Made by a program: the position numbers and the translations under genes. Below the pieces are notes generated by a model, which worked only from the letters and a program-made list of their open reading frames with translations, had not been told where the DNA came from and searched no databases. A stretch of DNA of 64,000 nt from a virus, in the IMG/VR virus record IMGVR_UViG_3300037584_002838, positions 1 to 64,000 of that record. One strand, 5' to 3'. Shown here one piece after another: positions 1-64,000 of this stretch (its first letter is position 1; every line of letters starts with the position of its first letter).

Positions 1-11000: not shown

Positions 11001-14000
11001 CAAGTGGGGGAGTAACTTCTACTAATGATATTGTAATAGTATTAGATAGAAAAGTAACCATTGGCTCAAGCGTTAAAGTAAAAATATTAGTAGAAAGCAC
11101 TAATATAGGTACTGCAAAAACAACACATGAATTAAATCTATTAAACGGAGGACACCTACATAGCGGTAAAGTTATTGCTTTGTTGAGTCCTCATATATCT
11201 TCTTCAACAGTCAATAAAACTTGTATATTTGACTATCCTTTAGTTAGCCATTACTCTTCTGATAGCACTGTGAACGCATTTACTTACAGTGAAAAGTACG
11301 GTTCTTCCTATTACAGAATAATTAATTTAGAGAAAGGAAACTACAATAAAATAGAATTACCTGTTTCGGGAACAACTGTCGAGTCTAAAAATTATTACGC
11401 TGATATTCCGAGTAAAATTAAATACTATGCTTCTGCGTTTAAGCCGCCGCCAATGGCACCAAAATACTCTTCAGTATATTATGACATAAAGGTGAGAGTA
11501 AATAAAACAGACACAGATACAGAAATACACCCTCTTGTAGAATCAAGAGGATTTGAGCCTGTTTCGGGGTCTAAGTTTTGGGATAGCACAATACACAAGA
11601 AAAATGGCACCTTTGAAAGTGTGTATTTACCGCCAACACCAAAAACACACGATGCGAAAGAGTTTTTTAACATTGATAATTCTTCTTATGCGTTTGGCGG
11701 TAGGCCGTGGAAAATAAAAGACACATTAAACTTAATAGACCCTAAAGTAGCAAGAATGTTTTTATTTTGTAATTCTGATTTATTACCTTATTCTTCAAAA
11801 AGATATGACAGTTTAATGTATAGTGGACAAACAAGAGATGTTTCTAATTATAATTTGATGTTACTAAAAGAACCAAGCAGTGACGGCACTTTTGAACCAA
11901 AAGATACAATAAACGGCACTACGAGAATAACACAGAATGATTCCGATTATCTATCTCTAAACATAAAAGCAGGTTCTAAAACATTAAGTGATTTGAAAAG
12001 ATTCTCCTTAATGCGTTTAACTGAAGTAGTTTATGATTGGTCTTTTAATCAGATAGACCCCGAAAATGTTATTTCTGAAGAAAAGGTATTGCCTAAAATA
12101 AATCTTTTTAATAATACTATTGTTGCAAGCGGCATTAATATAACAAGTATTAGTGGTAAGGTAATAACATTAGATGCTAATTCTTCAGGTTTTATAATTT
12201 CTCAACAATCCATAATTGTTGATTCAAAAGGAAGATTTATGGGCGAAGTAAATACAAGAACGACAAGTTCTCCTTTTACTATAACTTGTTTTGATGAAGT
12301 AGTAAAAACAAATGGTGATGCTTACTACACAGGACAATTATATTATATTGCTCAAAAAGTCACAGGTGCGGTTGATGATTTTCATGGAAGAGGTAAAGAA
12401 AAATCGTTTAAGGGTAATGAAGAGATACATATGCTCAAAGGAGTTATTTGTAACGGGGTAGATGGTGCCAAGTTTGGTGATTCCGGTTCTGATATTGCCG
12501 GTCTTGCTAATGCTGACTTAGATGATATTTCGGGAAGTACCGATAGTGAAAGAAGCGATTATAACATATTTTTCCCGCCTACTTTTTCAGACCAAAACCT
12601 AGTAGATGCGAGTTCAAGTTACGGTTTCTATAATTCAAGAATATTCAAGTTAATAGGGGATATGACACAATCTAATTCTAGTGCGAGCATTGCCGCAAGT
12701 GATACATTATACAAAGGAATGCTACCAATCTTCTTCAAAGGATTTAGTATAGAAGAAGGAAAGGCATCTTTTGAAGATGGTATGGTTGGTGCATATATTA
12801 AATCAACAGGACTTAAAAATGGTTTAGATGATTGTAATGGTATAGTTGCAAGTTGTGGAACAGCCTTTAATGCGTTTGAAAACAAAGAATCCTCTGCTAC
12901 TTATTCTACGGAGGATGCTGGTGGCGTTTTAATGGGCTTTAAGCCAAGATTATATATAGATTCAGCAGAGGTATCTGATGTTGCTTCTAATAAAACAGTA
13001 GGAAACAGAACCATTTATAGATATAACATACCAATAGGAACAGGAAGAACAGTTAGTAAAGTAGGCGGTAGTAATAATGGTGGAGATGTATATAGAACAT
13101 GGCTAACTATGGTAGACTTAACCGGTTGTTATTTAATATCAGAAAATAGTCAAGTACAACCTGTTTCTGATGGCGGCGCAAGAAGCGCAATTAATCCGGC
13201 ACCATTCATTGATGCACAATCCATAAGTGGAGTTGTGCCAAATCTAATCTATGTATTATCACATGAAGTTGATACTACTAACACTACTGAAACACACATA
13301 ATAACCGTAGACCATTCATTAGCATCAGGATTTTATAGAATTATGCAACCTAATCATACTTGCTTTTATGACTATTCTCCCAAAGAAATAATATTAAATG
13401 AGGTTTCTCCTAAATATACTAAAAAACCATTCAGTGATGAAATGTATTCGGCGCATAGCACATGGGCTATTAGAGATGGATATACGGGGCCAAGAGGCAC
13501 AAGAGCGACAACAGGAACGGGTGAAGGAGTTCTCTCTATGTATGTAGCAATAGACATAGATGCACAAAGCGATAGTAGTTTGGTAGTATTGAGAGATGTA
13601 ACTAAAATGTCCTCTTTATTAGACCAAACAAGTTACCCTATGGCTATTTCAGATGGCGAAAACACTATTAAAAGCATATTAAATTATTCAGTGGATGATG
13701 TTAATACTAACTTAAAGTTTAGTGAAATAAAAGAAATGTTAGGGGTTGTTTCTATTTCTGAAATAATGGCCTTAACTGTTGATAATCCTGATAACGAATT
13801 ATCGAGTTATAAGAGAGGTTTAATTGGTAGTGTTGTAAATGTTTGTGATGAAGCAGATACTCTAATTAACAACTTATTAGAAGAAAATGACATAGTTTTC
13901 GACAATACAGAAAATACTGCCGATTCGGTATTCTTAGCACCTAATTTCCAAGAAACAGATTTAATGACGGCAATTAATTATATAGCAGAAAGAAAGGATA

Positions 14001-14746
14001 AAACATTTATTTTTGAAGATGGTATTTTCAAAATAAAAGATAAAAATAATGCTGATTTCAAAACGGGATATTTCATTAATGATGTTGGAGATATAGAATT
14101 ATATGGCTATGATAAAGAAGAAGATATGCTCAATTTCTATAATGACATAGTAGTGAATGGTAAAAAACATAAATCAAGAAGAAAAGATGATTCAAGTATC
14201 AAAGCAATAGGAAGAAAATCTTTAGTGGTTTATGATACAAAACTCACAACAAAGGATGAAGTAGACCAAAAAGCAAACTCTTTGCTTGCTTTGCACACTT
14301 CTCAAAATACAATGATAACAATTGAAATAGGACACAAAAACATCTCTCAACTAAAATCGGGAGATATTGTTGAATTAGAAATAGATAGAGAAGATATTCC
14401 AAGAAACGCCTACATAGTATTACAGATAAAGCACCTTCTTACAGGTAACATGGAAGTACAATTAGGAAGATATAGTCTAAACATAGAGGATAGATTAGCG
14501 GATTTAGCCATCTCAATAAAAGACATAAATGCGGATAATTCACAAACTGAAGATGAATCTACGCTAACACATACTAAAATAGACCAAGTAAAAATAAAAC
14601 CTATTAGGTTGTTAATTAGAGAAAGAAAAAGCAACGGAGGGGTTGTGTTTGGATTTGGGGCAACTCTAAATACCAACAGTCGCCCATTAGGATTCGGGCA
14701 AAGCATCGGTGTGACCCACACAACATTATTGGAGGAAGAGTATTGA
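8078..14746 (+). CDS. Large tail tip/hub (central fibre) protein
   Basis: 2222 aa, S/T/N-rich. C-terminal hub-like region (NDIVVNG..SIKAIGRK..LKSGDIVEL..YIVLQIKH). Confidence 0.7.
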   Translation: MTRIFAESNEVVTEAVNTNSNTTLSNVGGVYYVGMGVTGTDIPDNTYVSATALGSNQVTISNTATGTTAITATFNKTNYNVPTNPKFRTFGAYSGSERLYTIIYGDATNTSDTISVQGSGSTREYSNLETTEGFRIKNYHPNTFTGINLSTVNLTTHNYFVLIHSDNHLLHHFAKVTKINTDDSLGDSFEFTPSLGTEIEEGTKFMVFKGPSVNSNVFAISAGIKRELQDLLVCARPLFYFFDDELDKEGQLDHNTKYFQRFVGDAAVSGTISPSIHNTFVTASDNGFIIKDYSKYTMNVKMVDNLKDLDYPAYIENFANNPSALPQEYDSPDYTIFTTPNVFTDYNDCFPNARRDGDLDVHPLSDISYTGPIRYVHYDFSPTKANKAYNTFDLVLEESIGKRGSYVEGKAVDNKRILKQKNSVFDKLRVRHRLHREKFNDWFALKATVKQNTTTTNEYTFTTEYDLSELLNEGDEVKIGSHIYIIDTIDSINNSGATGKEQDITLRAERRTETETIFASASYTLAADAIIYRRAWNVNDSTLLTNFDILENRNSNLYVKLISEEFGFLEATVTNSDSNKQLLTLQFDSDTQVNNTNRSISILDYMDGSYYIEVEKFSGVIEKLKSYKDKDTGQSFLDYSGRSDIRKLLGPSINKNTLQSQDIIYSTNSMFNIGTDLSSGAITKCTFDDDEVTFTNTCTGDLRVGDKLFCVYSTHLTVAYIGQVKTIDNGTTVTLEENARAEVKSPAEAVFYTREKHYMFNKALSHNRFMTSCSDLSGASGKGLFFDSGVVINSDGSEGSTLVNTSSVNTSKSIGYHLDNIMKVDAANFESTFVSHESGKNDGFFQARLHDNASSRTYTDTDTINTLLDFNILGVATEEKTSIIEVAPHLPLTLGRVDINYANTLNTIFDSDLLGTTSTATTSKAYVRVSNSDTTALSSTSAERKHYGKPVYAGEDGEEVFIGFFVNAFLGNSSTSGGVTSTNDIVIVLDRKVTIGSSVKVKILVESTNIGTAKTTHELNLLNGGHLHSGKVIALLSPHISSSTVNKTCIFDYPLVSHYSSDSTVNAFTYSEKYGSSYYRIINLEKGNYNKIELPVSGTTVESKNYYADIPSKIKYYASAFKPPPMAPKYSSVYYDIKVRVNKTDTDTEIHPLVESRGFEPVSGSKFWDSTIHKKNGTFESVYLPPTPKTHDAKEFFNIDNSSYAFGGRPWKIKDTLNLIDPKVARMFLFCNSDLLPYSSKRYDSLMYSGQTRDVSNYNLMLLKEPSSDGTFEPKDTINGTTRITQNDSDYLSLNIKAGSKTLSDLKRFSLMRLTEVVYDWSFNQIDPENVISEEKVLPKINLFNNTIVASGINITSISGKVITLDANSSGFIISQQSIIVDSKGRFMGEVNTRTTSSPFTITCFDEVVKTNGDAYYTGQLYYIAQKVTGAVDDFHGRGKEKSFKGNEEIHMLKGVICNGVDGAKFGDSGSDIAGLANADLDDISGSTDSERSDYNIFFPPTFSDQNLVDASSSYGFYNSRIFKLIGDMTQSNSSASIAASDTLYKGMLPIFFKGFSIEEGKASFEDGMVGAYIKSTGLKNGLDDCNGIVASCGTAFNAFENKESSATYSTEDAGGVLMGFKPRLYIDSAEVSDVASNKTVGNRTIYRYNIPIGTGRTVSKVGGSNNGGDVYRTWLTMVDLTGCYLISENSQVQPVSDGGARSAINPAPFIDAQSISGVVPNLIYVLSHEVDTTNTTETHIITVDHSLASGFYRIMQPNHTCFYDYSPKEIILNEVSPKYTKKPFSDEMYSAHSTWAIRDGYTGPRGTRATTGTGEGVLSMYVAIDIDAQSDSSLVVLRDVTKMSSLLDQTSYPMAISDGENTIKSILNYSVDDVNTNLKFSEIKEMLGVVSISEIMALTVDNPDNELSSYKRGLIGSVVNVCDEADTLINNLLEENDIVFDNTENTADSVFLAPNFQETDLMTAINYIAERKDKTFIFEDGIFKIKDKNNADFKTGYFINDVGDIELYGYDKEEDMLNFYNDIVVNGKKHKSRRKDDSSIKAIGRKSLVVYDTKLTTKDEVDQKANSLLALHTSQNTMITIEIGHKNISQLKSGDIVELEIDREDIPRNAYIVLQIKHLLTGNMEVQLGRYSLNIEDRLADLAISIKDINADNSQTEDESTLTHTKIDQVKIKPIRLLIRERKSNGGVVFGFGATLNTNSRPLGFGQSIGVTHTTLLEEEY

Positions 14747-15096
14747 TTACAGATAAGTTCAAGTCATTAATTGCAGACCAATTAGTTTCTTTGCTGGCTA
14801 ATGGAAGAGTAGGTCAAGGAGGAAACTCAACAAGTCCATCGGCTACTGATTTAGATGTGGATATAGGTGCAAGTGATTCAGCATACACTACATCAGCAAT
14901 TAAGTCCGGTCAAAATACTGTTGAGTACAGTCTAAAGATAGCAGGGTCAAATAGTAACTTAAATGGTAAAAGCATTAGAGAAGCGGCATTTTTTGATTCA
15001 AATGATAATATGTTAGCAAGAATAAACTTTGACGCATTAGGGCCGGTTGCTAATACAAGTGATTTAGAGATTTTCTTTATTTTGGAGTTTGAGTGA
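14743..15096 (+). CDS. Putative tail/baseplate protein
   Basis: IREAAFFDSNDNMLAR resembles tail-fibre attachment proteins. Consistent position. Confidence 0.55.
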   Translation: MITDKFKSLIADQLVSLLANGRVGQGGNSTSPSATDLDVDIGASDSAYTTSAIKSGQNTVEYSLKIAGSNSNLNGKSIREAAFFDSNDNMLARINFDALGPVANTSDLEIFFILEFE

Positions 15097-16582
15097 TATG
15101 GCAATAGAAAACCCGCATTGGTACAGCACAACAACAGGTGTAACGACTACAACACAAATAACTGATGATGTTGATTATCCGCATACAGGATTAATTAAAT
15201 CACTAAGTCAAGGTATTAGAGGCAATTATGCGATTAAGGGTAGTGCTACTGATTTTGATATTACTTTTGCTGATGGTGGTTCTTTTACCACCATTGCAGT
15301 AACAACAGGTAAAGCATATAGGGATGGTAAATTAGTAACAATTACTGCTCTAACTGCTACTAATATGAATACTTCATACAACTCAGGTACGGGTGCAGTG
15401 GATATTACGCCTGTTACGGATGATTTCTATTTAATGCTTGTTGCTAAATCAGATAATACTATGGTATTAAGAGGCTCTAATGCAGTTACAAATAGAATAC
15501 CTGACTTTGTTGAGGGCGATATTCCTATTGCTATCATTAAAGTTGTAGGGGGTTCTGCTGATGATTCTGCGGCTACTTCTGATAGATTAGTTCAATTTTT
15601 AACTACAAGTAAAGTAAGTAATGATTTAAGCATTGGTTATGATGATTCGGGATATACTGAAGCATTACAAATAAGTGCTAGTGCCGGACATACTACAATA
15701 GAAAACAAAGTCCCAGATAAAGATATTATTTTCAAAGTAGATGATGGTGGTGTAACTACTGAAGTAATGAGGATTGATGGCTCAAAGTCATTTGTATCAA
15801 TTGGTGGCGTAACAGACGCAAATGCTATGCTTCATCTTAAATCTTCAACATCAGCCCAACCTGAATTAAGATTAGAGAATACTAATACTGATTCTCAAGA
15901 AGCAACCATTAGATTTATGAAAAATACTGCTTCACCTGCGGCTAGTGATGACTTAGGTTTAATACGATTTGAAGGAGAAGATAGTGGTGGTACTAATACG
16001 CTATACTCTCTTATTATGTCACAAATGGTAGACCCAACAAACGGTCAAGAAGCAGGAGAGATATTCCTTAATGTTAAACATAAGGGAGAAACTAATACAG
16101 TTCAAGGAATAGCAGTATCGGGTCATGCTACGGGTAATGGAGAAGTAGTCATAAATGACAGTGGGCGAAGTGATTTTAACTTTAGAGTAGAAAGTGATAA
16201 TGAGCAGTTTATGTTATTTGTAGATGCTGCTGATGATAGAGTATCAATAGGTCATGGTAGCCCTGCCGCTACGCTTGATGTAGAAACAGGTGGCACATTT
16301 AGAAATACTAGATTACTAACAGTTTCAGTTTCAGCAAACACTACTTTAACTGAAGCGGCAAATGCCGGAAGATACAACATATGTGCTGGAAATGTAGTAT
16401 TACCTTCAACTTCAACTGCTGGTGAACATTATGCTATTCTAAATACAACAGGCGGAGATATTACTATTGGTCGTAATAGCAGAAATATAAATGGTGCTGG
16501 TTCTGATGTCACATTAGGGACATTCAAAGCCGCTACTTGTATTGCTATTGGTTCTAATAATTGGATGGTAATTGGTGTTTGA
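15089..16582 (+). CDS. Tail fibre/receptor-binding protein
   Basis: 497 aa with repeated F.V..D....RID...VSIG...A.L fibre-type segments. Confidence 0.65.
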   Translation: MSDMAIENPHWYSTTTGVTTTTQITDDVDYPHTGLIKSLSQGIRGNYAIKGSATDFDITFADGGSFTTIAVTTGKAYRDGKLVTITALTATNMNTSYNSGTGAVDITPVTDDFYLMLVAKSDNTMVLRGSNAVTNRIPDFVEGDIPIAIIKVVGGSADDSAATSDRLVQFLTTSKVSNDLSIGYDDSGYTEALQISASAGHTTIENKVPDKDIIFKVDDGGVTTEVMRIDGSKSFVSIGGVTDANAMLHLKSSTSAQPELRLENTNTDSQEATIRFMKNTASPAASDDLGLIRFEGEDSGGTNTLYSLIMSQMVDPTNGQEAGEIFLNVKHKGETNTVQGIAVSGHATGNGEVVINDSGRSDFNFRVESDNEQFMLFVDAADDRVSIGHGSPAATLDVETGGTFRNTRLLTVSVSANTTLTEAANAGRYNICAGNVVLPSTSTAGEHYAILNTTGGDITIGRNSRNINGAGSDVTLGTFKAATCIAIGSNNWMVIGV

Positions 16583-17012
16583 TATGTATATTGTTTTAAT
16601 GGGTTGCGCTCAACAAGGTGCATCACCACCTTTTGCCGCATCGGTAGATGGGGCTTCATTACAAGATTTGGCAGATATGGCGGCACCAGCAACAGGTTCA
16701 GTTGCTACATTTACAACACCAATAGGAGTATTAGATGCAACAGTGGTTCCAAGTGGCGGAAGTGGTGTTTATACCTTTTCTTGGGCTGTAAGTAAAATAT
16801 TTGAAAACTCTGATACAGGAAATAGATTTTCAGTTAATTCAACAGGAACCACTAATGGCCCAACATATAATACATTAGAAATTAATGGCGCAAGACCGCC
16901 AATTGCGGGTGATGTTTTTGAAGCACGATTTGAAGCAACTTGTACTGCAAGTGATGGTTCAACTAATATTAATGTTGTTGTTGATTTTACCGTAGCGGCA
17001 CCAGCGTTGTGA
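16572..17012 (+). CDS. Putative virion protein (Ig-like, beta-rich)
   Basis: SGGSGVYTFSW motif. Last gene of the tail module. Confidence 0.45.
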   Translation: MVFDMYIVLMGCAQQGASPPFAASVDGASLQDLADMAAPATGSVATFTTPIGVLDATVVPSGGSGVYTFSWAVSKIFENSDTGNRFSVNSTGTTNGPTYNTLEINGARPPIAGDVFEARFEATCTASDGSTNINVVVDFTVAAPAL

Positions 17013-17060
17013 TTAAAAAATAATCCATTTTAAGCAAAAAAAAGAACGAAAAAAAATCCA

Positions 17061-17105
17061 AAAAAAAAGGAGGGAGGCCGAAGCCCCCCTCAATTATTTT
17101 GTTTT
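17061..17105. terminator. Bidirectional terminator between convergent modules
   Basis: Hairpin GAGGGAGG-CCGAAG-CCCCCTC flanked by an A-tract and a T-rich tract at the strand switch. Confidence 0.7.
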
Positions 17106-17106
17106 C

Positions 17107-17256
17107 CTATTTATTTTCCGTTTTGATAGACCAAATACCGTGACATTCACGGCATTCCCATAAATTAACTCTATCGTTTGAACCTACATAATACCCTACT
17201 AAACGCTTCGCTAATGTGCGTTTAGTACAATATTTGCAAGTTTGTTTCAAACTCAT
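17107..17256 (-). CDS. Small zinc-ribbon protein (49 aa, not in ORF track)
   Basis: Manual translation: MSLKQTCKYC...WECRECHGIWSIKTENK, with two CxxC motifs. Confidence 0.55.
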   Translation of the reverse strand: MSLKQTCKYCTKRTLAKRLVGYYVGSNDRVNLWECRECHGIWSIKTENK

Positions 17257-17408
17257 TGCTTCTTGTCACCTTCTGATTCTCCAATCAATCTTCTCATATA
17301 GTCCTCTACGCTTTGGTCTGTAATATTATTACCACCAAAAGCCGCAAAGAACAATAGAGTGATTATGACTAGAAATACCAAAAGGCCAAACCATTCTGCC
17401 GTACTCAT
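17253..17408 (-). CDS. Small membrane protein (51 aa, not in ORF track)
   Basis: Manual translation: MSTAEWFGLLVFLVIITLLFFAAFGG..., coupled to neighbours by start/stop overlaps. Confidence 0.55.
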   Translation of the reverse strand: MSTAEWFGLLVFLVIITLLFFAAFGGNNITDQSVEDYMRRLIGESEGDKKQ

Positions 17409-18010
17409 TACCAATCAACTCCTAATTCTACAAATTCCTCTTTTTCAATAGAGAATGCTTTAACAATACCATTATCTTGTCCATACTTCCAAAGGTCATA
17501 TACTAATTGAGTATCTTTCATGCAATACTCTACTACTTCATCGTATCTTCCCATTTTCCATAGTTTAGGTGCATCAGCACTATCCATTAGTTTAGCATCA
17601 TCTAAAGAACACTTTACAAGATTCTTTAATTGCATTCTTTCTCCATGTTCTTTTAGAATGTATTTGCTTGTATCAATATATCTTTCATTACCTAAATACT
17701 TATGAATGCAATAAATATCCATAGCATCTCTCAATACAGGCAAATCAAACACCGCAATATTATGTCCTAACAAAGAGCCTCCTTTCTGAAAGTGATTATC
17801 TAAATCATATTTTAATTCAGAAAGGGGCTTTATTACATGACCCGACTTAGCAAAAGAATCAACAGGTTCATCAACATAAACAGTTCCATTAGAACCATCC
17901 CATGTAGCGGCTGTTGATACTTGAAACATATGAGTATTTCCAAACCCGCCTATGTCATGTGACATATTCTTGGTTTCAATATCCAACGCTAATACAGACA
18001 TTATAATCAC
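17408..18010 (-). CDS. DEDD-family 3'-5' exonuclease (RNase H-like fold)
   Basis: ExoI LDIET, ExoII GHNIAVFD and ExoIII YCMKD motifs. Confidence 0.85.
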   Translation of the reverse strand: MIIMSVLALDIETKNMSHDIGGFGNTHMFQVSTAATWDGSNGTVYVDEPVDSFAKSGHVIKPLSELKYDLDNHFQKGGSLLGHNIAVFDLPVLRDAMDIYCIHKYLGNERYIDTSKYILKEHGERMQLKNLVKCSLDDAKLMDSADAPKLWKMGRYDEVVEYCMKDTQLVYDLWKYGQDNGIVKAFSIEKEEFVELGVDW

Positions 18011-18234
18011 TCAGAGCCATTAGACCACAATTTAGAGATTTTCTTTGCTTCCGCATCTTCAGTTGGTTCTTCGCCGCCAATCTTTCTTTTCAAGAAAGCA
18101 ACGATGTTTGCACCTGCAATACTTAGCATGGAACAACATTCCCAACCTTCATCTCCATAGGTGTCTAAAGTTTCTATAATTACTTTTGGCCCTTTTGTCA
18201 CATCAAACACTACATATGTGTTTTCCCATTTCAT
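18007..18234 (-). CDS. DUF4177-like small protein
   Basis: KWE.......LDTYGDEGWE pattern. Confidence 0.5.
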   Translation of the reverse strand: MKWENTYVVFDVTKGPKVIIETLDTYGDEGWECCSMLSIAGANIVAFLKRKIGGEEPTEDAEAKKISKLWSNGSE

Positions 18235-19751
18235 TTCTTTTCCCCCTTTAATCTAATGAATACTGAACGACCCTGTTTATCTGTTTCAAAGTGATGTTCA
18301 TTTTCATTCCATAGAACATAAATTCTAGCCTTTTTTAGCCCAAGTTTATCCATAAGAGTATCTAAGAATAATTTCTTGCTAACATAACCTTCTTCATCTT
18401 TATCCATTTCTGTGAATACTTTGAGAAATGCTGATTCTTGATTCTTTTCAGCCATGCTTCTACGCCTTACTCTTAGGCTTCGTTCCAACCAATCTACCAA
18501 TGTCATATAACATTGTCGCACGATAGAGGCCGCTTGCCTCACATTGTACCCCGTAACCAAGAAGCGGTCTTGCTTGTTGGTAATAGAACGGCTTTGCGCT
18601 ACACTACAAAGAACAGACATTTTGAACAGTATTTTCAATAAACGGGTAGTAAAATTAGATGCAATCTTTCTAACTTCAGGAGATGCTGATTGAATATATG
18701 CTTCCATACCTTCATATTCAAACTCTAGTACATCATTAAACTCTGGTGAAAACTTCATTACTTTAAGTCCGTCTTTCTCTACTTCTTCCCATCTTTCCTT
18801 AACCATGCAGTATATCTTAAATAAAGCATTAGCGTGTTTATCAATAGGCATGTCAATATCTACAATCTTACCAGCATAAGAGATTTGTTTTCTTCTCATC
18901 TTATCTTGAATAAAATGAGGAACATCCCAGATAAACAATAGCATTCTTTGAAGAACACCCTTTTCTGTCATTACTGATTCTAACTTATGTGGAGGATATG
19001 TCATAGCCAAAACAGAACGCTCACAAAAACATTCCATTGTATCGCCTTCTTTTAGTTTCTTAGAAACAATCCAATTTTCACCATGTAATGTATTCATAAA
19101 AGTATTAAGCATAACAATAGCATCTTGTTTATGTTGGCTTTCCTTAAACACACCAGAATATTCAAACTCATCCCAATGCGCTAAACCACTGCCTTCTAAT
19201 TCACCAGCAACCCTTTTTTGCCTAAACTCACCTTTAGTTTCACTATCTTCGCCTCTATCTAATTCTTCTTTATAGTGACCTATTAGTGCCGCATCCGTAT
19301 AAAGAGTAGTAGAGAACACATTGAAATCTTTTGGTTTCTTAGGAACAAAATCACCTTCAAACTCAGCAGGGATTAATTCTGCTAATGGGTGGCTATTTGT
19401 ATCATTAATCTTTTTGAATACGCTTTTTGCTACCGGCCCTACAAAATTATACAATGTAGATTTACCTGTACCGGAAGTCTGTATTTGACAGAAATGTATT
19501 CTTGAATCTTCAATACTGAAACCATTCGGTATCTTAATGTAATCCTTACACACTTGACCCAATATAACGAAATACGATACTGCCGCAGGTATTTCATTGT
19601 AATGCGCTACATTTACTGCATCTTTCTGAAACTCTTGTACGATTCTCGGTAATGTACCGGCAAACGCTTGAGTATTTTCTTCGTATATTTCCATATACTT
19701 ATCTTCATCTTCCCCCTCATACATTTGAGAGGTTCTATTTTCTTCATTCAT
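18231..19751 (-). CDS. AAA+ replicative helicase (MCM-like)
   Basis: Walker A SGTGKS, Walker B HWDEF, GVLQR arginine-finger-like segment and C-terminal wHTH-like region. Near the primase gene. Confidence 0.65.
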   Translation of the reverse strand: MNEENRTSQMYEGEDEDKYMEIYEENTQAFAGTLPRIVQEFQKDAVNVAHYNEIPAAVSYFVILGQVCKDYIKIPNGFSIEDSRIHFCQIQTSGTGKSTLYNFVGPVAKSVFKKINDTNSHPLAELIPAEFEGDFVPKKPKDFNVFSTTLYTDAALIGHYKEELDRGEDSETKGEFRQKRVAGELEGSGLAHWDEFEYSGVFKESQHKQDAIVMLNTFMNTLHGENWIVSKKLKEGDTMECFCERSVLAMTYPPHKLESVMTEKGVLQRMLLFIWDVPHFIQDKMRRKQISYAGKIVDIDMPIDKHANALFKIYCMVKERWEEVEKDGLKVMKFSPEFNDVLEFEYEGMEAYIQSASPEVRKIASNFTTRLLKILFKMSVLCSVAQSRSITNKQDRFLVTGYNVRQAASIVRQCYMTLVDWLERSLRVRRRSMAEKNQESAFLKVFTEMDKDEEGYVSKKLFLDTLMDKLGLKKARIYVLWNENEHHFETDKQGRSVFIRLKGEKK

Positions 19752-20497
19752 ATTTTCACCTTATTCTCACTGTTTAGTGTGTCTAATATTCTTTTGGCGG
19801 TTTTTTCGCCTATTCCATCCATGTGACACAATTCATGGACTTTTTGTTCTCCTATTTCCATAATACAACCATACTCTTTAATTAGAGCCTTTGCTTTCTT
19901 ATATGAAACTCCTTTAATACTTGTTAATACATCTAATCTTAAATCATCAGTAGTAACTCTCTTGAATACTTCAGGTCTAATTACATCTCTAACAATAGGT
20001 TTCATTTTACATATGCTACTTATTATCAGAGCCGCTTCTTCTTCTGAAGGAACCCAAAATGCTTTTACATCAGTATCTAATGTAATTCTTCCTATTCCTC
20101 CTAAAAACTTATTATTCAACATCATTGTTCTAGCAGGTTCTTGAATGTTGGATTTACTGTATTCTTTGATATTGTAAATCGCTTCTTCTAATGAACCATA
20201 TATAATAACAATATTAGTTTTATAATGCCTATCCATGTTATCTATTTGAGTCCATATTCTTTTACTCATAACTGAACCCAAAAAGTCTGTTGATGATTTT
20301 GCTTCAAAACAAACATCATCGAAAACATAGTCACCAATTTCAAGCCATTTCTTTTCTGTCTTTATTCCTAAACTCTTACACTTCAATTCAACTAAGCGTA
20401 CTAACTTAGAACCCTGCTTTTCTCTACTATCAATAATCAACATATTACTCACCTGCATAATCTGGATAACGCCAACACTTACCAACACAATAACCAT
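19748..20497 (-). CDS. ERCC4/XPF (Hef-like) nuclease with HhH domains
   Basis: IIDSRE, GDY and FEAKS motifs, plus HhH motifs IKGVS and MDGIGEKTA. Confidence 0.85.
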   Translation of the reverse strand: MVIVLVSVGVIQIMQVSNMLIIDSREKQGSKLVRLVELKCKSLGIKTEKKWLEIGDYVFDDVCFEAKSSTDFLGSVMSKRIWTQIDNMDRHYKTNIVIIYGSLEEAIYNIKEYSKSNIQEPARTMMLNNKFLGGIGRITLDTDVKAFWVPSEEEAALIISSICKMKPIVRDVIRPEVFKRVTTDDLRLDVLTSIKGVSYKKAKALIKEYGCIMEIGEQKVHELCHMDGIGEKTAKRILDTLNSENKVKI

Positions 20498-21518
20498 CTG
20501 AAATTAGTTTATCACAAAAAGGAGTTTTGTAATTACCAAATACAGTGAACTTCGCATGTTTCCTTGTGGTGCCTTCATCCCAATCCAACCATATTTCATC
20601 ATTGGATTCTACTAACTGTTTGATTTCAGCGACAATTAAGTTCAACACTTCTTGCTTTTCCTTCAAGGAATTGATAGGTTGCCTTCCCGTTAGTAAATCT
20701 CTATACCAAGAAACAAGGTATGCTCTCGCCATATGCGAAGGATTCTCCGTCATAATAGCACTATGCAAACACGGCAATATAGGCAACTTACCTGTGTATT
20801 TTGGGACACTGATTTCACCCCCCACCGTTTCAATAGGGGGTGCTTTTGGGAAAACTACCATATTATTACCGCCCATTTGGAACGGTAAATGGCGTGGTTC
20901 TGAGGCTAATGAAAGAATATGCTCAAGATTGAAAGAAAGGTCACTTTTAGTTAAAGGAATACAGTAATACGGATTACCTTCATTACCAGAAGAGGACATA
21001 TTAACTGTATTAGGGACTCTTCTCAATCTTGTTGGTTGTCCTACTCTATCATCTAAAGTATTTTTTCCACCGAAGTTTCCTTTGAGGACTTCTTTCATTT
21101 CCCTAAAGAAAGATTGAATATCTCTAATGTTATCAGTTCTTTCACCAAATAGGAATAAATGAAAACCCCTACCGGAAAAAAACATTGTATGTTTCCAATC
21201 GTTATCAATAACCTTTTGCATTATCATTTTCAAATCTCTCCAAGCCATTTCTAAATCATTATCATGCCCGTCAAAATCTAAAAAGATTCTATCGAGAATA
21301 ACTGATGATTCTATCTTTGCCGTTTCTGAAAAATGTTCAAAGTCATAAACGGTTGTATAAACATTTGTCCTATTATTTTGAGCATTAACAAACTTAGCAT
21401 ATTCATTCCTCGATAAGACTACTCTTCTTTTCATTTGTGGGGCGTTCTTTATGTGACTCCCCGCCCAAACTTCCCTCGGATATTTCATTATTTTTACCTC
21501 CAAAATTAACTGTTGCAT
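20445..21518 (-). CDS. Archaeo-eukaryotic primase with fused PriL-like Cys-rich C-terminal domain
   Basis: FLDFD and FSGRGFH catalytic motifs, RLRRVPNT, and C-terminal LPCL...FC..L...YCVGKC. Confidence 0.85.
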   Translation of the reverse strand: MQQLILEVKIMKYPREVWAGSHIKNAPQMKRRVVLSRNEYAKFVNAQNNRTNVYTTVYDFEHFSETAKIESSVILDRIFLDFDGHDNDLEMAWRDLKMIMQKVIDNDWKHTMFFSGRGFHLFLFGERTDNIRDIQSFFREMKEVLKGNFGGKNTLDDRVGQPTRLRRVPNTVNMSSSGNEGNPYYCIPLTKSDLSFNLEHILSLASEPRHLPFQMGGNNMVVFPKAPPIETVGGEISVPKYTGKLPILPCLHSAIMTENPSHMARAYLVSWYRDLLTGRQPINSLKEKQEVLNLIVAEIKQLVESNDEIWLDWDEGTTRKHAKFTVFGNYKTPFCDKLISDGYCVGKCWRYPDYAGE

Positions 21519-21777
21519 TATTTAGCATATTTCTTATTACACCGGCTATTTCACCGGATAGTTTAGTATGTATCGCTTCTCTCATTACATCTTCAAATGT
21601 GTGGCCTACGAAGTTTTCGTTTATTCTTACTTCCCTAACCAAATCAAATCTTTCAATTAGTTTTGACTCCGAATAGATTTCGTTACAAAGTTTATTGATA
21701 GTGTCTTTTAGGTTAGAAATCTCTGTAAAAGTCCAATCTCTAGCAAGGACTTTTTCCTTTATCATTTCTTCATTCAT
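21474..21777 (-). CDS. Hypothetical protein (core of ORF 21403-21819; approximate bounds)
   Basis: Fills the gap between the nuclease and primase genes. Likely start MNEEMIKE; the C-terminus overlaps the primase ORF. Confidence 0.35.
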
Positions 21778-21906
21778 AGATGATTCCCCTTTAATCTTTC
21801 TGGTAAAACCTTTAACCAATTACAAGTATCACAAGCATATCCACCTTGACTTAAAGAATGCCCATAACCTTCTATTTCTTTTTTACATAATTTACATTTC
21901 ATTTAA

Positions 21907-22827
21907 TCACAACCATGTATCAGTTTGTGCGGCATCACAAATACCAAAGAATGAACAATGTGAACAAGTCTTATAGAAAAACTTTGCAGGGAAATGCGAG
22001 TTTTCATAAGACCAAATTAACTTAGCAATATTATTCATTACAGAAGTCATTGTTCTTTTCTTTACATCTTGAGAAAAGACATAATTAGATACAGGATAAT
22101 ACCAACCCCAATGAGTTACTTTCTTTTGAGGGTCTAAGCCATTCTTAATCAATACTTCATCTTCGGCATTTTCAATAAGTAATTGATAGAAAGCCATTTC
22201 CTTTCTCATACTTGTTGCTTTGTAGTCTTTCCACGGCCCCGTTTTGTATTCAAAAGGAATATACCCATCGTTTTCTTCAAAGATTCTATCAATAATACCT
22301 TGAATGTGTATTTTGTAATCTCTCTTTAGAGGAAACTTAGGGTTTGTATCTTTATCAATCACAATTTCTGCATCAAACTTACCTTCATTACAAACAGGTA
22401 GATATTCATGTAGTTTGTTTTCCGCCCTCGCCTCAATAAATCTCTCCGCTTCAAAGGCCGACATTGTGATGTATATGTCTAAGTAATCATCAATAGGATG
22501 AAGGCTTTGACAATACTCATAGATTTCTGTACTGTTCATTGATTCTGCTTTCTTAATATCAAACTCATTAAAAAAGTTCTCTCTAGCATTGTGACAAATA
22601 GTTCCCTTCAGCATTGCGTCTGTTTGGTCTTGAGGAAGTCTTTGTATGTAAGAGAAATCGTACTTTTTAGGACACCAATCAAAAGAACCTAATGAAGATT
22701 TAGTTATTTTCAGTATAGGTTTGCTTGGGTCGTCAAAGTTTTCGGGCTTAAAGTCATAAGTAAAATCTTGCATTGAAGAAATTACCGCATTATATTTTTC
22801 ATCTATATCCATATTACCACCAATCAT
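21907..22827 (-). CDS. Cas4/RecB-like PD-(D/E)xK exonuclease with Fe-S cysteines
   Basis: N-terminal WCP, GIIDR..EYKTG, QxxxY-like EMAFY, and C-terminal CSHCSFFGIC. Confidence 0.85.
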   Translation of the reverse strand: MIGGNMDIDEKYNAVISSMQDFTYDFKPENFDDPSKPILKITKSSLGSFDWCPKKYDFSYIQRLPQDQTDAMLKGTICHNARENFFNEFDIKKAESMNSTEIYEYCQSLHPIDDYLDIYITMSAFEAERFIEARAENKLHEYLPVCNEGKFDAEIVIDKDTNPKFPLKRDYKIHIQGIIDRIFEENDGYIPFEYKTGPWKDYKATSMRKEMAFYQLLIENAEDEVLIKNGLDPQKKVTHWGWYYPVSNYVFSQDVKKRTMTSVMNNIAKLIWSYENSHFPAKFFYKTCSHCSFFGICDAAQTDTWL

Positions 22828-23695
22828 CTAATTTTTTCTGTATTTTACCGGTTCTTATGCTTGACAAATCCCAATCCATAGCCTTGTAAATAGGCTTTGC
22901 CTTCTCTACTACCTGTTCGGCGTAGTGCTTCCAATCGGGTACATAACCCTTGAAATCTGCGTAGGTTGTGCCGGAAACATATTCCGCATTCCTTCTCTCT
23001 CCTGTTAATGGATGAGTATATGTTTTGTGCAAGTGCTTTGCTTTTAGAAACAAATAGGAATCATCAAACTCCACATTAGTATGTTCCCAAGCATAAAGCA
23101 TACCTGCAATACCTTCACCAAGAGAAGGTTTTTTGTTTTCTAAGGTAACAAATAATTTACCTTCTGTTCCACATTTTTTGCACCATTTGATAGGTTCTTT
23201 GATGTGGTGTTTTAATCCGCATTCGGGACATTTAACATTCAAGCGATTGCTTCTTAGTCTTGCCCTTTTGATGATGGATTCAATATCTATTTTACCTTCT
23301 AATACAGAAACATAAGTATCGTGTAGATACTTATTAATTTCTTCTTTAGACTTTTGTTGAACCCACATCTTCAAAGCAGTAGTTTGCACATCTTTTGCTA
23401 ATTTAGTTTCACTAACTCTTTTAGCAGTAAAACCTGTCATAGTGAACTTTTGTTCATCCAGCCACTCTCCATCATCCCATGATACCAAACCAGCATTGCG
23501 ATTTTTTGTAGTACCAACACCTAATGCTGAAAAGTATTTTTCAAACTCCAAAACAACAGGGTGTTCATCTAAATCTAATACATTAGGAAAATGTTCTCTA
23601 ACACTTGCTTCTATTTCTTTGATAGCAGTTTGAGCCTTTTCAACTGAATCAATCTGAACATAGATTGAATCTGTATGCCCATAAACTACTTTCAT
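22814..23695 (-). CDS. polB: Family B DNA polymerase, C-terminal half (motif C plus thumb)
   Basis: YGHTDSIYV (variant of YGDTDS), LEFEK, KNRNAG, an inserted CxxC..CxxC, and C-terminal PIP box QKKLDDWW. Confidence 0.85.
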   Translation of the reverse strand: MKVVYGHTDSIYVQIDSVEKAQTAIKEIEASVREHFPNVLDLDEHPVVLEFEKYFSALGVGTTKNRNAGLVSWDDGEWLDEQKFTMTGFTAKRVSETKLAKDVQTTALKMWVQQKSKEEINKYLHDTYVSVLEGKIDIESIIKRARLRSNRLNVKCPECGLKHHIKEPIKWCKKCGTEGKLFVTLENKKPSLGEGIAGMLYAWEHTNVEFDDSYLFLKAKHLHKTYTHPLTGERRNAEYVSGTTYADFKGYVPDWKHYAEQVVEKAKPIYKAMDWDLSSIRTGKIQKKLDDWW

Positions 23696-23976
23696 ACTCC
23701 ACCCACCTTATCGGGTGCGTATATTAGATTATTGAATGTTAATTCGGGATGCAACTTTTGTAGGTCGCTTTGTAATTCATGCACTGCTTTTGCTACATTG
23801 TATGTTTGCGAATCCTCATTATATTGCCTATCCAACTCTATTTCCAATCTCTCGATTGTATGTTTCAATTCTTCAACCTTCTCATCTAATTCATCTATTC
23901 TATTAGCAAGACCTTCATTTTCCATAGTCAGTCTTTTGATTTCTTCATTTAATTTATCTAAATCATATCTATTCAT
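23692..23976 (-). CDS. Coiled-coil protein between the polB halves
   Basis: 94 aa, heptad-rich, with an ATGA overlap to the polB C-terminal gene. Confidence 0.6.
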   Translation of the reverse strand: MNRYDLDKLNEEIKRLTMENEGLANRIDELDEKVEELKHTIERLEIELDRQYNEDSQTYNVAKAVHELQSDLQKLHPELTFNNLIYAPDKVGGV

Positions 23977-24251
23977 AATATCACCGTTACTATTGTTAGG
24001 ATGGTTGCTATGTTCACGATATTTACCATCATCAATATCCTATTTGATTTTGCTATCATAGCCAGCAATTCTTCTAATAACTCATTCGTCTTGTCCATCA
24101 TCATAATTAGCACCTTGCTCTATGTCTACAATGATAGCGTGACGCTTTAAGTTGTTCATCATTTGAAATAACTCCTTTACTTCTTGTAAGGTAGTTTCCC
24201 AAGTTTCTTCGGTATCATAAGATACCTTGACTGTTACATATTTAGTCATCA

Positions 24252-24452
24252 TTATTTTCTCCCCTTATACAAATTAACATCGCTTCTTTTACCAACTACA
24301 TGATATGTTCTTTTCAGAAATACCCCTATTGCACCGGTGCAGGGTTGTCTTGTTCCATGTTTTTGAATTAGCATTTCACGCATACCACTTGCAGTAAATG
24401 GTTCTTCGCATTCTTCCGCTATTTTCATAATCCATCTATGACTGTGTTTCAA
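24252..24452 (-). CDS. Small putative wHTH protein between the polB halves
   Basis: 66 aa with an FTASGMRE...GAIGVFLKR pattern. Confidence 0.45.
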   Translation of the reverse strand: MKHSHRWIMKIAEECEEPFTASGMREMLIQKHGTRQPCTGAIGVFLKRTYHVVGKRSDVNLYKGRK

Positions 24453-24586
24453 TCAAACACCTCCCTATATCCACAAGAATCACATTGTAATACTCCTTTG
24501 TCATTGACAAACTTAGAGTAAATGTTACTTACTTTTCTATGAGATTCCATTTTTAATTTACCTTTTTTGCATGTTGGACATTTCAT
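24449..24586 (-). CDS. Small zinc-ribbon protein (45 aa, not in ORF track)
   Basis: Manual translation: MKCPTC...LQCDSCGY. GGAGG RBS upstream. Confidence 0.55.
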   Translation of the reverse strand: MKCPTCKKGKLKMESHRKVSNIYSKFVNDKGVLQCDSCGYREVFD

Positions 24587-24693
24587 CTTCTTTTCCTCCT
24601 TTCTATATATCTAATTTTTTTACAACAATTTGCACAAGCATTTTGTATAGGGTGTAATGCACCCACTTCTCTTTGACAAAGACGACATTTCAT
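24583..24693 (-). CDS. Small Cys-rich protein (36 aa, not in ORF track)
   Basis: Manual translation: MKCRLC...ACANCC. ATGA overlaps on both sides. Confidence 0.45.
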   Translation of the reverse strand: MKCRLCQREVGALHPIQNACANCCKKIRYIERRKRR

Positions 24694-26405
24694 ACTTCCA
24701 TCTCCTTTGCTTTGAATGCGGCTAATCTAATTGCTTCTCTAGCACTAGCAGTAATAGAAGCCGCTAATTTAGGATTAGCCCAACTAAAGCCGGTATATCC
24801 GATAATACCATAAAAAGACGCAGATAGCCTCTTTACCGCCATTTGGTTATTATACCATTTTCTAAACTCATCTTCAGTTTTAGCATTCTTCATATTTCTC
24901 TTGTAAGAGTTTCTTAACTCCTTTAATTCTAATACTGCTCTTGGCAAAACGCCTAATTTATCAGTCTTGAAATAAACCATATCTTCTGCCACAGGCTCGC
25001 TGAAATCTCTTGGTGTTAAGATATTTACTGCAAACTCTGTTGGTTTGTCTGAAATAGTTTCCCAACTAATATTTCTTGCAATCATCATTGAAGGATATAG
25101 ACCAGCAAAATCAAAAGCGGCTACATTAAGATGTAGGCCGTTTGTATCTTCACTTAATGGGTCATAAATCATAGCCCCTTGATATGGTTGCTTCTTCTCA
25201 TTTTTGTTTCCTGTTGGTGCTTTCCAATAGGCATTTCTCATAAAGTAAATACTACCCATATGTGAAGCATAGAAACAAGCATCAAATGGTGCTTTCAATA
25301 ATCTTTGTAGTGCTATAATTGCTTCACTACAATAATTAGTTTCATCTATTTCAACAATCAATTCTACATCTTTTAGAGCATACTGCAAATAAGTTTCAGT
25401 ATCTTCTAACCAACCCCTACGGTAAAACTCGTTAGGGTCAGGAAACTTTTCTGAAACTAACTTCTTCTTGTTAAGCAAAGATTCAGATACATAATCCAAA
25501 GATAGAGAAGGTAATGTTCCTCTTTGCGAGTCATTCCATTGTCTTTCAAAAGCCATGTCTAATGAGAGGGTTATGCGACCCCCTATGGGCTGTTCTATTG
25601 GCGAGAATCCTTTTTCACCTCTATTGTATTTGTAGCCATTCTTGGTCTTTTTTAGACCATCTACACGGTTAATCGGTGACATTCTATTAGGGTTAATTCC
25701 TAAAGCACAACACCTTTCAAGCAATTTAGGTATATCAGCAAAGTTACCGAACCAAGCAATTAGCATATCGGGGTCTTTGTCTATCATAGTTAGTAGGAAA
25801 GACTGAATCATTTCTTTTTCAGAATTAAAAACAGACATATGAGCGACTTCTTTTGTAGACATCTTAAATCCATTATACGGTTCTTGATTAGGAAACCAAA
25901 CCCATTGATGGTATTCTTCATCATAATTATCATACATTACAATAGTAGTAATCTTATCATGGTGTTCTCCGCCTTGTTGCCATTCCATATCCCAATACCA
26001 TTTACGCATTTTATATTCTGGCATTTCGTGTATTTCATCTACTGCGTATCTGAATGTATATGGTACATCAGCCTCATAAGTCTTAGAAAACTTAGATTTT
26101 GCTTTTCTAATATCAAAGGAGTTTTCAACATAAACCTTCTTCAATCGTTCACCATCTATATTTACCCAATCACCCGTTTCATACTCAAACTCACGCTCAA
26201 TGTATTTGTTAGGTGCATAGGTACGATGTTCAGTTTCATTGTTATTAATAAAAAAGTATGGCTTGAAAGAATATAAATCATACTTCTTTTCACCATTCTC
26301 TCTCCATGATTTGTATATGTGTTTGCCATCTAAACATCTACTGATTATCAACTCAATCTCCCCTTGTATAAGGTGCCTTAACTGCCATCTTAGAATGACC
26401 CACAA
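24690..26405 (-). CDS. polB: Family B DNA polymerase, N-terminal half (3'-5' exonuclease, motifs A and B); true start probably near 26350
   Basis: WDME exonuclease motif I, YALKD, motif A DFAGLYPS and motif B KRLSASFYG. Ends before motif C. Confidence 0.9.
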   Translation of the reverse strand: MWVILRWQLRHLIQGEIELIISRCLDGKHIYKSWRENGEKKYDLYSFKPYFFINNNETEHRTYAPNKYIEREFEYETGDWVNIDGERLKKVYVENSFDIRKAKSKFSKTYEADVPYTFRYAVDEIHEMPEYKMRKWYWDMEWQQGGEHHDKITTIVMYDNYDEEYHQWVWFPNQEPYNGFKMSTKEVAHMSVFNSEKEMIQSFLLTMIDKDPDMLIAWFGNFADIPKLLERCCALGINPNRMSPINRVDGLKKTKNGYKYNRGEKGFSPIEQPIGGRITLSLDMAFERQWNDSQRGTLPSLSLDYVSESLLNKKKLVSEKFPDPNEFYRRGWLEDTETYLQYALKDVELIVEIDETNYCSEAIIALQRLLKAPFDACFYASHMGSIYFMRNAYWKAPTGNKNEKKQPYQGAMIYDPLSEDTNGLHLNVAAFDFAGLYPSMMIARNISWETISDKPTEFAVNILTPRDFSEPVAEDMVYFKTDKLGVLPRAVLELKELRNSYKRNMKNAKTEDEFRKWYNNQMAVKRLSASFYGIIGYTGFSWANPKLAASITASAREAIRLAAFKAKEMEV

Positions 26406-27153
26406 TCAATAGCGGAAAATCATCCTTAACATAGAAATTAATCAAAGGCTGGTCTTTGAAAAACTTATGAAGTGGCCCACTATATTGTAATGTAGCAGGT
26501 TCTCCTAAGCCATGAATAGGCCTAATTGATTGACAAAAACTGTTAGCAGTACCGTTATTACTATCAATTTGTAATGCACATTGAAGTCCCTTTTCTTCAT
26601 CCGGCGGGAAATAATCTAAAAGATAAACTCCACTCTTGACTAATTCACAACCACTAATTGCATCATCGAATACTTCTGATGTTAGTTGAAAAGCCCCTTC
26701 AAAGGGCTTAGAACCAAAATCGGGAATTGTTCGAGGAACAGTTTCAAACTCTATGTCTTTAATCATCTGCCTAATTCTTGTTATTGCGTCAAAGTTAGGA
26801 TGCTGAACCGCCGCAGGTATAGTAGCGGTTTTATGACCGCTACCAACATGCAAACAATCTTCATACGCTACTGTTATTGAATCATCACTAAACTTCTTTA
26901 GATAAGGTACGATAGTTTCTGCACTACCTGTAAATGAACCATCACGAAGTCCTTCTACTTCAAGACTTAATTTAAGTCCACAGGTAGTATCTCCATTCCA
27001 TAGTGTTAGGTTATTACCTACTAATTCCATATAGACATACGGGGTAAGTTTAGAATTGGAAAATCCTTTATCTCCCAAATACATACCTTTACCCTGTATG
27101 TCCTCTAATGCTTTTGTCAATACCTTTGGTGCTACATTAAAAACCATATTCAT
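26353..27153 (-). CDS. pcn: PCNA-like sliding clamp
   Basis: 266 aa next to polB. C-terminal DDFPLLI...VKAP resembles clamp ends. RFC subunits and PIP boxes are present in the window. Confidence 0.65.
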   Translation of the reverse strand: MNMVFNVAPKVLTKALEDIQGKGMYLGDKGFSNSKLTPYVYMELVGNNLTLWNGDTTCGLKLSLEVEGLRDGSFTGSAETIVPYLKKFSDDSITVAYEDCLHVGSGHKTATIPAAVQHPNFDAITRIRQMIKDIEFETVPRTIPDFGSKPFEGAFQLTSEVFDDAISGCELVKSGVYLLDYFPPDEEKGLQCALQIDSNNGTANSFCQSIRPIHGLGEPATLQYSGPLHKFFKDQPLINFYVKDDFPLLIVGHSKMAVKAPYTRGD

Positions 27154-27968
27154 ATTGTTCCCTCTCTTAATTCTTTAATACCATTCCAAGTAATGTTAGG
27201 TGGCGTACCTTGTCTAACAGTCCAAATTGTGCCGACTAAATTACCATTAGTGCGACTACCGACTAATTCAGCCAAATAGTGCATCTCACCTTTTACCTTC
27301 TTTCTTGAACAGTGTATCTCCTGTTCCAATTTACCGCCCCAATCTTTCCAATTGGCAATCATACCAACAGGAGAACCGTCTTGATACTTTTCTGTTTCAT
27401 GAGTAATATAAATTACATCACAATCAAGAAGGTATATTGAATCCAATAGGTGATAGAAAGTCTTGTTCCTTGCACCATATTGATACGGCATAACCTTTGT
27501 AACTAAAGTCGGGTTAGGATTAATTTTTAGAATACAAGAGTCGAGCCAAGTATCAACGCCATCCAGCACAAATACAGGCTTTTCTCCTTCTTCAATCTTA
27601 GACCTAACATACTTGATAAACATATGTGAATTATCTTCGCTCTTTGTTATATCAATTACATTGTCTTTATTCATTTCAATAGGACAATACACTTGTATTC
27701 GCTCAGCCGCTTCGTGATGTTCACGCCATGTTGATTCAACACCCTTATCCCAATCTAAAACATAAATTGGTCTATCGGGGAAATCCAAAGCGATACCTGT
27801 CTTTCCTGTTTTTGGATGGCCCCAAACACCTAACACCAATCTTGAATTAACTTGCTTCCGCTTTTCAGCCATTATCTGCTGAAACTTATTGTTAAAATCT
27901 TCTTGTGCTTTACCAAAACTCACACTATTTGCTTGTCCTTGCTTACTCGTCAAACTCATTTTCTTCAC
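27150..27968 (-). CDS. RecA-fold ATPase (AAA_24/Sak4-like)
   Basis: Walker A GHPKTGKT, Walker B FVLDG and YITHE. Confidence 0.7.
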   Translation of the reverse strand: MKKMSLTSKQGQANSVSFGKAQEDFNNKFQQIMAEKRKQVNSRLVLGVWGHPKTGKTGIALDFPDRPIYVLDWDKGVESTWREHHEAAERIQVYCPIEMNKDNVIDITKSEDNSHMFIKYVRSKIEEGEKPVFVLDGVDTWLDSCILKINPNPTLVTKVMPYQYGARNKTFYHLLDSIYLLDCDVIYITHETEKYQDGSPVGMIANWKDWGGKLEQEIHCSRKKVKGEMHYLAELVGSRTNGNLVGTIWTVRQGTPPNITWNGIKELREGTI

Positions 27969-28209
27969 CTAATTCTTCTATTGCTATTTCTATTTTATTT
28001 CCATGAACCCTTGTCCATTCTTCTACTATCATTTTTAATTCTTCAAGTGAACACACATATCTTGCTTCCTTAGAACCAATGTGCATCTTCAACCAATATG
28101 TCCCATATTCAGTTGCATTTTCTTTCCAAGTCAGAAAGTCTACATTGATTAAATCAACAATGTAACTTCCTCCCTTTAGTAAAAATCTATTTTCTATAAT
28201 TCCATTCAT
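27943..28209 (-). CDS. Hypothetical protein
   Basis: 88 aa ORF with RBS. Confidence 0.55.
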   Translation of the reverse strand: MNGIIENRFLLKGGSYIVDLINVDFLTWKENATEYGTYWLKMHIGSKEARYVCSLEELKMIVEEWTRVHGNKIEIAIEELGEENEFDE

Positions 28210-28404
28210 CTTTATTCCTCTTAAATCTAATTAGGGCTTTGCACCCATTTGAATGTCAATCTCTCCACAAGTCACATTTACCTTGTATGTAGTAAATCCC
28301 TACATGAAATCTGTAATGTCGCCAACACATCATACCCCAAAACAAACTTCTCCCGTTCCAAAAGAGAAACGACATTTCTAGGGGGGATTTACAGGAGTTT
28401 CATT

Positions 28405-29619
28405 TCAAAACCAATCGAAATCTTCTTCAATTGGCTGAGATACTTCAACCGGTGAACCACGCTTTTCAGTAACATAAAGTCCTGAAACATTAATGGTTAC
28501 AGGTTCCGGCCCTTCATCAGTAATACGCTGAGAAGTCCTACCAACTACAATTACTTGAGAACCTATTCCAAAGTCTAATTCAACATTAGATGGAACCCAA
28601 CAAGTAGTCATGTTCGTATCATTGTCATAATCAAACTCTGCATTCAAATCAGTAATGTTCAGAATACGATTACCATTCTTAGTCGGCATCATATTCATAT
28701 TACAAACTGTTCCATCTGTGACAATAAACCTTTCTGAATTAGGAAGTGTTTGCCTCATAATATGTGCCCTGTCAATTTCAACAAGTGGCACTAAATGGTT
28801 GCCGAAGTTATTAGCAAGACATTCTTCAAAGTCATAATTATCCATGTTTCTATAATCAGAATTATCTGGATTTAATTCAGCATTTCTAATTAAAGTAGAC
28901 TTAGTTACATCAGTCATACCATAGATATTATTGCCATCCTCACTTGGAATACCTCTAAAGTGAACAAAGTCATAAGTATCGGGAGTAAAGTCTACTCCGC
29001 CTTGATTCTTATATGAGAAGTTATACTTCTTCATTTCTCCACCTTCGACACTACCAAAGAATACACCGCTTCTTCTGAATTGTTGCAAAGGAAGTGGCTT
29101 ACCAAAGTTACGGTTTTCACCGCCATTTTGGTATCTTTCTGTGCTATCCAAAGGAATAACCCATACTCCATCATCCATTTCTTCAGCAGTAACAGGTCTT
29201 TCTGTTACTTGCTTTTGTTGCATTTCACCCTTGTAGTAACGGGTAATTTGCCAACCGGTAGCATTCTCTTCAGCATTAGCAATAATTCCTTCTTGCAAAG
29301 CATTATCAGCATCTCTGTAATACTCTTCTTTGGCCTTATTTCTATTCCAAGACATCATATCTCTTGGTTCTTCTAAAGATACAAAGAACCCAAATACCGG
29401 CTTTACAAGTGAATTACTTCCACTTGAACCACTTGCATTTGGCTTGTTGGTTCTTCTGACTTGTGCAACATAGTTACGCCAAAGCCCCTTAGCCAATGGG
29501 TCATTTGTTTCTATACCATTTTCAGCACAAATATCATTAAACTTAGCAGTTGCATCTTCAACGCTCATATTGATATATTGTGCAGATTTCTCTATTTCAT
29601 TTTTCATTTCTTCGTTCAT
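28405..29619 (-). CDS. RPA-like OB-fold single-stranded DNA-binding protein
   Basis: C-terminal OB-like segment (DFGIGSQVIVVGR...INVSGLY) and acidic-aromatic tail EEDFDWF, in replication context. Confidence 0.6.
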   Translation of the reverse strand: MNEEMKNEIEKSAQYINMSVEDATAKFNDICAENGIETNDPLAKGLWRNYVAQVRRTNKPNASGSSGSNSLVKPVFGFFVSLEEPRDMMSWNRNKAKEEYYRDADNALQEGIIANAEENATGWQITRYYKGEMQQKQVTERPVTAEEMDDGVWVIPLDSTERYQNGGENRNFGKPLPLQQFRRSGVFFGSVEGGEMKKYNFSYKNQGGVDFTPDTYDFVHFRGIPSEDGNNIYGMTDVTKSTLIRNAELNPDNSDYRNMDNYDFEECLANNFGNHLVPLVEIDRAHIMRQTLPNSERFIVTDGTVCNMNMMPTKNGNRILNITDLNAEFDYDNDTNMTTCWVPSNVELDFGIGSQVIVVGRTSQRITDEGPEPVTINVSGLYVTEKRGSPVEVSQPIEEDFDWF

Positions 29620-29643
29620 ATTTTTCCCTCTTTATATTTTTTC

Positions 29644-30564
29644 TTAAATTAATTGACCTACCATCCAAGATAGTAATACCTTTGGTGTCATGGTAGTGGA
29701 ACGCCATTCGCTTTCTCCTATTGTTCTTAGTAGTTTGAATTTCAACAGATTATCTAATCCTTCTGAATTAATTACTGCATTGTGAAGTCCTAAACAAATC
29801 TCCTTTACATTACGACCTTCATAAATTAAATTATGAAGTTGGTTAAGAGATTCATTTGGTTTTTTATCTAGTATTAGCATTAGTATTTTATTATATTCTT
29901 GTAGTGACGATTCTATTTGTTTTGATAGTGAATACCCCGATGATTTAGCGGCCTGTATTTCCGTAATCGCTCTACGCATATCACCGTCTAATGAATATAT
30001 AAGCCGAGTCAAGTCCTCATCACTGAAAACTTCAACCTTTTCATTATGAAGTATTTCCTTGATTACATCTAAGATAACTTCATTTGAAAGTGGCTTGAAA
30101 TGATAGTTAGCACACCGGCTTTGTAGTGGATGGATAATCTTACTCTTATCATTACAAGTAATGATAAATCGTATATTGCTTGAATATCTTTCCATAATTC
30201 TTTTCAGTGCGTTCTGTGCATCCTTCGTCATACCATCCATTTCATCTAACAGACATATTCTAAACGGTACATCTCCTATCGTGCCGCTTTGTGCTACGGT
30301 TTTAATTGTAGTTCGTATCACTTCTAATCGTCTATCATCAGAAGCATTTACTTCTACAAAATTATCCTTAGCACCTTCACCAAGAATACTTCTTGCTAAC
30401 GCTAAACCTGCGCCTGTTTTACCTGTACCGGCATTACCATAAAGCAATACATTAGGCATATTTTTTTCTTCTACCCAAACTTCCGCATCCATTACAAAGG
30501 CTTCTTGCCCCTTAATATCCCGCAGTGTTTTAGGTCTATATTTTTCAGTCCATAACATTTCCAT
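29644..30564 (-). CDS. rfcS: Replication factor C small subunit (clamp loader)
   Basis: WTEKYRP, GNAGTGKT, NASDDR, LDEMD and SRC motifs. Confidence 0.95.
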   Translation of the reverse strand: MEMLWTEKYRPKTLRDIKGQEAFVMDAEVWVEEKNMPNVLLYGNAGTGKTGAGLALARSILGEGAKDNFVEVNASDDRRLEVIRTTIKTVAQSGTIGDVPFRICLLDEMDGMTKDAQNALKRIMERYSSNIRFIITCNDKSKIIHPLQSRCANYHFKPLSNEVILDVIKEILHNEKVEVFSDEDLTRLIYSLDGDMRRAITEIQAAKSSGYSLSKQIESSLQEYNKILMLILDKKPNESLNQLHNLIYEGRNVKEICLGLHNAVINSEGLDNLLKFKLLRTIGESEWRSTTMTPKVLLSWMVGQLI

Positions 30565-30832
30565 TTCTCCTTATTTTTCTATTTTTATTTGCACGAATCT
30601 TTCTATCTTCGGTATTCCATGCAGTAATTATATCAAAAAATTGTTGATATAATTCAGCATCTATTAGATTTTGCATTATGATAAATCTTGATTCAGATAT
30701 ATCATTCTCCCAGAACTTCATTGACATGAAGTTTTTTGTTCTTGTTGTAGACATGCAAATATCTTTCGTTTTTGCCAATTCAATATCAAACAACTCTATT
30801 AACATTCTTTGTGTATCAATCATAATAATCAC
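30545..30832 (-). CDS. Hypothetical protein
   Basis: 95 aa between the RFC genes. Confidence 0.5.
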   Translation of the reverse strand: MIIMIDTQRMLIELFDIELAKTKDICMSTTRTKNFMSMKFWENDISESRFIIMQNLIDAELYQQFFDIITAWNTEDRKIRANKNRKIRRNGNVMD

Positions 30833-31670
30833 TCAACATATTTATTTTTACTTTAATCGGTTCTGTTTTCTTTCTACGCTTCTTTTCGCCTAACATTAAA
30901 ATCCTACAATCAGAATTATTGTATTTGGTTTTGGCGTATTTTACAAACTTATCATCTTGCTTTAACTGAAGGAAGATTCTTTTGTCTGCGTTTCTAATAC
31001 CTATTCTTCTAAGAAGGCTCGGTATTTTAGAATAAGAACCACGCTTCGGCATATTTACTCTACCACGAACATTACCGCTATGACAATACGCAAGTAATTC
31101 ATAGAAGTAATCTTGACTCCATCTTCGCTTAACAACGCCATCAATAAATAGAATCTTATTCGGGTGAATGTTTTCAGCAATCCATGAGAGTATTTGTGTA
31201 TCTGATGGTTTGTTATGCTTCAATAATTCAGAAACTAATTCTCTATCAGTTTCCTTTAGGAACATACTAACTAATGAATAGGTATCTTTGTCTAAGGAAA
31301 ATGGTTCAGCACTATGCGGTGCTATTTCCCTAATAGACTCAAAGAGATAGTTATGAGAACCGGCTCTTTTAATCTGACACATATTCTTGATTTGCTTAGG
31401 AACATCTTTCTCATTCAAAGAAGTAAGAATGATGTCACCCTTGTATCTTCTGATAACATTCAAAATAGAATCTGTCTTTGCTTTATACTGAACATCTTCT
31501 ATTATGATACCATCCTCTTTGGGATGAGAACCTAAATCCTGTATGTTCATTTCATCAGCATACACTACCAAAGCATTAGGTAATATTTCTTTTGCCTTTG
31601 TTGTTTTTCCGGTTCCTGTTTTTCCTGTTATTAGTATTGGTCTTTTTTTATTCAAATTAGTCATTCCCAT
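30816..31670 (-). CDS. RFC large-subunit-like AAA+ protein (reduced)
   Basis: GKTGTGKT, IIIEDV, WIAEN, and C-terminal PIP-like NMLSDYY. Confidence 0.65.
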   Translation of the reverse strand: MGMTNLNKKRPILITGKTGTGKTTKAKEILPNALVVYADEMNIQDLGSHPKEDGIIIEDVQYKAKTDSILNVIRRYKGDIILTSLNEKDVPKQIKNMCQIKRAGSHNYLFESIREIAPHSAEPFSLDKDTYSLVSMFLKETDRELVSELLKHNKPSDTQILSWIAENIHPNKILFIDGVVKRRWSQDYFYELLAYCHSGNVRGRVNMPKRGSYSKIPSLLRRIGIRNADKRIFLQLKQDDKFVKYAKTKYNNSDCRILMLGEKKRRKKTEPIKVKINMLSDYYD

Positions 31671-32074
31671 TATATCAATCCCTTGATTGCAAAAAGATGC
31701 TCTAACCCCTCCAAAGTTAGATGCTCTCCATTTGAAACTATATCTATGGCATCTCTAAACTCCGGCCATAGGTTGTTTCTATCCCAAACGCCTATATCAA
31801 TAAGGCCATTTAGTTTGTAAATATTTTTAATTCCACCAATTCTAAGAATCGGTTTTGGTCTTGCCTTTGATTCTTCTAAAGCAAGTGAAGAAGTTATTTC
31901 GTGCTGAAGTAGGCTTCTTTTAATTGCTTTGAGAAACTTTTCTCTTCCTCGGATAATAACCTTCAATCTAACTCTATATCCTATGTTAGAATTATCATCT
32001 CTAATGATTTGTATTTCGGGTCTTGCTGAAGCAAGAAGAATACCTACGAGCATATCTTTACTATACATATTCAT
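31670..32074 (-). CDS. LAGLIDADG-like domain protein, probably catalytically degenerate
   Basis: LVGILLASA helix lacks the acidic residue. GYRVRL strand and C-terminal GEHLTLEGL are typical of LAGLIDADG proteins. Confidence 0.6.
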   Translation of the reverse strand: MNMYSKDMLVGILLASARPEIQIIRDDNSNIGYRVRLKVIIRGREKFLKAIKRSLLQHEITSSLALEESKARPKPILRIGGIKNIYKLNGLIDIGVWDRNNLWPEFRDAIDIVSNGEHLTLEGLEHLFAIKGLI

Positions 32075-32426
32075 CCCTCACTACTCCACCAACAAACTTG
32101 TGTTTTAGTTTCAAATAGTCTAAACCTTCTGAAACTGTTTCAACAATCAAATCATGTAGGTTTGTATTATCTCCACGAAAAACAAGATTAACCTGTATTC
32201 CCCTAAATATACCTAAAGCATTTGCTAATTCTTCAGTGACTTTCTCTTCGATAAATAACATATTTGCATCTTCGCCTCTATGCAACAATCTTAGAGATAG
32301 ACCCTGTTGAATCATAACTAAATCAGTATCTTCAATAGGGCCATATACAATGAAAGAATACGATGTCACTTCTCCATAATCTCTAATCCATTCTTGAACA
32401 TGAGAATCTTGAAGCAACACAATCAC
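32061..32426 (-). CDS. Hypothetical protein
   Basis: 121 aa, operon-coupled. Confidence 0.55.
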   Translation of the reverse strand: MIVLLQDSHVQEWIRDYGEVTSYSFIVYGPIEDTDLVMIQQGLSLRLLHRGEDANMLFIEEKVTEELANALGIFRGIQVNLVFRGDNTNLHDLIVETVSEGLDYLKLKHKFVGGVVRDEYV

Positions 32427-32869
32427 CTTTCCTTAACATAGTCCTCTTGCATCGGCCACAAACCGTTAGGGTCTTGTTGTTGTCCCAACTGCCACCAATA
32501 CAAATGTTGCGCTGAAATCTTCTTGTGATTGCGTTCTTTTGCATTCTCTTCAGCCCATGCGACCATATCAGAAATAGACGATTCAATCCATTCATGCAAC
32601 AGTGCCGAGAAGGTTCTACTTACCGGCATATCGGTTGTTGCTCTAACCAATTTATTCAGATGTATTCTTGAATAATTTTGTTTTATCTTTGGTTGTTCGG
32701 GAACATGAAAAACTCCTTCATCATCAAAGTAAGGCACTAACGCTAACTTGACTTTTTTAGGTCTACCTTGTTCATGTAATACATTTTTCAAATAAGCATA
32801 TCCATCCTTAATATCAACACAAGTATATGTTTGATAATCCATTACTGTTAATGCACCCTTTTTAATCAA
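32423..32869 (-). CDS. Protein with C-terminal histone-fold domain
   Basis: LNKLVRATTDMPVSRTF...AEENAKERNHKKISAQHL aligns by eye to the archaeal histone pattern (RVS...A...A....RKTI...D). Confidence 0.6.
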   Translation of the reverse strand: MIKKGALTVMDYQTYTCVDIKDGYAYLKNVLHEQGRPKKVKLALVPYFDDEGVFHVPEQPKIKQNYSRIHLNKLVRATTDMPVSRTFSALLHEWIESSISDMVAWAEENAKERNHKKISAQHLYWWQLGQQQDPNGLWPMQEDYVKER

Positions 32870-33315
32870 GATTCATCACCTGTAATATCCCAATTATCTA
32901 ATAGGCATTGTTTCAACAACTGAAGAATCACACTTTTTTCAGCACCATTCTCTAATTGAAGAATAGCCATATTGATAACTAACTGATGCCGAGTAACCTT
33001 TTCGTATTGTTTTGTTATATCATCTAACTTTTTGAAATGATTCTTTACATTTTCATCTACAACCAAGTTTAACTCTTTGGCAATTTTCTTCATTATTTCA
33101 AGTCGGCGCATTTCAGCATACTTTGGTATAGTCCTCGCCTCTATGTTGTAGAGTTGATGATACAATGCTCTCATTTTAGAAATACTAATTCTGCCTCTTT
33201 TCTTATACTCGCCTATCAGTTTTGCAGTTTGCTTTTTATTCAAGTCTTTAATCTTGAAAACATTACCTTTTGAATCTTCAATATATCCTAATTCTGGTTT
33301 TCCGTGTTCTTCCAT
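32866..33315 (-). CDS. Hypothetical protein
   Basis: 149 aa helical ORF. Confidence 0.55.
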   Translation of the reverse strand: MEEHGKPELGYIEDSKGNVFKIKDLNKKQTAKLIGEYKKRGRISISKMRALYHQLYNIEARTIPKYAEMRRLEIMKKIAKELNLVVDENVKNHFKKLDDITKQYEKVTRHQLVINMAILQLENGAEKSVILQLLKQCLLDNWDITGDES

Positions 33316-34853
33316 TATATCATCTCCATTACATCTTCTAATGTATTTATATCTGCTACAAACTTATCATCACGAATGCGAACAAGTCTTGGGAATCTTA
33401 ATCCCCAATTGCCTTGTGCATCTTGTGTAATTAAATCAGCAGTTACTTCTAAAACCACTCTTGGTAGAAAATAGAATACTCCATCTTTGTGACTATCAAC
33501 TTGCCTTCTCAATTCATTAGTTAATCTAACTAATTGTGAATCACTAAAGCCACTGCCGATAGAACCTAAATTAACATAGCCTCTATCTTCAGTCCTTACT
33601 CCTATTCCGTAAGAACCGAATACATTTGCTCTTTTGCCTTCTCCATATTTAGCATTCAGAATAACTACATCTAAGTTTATTCTTGGTGGCTTATACTTAG
33701 CCCAACCAAGACTTCTCTTACCTGCTTCATAAGGTAAAGAAGCATCCTTAACTATAATACCCTCAAAGCCATCATTGATTGCTCTATTGTAAAACGCTAA
33801 GGTATCTCCACCTTCAGCCATTCTATGTGCTTGGTCGGGAAATGTCTTGATTGCTATTACTCTATCAGAATAAGGTAAATCCATAATAGTGTCTTTACCA
33901 TACTTTAGACAATCAAATATAACCCATTTGACCTTTACTTTCTCCCTTGCTTCTTCATGGTTTTTAGAGTGTACTCTTGTCGCCATTAGTTTATGTTCAG
34001 CAGGGGAACCATCTTCATTGATAGGATATATTTCTCCATCAAGAATACAAGTGTGAACATCATATTTTCTAACCTGCTCTACTACATCTTGAAACTGCGG
34101 AGTAACTATCTTACCTTTACGATTGAAGATAATTACATTATCGCCTTCTTTGTGAATCTGATACCTATTACCATCATACTTGTAATCTACAATTCTATTT
34201 GTAGGCCATTTATTCATAGGTACTTCTTTCGCTAACATAGGCGCAACAAACGAACCATGTTCAAGATTCATTGGTGGTTCTGAATTAGTTTCATAATACA
34301 TAGATACATTAGAAATAGAATTAAAGTTGCAATGCTTTTTTACATCTGCTAACTTTTTGTCATATGCCTTTGCTAATATCTTCTTTACCACACCTTCGTT
34401 AATTCCATTTCTAGGTGTTCTCAACCAATATCGAATAAACCACTTACATTCTAAAGCACCCATATTGAGAAAAGCATGTCTAATGATGTTAAATGAATTA
34501 GAGTCAATCCCACTGCAATCCATAGAAAGTAGCCCTAAGACGCTTTGCAATGTAATTTCTTCTTTATTCTCTGCGGAGGAATCTAAATAATAAACGGCTT
34601 CTCCTAAATCATCATGTGCTGAACAAGCCATATCTAACTCATCATCATGGATATTATAGATATGACTAATCCATTTCTTAGCCTTCGCTAATCCTATATT
34701 GTTTGACGGAAACTCTTGTGATAAGATAGCAAATAGGCTACGCTTATCTTGAAAGTGTGTCAGTTCCGTTGTAATTCTCGCTACTTGTTGTGTTGGTGTT
34801 AGTCCGTCTGTGGACTCCAATAATCTTGCTAAACTCTTCATTGTCATTTTCAA
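33315..34853 (-). CDS. lig: ATP-dependent DNA ligase
   Basis: KYDG adenylation motif, LDGEI, EGIIVK, WAKYK and LRFPR. Confidence 0.95.
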   Translation of the reverse strand: MKMTMKSLARLLESTDGLTPTQQVARITTELTHFQDKRSLFAILSQEFPSNNIGLAKAKKWISHIYNIHDDELDMACSAHDDLGEAVYYLDSSAENKEEITLQSVLGLLSMDCSGIDSNSFNIIRHAFLNMGALECKWFIRYWLRTPRNGINEGVVKKILAKAYDKKLADVKKHCNFNSISNVSMYYETNSEPPMNLEHGSFVAPMLAKEVPMNKWPTNRIVDYKYDGNRYQIHKEGDNVIIFNRKGKIVTPQFQDVVEQVRKYDVHTCILDGEIYPINEDGSPAEHKLMATRVHSKNHEEAREKVKVKWVIFDCLKYGKDTIMDLPYSDRVIAIKTFPDQAHRMAEGGDTLAFYNRAINDGFEGIIVKDASLPYEAGKRSLGWAKYKPPRINLDVVILNAKYGEGKRANVFGSYGIGVRTEDRGYVNLGSIGSGFSDSQLVRLTNELRRQVDSHKDGVFYFLPRVVLEVTADLITQDAQGNWGLRFPRLVRIRDDKFVADINTLEDVMEMI

Positions 34854-34966
34854 TCATCTCCATATTCATATTACATTTAATTACTAATTCTTTAATTAGA
34901 AGGCTCATTTTACCGCCTTCTAAATTGACCGCATGTTTCCATAAATGGTTTGCGAGTCTATTCCAT

Positions 34967-35335
34967 TCACTCTTCTTCATCGGGTACTGCCCCCTGTTCT
35001 ATACTATTCATTAACCTAACAAAGTTAATCATCATAGTTTGAATCAAAGCCGCTTCTTCATCTTTATTCTGTTCCATCAAACGATGTAACATATGAATCA
35101 TAGAAGCCTGTGTAATGGCTGGTGCCATTCTTGCCAAGTTATCACTTTGATACATTTCCCAATACATCACAAATGATGCTCTTGGTAGAAACATACCGTT
35201 TCGCACTACTGCGAAGTTTTGTTCAAAATGGTCTAAAGCATTTGGATTTTTCTTAATCTTCTTCTTCATTCCTTTAGCCCATTCAACAAATCTTTTGTCA
35301 TTCGTTATATCCAAAAATATCTTATTCAAATTCAT
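34967..35335 (-). CDS. Hypothetical protein
   Basis: 122 aa, operon-coupled. Confidence 0.55.
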   Translation of the reverse strand: MNLNKIFLDITNDKRFVEWAKGMKKKIKKNPNALDHFEQNFAVVRNGMFLPRASFVMYWEMYQSDNLARMAPAITQASMIHMLHRLMEQNKDEEAALIQTMMINFVRLMNSIEQGAVPDEEE

Positions 35336-35601
35336 TCTTCTTCGCCTCCATTTAATTCTAACATAGCAGTTAATATCACATTCTGAAACTTATTCCAACA
35401 TACATCAATATGTTCTTTTGTCACTCTTGAACCTCTACCATGTCTTGCAGGTACTTTCATATTCAACTCAACAAAAGAAGCCCATAAGTCTATTAATTCA
35501 GATGTCCTCTTACGATGCCTTCCTAAAGAACCCATTTCATACTGCCGCCATTCATTCGCCTTTCTTACGCTCTTTTTCATTTGTACTTCGCTTATTCTCA
35601 T
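35332..35601 (-). CDS. Hypothetical protein
   Basis: 89 aa with ATGA overlaps. Confidence 0.55.
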   Translation of the reverse strand: MRISEVQMKKSVRKANEWRQYEMGSLGRHRKRTSELIDLWASFVELNMKVPARHGRGSRVTKEHIDVCWNKFQNVILTAMLELNGGEEE

Positions 35602-35792
35602 TCTAATTCCCTCTTTAATATATTCATAAGGTTCCTCGCTTCTTCTATATTCAAACGAATACCTTTTGTTGGTTTGTCATTCTTATGCCATCTAATATCA
35701 ATGACTTCTATATTCCAATAGGTTCCTCTTTTGATTAGAACCTCATCAGTAGTATTTCTAACAATGCGTCCTTTTATTTCAAAATCACTCAC
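35598..35792 (-). CDS. PC4-like ssDNA-binding protein
   Basis: VIDIRW...KPTKGIRLN is the PC4/YdbC signature. Confidence 0.7.
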   Translation of the reverse strand: MSDFEIKGRIVRNTTDEVLIKRGTYWNIEVIDIRWHKNDKPTKGIRLNIEEARNLMNILKRELE

Positions 35793-36186
35793 TGAACCAT
35801 CCCTCCTTAAACTTAGTTAATTCTTTTCTTGAAGTAAAGTATCTTGGAGTGTCTAATTCATCTAAACGATTCACTACCCAACAAGCACCACCTAAAGATG
35901 ATACTTGCACTATTTCATATTGGCCTCCATTTACTTCGATTACTTCAATAGTATTTACTTCTGGTACTAAGCCGTATGTCTTAGTCACTTCATTAGCAAC
36001 ATCATGTATGTTCTCTACAACATACTTGATAATGTGCGCTCTTTGAATAGGTATCTTAGGTGCCACTTGGATAGATAATTTACCCGTCATTTTACAGACA
36101 TGACACTTGTTTCCTTCACAAATAGGGCATTTAACTTCTGCCGCATGTGGGGCAGGTAAAGTCACAGTTACGGCTCTTTTCTTCAT
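35785..36186 (-). CDS. Protein with DnaJ-like zinc finger
   Basis: CPICEG..CHVCKMTG. Just downstream of groEL. Confidence 0.55.
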   Translation of the reverse strand: MKKRAVTVTLPAPHAAEVKCPICEGNKCHVCKMTGKLSIQVAPKIPIQRAHIIKYVVENIHDVANEVTKTYGLVPEVNTIEVIEVNGGQYEIVQVSSLGGACWVVNRLDELDTPRYFTSRKELTKFKEGWFSE

Positions 36187-36301
36187 TACTTCTCTCTCCT
36201 TTGTACTGCTAAGGTTCCGTCATCATTCTTAGTTAGAATTGTCATAGAACCATCTTCATAAACAATAGTCATTCTTACAATAGTCTTGTCGTCAAACATA
36301 T

Positions 36302-37822
36302 TCATTCCTCTCTCAAAACTGCTACCTCAGTAGTTAGGAAAAGTTTTGCTATTGACATAGCCGCAAGGAAACTATTCCTAGTTACCTTTACAGGGTCTAC
36401 AATACCCAATTCAAACATATCTCCTACTTCACCGGTCATGGCATTAAGGGATTCATTCTCCTTTAGGATTCTGCACACAATTTCTCCATCAACGCTACTA
36501 TTTTCACATAGAGTTGCAAATGGAGAAAACAGTGATTCATAAACAATATGCTGTCCTTTCTTTGCCACATCTAAATAGTTCCTAGCATTAATAAGTGACT
36601 TACCACCACCAATAACAATACCTTCATCAAGTGCCGCTTTGGTAGCGTTAAGGGCATCATCAAGTCTTTCTTTGGTTTCACGCATTTCCATCTCTGAAGA
36701 TGCACCAACTTGAATAGTAGCAATACCACCATTCAATCTTGCAATACGCTTTTTGTATCGCATCTTGTCAAACTTGTCATCTGATGATTCGTACAACTCT
36801 TTCAATGAAAATACTTTATGTTGTTTAGAATCTGAATCATCATTACCTCCACCAATAATAACTGTATTATCTTTAGAAATAATTACCTTATCAGCAGTAC
36901 CTAACTCATCTAATGTGGTCATTGATGGGTCGTCTTTGCTTTCCTCATTAAACATCTTTCCACCACAAACAGTTACAATGTCGTCTAACTCATCTAATTG
37001 AGCATCACCGAAGTTTGGTGCTTTTACTACTGCTACTTCAATTGTCTTTTGAAGTACATTCATAATCACATTACTTAATGCAGTACCTTCCATACCACGA
37101 CAAATGATTACTAATGGCTTCTTATTCTTAGCACACAATTCTAGCAACGGCAGTATGTCTTGGAAATGTCTAATGTTTAGATTAGATGAAAAGATAACGG
37201 GATTATCAAATGTTACTTTACCATCATCTCCATTACACATCATATGGCTTAGATAGCCTTCATCAAACTCCAAACCGCTTCTTGTAACTATTTGGGTTTT
37301 ATGAGTTTTAGACTCTTCAACAGTAATGATACCATCACGCCCTACTGCACTTATAGCCTCTTGAATCAGAGAACCTAACTCATTATCATTATTAGCCGCA
37401 ATAGTGGCAACATTCAGAATATCATCATCAAGAATAGGAGTCGCATTATCTATTAGATAAGAAGCAATAATTTCCTGTGCCTCTTCTAATTCATTCTGAA
37501 GGACTCTGATATTGTAATTCTCTTGTTTCTGAATATTTTCAACAAGTGCTTGAGCAATAATACAAGCAGTTGTTGTACCATCACCGGAATTATCTTGTGC
37601 CTTACTTGCTAAGTTTTGAACCATCTGTACTCCCATCTGAACATATGGGTCATTACTTGATACATACTTAGTGATAGTAACACCATCGTTAATTACAACA
37701 GGCGGATTACCTTGCAGAATTACCGTCTTTGCCTGTGGCCCTAATGTGGGCTTAACAGTATTTGCTACTAAATCAATTCCTTCTTTCAATTTCTGTTTTA
37801 CTTCTTCTCCATTAATTATCAT
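36302..37822 (-). CDS. groEL: Group I chaperonin GroEL
   Basis: TLGP, NDGVTI, GDGTTT, KAPNFGD and GIVDP motifs. Confidence 0.95.
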   Translation of the reverse strand: MIINGEEVKQKLKEGIDLVANTVKPTLGPQAKTVILQGNPPVVINDGVTITKYVSSNDPYVQMGVQMVQNLASKAQDNSGDGTTTACIIAQALVENIQKQENYNIRVLQNELEEAQEIIASYLIDNATPILDDDILNVATIAANNDNELGSLIQEAISAVGRDGIITVEESKTHKTQIVTRSGLEFDEGYLSHMMCNGDDGKVTFDNPVIFSSNLNIRHFQDILPLLELCAKNKKPLVIICRGMEGTALSNVIMNVLQKTIEVAVVKAPNFGDAQLDELDDIVTVCGGKMFNEESKDDPSMTTLDELGTADKVIISKDNTVIIGGGNDDSDSKQHKVFSLKELYESSDDKFDKMRYKKRIARLNGGIATIQVGASSEMEMRETKERLDDALNATKAALDEGIVIGGGKSLINARNYLDVAKKGQHIVYESLFSPFATLCENSSVDGEIVCRILKENESLNAMTGEVGDMFELGIVDPVKVTRNSFLAAMSIAKLFLTTEVAVLREE

Positions 37823-38037
37823 TTTACCACCGCCAAAATAAACTCATAAGGAATAAAGAGTAATTCATTTCTTTTAGTATATTCCCTCTTATCATTAAAG
37901 GCAACCACTTTACCATTCAGTGACTTGTCACATTGGCAATCAATCACTCTACCTTCGTTGGTGGCCTTAGTTAAGATACCGCTTTCGCTCTTTCTTTCTT
38001 CTATTTTCACAATTACATATTCTCCTACTGCTCTCAT
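37819..38037 (-). CDS. groES: Co-chaperonin GroES-like
   Basis: GEYVIVK...SESGIL...GRVI...ILAVV. Directly upstream of groEL. Confidence 0.85.
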   Translation of the reverse strand: MRAVGEYVIVKIEERKSESGILTKATNEGRVIDCQCDKSLNGKVVAFNDKREYTKRNELLFIPYEFILAVVK

Positions 38038-38300
38038 TTTTTCACCTCAAACTTATTTTGTCTTGCTATTTGACAGCAAACTCTAATTTTATCTGTTGAA
38101 TGTAAAGTCCAAAATTCATTATCTTCCCAACCGAATTTTACTTCGATATATCTACATAACTCCTTTCTTGACATATTCTCAAAATCATCATCAATTTCTA
38201 TTCCGAGAATAGGGCCACCTTCATTCTTTAGGAATGAATCGAGAATAACATAAACTCGACCCATACCGTTAATTGTTTTTCTAAGTAACCATTGAATCAT
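38034..38300 (-). CDS. Hypothetical protein
   Basis: 88 aa, coupled to neighbours. Confidence 0.5.
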   Translation of the reverse strand: MIQWLLRKTINGMGRVYVILDSFLKNEGGPILGIEIDDDFENMSRKELCRYIEVKFGWEDNEFWTLHSTDKIRVCCQIARQNKFEVKK

Positions 38301-38575
38301 TCTTCCTCACCGTTGATATTAACCCATCCTTTATTCATATCTGTATCAATGAAAGTCCAAATATGGTTCTTATGAAACTCCATCAGGTCATTGTAGGAAT
38401 TGCCTTTCTTACCATTAAACACACCTCTAACTTTAGATTCATTCTTATCTCTAGGATGCCTTTGCGAATGAAGTTTTCTTCTCATCCGTAAAGGCATTCT
38501 TTCAGAATCATTTAATGCCCTGTCATGGTATTTTCTCATAGTGCTTTGACCTGTCTTTATTCTTCTAATTCTCAT
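38297..38575 (-). CDS. Basic hypothetical protein
   Basis: 92 aa, coupled to neighbours. Confidence 0.5.
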   Translation of the reverse strand: MRIRRIKTGQSTMRKYHDRALNDSERMPLRMRRKLHSQRHPRDKNESKVRGVFNGKKGNSYNDLMEFHKNHIWTFIDTDMNKGWVNINGEEE

Positions 38576-39063
38576 TCTTCTTCACTACTCCATGTTTGCA
38601 ATCTATTAAATTCATAATTTTGGAATATATGCAAACTTCTAGGATTACCATTATGCCATGTACCATAATGACCTCTGCCACCCAATACTACTGCATTCTG
38701 CATTAGCGGTTCCCAAATGGAAACTGTACTAATATCTGTACCGCTAAAATAAGCAGAACCGAATGGATGAGTATGAATCCAACATACAATAGGCAACTTC
38801 ATACCAACAGGGTCTACCTTAAAATCAACATAACCTGCGGTTCCCGATGAAATATGTAAATTATCTTTAGCATCAATTACTACTTGCACTTCAAGCCCAT
38901 TTAAGACTTCAGTAGATGCAAACCAAATAGAATCCCAAAAACTCTTACAAGAGTAATCACCATCGTATGCTTCAGTTATAATCTTATTAACCAAATCATC
39001 TTGCCATGTCTTTTTCCATATTGCTAATTCTTCTACTGCTTCTGTCCAATCAAAATCGCTCAT
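38572..39063 (-). CDS. JAB/MPN+ (JAMM) metalloprotease
   Basis: Upstream Glu (LEVQV) plus WIHTHPFGSAYFSGTD, matching HxH-x7-S-x2-D. Confidence 0.9.
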   Translation of the reverse strand: MSDFDWTEAVEELAIWKKTWQDDLVNKIITEAYDGDYSCKSFWDSIWFASTEVLNGLEVQVVIDAKDNLHISSGTAGYVDFKVDPVGMKLPIVCWIHTHPFGSAYFSGTDISTVSIWEPLMQNAVVLGGRGHYGTWHNGNPRSLHIFQNYEFNRLQTWSSEEE

Positions 39064-40052
39064 TGTTTCACTTCCATTTTCTCTAGTTTCTTCTTAGTCC
39101 TATCAATCTTCTTTTGAAGTTTCTTTGACTTTCTATCGCTTCTTCTATCTTTCCATCTTTGCAATAAAGACTTCTTTACAGGAAGCGATTGAGTTTTCAT
39201 ATCATTCTTGATTTCAGTAGCCCTTCTCATAATAGTTTCACTTGTATCATAATAAAAGTCATAATGCTTTTCTACATGCTTTGCTATTAACCAATAAGGG
39301 CGACCAAACTTCTGTCTTGCTTCATCAATAGTTAGACTATGCCACATAACCATAGCCTCTAATGATTCATTATAAGTCCAAGCCTTATGTGCATTAGGAT
39401 AACTTACAGTTGCAATACCCATTGTTACAGGCTTTCCCTCTTCTTTGTGATTATTCACATATTCATTTCTTGTGCCGTTAAGGTTACGCTTACTCAAGAC
39501 CCTATTCCAACGAGCGACAATAGCCTTGTATGTTCGACCCTTGAATAAAGTAGTAGGTGGATATGCGCCTTTAGTGGTTTTCCATTCAATAACAATATCA
39601 TCTTCCTCAGAAGTCCATCTGTTGTTATTAGTCCTTTTAGGCGCAGACTTTTTCCTTCCTTTATAGGTGGTTCCTTCAGTCTTATTCGTATCTCCCTCTA
39701 AAGTTTCAATCATTTCCTTAGCCTGTTCTTTAGTAAAATCCCCCTTATTAGCAGAAGTAATTAGTTGATTAGTTAATCTTTCTAATTCCTTCTTAGTGCC
39801 ATTCTTTAGAGTTAAAGCAGATATGTACTTGCATTGCTTTCTTGTAGCAGGGTCATTCTTCCAATGAGAAAAATTATCTTCAACCTTAACCTCATATTGA
39901 TTCTGTATTCTAGTTATTGTTGCACGAAGATTAGCACCGCTTCTCTTTGGAAAGCCCGCCTCTACCATTTTATCAGCAACCTTCGCCCAACTTAATCCTT
40001 CATTTCTGCATTTTATTGCAAATCCTATTTGTTCCGTAGTATATTTTTTCAT
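39060..40052 (-). CDS. Multi-HTH/Myb-like DNA-binding protein
   Basis: N-terminal YTTEQI...GLSWAKVA HTH, and a Myb-like RWTSEED...GRTYKAIVARW repeat. Confidence 0.55.
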   Translation of the reverse strand: MKKYTTEQIGFAIKCRNEGLSWAKVADKMVEAGFPKRSGANLRATITRIQNQYEVKVEDNFSHWKNDPATRKQCKYISALTLKNGTKKELERLTNQLITSANKGDFTKEQAKEMIETLEGDTNKTEGTTYKGRKKSAPKRTNNNRWTSEEDDIVIEWKTTKGAYPPTTLFKGRTYKAIVARWNRVLSKRNLNGTRNEYVNNHKEEGKPVTMGIATVSYPNAHKAWTYNESLEAMVMWHSLTIDEARQKFGRPYWLIAKHVEKHYDFYYDTSETIMRRATEIKNDMKTQSLPVKKSLLQRWKDRRSDRKSKKLQKKIDRTKKKLEKMEVKQ

Positions 40053-40064
40053 TTTTATTCCTCC

Positions 40065-40625
40065 TTATACATTTAACATCATAAATGACTTTACTTGTTC
40101 GTCATTAAACCATCTTTGAATCCATTGTGCGCCAATACCGGCTATCGCAGTTTGCATGAAATGAACGCCAATATTGCTACCATCCCATGAATCACCTTGA
40201 CAAGAGAATGACCCCTCCGGCCCTGCTAATAATGTATCGTACATTTTAGGGTCAGCATCATAAGATACAAAAGCCGCATTACGGCCTTGTGCCCTCAAGT
40301 CAAGCCACTTAATATCTGAATTGTATAGTGTCCTTCTAACTGATAAGTTATCAACACAACATACAACCAAATCATATCCTTGCATTTGTTTTGCAGTTAG
40401 TATAGGGAACTTAGAACCACCATTAATACTGCGATACCTATTTCCCATAACCGATGCTTTGTTTTCTCCTACATCTTCTTCACTAAAGTTTTGATACGGC
40501 AGATTCTTTGTTTCTACCTTATCGGGGTCTGCTACTGTAATAGCATATAATCCTACTTTATCCAATATAGGTACTAAGAAACTCCCAATACCACCTACGC
40601 CTATAATTAATATTTTTCTTTTCAT
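40065..40625 (-). CDS. ThiF/MoeB/E1-like ubiquitin-activating enzyme (compact)
   Basis: GVGGIGS nucleotide-binding loop, D.DKVETKNL..Q, KA and CVDN...R motifs, with a candidate catalytic Cys in GSFSCQG. Confidence 0.9.
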   Translation of the reverse strand: MKRKILIIGVGGIGSFLVPILDKVGLYAITVADPDKVETKNLPYQNFSEEDVGENKASVMGNRYRSINGGSKFPILTAKQMQGYDLVVCCVDNLSVRRTLYNSDIKWLDLRAQGRNAAFVSYDADPKMYDTLLAGPEGSFSCQGDSWDGSNIGVHFMQTAIAGIGAQWIQRWFNDEQVKSFMMLNV

Positions 40626-40753
40626 TTTTTATTCCTCCTAATAATGTTTATGACTTTGTTCGTTATAGCCGCAATTTTTACATTGGACTCCTTCATAATT
40701 CTCTGTTTCCCATTCAAACATTGTTCCGTTACATCTTGGGCATGTATATTGTT

Positions 40754-41389
40754 TCATTCTAATCTCTCCAAATTTGCATTCCATCTTTTATTATACGAAT
40801 CTATTTCTTGATTGTATTTTGTTTTGTAATGGTCTGTAGGCCACCATTCGGGCATTCTGCTTTTTCTCCATTCAGCAAACTTCCATTTGCCTTCAAGATA
40901 ATAATGACGATATTGAAGGATTACAAACTCCCACATATCTATATCATTATTGTAGTCTAATCTGTACTTATCATCCATAGCAATAGTTACGGGCGTAGCA
41001 TCTTTCCATCTACCGTCATTTGATAGATATTGTGTTGTATCTAATATCCTCTCTTGCGAGCCATGCTTCTTTCCGTAACGATGTGTATATTCGGTACAAA
41101 GAGCCAACCCATGCGTGTATAACCATGCAGTATTGTTAGGGTTCTGTCTAGCCCATATTGTTGAAGGATGATTCAACATAGCAGGTTTCATTAGATTTGA
41201 ACCAATATCTCTATGAAATACTTTTAATTGAGCAAGTGTAGGTTCTTCATCATAATGCTCAATGTACTCAAAAAACAAAGCATTTGTATGTAACATTTGA
41301 CAAGTTTCTGTTGGCATTTTAACCACATGCTTATCTAACATTTGAATTGCTGCTTCTGTTGGATTTCTTGATAATGCAAATATATTCAT
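40754..41389 (-). CDS. Pyrimidine-dimer DNA glycosylase-like protein (DenV-related)
   Basis: MNIF...DKHVVKMPTETCQML, NHPSTIWAR and EYTHRYGKKH. Confidence 0.8.
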   Translation of the reverse strand: MNIFALSRNPTEAAIQMLDKHVVKMPTETCQMLHTNALFFEYIEHYDEEPTLAQLKVFHRDIGSNLMKPAMLNHPSTIWARQNPNNTAWLYTHGLALCTEYTHRYGKKHGSQERILDTTQYLSNDGRWKDATPVTIAMDDKYRLDYNNDIDMWEFVILQYRHYYLEGKWKFAEWRKSRMPEWWPTDHYKTKYNQEIDSYNKRWNANLERLE

Positions 41390-41527
41390 TTGAATTTCCT
41401 CCTTGCTTCTTCATATATCTTAAACGAGTCTTTACGACCCAAAAGAGTTTGTTGCTTACAATACTCTTTTCTTTTATTAATAGTAGTCACATAAGTATTT
41501 AGAAAATTCTTTTTCCAATATCTATGT

Positions 41528-42427
41528 TCACTCGTTGGTATTACATCTCTCATTCTTATTGTCATTTATATTCACTCCTTTTATTTCGGACATCTTATTA
41601 TATCCTAGCATTTCTATTATTTTCTTACTTGTCTTTCCTATTGCAGACAAGGAAACATCAGTGCTTTCTGATATTTCTGATTTAGTAATTCCTGTGTATC
41701 TACACATATTTACTGCTACCCAACATATACTTGAGTAGTATGCTCTTGGTTTATTGTAACAGTGATATTCAGTAATAGGTTCCATCTTCAACAGTAAATC
41801 AACTGCGTTAGAATAGAACATAATATCATCAGTTATTTTACTACAAGTTTGCTTGAGCAAAAAGGTAGGGTCGGCACCATACAAGATATTCTTATTCTTG
41901 AAATGATGAACCATTCTTTGAACCAACCTATTTACTATCTTAGTGGAACAAGAATACTCTGAACATAGTTTCTTCATTTCTATCGGAGTTCTATTCTCTT
42001 TGAGAACATAACATACAGTAGCAGTACATCTTGTTTCTAACTTAATGTTGCCAAACAAACCCTTTCTCTGCGCTTGCATGTAGCATTCTTCTACTCTATC
42101 CTTGAGAGGATGGTTTATCTGAATAGAAGATAATATCATATTACAGGTCTGTAATGCTTGAGTAATATGTCTTGGTATTGCTAAGTTATTTCCTCTAACA
42201 TTAAACTTAGAAGAACCTTTGCCGCTAATTACAGAACCTAATTTGCCCCTATCGGCACTATGAGTAACATTGCCATCATCAACCATTCTTACAGTTTCCT
42301 CAAACAATTCTGTGACTACTACTAAACCACAATCACTGCATTCAGTTTCGCCCATTCTTTCGTTGTAATTAAATATCAGACTTCCACATTCCACACATTT
42401 CATTTTCATTCCTCCCTTCATTTTCAT
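41528..42427 (-). CDS. tfb: Viral transcription factor B (TFB/TFIIB-like)
   Basis: N-terminal Zn ribbon CVECGS...GETECSDCGLV followed by two cyclin-like helical repeats. Confidence 0.8.
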   Translation of the reverse strand: MKMKGGMKMKCVECGSLIFNYNERMGETECSDCGLVVVTELFEETVRMVDDGNVTHSADRGKLGSVISGKGSSKFNVRGNNLAIPRHITQALQTCNMILSSIQINHPLKDRVEECYMQAQRKGLFGNIKLETRCTATVCYVLKENRTPIEMKKLCSEYSCSTKIVNRLVQRMVHHFKNKNILYGADPTFLLKQTCSKITDDIMFYSNAVDLLLKMEPITEYHCYNKPRAYYSSICWVAVNMCRYTGITKSEISESTDVSLSAIGKTSKKIIEMLGYNKMSEIKGVNINDNKNERCNTNE

Positions 42428-43724
42428 TTGTCTTAATGTAAGATTTGATAGTGCTGACTAATACTACTGTCATTGTGTCGTTTAACAGTGCTAATGCTCT
42501 TGCTACGAATTGGTCGCCAACAGAAGAACCTGCTGACATATTATCAATACATATTGGCCCTTTCCATCTTGGTTCATTAGTAGGTTTTTGTGGGATTTGT
42601 ATAAGTTGGTTTAATACTGAGTCGGTTAAGCCCTCTCCCCCTGCTTTAAGATATGACTTTTTATCAACCACATCATCAACAATCTCATATCCCGCATTCA
42701 TCAATATCTCTCTATTATGCTCGACAGTTTCATTATATGAATCAATCCACTTTAATTCTGCTTGAGCGAACTCGGAATCGTTTTGATTGGTATTCCAAAC
42801 AAAGGTAGATACTGCTTGAATATCGGACTTGAATTGGTTATCTGTTATCTTCCAATCCCAACCCTTTCCACGAATATACATAGCATCGGGTTCACCCTCA
42901 TCATTCCATTCTACCTTAATTCTGTCGGGGTATCTTTGTTCGACTTCCTTAACTAATTCTCTTGCTCTTTTCTCAACAATGTCCTGTTGCCTATTTTGCT
43001 TCATAAACTCTTTCATAACCTTAATATCAGACATTTTAGGAGATACACCCATAGTTCTTTCATACAGGATTTCCGGTGAAGTAAAAGCCCACTTCTTGCT
43101 TCTTCTATGATTATGTAAGTAGAAGGAACAGAACGATTCTAACTCTTTAGAAGTTAGTGTTCCCCAAACACCATCAGCAACTTCAATAGCGATTTCGTTA
43201 TCTCCGATTTGTTGGCAGTTTAGCCTAACACTAACTTTATTGAAATCATCAAAGAAGTGATAAGGTACTCTATTCTCTAAACAATATTTTACATCTTCCG
43301 GCAGTGACAATGAAGAATACAAAGATTTCATTAATTTACCCGCATCTTTTTCTGTAACTGACTTAAAAACTAATCTTCCTAAAGCAGAAGCAATAGTGTT
43401 CAAACTCTCACTTTTACCATTAAGACTCAATCTATTATTAGTTCTGCCAAGTGCTAGAAAACACCCACCAATATTAAGCACCACTTGATAATCTCTATTC
43501 GGAAAATTCATGTATGTACCATGACTACTTCTTCGCCATCCCGAAGTAGTTCTCTTTAATTGACTTTTCATAAACTTAGACAGTGCATCGTGAACAGGGT
43601 CTTTTGCATTCCTATTCCCCTGCAATGTAACCACGCCCGATATGACAACATCTCCTTCTATTTTTGTTTGCCAATATTTTCCACTATCATTCGGTTGTCT
43701 TATTCTTATTCTTAATTCTCCCAT
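42369..43724 (-). CDS. Uncharacterised protein, candidate divergent E2-like domain at C-terminus
   Basis: 451 aa. C-terminal WKGPICIDN resembles the G-x-I-C-L-D E2 active-site loop, and E1/JAB/Ubl genes are nearby. Unverified. Confidence 0.35.
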   Translation of the reverse strand: MGELRIRIRQPNDSGKYWQTKIEGDVVISGVVTLQGNRNAKDPVHDALSKFMKSQLKRTTSGWRRSSHGTYMNFPNRDYQVVLNIGGCFLALGRTNNRLSLNGKSESLNTIASALGRLVFKSVTEKDAGKLMKSLYSSLSLPEDVKYCLENRVPYHFFDDFNKVSVRLNCQQIGDNEIAIEVADGVWGTLTSKELESFCSFYLHNHRRSKKWAFTSPEILYERTMGVSPKMSDIKVMKEFMKQNRQQDIVEKRARELVKEVEQRYPDRIKVEWNDEGEPDAMYIRGKGWDWKITDNQFKSDIQAVSTFVWNTNQNDSEFAQAELKWIDSYNETVEHNREILMNAGYEIVDDVVDKKSYLKAGGEGLTDSVLNQLIQIPQKPTNEPRWKGPICIDNMSAGSSVGDQFVARALALLNDTMTVVLVSTIKSYIKTNENEGRNENEMCGMWKSDI

Positions 43725-43849
43725 TTTATCACATCATATATGTATTATCATCTAATTTTTCTAAACAGGCTAAATGAGCCTCTTTCTTCATTTCTTCGGG
43801 CAATAACAGTTGCCCTCCACAAATCCGACATTTGGTTGCTATTCTTTCT

Positions 43850-44218
43850 TTATACGACCAATGGCTCTTTGTGTATTCTGGATTCTTTTCCTTCATTATT
43901 CCACCTCTCTAATTTCGCACATACTTCACAATACTTATTACAATTTTTATCGTGGTAATACAAGGCATCAAGTCTTTCATTGAAATGTTTTTTTGCAAAC
44001 TTTCTGAAACCCATTTCAACGGCTTCATTATTTTCCCACAAAACTATTTTTAGACTTTGCCATAATCTAAATCGCTTATCCTTTTCTTCAGAAAGCGAAT
44101 CACAAACATTGAATGTTTGTCTTAATCTTTTTCTTGCTTTTTTAGACCAATCGAAAGTTGTCACTACTCTTTTCATATCCTTATAGGACATATTGCGGAG
44201 TCGTGGCAACCTATACAT
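43850..44218 (-). CDS. Hypothetical protein
   Basis: 122 aa with CxxxCxxC and a GGTGA RBS. Confidence 0.5.
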   Translation of the reverse strand: MYRLPRLRNMSYKDMKRVVTTFDWSKKARKRLRQTFNVCDSLSEEKDKRFRLWQSLKIVLWENNEAVEMGFRKFAKKHFNERLDALYYHDKNCNKYCEVCAKLERWNNEGKESRIHKEPLVV

Positions 44219-44226
44219 TATTTCAC

Positions 44227-46086
44227 CTATACTTCACAAGCACCGCCAGCACAAGCCAATTCGCCTGTTAAGTCGGTATTATCTTCGGTTTCTAAAACCT
44301 GTGTTAAATCTATATTCTTTAGATTCTTAGACATAGTTAGATAAGTTTCCTCATCAATCGTTTCAAAGGGTGCCTGTTTGTATGTTCCTCCATCATAAGG
44401 CAATACAGACAGACCGTTGTAATAATGTCTATTCATCCAAAGCCATTCACCAACATCATCCCATTCATCATCTTTTACAGATATTGTTGCTGAAACATTA
44501 TGGGTATTCAGACCATCTACATGACCTGCTCTAACCCAACGAATACTGAAGTTTTTTACACGCTCTAATAAATCAAATACTGATTCATGCCGTGTAATAG
44601 AACCGGCAGGTGATTTCTGCGGTATAGAAATAACTGCCTGTTCATCAGGATTAAAGTATTCATCTTCAACCAAGTCCGGTTGATTCTTTAGTAGATAAGA
44701 ATATATTGCTTCATTCTTACCGACTCTAATCCTACGAATATAATAGTTATCATGCCAAGCATGAATACCACTACTTGTACCTAATACAAGTGAAGTGGTT
44801 CCCGCAGGTTTTACACAAGTAATCCTTGCGGCGGGCTTTACTCCAATGAGTTTGGAAATATGCTTATTTTCCTGTTTAGCGGCAAATGCAGCCATTTCCA
44901 AATCTAAGCCTTCAACAACATTAGAAGCAATACCCGTCATAGATACACCAAGCAAAGAATCCTTTTCCGTATTCTTTCTCCATACTTCTCTAAGGTAATG
45001 AAAATCTGTATAACCTGCTTGCAATGTTCCTAAGAAAGAAGCGGCTCTTACCCTTGCTTCTAAATCGGCTTGGTCTTTTACATCAGAAGCATTTACTTCT
45101 GTAAGATTACAAAACTGATATGGGCGAAGTGCTATTTCACAACAAGGATTAGTACCCCAATCTTTGTCATTACTAAAATAAACGGCTGGTTCGCCACTGC
45201 CACTATGTTGTATTCTTTCCCATAGACCCATAAAGAAGTTTTTAGTTACTCTATGTCTAAGAATAACTGCTGAATTATTTGCACGACCTCTTTGTGGATT
45301 ATTTTCCCACCAATTACCGGACTTACAACTAATCATCTTTGAATCATCAGCACTGAATAAACTAATCATAGCGGCTCTACGAATACCGCCTGCTAATACT
45401 GCATCTGCTAAATAACACATAATATCATGTGCTTCAATTGAATCTAATTTAGAGCCATTAGTTTTATTTTGGAGTATTCCTTCTATTTTAACTAAACATT
45501 CCCTTAATGGCTGAAAACCCGGTGCTTTACCGCCACTAGTCTTTAATAGCGTTCCTTTTGGTCTAATATCAGAATAATCAAAAATAGGACTACTACTCCT
45601 ATTTCCGGTATAACACTCCAAAAGGATTTTAATTGAATCAGCCCATCCCTCGATAGAATCGCTAATAAGATACCTGCGTTTTCTTTCGGGATTAGGTTGT
45701 ATGATTTCCGGTAATTCATCAATATGATGTCTTTGGACTGAATATCCAACCCCCGTTCCACCGAGAAGCAAGAACATAGCCTCGCTAAAAGATAAAATGG
45801 AATCAATAGGCATATAAGCACAATTATACACCCTATTTGGACTAATTTCAATAGGCTTGCCCCCAAATTGCATAGACCGCATAGAAGGGAGGACTTTCTT
45901 TGTTTTGACATATCGCTCATATACTTCACCAATTTCTTTGGTTAATTCGGGATATTTCTTAATGTGCATATTTCTATTCCTTGTAACTATTTCATTCCAA
46001 GTTTCTCTTCTTTCGTGTGCAGGTAAATACCTTGCATACTTCATATGTACTGTAATATCCGATAATGTTTCAATTTCATTCGACAT
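44227..46086 (-). CDS. nrdJ: Class II (B12-dependent) ribonucleotide reductase
   Basis: NCAY, GGIRRAA, TNPCCEI, CNLTE, KPAGTTS and C-terminal CAGGACEV. No beta-subunit gene in the window. Confidence 0.9.
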   Translation of the reverse strand: MSNEIETLSDITVHMKYARYLPAHERRETWNEIVTRNRNMHIKKYPELTKEIGEVYERYVKTKKVLPSMRSMQFGGKPIEISPNRVYNCAYMPIDSILSFSEAMFLLLGGTGVGYSVQRHHIDELPEIIQPNPERKRRYLISDSIEGWADSIKILLECYTGNRSSSPIFDYSDIRPKGTLLKTSGGKAPGFQPLRECLVKIEGILQNKTNGSKLDSIEAHDIMCYLADAVLAGGIRRAAMISLFSADDSKMISCKSGNWWENNPQRGRANNSAVILRHRVTKNFFMGLWERIQHSGSGEPAVYFSNDKDWGTNPCCEIALRPYQFCNLTEVNASDVKDQADLEARVRAASFLGTLQAGYTDFHYLREVWRKNTEKDSLLGVSMTGIASNVVEGLDLEMAAFAAKQENKHISKLIGVKPAARITCVKPAGTTSLVLGTSSGIHAWHDNYYIRRIRVGKNEAIYSYLLKNQPDLVEDEYFNPDEQAVISIPQKSPAGSITRHESVFDLLERVKNFSIRWVRAGHVDGLNTHNVSATISVKDDEWDDVGEWLWMNRHYYNGLSVLPYDGGTYKQAPFETIDEETYLTMSKNLKNIDLTQVLETEDNTDLTGELACAGGACEV

Positions 46087-46104
46087 TCTAAAACCTCATA
46101 ACGC

Positions 46105-46150
46105 AAAAAAAAGGGGAGAGAACGGGTGCCCAAAAACCCGTTCTCCCCCC
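46105..46150 (-). terminator. Terminator downstream of the Ubl gene
   Basis: Hairpin GGGGAGAGAACGGGT...ACCCGTTCTCCCCC followed by a U-tract on the minus strand. Confidence 0.75.
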
Positions 46151-46180
46151 AAAAGAGCAGACTAACTCTACTTAATGAAA

Positions 46181-46381
46181 TTAACCGCCTACAATAGCAG
46201 GTGTCAAATCCACCATTTCTACATCGTCCCAATTAACTTCGCTGATTGCTTCTCTTGCTACCAATTCACCGTTGATAAATACCCAATGAGTCGGGTGTGT
46301 ATCAATCTGCTCGATAACTTCCTCAGAAGCCATAACCAATTCAGTATGTCCTGTTTCGTTCAAAATAGTAATCTTAATCAT
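46181..46381 (-). CDS. Ubiquitin-like (beta-grasp, SAMP/ThiS/MoaD-like) protein ending in Gly-Gly
   Basis: 66 aa with IKITIL, VFING and V.LTPAIVGG-stop. Confidence 0.85.
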   Translation of the reverse strand: MIKITILNETGHTELVMASEEVIEQIDTHPTHWVFINGELVAREAISEVNWDDVEMVDLTPAIVGG

Positions 46382-46398
46382 CCTATCATCTCCTTAAT

Positions 46399-46424
46399 CT
46401 CTCTATGTTCCCCCTCTATATAAG
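46399..46424 (-). promoter_or_regulatory. TATA promoter with downstream GAACATAGAGAG element (Ubl gene)
   Basis: Minus strand reads CTTATATA-N6-GAACATAGAGAG. The same element and spacing occur at 52903-52928. Confidence 0.65.
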
Positions 46425-46533
46425 CCGAGTCCATCATTCCCAACCACCGCCGTAATCATCGTCACCGAATAAACCGGCCAGCCATATAATCGGGAATGCG
46501 AAGAACGCCGCACCTATCAAACTTCCTAATAAT

Positions 46534-47859
46534 CTAAACATTTTCATTTCTCTCCTTTAATTCTTTAATTTTTTCACTTGCTTTTTTTCTACTAATTCTT
46601 GGGCCTTCATAGCCTAAATCGGCTAAGTATTTCATTTGGGCTTCTGTCGCTGTTTTTGAAACAATCTCTCGTAATGTTTCTAATTGTCTATCTGACAAAG
46701 GTTTCTTGGTACGCATTTGATTCTTGATATTATTCAAGAAGTTTGCCTCCCATCTGCTTGTTGCTATTTCAACACCAAATGGTTCAATACCGTAATACAA
46801 ACACATTTGCCTAAACTCAGGACTATCATTATTATTTTTGAGATTCTGTCTAGCAATCTCAAATTCTTTTGCTTCTCTTTCCTCTCTTTGTCGCCTTAAC
46901 TCTGCTTGTCTTTCACGCCTTTTTCTTTCGGCTTCTTCAGCCGCTATTCTACGCTTTTCAACATTTTCCGGTAGATTGTAAATACGCATTCTTTCGGCTT
47001 CTTCAGCCTCACGCCTTTCTCTTTCGATTCTTTCTCTTTCGAGTCTTTCCTCTCTTGCGATTCTTTGCCTTTCCATGCGCTCATTGTATTCGACAGTTGC
47101 TTTTCTCGCTTTAAGCATCATTCTATCGTACTTTTCTTTATACTCTAAAAGACACTTAGCATCAAAAATAATCATATCTTGCCATAACTTATCAGTTGGA
47201 TAACCTCTTGTTCTTGACTGTGCTTTACTATTTTCGGGGTGTTCCCATCTCCAAACAATAGAAGCCATTTGATAATACCTATCTGTTGGCTGATACTTTG
47301 ATTTCTTTCTTAGATGTGCGCTGTAATGGTATTTTTTATCCGTGTAATCATAATACAAATGAGTATCACCCTTTACATTAAATAAAATATCAATCTCCTT
47401 GATTCTCTCATAGATGTCATTAAACATTTTACCGTTTTTGTGCATCCATGCTTCAGCAATCATGGTCTTGGTTCTTTCTTGAATCCAAGTATCTATTTCA
47501 CCATCACTAATATCAGCAATATCTCTACCTGTTCTTACTGAAATCTCTTTCATAATAAGGTAAGTATTAATGTGGTCTGAACCCACACATTCAGTATTGC
47601 CATTTTCTAAGTTTTGGATTTCAAAGTGATATACTACATTATGTCCACAAAGACATTTACTAACTCCTTGTTGTGAATTAGTAACCCATTCAGGCGCATC
47701 ATCATTACCACCCCACCAAACGCTACCGGTAGCAATCCATTCTTCTTTAGCATCTTCATAGTTATCAGCAACGGATAATTCAACCATCCGTTCCATCAAT
47801 TTTCTATCCCAATGCCCTGTTCCTAAACTTCTTTTTGCTACAATTGTTTCAGCCATCAT
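46534..47859 (-). CDS. Hypothetical protein with Cys/His zinc site and charged coiled coil
   Basis: CLCGH...VGSDHI and an E/R-rich helix. Confidence 0.65.
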   Translation of the reverse strand: MMAETIVAKRSLGTGHWDRKLMERMVELSVADNYEDAKEEWIATGSVWWGGNDDAPEWVTNSQQGVSKCLCGHNVVYHFEIQNLENGNTECVGSDHINTYLIMKEISVRTGRDIADISDGEIDTWIQERTKTMIAEAWMHKNGKMFNDIYERIKEIDILFNVKGDTHLYYDYTDKKYHYSAHLRKKSKYQPTDRYYQMASIVWRWEHPENSKAQSRTRGYPTDKLWQDMIIFDAKCLLEYKEKYDRMMLKARKATVEYNERMERQRIAREERLERERIERERREAEEAERMRIYNLPENVEKRRIAAEEAERKRRERQAELRRQREEREAKEFEIARQNLKNNNDSPEFRQMCLYYGIEPFGVEIATSRWEANFLNNIKNQMRTKKPLSDRQLETLREIVSKTATEAQMKYLADLGYEGPRISRKKASEKIKELKERNENV

Positions 47860-48100
47860 TCATCATCTCCAAATCATCTATCTCAAACCTGCGTTGTTCT
47901 TGTAGATAACCTGTAAGAATGGTATCAATCTTCTCCGGTAGATTATCAATTATACCGGCGATTAATCGTCTGTTAAGACTAATCCATATTCTATGATAGG
48001 TATTTAGTACAACTTTTGGTTCATCATTTTCATTCTGCGATATTACTATTGGCGGTAATTCCGCCGTATTTACTACTCTAAATTCTACATTAGTTTTCAT
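47849..48100 (-). CDS. Hypothetical protein
   Basis: 83 aa, coupled to neighbours. Confidence 0.55.
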   Translation of the reverse strand: MKTNVEFRVVNTAELPPIVISQNENDEPKVVLNTYHRIWISLNRRLIAGIIDNLPEKIDTILTGYLQEQRRFEIDDLEMMNDG

Positions 48101-48403
48101 TCATATTCCCCCTGCTACTGCGAACAGACTTGCTATATTTTTGTGGGCTATAAACCCTTCAACAGTATGCAAATAATCCTGTGGATTATTGATGTATTTG
48201 CTGTGATTCACCAACACACTTGCTAAGGTTTGTGCTAACTTTTGGTTACTCAAACCTGAGAGTAACTTAGCCAATTCAAAGCCTAAGTGTTCTCTATAAT
48301 TATCATCCATCATACAGGTAATACATTCCTTCTTAACCATACAATCGTGATGTTCGTCGGGTTCTATCACATACCCTTTACCTTTACATTCTAAACATTC
48401 CAT
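48101..48403 (-). CDS. Zinc-finger protein
   Basis: CLECKGKG...CITC. Confidence 0.55.
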   Translation of the reverse strand: MECLECKGKGYVIEPDEHHDCMVKKECITCMMDDNYREHLGFELAKLLSGLSNQKLAQTLASVLVNHSKYINNPQDYLHTVEGFIAHKNIASLFAVAGGI

Positions 48404-48672
48404 CAGAAATCAGCCTCCAAATCAAAGTTTGGAATTGCTTTTTGAGTCCAATACTGATATGCCGCCATAGCAGTAATCATTATTCTCCAATTAACAGTAT
48501 TAGGATTGTAGACAAATGTTTTGTGAGCATTTGCCAATACTTCAATACACGCACACAATTTTTCATGCTTTATACCAGCATCAATAGAATCATGCACAGT
48601 ACCATATTCCTGTTCTAATAGATTTATAATAAACTCTTCTGTTGTCACTTCTTTATTCATATTTTCACTCAT
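48403..48672 (-). CDS. Hypothetical protein
   Basis: 89 aa, coupled to neighbours. Confidence 0.5.
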   Translation of the reverse strand: MSENMNKEVTTEEFIINLLEQEYGTVHDSIDAGIKHEKLCACIEVLANAHKTFVYNPNTVNWRIMITAMAAYQYWTQKAIPNFDLEADF

Positions 48673-48896
48673 ACTGCTTCCTCTCCTTTTACTTCAAAAA
48701 ACTCTTCTGAAGATACCCAATCACTGTAAGTTACTACAAGTGATTTTACATTGGCTTCCCAACGACCTTCATCATCTTCTTTTCTACTTACCCAAAATTG
48801 TTCTAAATCATTAAGACTATCAAACATAAACTCTGTGTATCTTGCTATTCTATTATCAGCATATATTGTATTTCCATAACTTATATCTATATTCAT
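48669..48896 (-). CDS. Acidic hypothetical protein
   Basis: 75 aa with GGAGG RBS. Confidence 0.5.
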   Translation of the reverse strand: MNIDISYGNTIYADNRIARYTEFMFDSLNDLEQFWVSRKEDDEGRWEANVKSLVVTYSDWVSSEEFFEVKGEEAV

Positions 48897-48900
48897 ATTA

Positions 48901-49119
48901 TTATTCCTCCTTTTTTACAGGTGGTGGAATCCACCGTGAATTGTACTGAGCGTTATAATCTTCTAAACATGGCTCACACAATTTGAAATCTATTACTACT
49001 TCATCATAAGTAGTCACCAAATCATATGACGCTCTTAAACCGCATTTAGCGCATTTTGGCACCGGTATTTCCGGTACTCTTTTTATTTTATTTCTTAACC
49101 AATTAAACATCTTAATCAC
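48901..49119 (-). CDS. Zinc-finger protein
   Basis: CAKC...LCEPC. Confidence 0.5.
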   Translation of the reverse strand: MIKMFNWLRNKIKRVPEIPVPKCAKCGLRASYDLVTTYDEVVIDFKLCEPCLEDYNAQYNSRWIPPPVKKEE

Positions 49120-49123
49120 CTAA

Positions 49124-49464
49124 AGGTAGGGGAGAATAGGTTCATGGGTAACAAACCCCACTATTTCATGGCGAACCTGTAAATCTGCGTATTTACAAGC
49201 ATGAACACACAACTTTTCCTATTTTTACTTGAAAAACCCCAGAATTGGAAAAAGGACTTATGCTTGCTCAAGATTATTTTTGTGAGAAGTTGAGATAACC
49301 ATGCACCGGAAGTACATATTGAAAGTTATTCCTTCTCTAATCCTTTGCCAGCCAAAGATGAGTACCGCTAAGTAGCCCTTTTTTATTAGCAAACCGTTTC
49401 CACAAATCAGTTCGAGAGATAGGAGTAATAGCCCCCAAGACTATCACCAAGATTCTCTCTACCT
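49124..49464. ncRNA. Possible structured non-coding RNA or leader
   Basis: About 340 nt without a track ORF. Ends are complementary (AGGTAGGGGAGAAT / ATTCTCTCTACCT), with internal stems TGTAAAT/ATTTACA and GTTCATG/CATGAAC. Confidence 0.35.
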
Positions 49465-49635
49465 AACCCTTTTCGTGTGGAATCATATCTTTTGATAGGT
49501 GATAATACCCACCAACTTACCTCCTACACTTAATCTTATTACATCTTTTTTTATTTCTAAATTAGTAACATCATCAATATATTGTGATGCCCATTCAATC
49601 AAATATTCCTTGTGTAACTTTTGCATTATATCACC

Positions 49636-49971
49636 TCAGAATGTTTTGCCGTGCATAAACTCACGACTTTCATTATATTCCATTTTAGCAACAATAGCAC
49701 CTGCAACATCTAAATCTTTACCAAAGGCATAATCCATAATGCGAATTACTGCGTCTGCTAGTTCCTCTTCGAGATTACTAAACTCCATAATCTTATTTGA
49801 AGAAGGATTACCTTCACGCAAAGCCTCTAATGCTTCAGAAATCTCTGCATGAATCAGAGCCATTCTTTCACCATCATTTACTTCTTCTTTCCAAAAACCG
49901 TGATTAACTGCATTCCTGTAAATCTTCTTTGCCTTCTTATTCCATTCCTTTTCAAAACTCAAATTCTTCAC
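49636..49971 (-). CDS. MazG-like NTP pyrophosphohydrolase
   Basis: LIHAEISEALEA...EEELADAVIRIMD...KMEYN..R. Confidence 0.85.
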   Translation of the reverse strand: MKNLSFEKEWNKKAKKIYRNAVNHGFWKEEVNDGERMALIHAEISEALEALREGNPSSNKIMEFSNLEEELADAVIRIMDYAFGKDLDVAGAIVAKMEYNESREFMHGKTF

Positions 49972-50197
49972 CTCTTTTAATTGCTAACTTTTCTAATTTA
50001 GCCACATGCTTTTTTGGTGCATGTCTTTTTGCCACAACTTGAATCATTGACTTGCAAGTATGTTCTGCTACCGGAATAACAGTTGAACAATCAGGACATA
50101 CCGGCTTTTTTGTTTTATCGCACCTCGTCACTGATTTGTTTTTACCACAGAAATTACAAGTTTCCTTTTTAGTTTCCATATTCTTTAATCCTACCAT
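49952..50197 (-). CDS. Zinc-finger protein
   Basis: CNFC...C...VCPDC. Confidence 0.5.
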   Translation of the reverse strand: MVGLKNMETKKETCNFCGKNKSVTRCDKTKKPVCPDCSTVIPVAEHTCKSMIQVVAKRHAPKKHVAKLEKLAIKRGEEFEF

Positions 50198-50336
50198 ATT
50201 TATTCCTCCTTACAAATACATCTTGCTTCTAAAGTGCGCTTTGCATCAACAAAATCAACACTACTATGAATATTGTATTTTGCCGTTGCTTCACAGCCAT
50301 TACATCTCATTAACATTATTCTTACTTCTCTTCCAT

Positions 50337-50537
50337 TCATCTAAAATCACCACTTAGAAACTTGTTCGCCCAATCGGAATATCGAGAGAATACAGTAATA
50401 TCATCACTACTGATTCCCTCGATATTCGTTTCGGGGTCTGTTAGGAATATAACCCTTCTTCGGTCATTGTGCCAAAGGACTTCTTTAGTTACACTCCATT
50501 CATCTAACGCTTTTGTCATTATCATATACTTATTCAT
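50337..50537 (-). CDS. Hypothetical protein
   Basis: 66 aa downstream of the helicase. Confidence 0.45.
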   Translation of the reverse strand: MNKYMIMTKALDEWSVTKEVLWHNDRRRVIFLTDPETNIEGISSDDITVFSRYSDWANKFLSGDFR

Positions 50538-50541
50538 ATTA

Positions 50542-51975
50542 TCAACTCTTTGGTCTTGGCCCGCAATAGAATAGATTCTTCTTTGCTCTAGTAATCGCTA
50601 CATAGCAAATATTTCTTTCTTCTTTAGGATTTGTAGCCTTTGGATGCGGCATCCTCTCAGTGGCTAAGATATATACATTGTCAGCCTCAAGACCTTTAGC
50701 CTTGTGAACAGTAGACAACATAATCTCTCCTTTGTCATTGTTATCGAATACTCTCTTGATTTCATTTACAATTCCACCAACAGTAGTAGCCATAGTAGAG
50801 AAAATCTTCAGACATTCAAACTTATCTTCAAGGTTGTTTGCTTGATTGATTTTATCAGCCGCAACCAACTTATCGTAAGTAAATCTGAAGTCCTGTGTAA
50901 GTAAATCTCTAAACTCTTCAGCACCCATATTATCATTCTTGGTAATCTTTCTAACACCATTGATTAGTCCTTTAGTCATATCACGACCAAGAACATATGC
51001 TGATTTGCCTTGCAGAATCAAATCGTAAAACGCTGAAACTAGAGGCGCATTGTATCTACATAGAACCATGTCACCCTCTTGAGGATTAAACGGTGCATTT
51101 TCAACAACCATTCCAGCATCAGCAGTAGAAGGACAACTAAAGTTTTTGACATATCTATTTGCTTCAGAAACAACATTCTTAGGACATCTCCAAGTTAGAC
51201 TTAGAGAAAAACGCTTGATTTCTTTATCGCCTTTTTCTAATCTCTTAACAAATATGTCCATTGAATTAGAATCTGCGCCTCGGAATCCGTAAATCGCTTG
51301 ATTTGGGTCGCCCACAATAATACACCTGCCGTTTCCAACACATCTTGAAATCAACTCTCTTTGCATTTCATTGAAGTCTTGTGCTTCATCAACAAATAGA
51401 GTATCAAAGGTAGGTAATGGCATATTTAATACCAAAGGTAGCCAAATCATATCATCAAAATCAATCAATGAAGTATTCTGCTTGCATTGATTCAAGATTG
51501 CTGGAATACTATCAATTGCTATTAACTCTTCACGGTCTGAATTAAACTCGATATTGTATTCATCAATTAGTGAATAAATACCTTTTGTGTCCTTTTCATC
51601 AATCATGGAACCTTTAATTAAACTAATCAACTTAATTAGTGGTTGAGCATAAAAGTCACGACCAAGTATATCATCAATAATATTCTTAACTTTGAAGTTA
51701 TTGACTTTTGTTCTAATACCTGCGGCTCTTAATGCAGCAAAGCCCAATGCGTGAAATGTTTTTACTTCTACATCATCCGGTAGTCTTTCTGCTAATTCTA
51801 ACTGAATAGATTTGTTAAATGCTAAGAATGCTTTCTTTACACCACTATCTCTATTTGCGCCCTCTACAATTGTGAATGTTTTACCAACACCTGCGCCAGC
51901 ATTAACTATAATGTGACCTGTGCCGTTTTGGATTTCATCCCATATTGCGTCTTGTTCTTTTGTTCCTGTTACCAT
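50542..51975 (-). CDS. Superfamily 1 (UvrD/Rep-like) helicase
   Basis: AGAGVGKT, DEAQD, VGDPNQAIYGFRGA, STVHKAKGLE and YVAITRAK. Confidence 0.95.
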   Translation of the reverse strand: MVTGTKEQDAIWDEIQNGTGHIIVNAGAGVGKTFTIVEGANRDSGVKKAFLAFNKSIQLELAERLPDDVEVKTFHALGFAALRAAGIRTKVNNFKVKNIIDDILGRDFYAQPLIKLISLIKGSMIDEKDTKGIYSLIDEYNIEFNSDREELIAIDSIPAILNQCKQNTSLIDFDDMIWLPLVLNMPLPTFDTLFVDEAQDFNEMQRELISRCVGNGRCIIVGDPNQAIYGFRGADSNSMDIFVKRLEKGDKEIKRFSLSLTWRCPKNVVSEANRYVKNFSCPSTADAGMVVENAPFNPQEGDMVLCRYNAPLVSAFYDLILQGKSAYVLGRDMTKGLINGVRKITKNDNMGAEEFRDLLTQDFRFTYDKLVAADKINQANNLEDKFECLKIFSTMATTVGGIVNEIKRVFDNNDKGEIMLSTVHKAKGLEADNVYILATERMPHPKATNPKEERNICYVAITRAKKNLFYCGPRPKS

Positions 51976-52309
51976 TTTTATTCCTCATTTTTATTTTTAT
52001 TGCTTTTTGGAAAGGCCACTTTCTCAGTAGGCCGAATCGTGTAATTTTTTACACTTGAATAGGTGGGAGAAGGAGAACGATAAATTTGTTTAATTAAACG
52101 GTTATATCAATACCTCTTTTGTAGCCCTTGTTCTCAACTTCTCCCGTTGTTGATGAAAAGCATCACAATTATGTGTGAAACCCCAATAACACACGATTAC
52201 TTCTTCACCGGTACTATGGGGTGGGGGAGTATATAAGGGGGTGGAAGGTCGGGCGACCCCCTCTGATTGAGTAAGAAATGTCTAACAATAGGGCTACAAT
52301 CTACAATTA

Positions 52310-52347
52310 AAAAAAGCCCCTCACCGGTACGAATACCGATGGGGGGC
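52310..52347 (-). terminator. Terminator of gene 52389-52901
   Basis: Hairpin GCCCCC...GGGGGC next to an A-tract (U-tract on the minus strand). Confidence 0.6.
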
Positions 52348-52388
52348 AAAGTCCCGTTAGGGCGAAACAATACTGTCAAAAGACAATA

Positions 52389-52901
52389 TCATTCTTCAGT
52401 ATCAGAACCAAGAAGTGACTCTATTGAGCCATCCCAAGCACCGGTCTTGAACTGCTTTGAAAGAGCATTTCGCACCTTCTTAGATTGTGCCTTAGCATAA
52501 TCTTCAGCCGATTCAAAAGTTCCGCCGCCGGACTTAGCGTGTTTTAGCGTAACTGCGCTAATAACGCCATCGTAGTTGTAATACGCCATAGACGCTTCTT
52601 CTACAACATTACAAATCCTGTCAATTGCCACTCTAATAGCGGCAGGTACAGCACTTCTTTGTCCTCTTCGCCCAAGTGGAGAACCGTCACGACCTTTCAG
52701 TAATGCCTTTAGAGCATTAGCCGCCGCTTCTCTTTCATTTGGGTTATCCTGTCCGACTTGAAGATGCAATTCAACAACTTGTTTCAAAGCACCATCAAGG
52801 CTTTCATCTGCATTTAGGTAATCTGTGACCTCGATAACGAGGCTATCCCACTTTACTTCATCCATATTCTCATATCCTAGCCCCCGACTTAGGGGGCACA
52901 A
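52389..52901 (-). CDS. Paralog family A member (likely start MDEVKW)
   Basis: Shares MD..KW, ER, SP...G..S..P, KH.KSGG and W.G motifs with 56688-57212 and 58341-58859. Confidence 0.7.
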   Translation of the reverse strand: MCPLSRGLGYENMDEVKWDSLVIEVTDYLNADESLDGALKQVVELHLQVGQDNPNEREAAANALKALLKGRDGSPLGRRGQRSAVPAAIRVAIDRICNVVEEASMAYYNYDGVISAVTLKHAKSGGGTFESAEDYAKAQSKKVRNALSKQFKTGAWDGSIESLLGSDTEE

Positions 52902-52902
52902 A

Positions 52903-52928
52903 CTCTCTATGTTCTACCCATATATAAA
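52903..52928 (-). promoter_or_regulatory. TATA promoter with GAACATAGAGAG element
   Basis: Minus strand reads TTTATATA-N6-GAACATAGAGAG, the same 12-mer and spacing as 46399-46424. Confidence 0.65.
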
Positions 52929-52929
52929 G

Positions 52930-53530
52930 GGAGGGAAATGCTTTTTCTGACAATAGATTCCATTTTGAAAGTGCCTGAAATCGAGGGTTTATGTTTTTAA
53001 TACTAAATTAATTGCTTATTTTCAACGGTGGAAAGATTATTCCACCGGAATAAAAAACGGAAAAAAAATCCATCAAGAAACTAAAGGTTTGTGCAACATA
53101 GCCCTGAAGATTCTTAGGGTTTTGACATTATTCCATTATTCCACTGTAAATACCCCCCCCACTCTCTCTATAAATCTGACATAGCCCTAAAGAAACAAAG
53201 GGGAAGTGCAAGGGGGTGTGTGAGATAGTATTAGAATAGAATAGAATAATAGAATAATAGAATATTATTAAAACTAAGGGGTTGTGTTACACAACCCTCC
53301 AATTTCTCAAAATCTATTCCACTATGGGGTGGAAACTTCAGTGGAAACATCTTTTGGATTATATATTATATTGTATAACATATGTATATGGTATGACTAT
53401 AACTTATATTATACGGTCAATTGAAAGCCATACTTAGAAACATAGTTATTCTATGGTGGTTAAAAATTAGTACCAAACAATCGCTCGATAAGACTATTGT
53501 TCTTGGTTATTCCTGCTTTGTCAAACGGAA
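52930..53530. other. Repeat-rich non-coding region, candidate replication origin
   Basis: No track ORF. Contains tandem TAGAA(TAA), multiple TTCCA/TGGAA, palindromes GTGGAA-N6-TTCCAC and GGGTTGTG-TTA-CACAACCC, duplicated CATAGCCCT, and an AT-rich stretch. Confidence 0.4.
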
Positions 53531-53538
53531 TAACCTTG

Positions 53539-53579
53539 AAAAAAAGGAGGCAAATGGGGTTTTACCCCCATTTACCTCC
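53539..53579 (-). terminator. Terminator closing the first cassette
   Basis: Hairpin GGAGGCAAATGGGG...CCCCATTTACCTCC next to an A-tract. Confidence 0.7.
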
Positions 53580-53607
53580 GAAATACCCGTCGTATAACAT
53601 CACCTCC

Positions 53608-53787
53608 TTAGAATACTTCATATTCGTCGACTAATATCTCTCTGTATGTTTTGCTTCTTTCTTTGATTAGGTAGCACTTTTTACACCAATCCGTGTGTAC
53701 TAATGTTACTATGTTATCATATCCATCATAGAAATAAGTAATTTTAGGCGCATAACGCTTCCAATGATGTTGGCATTTTTTTGTCAT
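53608..53787 (-). CDS. Small Cys/His protein (59 aa, not in ORF track)
   Basis: Manual translation: MTKKCQHHW...WCKKC. ATGA overlap with the upstream gene. Confidence 0.5.
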   Translation of the reverse strand: MTKKCQHHWKRYAPKITYFYDGYDNIVTLVHTDWCKKCYLIKERSKTYREILVDEYEVF

Positions 53788-53970
53788 TCTTCTTCATCTC
53801 CAAATATGGCGGGTTTGACATCTGAAATTGGGTGACTCTCAATTTTGTAGCCGCCTAACACTAAATTAACCATTTGCATGTTTAGCATGAATTTCATGTC
53901 CTCTTTGTTATCAGCCCAAAAATGAGCGACCTTGCCTATTATAATAAAATCAGTTCTTCCTTTTGGCATA
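53784..53970 (-). CDS. Hypothetical protein (likely start MPKGRT; start approximate)
   Basis: GGAGG RBS before this ATG. Confidence 0.5.
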
Positions 53971-53971
53971 C

Positions 53972-54334
53972 TTATTCCTCCTTTTCTTCCTCTTCTTTGG
54001 GCCATAGTGGTTCCCCTGTAATGATGGACTTGAAATTAGGGTCGAAACCTTGACTGATGACCAATAACTGTGTTAATTTGTCATTTTCAAGCAATATCTC
54101 TTTGATGTATTCTTCTATCTCTTCAAATTGAGAAAAGTCCATCTCGTAGCCTATTCCGGTTTCGCCTATCCATTCAATATAATTGAATATATTATCAAAG
54201 TCCTCCATAGTTTTAGGAACATACTGCAATCCTCCTGAAGTTTCTCTCATATGTTCCTCATTGTCCCTACAATAGCAGTTTAGGGTTCTAGTGCATTTTG
54301 GGCATTCTGTTTTAATTCCGAAGTTAATACTCAT
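53972..54334 (-). CDS. Hypothetical Cys-containing protein (start revised to MSINFG)
   Basis: GGTGA RBS before ATG at 54334. The longer track ORF would run through a repeat site and a terminator. Confidence 0.6.
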   Translation of the reverse strand: MSINFGIKTECPKCTRTLNCYCRDNEEHMRETSGGLQYVPKTMEDFDNIFNYIEWIGETGIGYEMDFSQFEEIEEYIKEILLENDKLTQLLVISQGFDPNFKSIITGEPLWPKEEEEKEE

Positions 54335-54445
54335 TCTTTTCACCTTTTTTCTTATTAATAGTGGCCCGTTCAAATAATTCCGGTTATTTTCCGTGATTTC
54401 CCGATTATTTCCCGAACTGTTATTATCCAAAATACGGGTATATAC

Positions 54446-54490
54446 AGGGTAGTCAAAGTAACTACCATATGGTTTGGTAGTGTTCTTTGA
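54446..54490 (+). repeat. Palindromic cassette-boundary site 1
   Basis: AGGGTAG-TCAAAG-TAACTA-CCATATGG-TTTGGTAGTGTT-CTTTGA. Confidence 0.85.
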
Positions 54491-54518
54491 AGGAACGGTA
54501 CGAACCATAAAAAAATGA

Positions 54519-54559
54519 AGATTGATGGAGGGCCAATGTAAGTCACCCTCCATCAATCT
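54519..54559 (-). terminator. Hairpin terminator with conserved 13-nt loop (copy 1)
   Basis: 14-bp stem AGATTGATGGAGGG/CCCTCCATCAATCT with loop CCAATGTAAGTCA and a nearby A-tract. Confidence 0.75.
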
Positions 54560-54570
54560 CAAGCACCTAT

Positions 54571-54855
54571 TCAAACAGGTGCCTCATCCAAATATGCTCT
54601 GAGTTCTCTCAGTTGCTCATAGTGTGCATCCTTCCTGAGTATTCCTTGACATGCAAAGTACAGTAAGTGCATGTTGTTGTCTAAAGCATCTTGAAATTCT
54701 TCTTCAGTCATTTCCAACTCAATCCAATAAAACTCGTAATTTTGCATGAATGAGTTGATGATGTGCGCTCTGCGGTCTAGTTTTGCTTGGCGCATTAACT
54801 CCATAACATTCACTTCTTCTTCAGTAGGCTCAGATGGCATTTTTTTTCTGCTCAT
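54571..54855 (-). CDS. Cassette gene, hypothetical (probably leaderless)
   Basis: 94 aa. TATA (CTTATATC on the minus strand) lies about 23 nt upstream of the ATG. Confidence 0.65.
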   Translation of the reverse strand: MSRKKMPSEPTEEEVNVMELMRQAKLDRRAHIINSFMQNYEFYWIELEMTEEEFQDALDNNMHLLYFACQGILRKDAHYEQLRELRAYLDEAPV

Positions 54856-54880
54856 ACTAATATGGAATAATTCAGGATAT

Positions 54881-54943
54881 AAGGTAACATCAAAGTTAAT
54901 GTTACCATATGGTTGTAATCACTTTGAATAGCATTACAACCCT
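54881..54943 (+). repeat. Palindromic cassette-boundary site 2
   Basis: AAGGTAACA-TCAAAGT-TAATGTTA-CCATATGG-TTGTAATC-ACTTTGA...AACCCT. Confidence 0.85.
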
Positions 54944-54959
54944 CAAAAAAAATAATGAA

Positions 54960-55396
54960 AAAACGCCGCCTACTTTGAATCTCGGACTCACAACGCTCAA
55001 TTGCAGGGGCTTTAGCATACTTTGTTTTCACCTTGAACCGGTATTGGTGTTGCTGGTATGCTAATTCCTATGAGCGAATAACTGCCTTTTTCGTTTCGGC
55101 TTTGTTTCTTCATATGAGAATGTGAAGTGGTGAATTGGATTGAGTACCAATAACAATGATAGGATTCACTCCCACTGAGTTAGCAACGCTCACATTTCAT
55201 ATATGAGCCATTGTACCACGATTATCCATGTCATCAGTTAATGACATCCCTTTTGAGGTTGAAGGACTTTCTTAGAGGTTATTGCTCACCCATACGGGCA
55301 TTACACTAACATAAGCCGAAACTACTCGGAACCGTGTGCGTTATCCCCGTCACAAAAGGATATTCCGCCATCACCGTGTCGAGGTGCCCCCCGACA
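54960..55396 (-). ncRNA. Putative structured ncRNA occupying a cassette slot
   Basis: No track ORF (the first ATG after the promoter gives 8 codons). TATA at about 55418-55424 and a T-tract end. Nested stems include GTTTCGGCTT/AAGCCGAAAC, TTAGCATAC/GTATGCTAA, CGCTCA/TGAGCG, AATGTGA/TCACATT and ATGTCAT/ATGACAT. Confidence 0.55.
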
Positions 55397-55421
55397 TTAA
55401 TTTATGACGGTAATGGGATAT

Positions 55422-55470
55422 ATAGGGTATTCAAAGTTAATACCATATGGTTGTACTTTGAAAACCCTAT
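55422..55470 (+). repeat. Palindromic cassette-boundary site 3
   Basis: ATAGGGTATTCAAAG-TTAATA-CCATATGG-TTGTA-CTTTGAAAACCCTAT; arms match at 14 of 15 positions. Confidence 0.9.
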
Positions 55471-55484
55471 TATAACCCCTTATA

Positions 55485-55970
55485 ATGGGTATTAACATGG
55501 TAAAAGTAGAAGTAACAACTAATCCACATATACACGACGATAACACAGTACAAAAAACAACTACTTTCAGTTGCGAAACGAAAGAAGAGTTTGTTAAGAT
55601 GTGGGAAGATAGAAAATACAGTCCAAAGTCAAGGAATATTAATTGGTCTGCAAATATTGACACACTTCAAATAATGGCTAAAGAATGGATTGATTTCAAA
55701 GATGTCCTATTCCCTCCTGAAGTTGAAGAGTACATACCTACTGAAGTTGATAAGAGGGCGGCTAAGATTTTTCAAATCGAAACATGGATGGAAAACAACC
55801 CTCAATTTCACGAAACCGAGAATTGGCCTATTATTGAGTATTGTATTGAGAGGATGAATGTAGTCGGACACACCAATCCTGAATTGTTTGATAATATAAT
55901 GGCTCTATTCATTCTTAATTCAAGACATTACAACCCTGCATGTTTTTACAGGGGGGATGAAGAAGAATGA
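55485..55970 (+). CDS. Cassette gene, hypothetical
   Basis: 161 aa with TATA-like sequence just upstream. Confidence 0.65.
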   Translation: MGINMVKVEVTTNPHIHDDNTVQKTTTFSCETKEEFVKMWEDRKYSPKSRNINWSANIDTLQIMAKEWIDFKDVLFPPEVEEYIPTEVDKRAAKIFQIETWMENNPQFHETENWPIIEYCIERMNVVGHTNPELFDNIMALFILNSRHYNPACFYRGDEEE

Positions 55971-56098
55971 GTTGCTATGACTGTGGAAGTAATAAACTAG
56001 AGATTGAAGAGAGTTATACAGGCACTTGGTTCATTTGCTGTAAAGAATGCAAATGGGTCGAGATATACGATTTGTATAAAGCAGATAATGTTGAGTAA
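55967..56098 (+). CDS. Small zinc-ribbon protein (43 aa, not in ORF track)
   Basis: Manual translation: MSCYDCGS...ICCKECKW. ATGA overlap, followed by a terminator. Confidence 0.55.
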   Translation: MSCYDCGSNKLEIEESYTGTWFICCKECKWVEIYDLYKADNVE

Positions 56099-56099
56099 A

Positions 56100-56134
56100 G
56101 GGGATTGGGGCTTTCGCCCCATCCTCTTTTTTTT
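56100..56134 (+). terminator. Terminator of the + strand cassette
   Basis: TGGGGC-TTTC-GCCCCA hairpin followed by T8. Confidence 0.75.
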
Positions 56135-56139
56135 GGAAC

Positions 56140-56199
56140 AGGGTATTTCAAAGTACATACCATATGGTTTGAGATACTTTGAATAATTCTCAAACCCCT
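56140..56199 (+). repeat. Palindromic cassette-boundary site 4 (between convergent terminators)
   Basis: AGGGTAT-TTCAAAGTA-CATA-CCATATGG-TTTGAGA-TACTTTGAA...AACCCCT. Confidence 0.85.
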
Positions 56200-56212
56200 A
56201 AAAAAAATGAAA

Positions 56213-56249
56213 ACCGGATAGGGGCCAATGTAAGTCACCCCTATCCGGT
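56213..56249 (-). terminator. Hairpin terminator with conserved 13-nt loop (copy 2)
   Basis: 12-bp stem ACCGGATAGGGG/CCCCTATCCGGT with the same loop CCAATGTAAGTCA. Confidence 0.75.
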
Positions 56250-56261
56250 AATGAATCCAAC

Positions 56262-56522
56262 TCACTTGTCGGATTCAGTAATCAATGAGCGAATCTTCTT
56301 CGCTTCAGTCTTAAATGCCTTGATTGCTGGCATTACTTGACCTAATACTCTGAAGTTGCAAGTGCCGTCTAAATCGAGCCTATCGACTCTTAGACCGTAT
56401 CTGCTGTTCATTCTAGCCAAGAATCTGAGGATTCTTGGTGCTTCTTGTGCTGCTTGTCCACAAAACTCGGCATTTATGCTACCGTGCCCTGTTTCAATAT
56501 CTACATTTACATTTAATGACAT
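56262..56522 (-). CDS. Cassette gene, hypothetical
   Basis: 86 aa with GAGGTG RBS and its own promoter and terminator. Confidence 0.65.
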   Translation of the reverse strand: MSLNVNVDIETGHGSINAEFCGQAAQEAPRILRFLARMNSRYGLRVDRLDLDGTCNFRVLGQVMPAIKAFKTEAKKIRSLITESDK

Positions 56523-56566
56523 ATTTACACCTCTTGGTACTATTATGAGATATTAGTGCTTATATC

Positions 56567-56625
56567 GGGGCTTCAAAGTTAAGCCCATATGGTTGTAACT
56601 TTGTTCATGCGAAGCACTTGACCCT
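56567..56625 (+). repeat. Palindromic cassette-boundary site 5
   Basis: GGGGCTT-CAAAGTTA-AGC-CCATATGG-TTG-TAACTTTG...ACCCT. Confidence 0.85.
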
Positions 56626-56687
56626 ATATAGGCAATTGGACTCGATATTAGTACCTCAAGGGGATTGAGGATAATAACGGAGAATAG

Positions 56688-57212
56688 GTGATTACTATGA
56701 TTATGGACGAAGATAAGTGGACTGAAAGGTCACAAGAAATAAGAGCATGGCTTGAGCATAACGACGCTGGCGCAATGAACGCACTAATTGAGCAGACATT
56801 GAATGCTGGTGATGCGGCAAGTAGTGATGATGAGAGAAACCGTTTTTGGGAAGCAGTGAGAGCAATTTGCAAAACACTGCCAAACAGCCCAATCAAGAAA
56901 GGTCGTGGCTCAACATTAGAACCTGCAATCCAAGCCTGTGTGGATGGTGTAGTGAATCGCATTCAAAATGCCTTTGCAACCATTTCTGACTCAGAATTGA
57001 TACTCGAAGTAATGCTACCACACGGTAAGACCGGTGGCGCATACGCTGACATTAACGCATTCTCTAAGGATATGGCAATGAAGGCACAAAGAGTCCTAAA
57101 GGCGGCATTGAAAGATGGTCGTTGGAACGGACAAATGACTGAAGATAACTTGACCGGTTTAACTCCACCTGTCAAGGAATCTGACAGTGAATCTACGGAG
57201 GAAACTGTCTGA
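56688..57212 (+). CDS. Paralog family A member
   Basis: Shares RFWEAVRAICKTLPNSPIKKGRGS identically with 58341-58859. Confidence 0.8.
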   Translation: MITMIMDEDKWTERSQEIRAWLEHNDAGAMNALIEQTLNAGDAASSDDERNRFWEAVRAICKTLPNSPIKKGRGSTLEPAIQACVDGVVNRIQNAFATISDSELILEVMLPHGKTGGAYADINAFSKDMAMKAQRVLKAALKDGRWNGQMTEDNLTGLTPPVKESDSESTEETV

Positions 57213-57318
57213 TGTTATCCGCAATCCCCTTGTAGGCCCATTACATTCATTTCGGCGGGCAACTCATACCAATTAAAATTAGAATACCTGAATTGTGTCA
57301 ATGTGTAAGCCGGTAAAT

Positions 57319-57380
57319 CGCATGAGAATTAAGCAGAAGATGAAACCTCGCTTAATTCTCATGCGGTGGCCCTTTTTTTT
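57319..57380 (+). terminator. Long-stem terminator
   Basis: CGCATGAGAATTAAGC...GCTTAATTCTCATGCG followed by T8. Confidence 0.75.
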
Positions 57381-57384
57381 ATTC

Positions 57385-57455
57385 AGGGTTGTGACAAATG
57401 CTACGCATTATCCAAAGTGTGTCACAACCATATGGTTTGCTTTGCGACAAAACCC
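57385..57455 (+). repeat. Palindromic cassette-boundary site 6 (between convergent terminators)
   Basis: AGGGTT...CAAAGT-GTGTCACAA-CCATATGG-TTTG-CTTTG...AACCC. Confidence 0.8.
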
Positions 57456-57522
57456 GATAGTCATTAAAAAAAAGAAAAAGGGGGAAAACGCCATTTTTCT
57501 AGCGTTTCCCCCCGATTTCTAC

Positions 57523-58119
57523 TCATTCACGGTCAAACTCGTACATATCAGTCATTTTCCGTGGCTGGATAGGGTGAAATTCACCAATATACTTGATACC
57601 TTCACTTGTACCGTCCCAAATACCGTTCTTCAGAGAATGAACCAATTTCTTCTCTAATTTGTCACAATACCTGTTTAACCATCTATCGAACAATATCGCC
57701 TCGTCCCAATCTTGTGTATCAAAGTCGTTTATTTTTCTACGGTTTATGATAAACGGATTAAAGCCTAAACTGTGTAAATTGATATTTGCCCATGACTCCA
57801 TTGATTCTCTGAATTGATGAATCATACCATCAATAGTGGCTTTAACATCTGATGGAATAATGGTTCTTCTTCTAGTTACCAAATAATCGTATGGTGTTGC
57901 TTTCATTAGGCTTTTTAGAGCAAGCCAATTACATTGGACTTCATAATCCACTCTTCTCGGCCATTCAACCATACTATTCAATGAATGTTGAAGCATTGTC
58001 ATTAAGGTCAGAACTAATTCTACCCTCCATGCTTGTATTTCATCGAATAGTCCTGTTTTGTGAGCATGGGCTAATGCGTCTATCTTTTTCATCAGTGCTT
58101 GCGGCGTTATATTCTTCAT
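57523..58119 (-). CDS. Cassette gene, distant paralog family A-like C-terminal half
   Basis: IPSDVKATIDG and SLKNGIWDGT resemble family A motifs. Terminator hairpin at about 57480-57512. Confidence 0.65.
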   Translation of the reverse strand: MKNITPQALMKKIDALAHAHKTGLFDEIQAWRVELVLTLMTMLQHSLNSMVEWPRRVDYEVQCNWLALKSLMKATPYDYLVTRRRTIIPSDVKATIDGMIHQFRESMESWANINLHSLGFNPFIINRRKINDFDTQDWDEAILFDRWLNRYCDKLEKKLVHSLKNGIWDGTSEGIKYIGEFHPIQPRKMTDMYEFDRE

Positions 58120-58156
58120 AATACTCCCTTAGTAATATGGAAAAAATCGTCTTATT

Positions 58157-58229
58157 AGGGTAGTTCAAAGTACACTACCATATGGTAATAAAATATTTAT
58201 GAAATAAATACGCTTTGGTTTTTACTACC
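58157..58229 (+). repeat. Palindromic cassette-boundary site 7
   Basis: AGGGTAGT-TCAAAGT-ACACTA-CCATATGG-TA...CTTTG...ACTACC (longer right spacer). Confidence 0.8.
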
Positions 58230-58245
58230 ATAAAAAATAAGACTA

Positions 58246-58309
58246 CAAAGCGGCACAAACTAAAATCAGAATTGTAATTGGTATTTTTATTTTAGTTTGT
58301 ACCGCTTTG
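58246..58309 (-). terminator. Long-stem terminator
   Basis: CAAAGCGG-C-ACAAACTAAAAT...ATTTTAGTTTGT-A-CCGCTTTG hairpin near an A-tract. Confidence 0.65.
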
Positions 58310-58340
58310 GGTGAATATAAGGCTACGGGGGAAATCCGCA

Positions 58341-58859
58341 TCATTCTTCTTCTTCAGCCTCCATGCCGAAGTTTTGTGTAGTTAAACCGGTACGAGTACC
58401 GTCCCACACATTATCTTTCAAACGCCTCTTGAGCGAGTTCACAATAGTAGAAGCCATGTATGCTGAATACTCATCAGCATCACTGAATAGGCCTCCGCCG
58501 GATTTACCGTGCTTAGTTAGTAACATCGAAATGTTACCAGAAGCAAAAAAATCAGATGCGGCTTGTGAAACTTCATCTGATATTGAGTCTAGTACGGCTT
58601 GAATCTCAGGTGGAAGTTGGGAACCTCTACCTTTCTTAATTGGTGAATTAGGCAAGGTCTTACAAATAGCCCTTACTGCTTCCCAAAATCTATCTCTTTC
58701 TTCATCACTTGAAGCAACTTTACCCGCTTCAAGAGTTTGAATAATCAAGTCATTCATAGCACCTGCATCATTTTCCTTTAACCATGATTCAATCATAGTT
58801 ACCTTTTCTGTCCATTTTGTCATATCCATAGTAATCAACTCCTTTGAATAATGCTTCAT
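58341..58859 (-). CDS. Paralog family A member (likely start MDMTKW)
   Basis: Close paralog of 56688-57212 on the opposite strand. Confidence 0.8.
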   Translation of the reverse strand: MKHYSKELITMDMTKWTEKVTMIESWLKENDAGAMNDLIIQTLEAGKVASSDEERDRFWEAVRAICKTLPNSPIKKGRGSQLPPEIQAVLDSISDEVSQAASDFFASGNISMLLTKHGKSGGGLFSDADEYSAYMASTIVNSLKRRLKDNVWDGTRTGLTTQNFGMEAEEEE

Positions 58860-58916
58860 TCCCCCGAAGCACTCATATGCTCTCTGTTAGGGTATAAGGT
58901 AGGACATTTCATTCGC

Positions 58917-64000: not shown

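Follow-up and report, generated by a model that had tools for sequence, protein, structure and literature searches.

A Putative Virus-Encoded Ubiquitin-Like Conjugation Module in Magroviruses and Large Bacteriophages

Introduction

Does a virus of ocean archaea own the means to attach a ubiquitin-like protein to other proteins and to take it off again? The question is raised by a stretch of DNA of 64,000 nucleotides (the window; positions 1–64,000 of IMG/VR record IMGVR_UViG_3300037584_002838) from an abundant archaeal virus of the ocean with magrovirus relatives. A sequence-only reading of the window had proposed that four co-oriented genes lying within 8 kb of each other encode a ubiquitin-like protein (Ubl), an E1-like enzyme, a JAB protease, and a candidate E2, and that the virus uses them for reversible protein tagging. 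All four open reading frames were found where they had been placed, on the minus strand. We located no description of such a viral module in the searchable literature, and a pattern-limited scan of 185,579 species genomes found it in cellular genomes only in two contigs, both viral and mis-binned.

Results

The Ubiquitin-Like Tag

The Ubl gene (46,181–46,381, minus strand) encodes a protein of 66 residues ending in PAIVGG. The beta-grasp fold suspected from its sequence was borne out by an AlphaFold2 model (pLDDT 92.4), whose topology is strand-strand-helix-strand-strand-helix-strand with a floppy Gly-Gly tail, the last residues having low pLDDT. The structural matches of the model were exclusively Ubl or beta-grasp proteins, and the fold matched sulfur carriers (MoaD, ThiS, TtuB, and CysO) equally well as protein modifiers. 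In the window the Ubl is encoded in its mature form, with zero residues past the Gly-Gly, and most members of its family (476 clusters) have 1–4 variable residues beyond this point. An (I/V)VGG motif was present in all 80 of the related magrovirus loci that we compared and was followed by 0, 1, or 2 residues (23 different sequences); in 120 database homologues the residues after the Gly-Gly number up to four and are highly variable. Such variable tails fit a precursor that needs to be trimmed by cleavage. No conserved lysine was found across the family, and so the building of chains is unlikely. Also, because the last arginine or lysine of the tag is R43, trypsin would leave a remnant of 23 residues on a modified protein rather than diGly.

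The gene also has the expression signals of its own that had been attributed to it (46,105–46,424, minus strand), as judged by reading of the sequence and a terminator scan. A TTATATA box lies approximately 35 nucleotides upstream, near 46,418–46,424, and directly past the stop codon is a terminator (46,113–46,150) made up of a hairpin, whose 15-bp stem contains 10 GC pairs, and then T8. Among the relatives, a TATA-like box was seen upstream of the Ubl gene in 51 of 80 loci and a downstream run of six or more T residues in 40 of 80.

The E1-Like Enzyme and the JAMM Protease

The second gene (40,065–40,625, minus strand) encodes a minimal E1-like adenylating enzyme of 186 residues. Its assignment as a compact ThiF/E1 protein was upheld by a match to Pfam ThiF (PF00899; 67.2 bits, cut-off 28.1, E 1.5e-18), which spans only residues 3–102. 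Invariant in the family are GxGGIGS, DPD, K40-N41, K56, D92-N93, R97, and C142, and these include the residues of the ATP/Mg2+ site (D33, D35, K56, D92-N93, and R97). The arginine of the NLxRQ motif is missing, its place being taken throughout by Tyr44. To judge from conservation alone, Cys142 (codon 40,200–40,202, within S-F-S-C-Q-G) is the candidate catalytic cysteine: the cysteine of SCQ is retained without exception in 28 compact E1s that are distant (only 30–45% identical). A CxxC zinc site is absent from the enzyme and from its family, and the enzyme contains no rhodanese domain, ubiquitin-fold domain, or known E2-docking domain. A profile search of the PDB returned 9egc, Cap2, MccB (8e-8), UBA5, UBA3, MoeB, and ThiF, with Cap2, MccB, UBA5, and UBA3 outranking MoeB and ThiF by small margins. 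The best NCBIfam models were those for ThiF and MoeB, the ThiF models all being far below their cut-offs, and the model NF047750 for UbaA equivalogs, with a cut-off of 450 bits, gave a score of only 30.3, so that the enzyme does not qualify as a UbaA equivalog.

The third gene (38,572–39,063, minus strand) encodes a JAMM/MPN+ metalloprotease of 163 residues, and we can confirm that its catalytic motif is intact. The motif E ... HxH-x7-S-xx-D is complete (motif codons approximately 38,734–38,775), and none of its residues (E58, H97, H99, S107, and D110) varies among 46 homologues. The family profile matched AMSH-LP (4e-4), with whose active site it aligns, and then STAMBP, Sst2, and Rpn11. The window protein itself fell below the cut-off of Pfam Prok-JAB (21.4 against 25 bits), and a phage counterpart just reached it (25.3 against 25). 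Its probable tasks are to trim the tail of the Ubl and to undo conjugates.

The 451-Residue Cysteine Protein

The fourth gene (42,369–43,724, minus strand) encodes a protein of 451 residues that, on the basis of synteny, an AlphaFold2 model, and hhalign comparison, is a probable Ubl carrier or ligase. The string GPICID, which had singled the protein out, sits in the best-conserved segment of the family (motif W.GPICIDN), and C392 (codon 42,549–42,551) is the sole invariant cysteine, being present in all 54 magrovirus and 19 phage homologues. Its designation as a candidate E2 has some support from the modeled structure and none from sequence. In the model (pLDDT 88.6), residues 1–245 form beta-meander and helix modules, of which approximately residues 81–245 are common to the phage homologues, and roughly the C-terminal 200 residues (approximately 246–451; 42,369–42,989, minus strand) form a UBC-like domain. 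This domain matched the UBC superfamily in approximately 40 of 50 VIA-align rows, with modest scores, and Cys392 is located 10 residues ahead of a 13-residue helix; a residue-level superposition on an E2 cysteine is lacking. In contrast, searches of the protein against Pfam, PHROGs, NCBIfam, PADLOC, and PDB sequences gave no match, the Pfam E2 families had zero matches (only noise) in 54 members of the family, and a Foldseek search returned no E2. The canonical HPN motif is absent as well, with an insertion of 70 residues at that place.

Conservation of the Module in Magroviruses

The co-occurrence that a shared pathway would predict was found in the 80 magrovirus loci: the cysteine protein and the gene for transcription initiation factor B (TFB) were present in 80 of 80, E1 in 78, and the JAB gene in 77, on one strand and in one order. 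All of the loci that are missing E1 (two) or JAB (three) end short downstream, and a lineage with only 53% identity in its E1 still keeps the gene order. The linkage of the four genes is far more than would occur by chance. Ubl and E1 were, after a ribonucleotide reductase (RNR), the most conserved of the 18 genes in the block (median identity 72.7% and 71.7%, respectively), TFB and the cysteine protein being conserved at 39% in the same block; high conservation of Ubl and E1 is expected of a tag that has several partners.

The genes reported to be interleaved with the module, TFB and RNR, were both identified by profile matches. TFB (41,528–42,427, minus strand) matched human TFIIB (1.2e-12) and the Pyrococcus TFB core (1e-10) in PDB profiles and lies between the cysteine protein and E1 in 80 of 80 relatives. 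The class II-like RNR (44,227–46,086, minus strand; phrog_367, E 1.8e-125, and Pfam RNR domains) separates Ubl from the rest of the module and was found in only 39 of the 80. A 330-residue protein described as Myb-like had no match in Pfam, PHROGs, NCBIfam, or PADLOC. Directly upstream of the cysteine protein in 80 of 80 relatives is a gene (43,729–43,896, minus strand) for a protein of 55 residues, which alignment shows to have a conserved C-x2-C ... H-x2-C arrangement; it had no family match and is not part of the phage cassette described below, but it may be an accessory component. The module as a whole adjoins genes for GroEL and a GroES-like protein and is located within a cluster of replication and early genes, away from the tail genes.

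A Homologous Cassette in Bacteriophages

Homologues of all four proteins form a tight cassette in large uncultured bacteriophages: a large cysteine protein, a Ubl (…ALVGG), a JAB protein, and a compact E1 were found together in 26 of 29 viral loci that are not from magroviruses. The magrovirus and phage families were related by hhalign both for Ubl (probability 98.7%, E 2.6e-16) and for the cysteine protein (probability 93.5%, E 2.4e-7, over residues 81–430, which include the cysteine motif). At one phage locus (L146) the order is permuted and the four genes are still together, and at another (L103) the Ubl domain (…LLKGG) runs on into an extension of approximately 195 residues. RNR is located 3–6 kb upstream of the phage cassette, and the two groups share no other gene flanking the module. 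As a separate observation, an initiation factor is encoded beside the module in both groups: the magroviruses have TFB there, and the phages have a sigma-70 protein.

Search for Sulfur-Relay Partners

The sequence-only reading had recognized no sulfur-transfer partner, and five complete genomes of relatives likewise lacked PP-loop thiolases, rhodaneses, cysteine desulfurases, MoaE, and CysM-type enzymes. The profiles PF00581, PF00266, PF01171, PF02391, and PF00291 each matched in none of the five, whereas positive controls were found in 11–14 of 14 control genomes. Host enzymes could still serve.

Discussion

We favor, with moderate confidence, the view that the Ubl, E1, E2-like, and JAB proteins constitute a conjugation pathway belonging to the virus, with a logic closest to that of the bacterial Bil system; conjugation has yet to be demonstrated, as has any target. 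Of the three findings that the sequence-only reading had named as refuting it, two could be examined in full and one in part, and none of them came up. What stands firm is the fold of the tag, the catalytic motifs, the near-obligate co-occurrence of the genes, the homology of all four parts to the phage cassette, and the lack of sulfur-relay partners in five complete relatives. Counting against conjugation are the lack of any observed chemistry, the failure of Foldseek and Pfam to detect an E2, the absence of HPN, an E1 that lacks the NLxRQ arginine, a zinc site, and a known E2-docking domain and scores far below the cut-offs of its best NCBIfam models, and a tag that fits sulfur carriers as well as it does modifiers and has no conserved lysine.

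The Bil systems (BilABCD Types I and II; PMC10557695, and Hor et al., cited there) likewise co-encode a Ubl, an E1, an E2, and a JAB, and Chambers et al. showed a Bil JAB to act on its cognate Ubl in a pre-processing step (PMC10557695). Bil, however, is an anti-phage defense of bacteria, whereas the module described here is encoded by archaeal and bacterial viruses. The viral E1 is far smaller (186 residues), and the viral counterpart of the E2 is only E2-like: its domain resembles no known E2 in sequence, is without HPN, contains an insertion of 70 residues, and is joined to a large N-terminal region. Unlike Bil genes, those of the magroviruses are interleaved with TFB and RNR and do not form a single compact operon. 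None of the PADLOC models matched the viral Ubl, JAB, or cysteine protein. The Rossmann part of the viral E1 did match many PADLOC models of the CBASS "E1-E2" protein Cap2 (best 2.2e-11) and solved Cap2 (2.5e-8), and in Type II CBASS the E1/E2 is paired with a JAB (Cap3) that reverses conjugation (PMC10097602). But Cap2 is a fused E1-E2 that conjugates the C-terminus of a CD-NTase in host defense, whereas the viral tag is a free Ubl; the match is limited to the Rossmann half, and the viral module has no CD-NTase. Finally, the archaeal SAMP/UbaA/HvJAMM1 system (PMC2948915, PMC4443979, and PMC4895103) works without an E2 and also serves as a sulfur relay, whereas the viral module adds a UBC-like cysteine protein and has no sulfur partners.

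It is nonetheless conceivable, though we think it unlikely, that the viral tag is attached in just this E2-independent manner and that the 451-residue protein is a neighbor with some other role (a substrate, a nucleic-acid binder, or a partner of TFB or sigma). Archaeal SAMPylation requires no E2, no E2 was recognized here by sequence methods or Foldseek, and HPN is missing. On such a view, however, it is hard to see why the cysteine protein keeps company with Ubl, JAB, and E1 in two groups of viruses that have no further flanking gene in common, even when the order is permuted, why its sole invariant cysteine lies within the motif that each family conserves best, and why so many structural matches (approximately 40 of 50 rows) fall in one superfamily, which is not expected by chance. 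We are just as doubtful that the tag is a sulfur carrier, which E1 would adenylate and a sulfurtransferase of the host would turn into a thiocarboxylate for thiolation of tRNA, a nucleotide, a DNA base, or a cofactor, with the JAMM protease acting only in trimming. The CysO/Mec+, QbsE/QbsD, and TtuB/TtuC/TtuD systems resemble the module in consisting of a beta-grasp Gly-Gly protein, a ThiF/MoeB-type E1, and a JAMM protein, and JAMM enzymes of sulfur pathways do trim residues after the Gly-Gly, as with QbsE. The equal fit of the tag to sulfur carriers, the ThiF and MoeB models that head the NCBIfam matches of E1, and the presence of RNR, an enzyme of nucleotide metabolism, beside the module in both groups of viruses are compatible with such a role. 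But in the CysO/Mec+, QbsE/QbsD, and TtuB/TtuC/TtuD pathways the carrier works with a rhodanese or sulfurtransferase and with an enzyme that accepts the sulfur, and the five complete relatives gave no match to a rhodanese, a PP-loop thiolase (TtuA/NcsA type), a cysteine desulfurase, MoaE, or a PALP protein. A rhodanese domain is also missing from E1, whose closest solved relatives rank, by those small margins, ahead of MoeB and ThiF. The obligately linked UBC-like protein would also be unaccounted for; we know of no sulfur-carrier pathway with JAMM trimming that has such a partner.

We consider it very improbable that conjugation is not involved at all, the tag being a processed assembly or chaperone factor like TAPI, or the E1 making a C-terminal adenylate or modified end product in the manner of MccB. 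The only earlier virus-encoded pair of Ubl and JAB that we found in the literature is TAPI and TAPK (JAB-NlpC/P60) of lambda and T1; cleavage by JAB at the C-terminal glycine of TAPI was predicted, and a role in tail assembly that involves no conjugation was proposed (PMC1779556). GroEL and a GroES-like gene adjoin the viral module, and E1 has MccB as one of its better matches with a solved structure. In lambda and T1, however, there is no E1 and no E2-like protein, the Ubl is fused to a C-terminal domain, and the pair lies among tail genes, unlike the module, with its early-cluster location. Simple processing would not need an E1 with an invariant cysteine and a UBC-like cysteine protein, and the residue after the Gly-Gly is not the conserved asparagine that MccB chemistry requires.

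How, then, might the conjugation pathway work? We imagine that the tag would be transcribed from its own promoter to its own terminator and, in most relatives, would be made with 1–4 residues past the Gly-Gly (in one phage, as a fusion to a protein of 195 residues). The JAMM protease would cleave after the Gly-Gly, and E1 and ATP would adenylate the exposed C-terminal glycine, the tag then probably becoming a thioester on Cys142. From there it would be handed to Cys392 in the UBC-like domain of the 451-residue protein, whose N-terminal two thirds would select the substrate, such that the protein would act as an E2/E3 hybrid in attaching the tag to its target. The JAMM protease would probably also take the tag off again. 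Every chemical step in this scheme (adenylation, thioester transfer, and conjugation) is inferred, and what Cys392 does, whether tagging is reversible, and which proteins are targeted are matters of inference too. Reversible tagging by the virus is supported at the level of sequence, fold, and synteny, and its chemistry and roles remain inference; host remodeling, modification of viral proteins, and counter-defense have all been proposed by inference, with targets that could be host or viral.

A more far-reaching idea, which we offer as speculation that is quite likely to be wrong, is that the module in archaeal and bacterial viruses is an ancient shared conjugation system, whose minimal E1 and family of E2/E3 hybrids would both be new, that serves in host takeover: parts of the host's transcription machinery (TBP/TFB or sigma/RNA polymerase) would be tagged and so either inactivated or sent to proteolysis, and the virus would meanwhile provide an initiation factor of its own. 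Comparable machinery has so far been studied only in cells, and it now appears that viruses own a version of it.

A Four-Gene Cassette in Magroviruses

The four open reading frames that a sequence-only reading had assembled into a virus-encoded ubiquitin-like conjugation kit are all real and all lie on the minus strand: a 66-aa ubiquitin-like tag (Ubl, 46181-46381), a 186-aa ThiF-type adenylating enzyme (E1, 40065-40625), a 163-aa JAB/JAMM metalloprotease (38572-39063) and a 451-aa cysteine protein proposed as an E2 (42369-43724). The expression signals that it had ascribed to the tag gene also stand: a TTATATA box precedes the gene, and its stop codon is followed at once by a strong hairpin and T8. 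From sequence alone, this promoter and terminator point to a monocistronic Ubl transcript with high expression. The window further encodes a family-B DNA polymerase, an ATP-dependent DNA ligase, a UvrD-type helicase, a GroEL-type chaperonin and a tail tube protein, together with a class II-like ribonucleotide reductase (RNR; 44227-46086, minus strand) and the transcription initiation factor TFB. On marine viral contigs of ~90-97 kb, among them Poseidoniales virus YSH_150918, the proteins of the block have close homologues by the hundred, and blastn of the whole region returned RNR-level similarity only. GroEL and RNR together are the combination seen in group B magroviruses (Philosof et al., PMC5434244); neither that paper nor two later magrovirus surveys mention ThiF, JAB or ubiquitin.

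The proposal of a single pathway would have failed had its genes not kept company in related viruses. We used the Ubl to collect 80 viral loci and ran tblastn on them for each of the block's genes. All 80 have TFB, the 451-aa protein and, encoded directly upstream of the latter, a 55-aa Cys/His protein (orf55); E1 is present at 78 and JAB at 77, and each locus missing E1 or JAB ends before the expected position of the gene. The order is fixed: Ubl, RNR (39 loci), orf122, orf55, the 451-aa protein, TFB, E1, a 330-aa protein (26 loci) and JAB, followed downstream by a GroES-like gene and then GroEL. Within the block, only RNR is more conserved than Ubl and E1, whose median identities are 72.7% and 71.7%, respectively; TFB and the 451-aa protein stand at 39%.

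In a pattern-limited scan of 185,579 prokaryotic species, with one genome per species, a magrovirus-type E1 was found on only two contigs, both in one bacterial MAG (NZMJ01000151.1 and NZMJ01000073.1 of "MAG: Maricaulis sp. IN14," an alphaproteobacterial bin). Since these contigs carry the Cys protein, TFB, E1, JAB, RNR and chaperonin genes in the usual magrovirus order, at 36-41% GC, they are probably mis-binned viral DNA.

Several other features of the neighborhood deserve mention. The 330-aa protein (39060-40052, minus strand), previously labeled Myb-like, had no match in Pfam, PHROGs, NCBIfam or PADLOC; found in only 26 of the 80 relatives, at 20-43% identity, its gene is an optional insert between E1 and JAB. 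Directly upstream of the chaperonin is a 72-aa ORF (37819-38037, minus strand), present in 61 of the 80 relatives, with a weak Cpn10/GroES match below threshold (E 0.008; 16.7 bits versus a cut-off of 21.1); the original magrovirus paper expected a co-chaperonin to be unnecessary. A 211-aa protein (40754-41389, minus strand) matches pyrimidine-dimer DNA glycosylases (PF03013, E 3e-8; phrog_624, E 1.6e-49). Because its gene lies between TFB and E1 in the window and 1.5-4 kb upstream of Ubl in most relatives, its position shifts within the cluster. Finally, a tRNA-Arg(CCU) called at 6970-7063 (plus strand) is unusually long, at 94 nt, and falls inside a 412-aa ORF (6843-8081); either the ORF is spurious or the tRNA call is doubtful. 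Both tRNA-Arg and tRNA-Leu have been reported for group B magroviruses.

The Same Module in Bacteriophages

A profile search with E1 through 1.84 billion representatives identified 326 clusters at E ≤ 1e-10, with many full-length matches (about 190-205 aa). Distant compact E1s, although no more than 30-45% identical, keep the nucleotide-site residues and the Cys-Gln of SCQ without exception. Loci fetched with these distant E1s comprised 29 non-magrovirus viral contigs of 28-230 kb, whose genes for a sigma-70 factor, a family-A DNA polymerase and a tail sheath identify them as bacteriophages. On 26 of the 29, a JAMM protein and a 69-88-aa ORF ending in …ALVGG, in some cases with a short tail (GGNAN, GGK or GGN), both stand immediately before E1. 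Directly upstream of the phage Ubl is the gene for a 556-871-aa protein that matches no family and whose C-terminal part contains an invariant Cys; the motif around this Cys closely resembles the one in the 451-aa protein.

Profile-profile comparison joined the magrovirus and phage Ubl families with a probability of 98.7% (E 2.6e-16) and the two sets of Cys proteins with one of 93.5% (E 2.4e-7; 241 columns, covering residues 81-430 of the window protein); the match between the JAB families was confined to the active site. At one phage locus (L146) E1 comes first, followed by the large protein and then Ubl, and so the set has stayed together despite rearrangement. No other flanking gene was common to the magrovirus and phage cassettes (orf55, orf122, orf83 and orf92 are not shared). 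Thus, as the Cys protein, Ubl, JAB and E1 alone are common to both virus groups, the unit consists of four genes. A tblastn search of 50,697 deposited phage records with the magrovirus and phage Cys proteins gave no match.

Conserved Features of the Tag

Among 120 database homologues and the 80 viral loci, the (I/V)VGG of the Ubl is nearly unchanged. Only between roughly a quarter and 40% of the proteins, including that of the window virus, end exactly at GG, and the remainder carry one to four further residues of nearly unrestricted type (NY, SL, CY, Q, DL, AILS and so forth; 23 different tails in the 80 loci). An invariant GG followed by unconstrained residues is the pattern expected of a precursor whose tail is removed to free the GG, and it is the strongest single clue in our analysis. 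The JAB of a bacterial Bil system pre-processes its own Ubl in the same way (Chambers et al., PMC10557695). A search for magrovirus Ubls in longer or fused form found none, which is weak evidence. Searching PDB sequences with the Ubl profiles yielded noise only, for the magrovirus and phage families alike.

On a ~207-kb phage contig (L103:6689-7510, plus strand) a Ubl domain ending in …GNLLKGG is fused in frame to a C-terminal extension of ~195 aa, which contains a Cys-rich acidic linker and had no match in a Pfam scan. Judged by its sequence, the protein appears to be a natural fusion precursor.

The tag has no conserved Lys, which makes single tagging more likely than chains. Trypsin would leave not diGly but 23 residues of the tag (E44-G66) on a modified protein, whereas the remnant would be 11 residues long and end in IVGG after Glu-C, and 9 residues long after Asp-N. 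Besides the GG tail, its most conserved parts are two His-rich loops, at residues 8-13 (N-E-T-G-H-T) and 24-33 (E-Q-I-D-T-H-P-T-H-W); the first loop's G-H and the Trp that ends the second are kept in phage Ubls too. The loops might form a surface for recognition or bind a metal, an unusual feature in a Ubl.

The E1, the Protease and the Candidate E2

The 186-aa protein belongs to the ThiF family of E1 enzymes (Pfam, 1.5e-18). All its adenylation-site residues are conserved, as is a Cys within S-x-S-C-Q-G, and it is without a zinc site, rhodanese domain or C-terminal extension. Its best solved relative is PDB 9EGC, a code for which a literature search returned nothing relevant. In longer relatives of this compact enzyme, ThiF was accompanied only by incidental HTH, HRDC or Rossmann matches, and no informative fusion partner was found among them. 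Co-folding of E1 with Ubl scored 0.21 against a mark of 0.32, a result that counts neither for nor against an interaction. The 163-aa protein falls below the Pfam cut-off; its JAMM motif (E58, H97-x-H99, S107 and D110) is invariant in 46 homologues, and its profile retrieved only JAMM deubiquitinases from the PDB.

The evidence for the 451-aa protein as an E2 is divided. The GPICID motif on which that suggestion rested does lie in the best-conserved segment of the family, its Cys392 is invariant in 54 sequences, and the protein has a phage homologue. On the other side, it had no match in Pfam, PHROGs, NCBIfam, PADLOC or PDB sequences, it has no HPN motif, and when all 54 family members were scanned with Pfam nothing but noise came back. 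Foldseek with the model found nothing credible in the PDB (probability ≤0.13) and only three viral homologues in BFVD, and a protein atlas search with the C-terminal domain, which models, with modest scores, as UBC-like (~246-451), found no match. A genome search with UQ_con (PF00179) was silent, but so were the control genomes, and it is therefore uninformative. Contrary to our first expectation, the candidate is not rejected, both because GPICID and Cys392 are conserved and because a homologue accompanies the other three genes in a very different virus group. A WGR lead from the same atlas for the whole protein was sub-threshold (0.78) and was not used.

A Proposed Tagging Pathway and Its Alternatives

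We consider the most likely reading, which we hold to be probable but by no means secure, to be a relay from protease to E1 to Cys392 to substrate. The JAMM enzyme would expose the GG of the tag, and the E1 would adenylate it, probably forming a thioester on Cys142. The tag would then be transferred to Cys392 in the UBC-like domain of the 451-aa protein, the remainder of which would choose the substrate.

Sulfur-carrier pathways, too, combine a Ubl with an E1 and a JAMM protease, and the Ubl fold cannot separate the two uses; the triad might accordingly serve as a sulfur carrier. The sequence-only reading had disfavored sulfur relay for want of recognizable partner enzymes, and none has come to light: PP-loop thiolases, rhodanese, cysteine desulfurase, MoaE and PALP enzymes were all absent from five relatives that CheckV rates 91-100% complete, in searches whose positive controls rang in 11-14 of 14 reference genomes. 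The PP-loop and rhodanese families were also blank in the phage contigs, a weak result given that these are only 30-43% complete. Host enzymes could still supply the missing steps, however, and it is possible in principle that the 451-aa protein is a new sulfur acceptor; for these reasons we retain a sulfur-carrier role as unlikely rather than excluded. An MccB-like reading is rejected because the residue after the GG is not conserved.

As to what a tagging pathway might act upon, the magrovirus module encloses the virus's own TFB gene (41528-42427, minus strand) at all 80 loci. The phage module is followed by a sigma-70 family gene and then PolA at 22 of 29 loci (L081:10250-11044 and 21 others). 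In Haloferax, SAMPylation of a TATA-binding protein is known to be followed by its degradation (PMC4895103). That the module is aimed at taking over transcription is a speculation to which we give very little weight. Adjacency to an initiation factor may only reflect position in an early/replication cluster, beside RNR and polymerase, in both virus groups.

Novelty and Significance

Ubiquitin-like conjugation in prokaryotes has been demonstrated experimentally for the archaeal SAMPs and later for the anti-phage systems CBASS Cap2/Cap3, Bil and Bub. The kind of system described here is therefore already known; what is new is its encoding by viruses, the minimal E1 and the orphan UBC-like protein. 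We found no report of a Ubl-E1-JAB or four-gene set in an archaeal virus or phage, with the proviso that subscription journals were incompletely covered. The only viral precedent that we found is the lambda TAPI/TAPK pair (PMC1779556), which is without an E1.

If the module works as proposed, prokaryotic viruses would own complete tagging pathways. Magroviruses are among the most abundant archaeal viruses of the surface ocean, and hence the tagging system would operate at very large scale. The combination of a 186-aa E1 and a UBC-like protein that is an orphan in sequence offers a route to the minimal requirements of E1-to-E2 transfer, and the presence of the module in viruses of two domains bears on the spread and evolution of ubiquitin-type systems. 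Many eukaryotic viruses exploit covalent protein tagging for takeover, and the module raises the testable idea that such tagging may also have a part in the viral takeover of prokaryotic cells.
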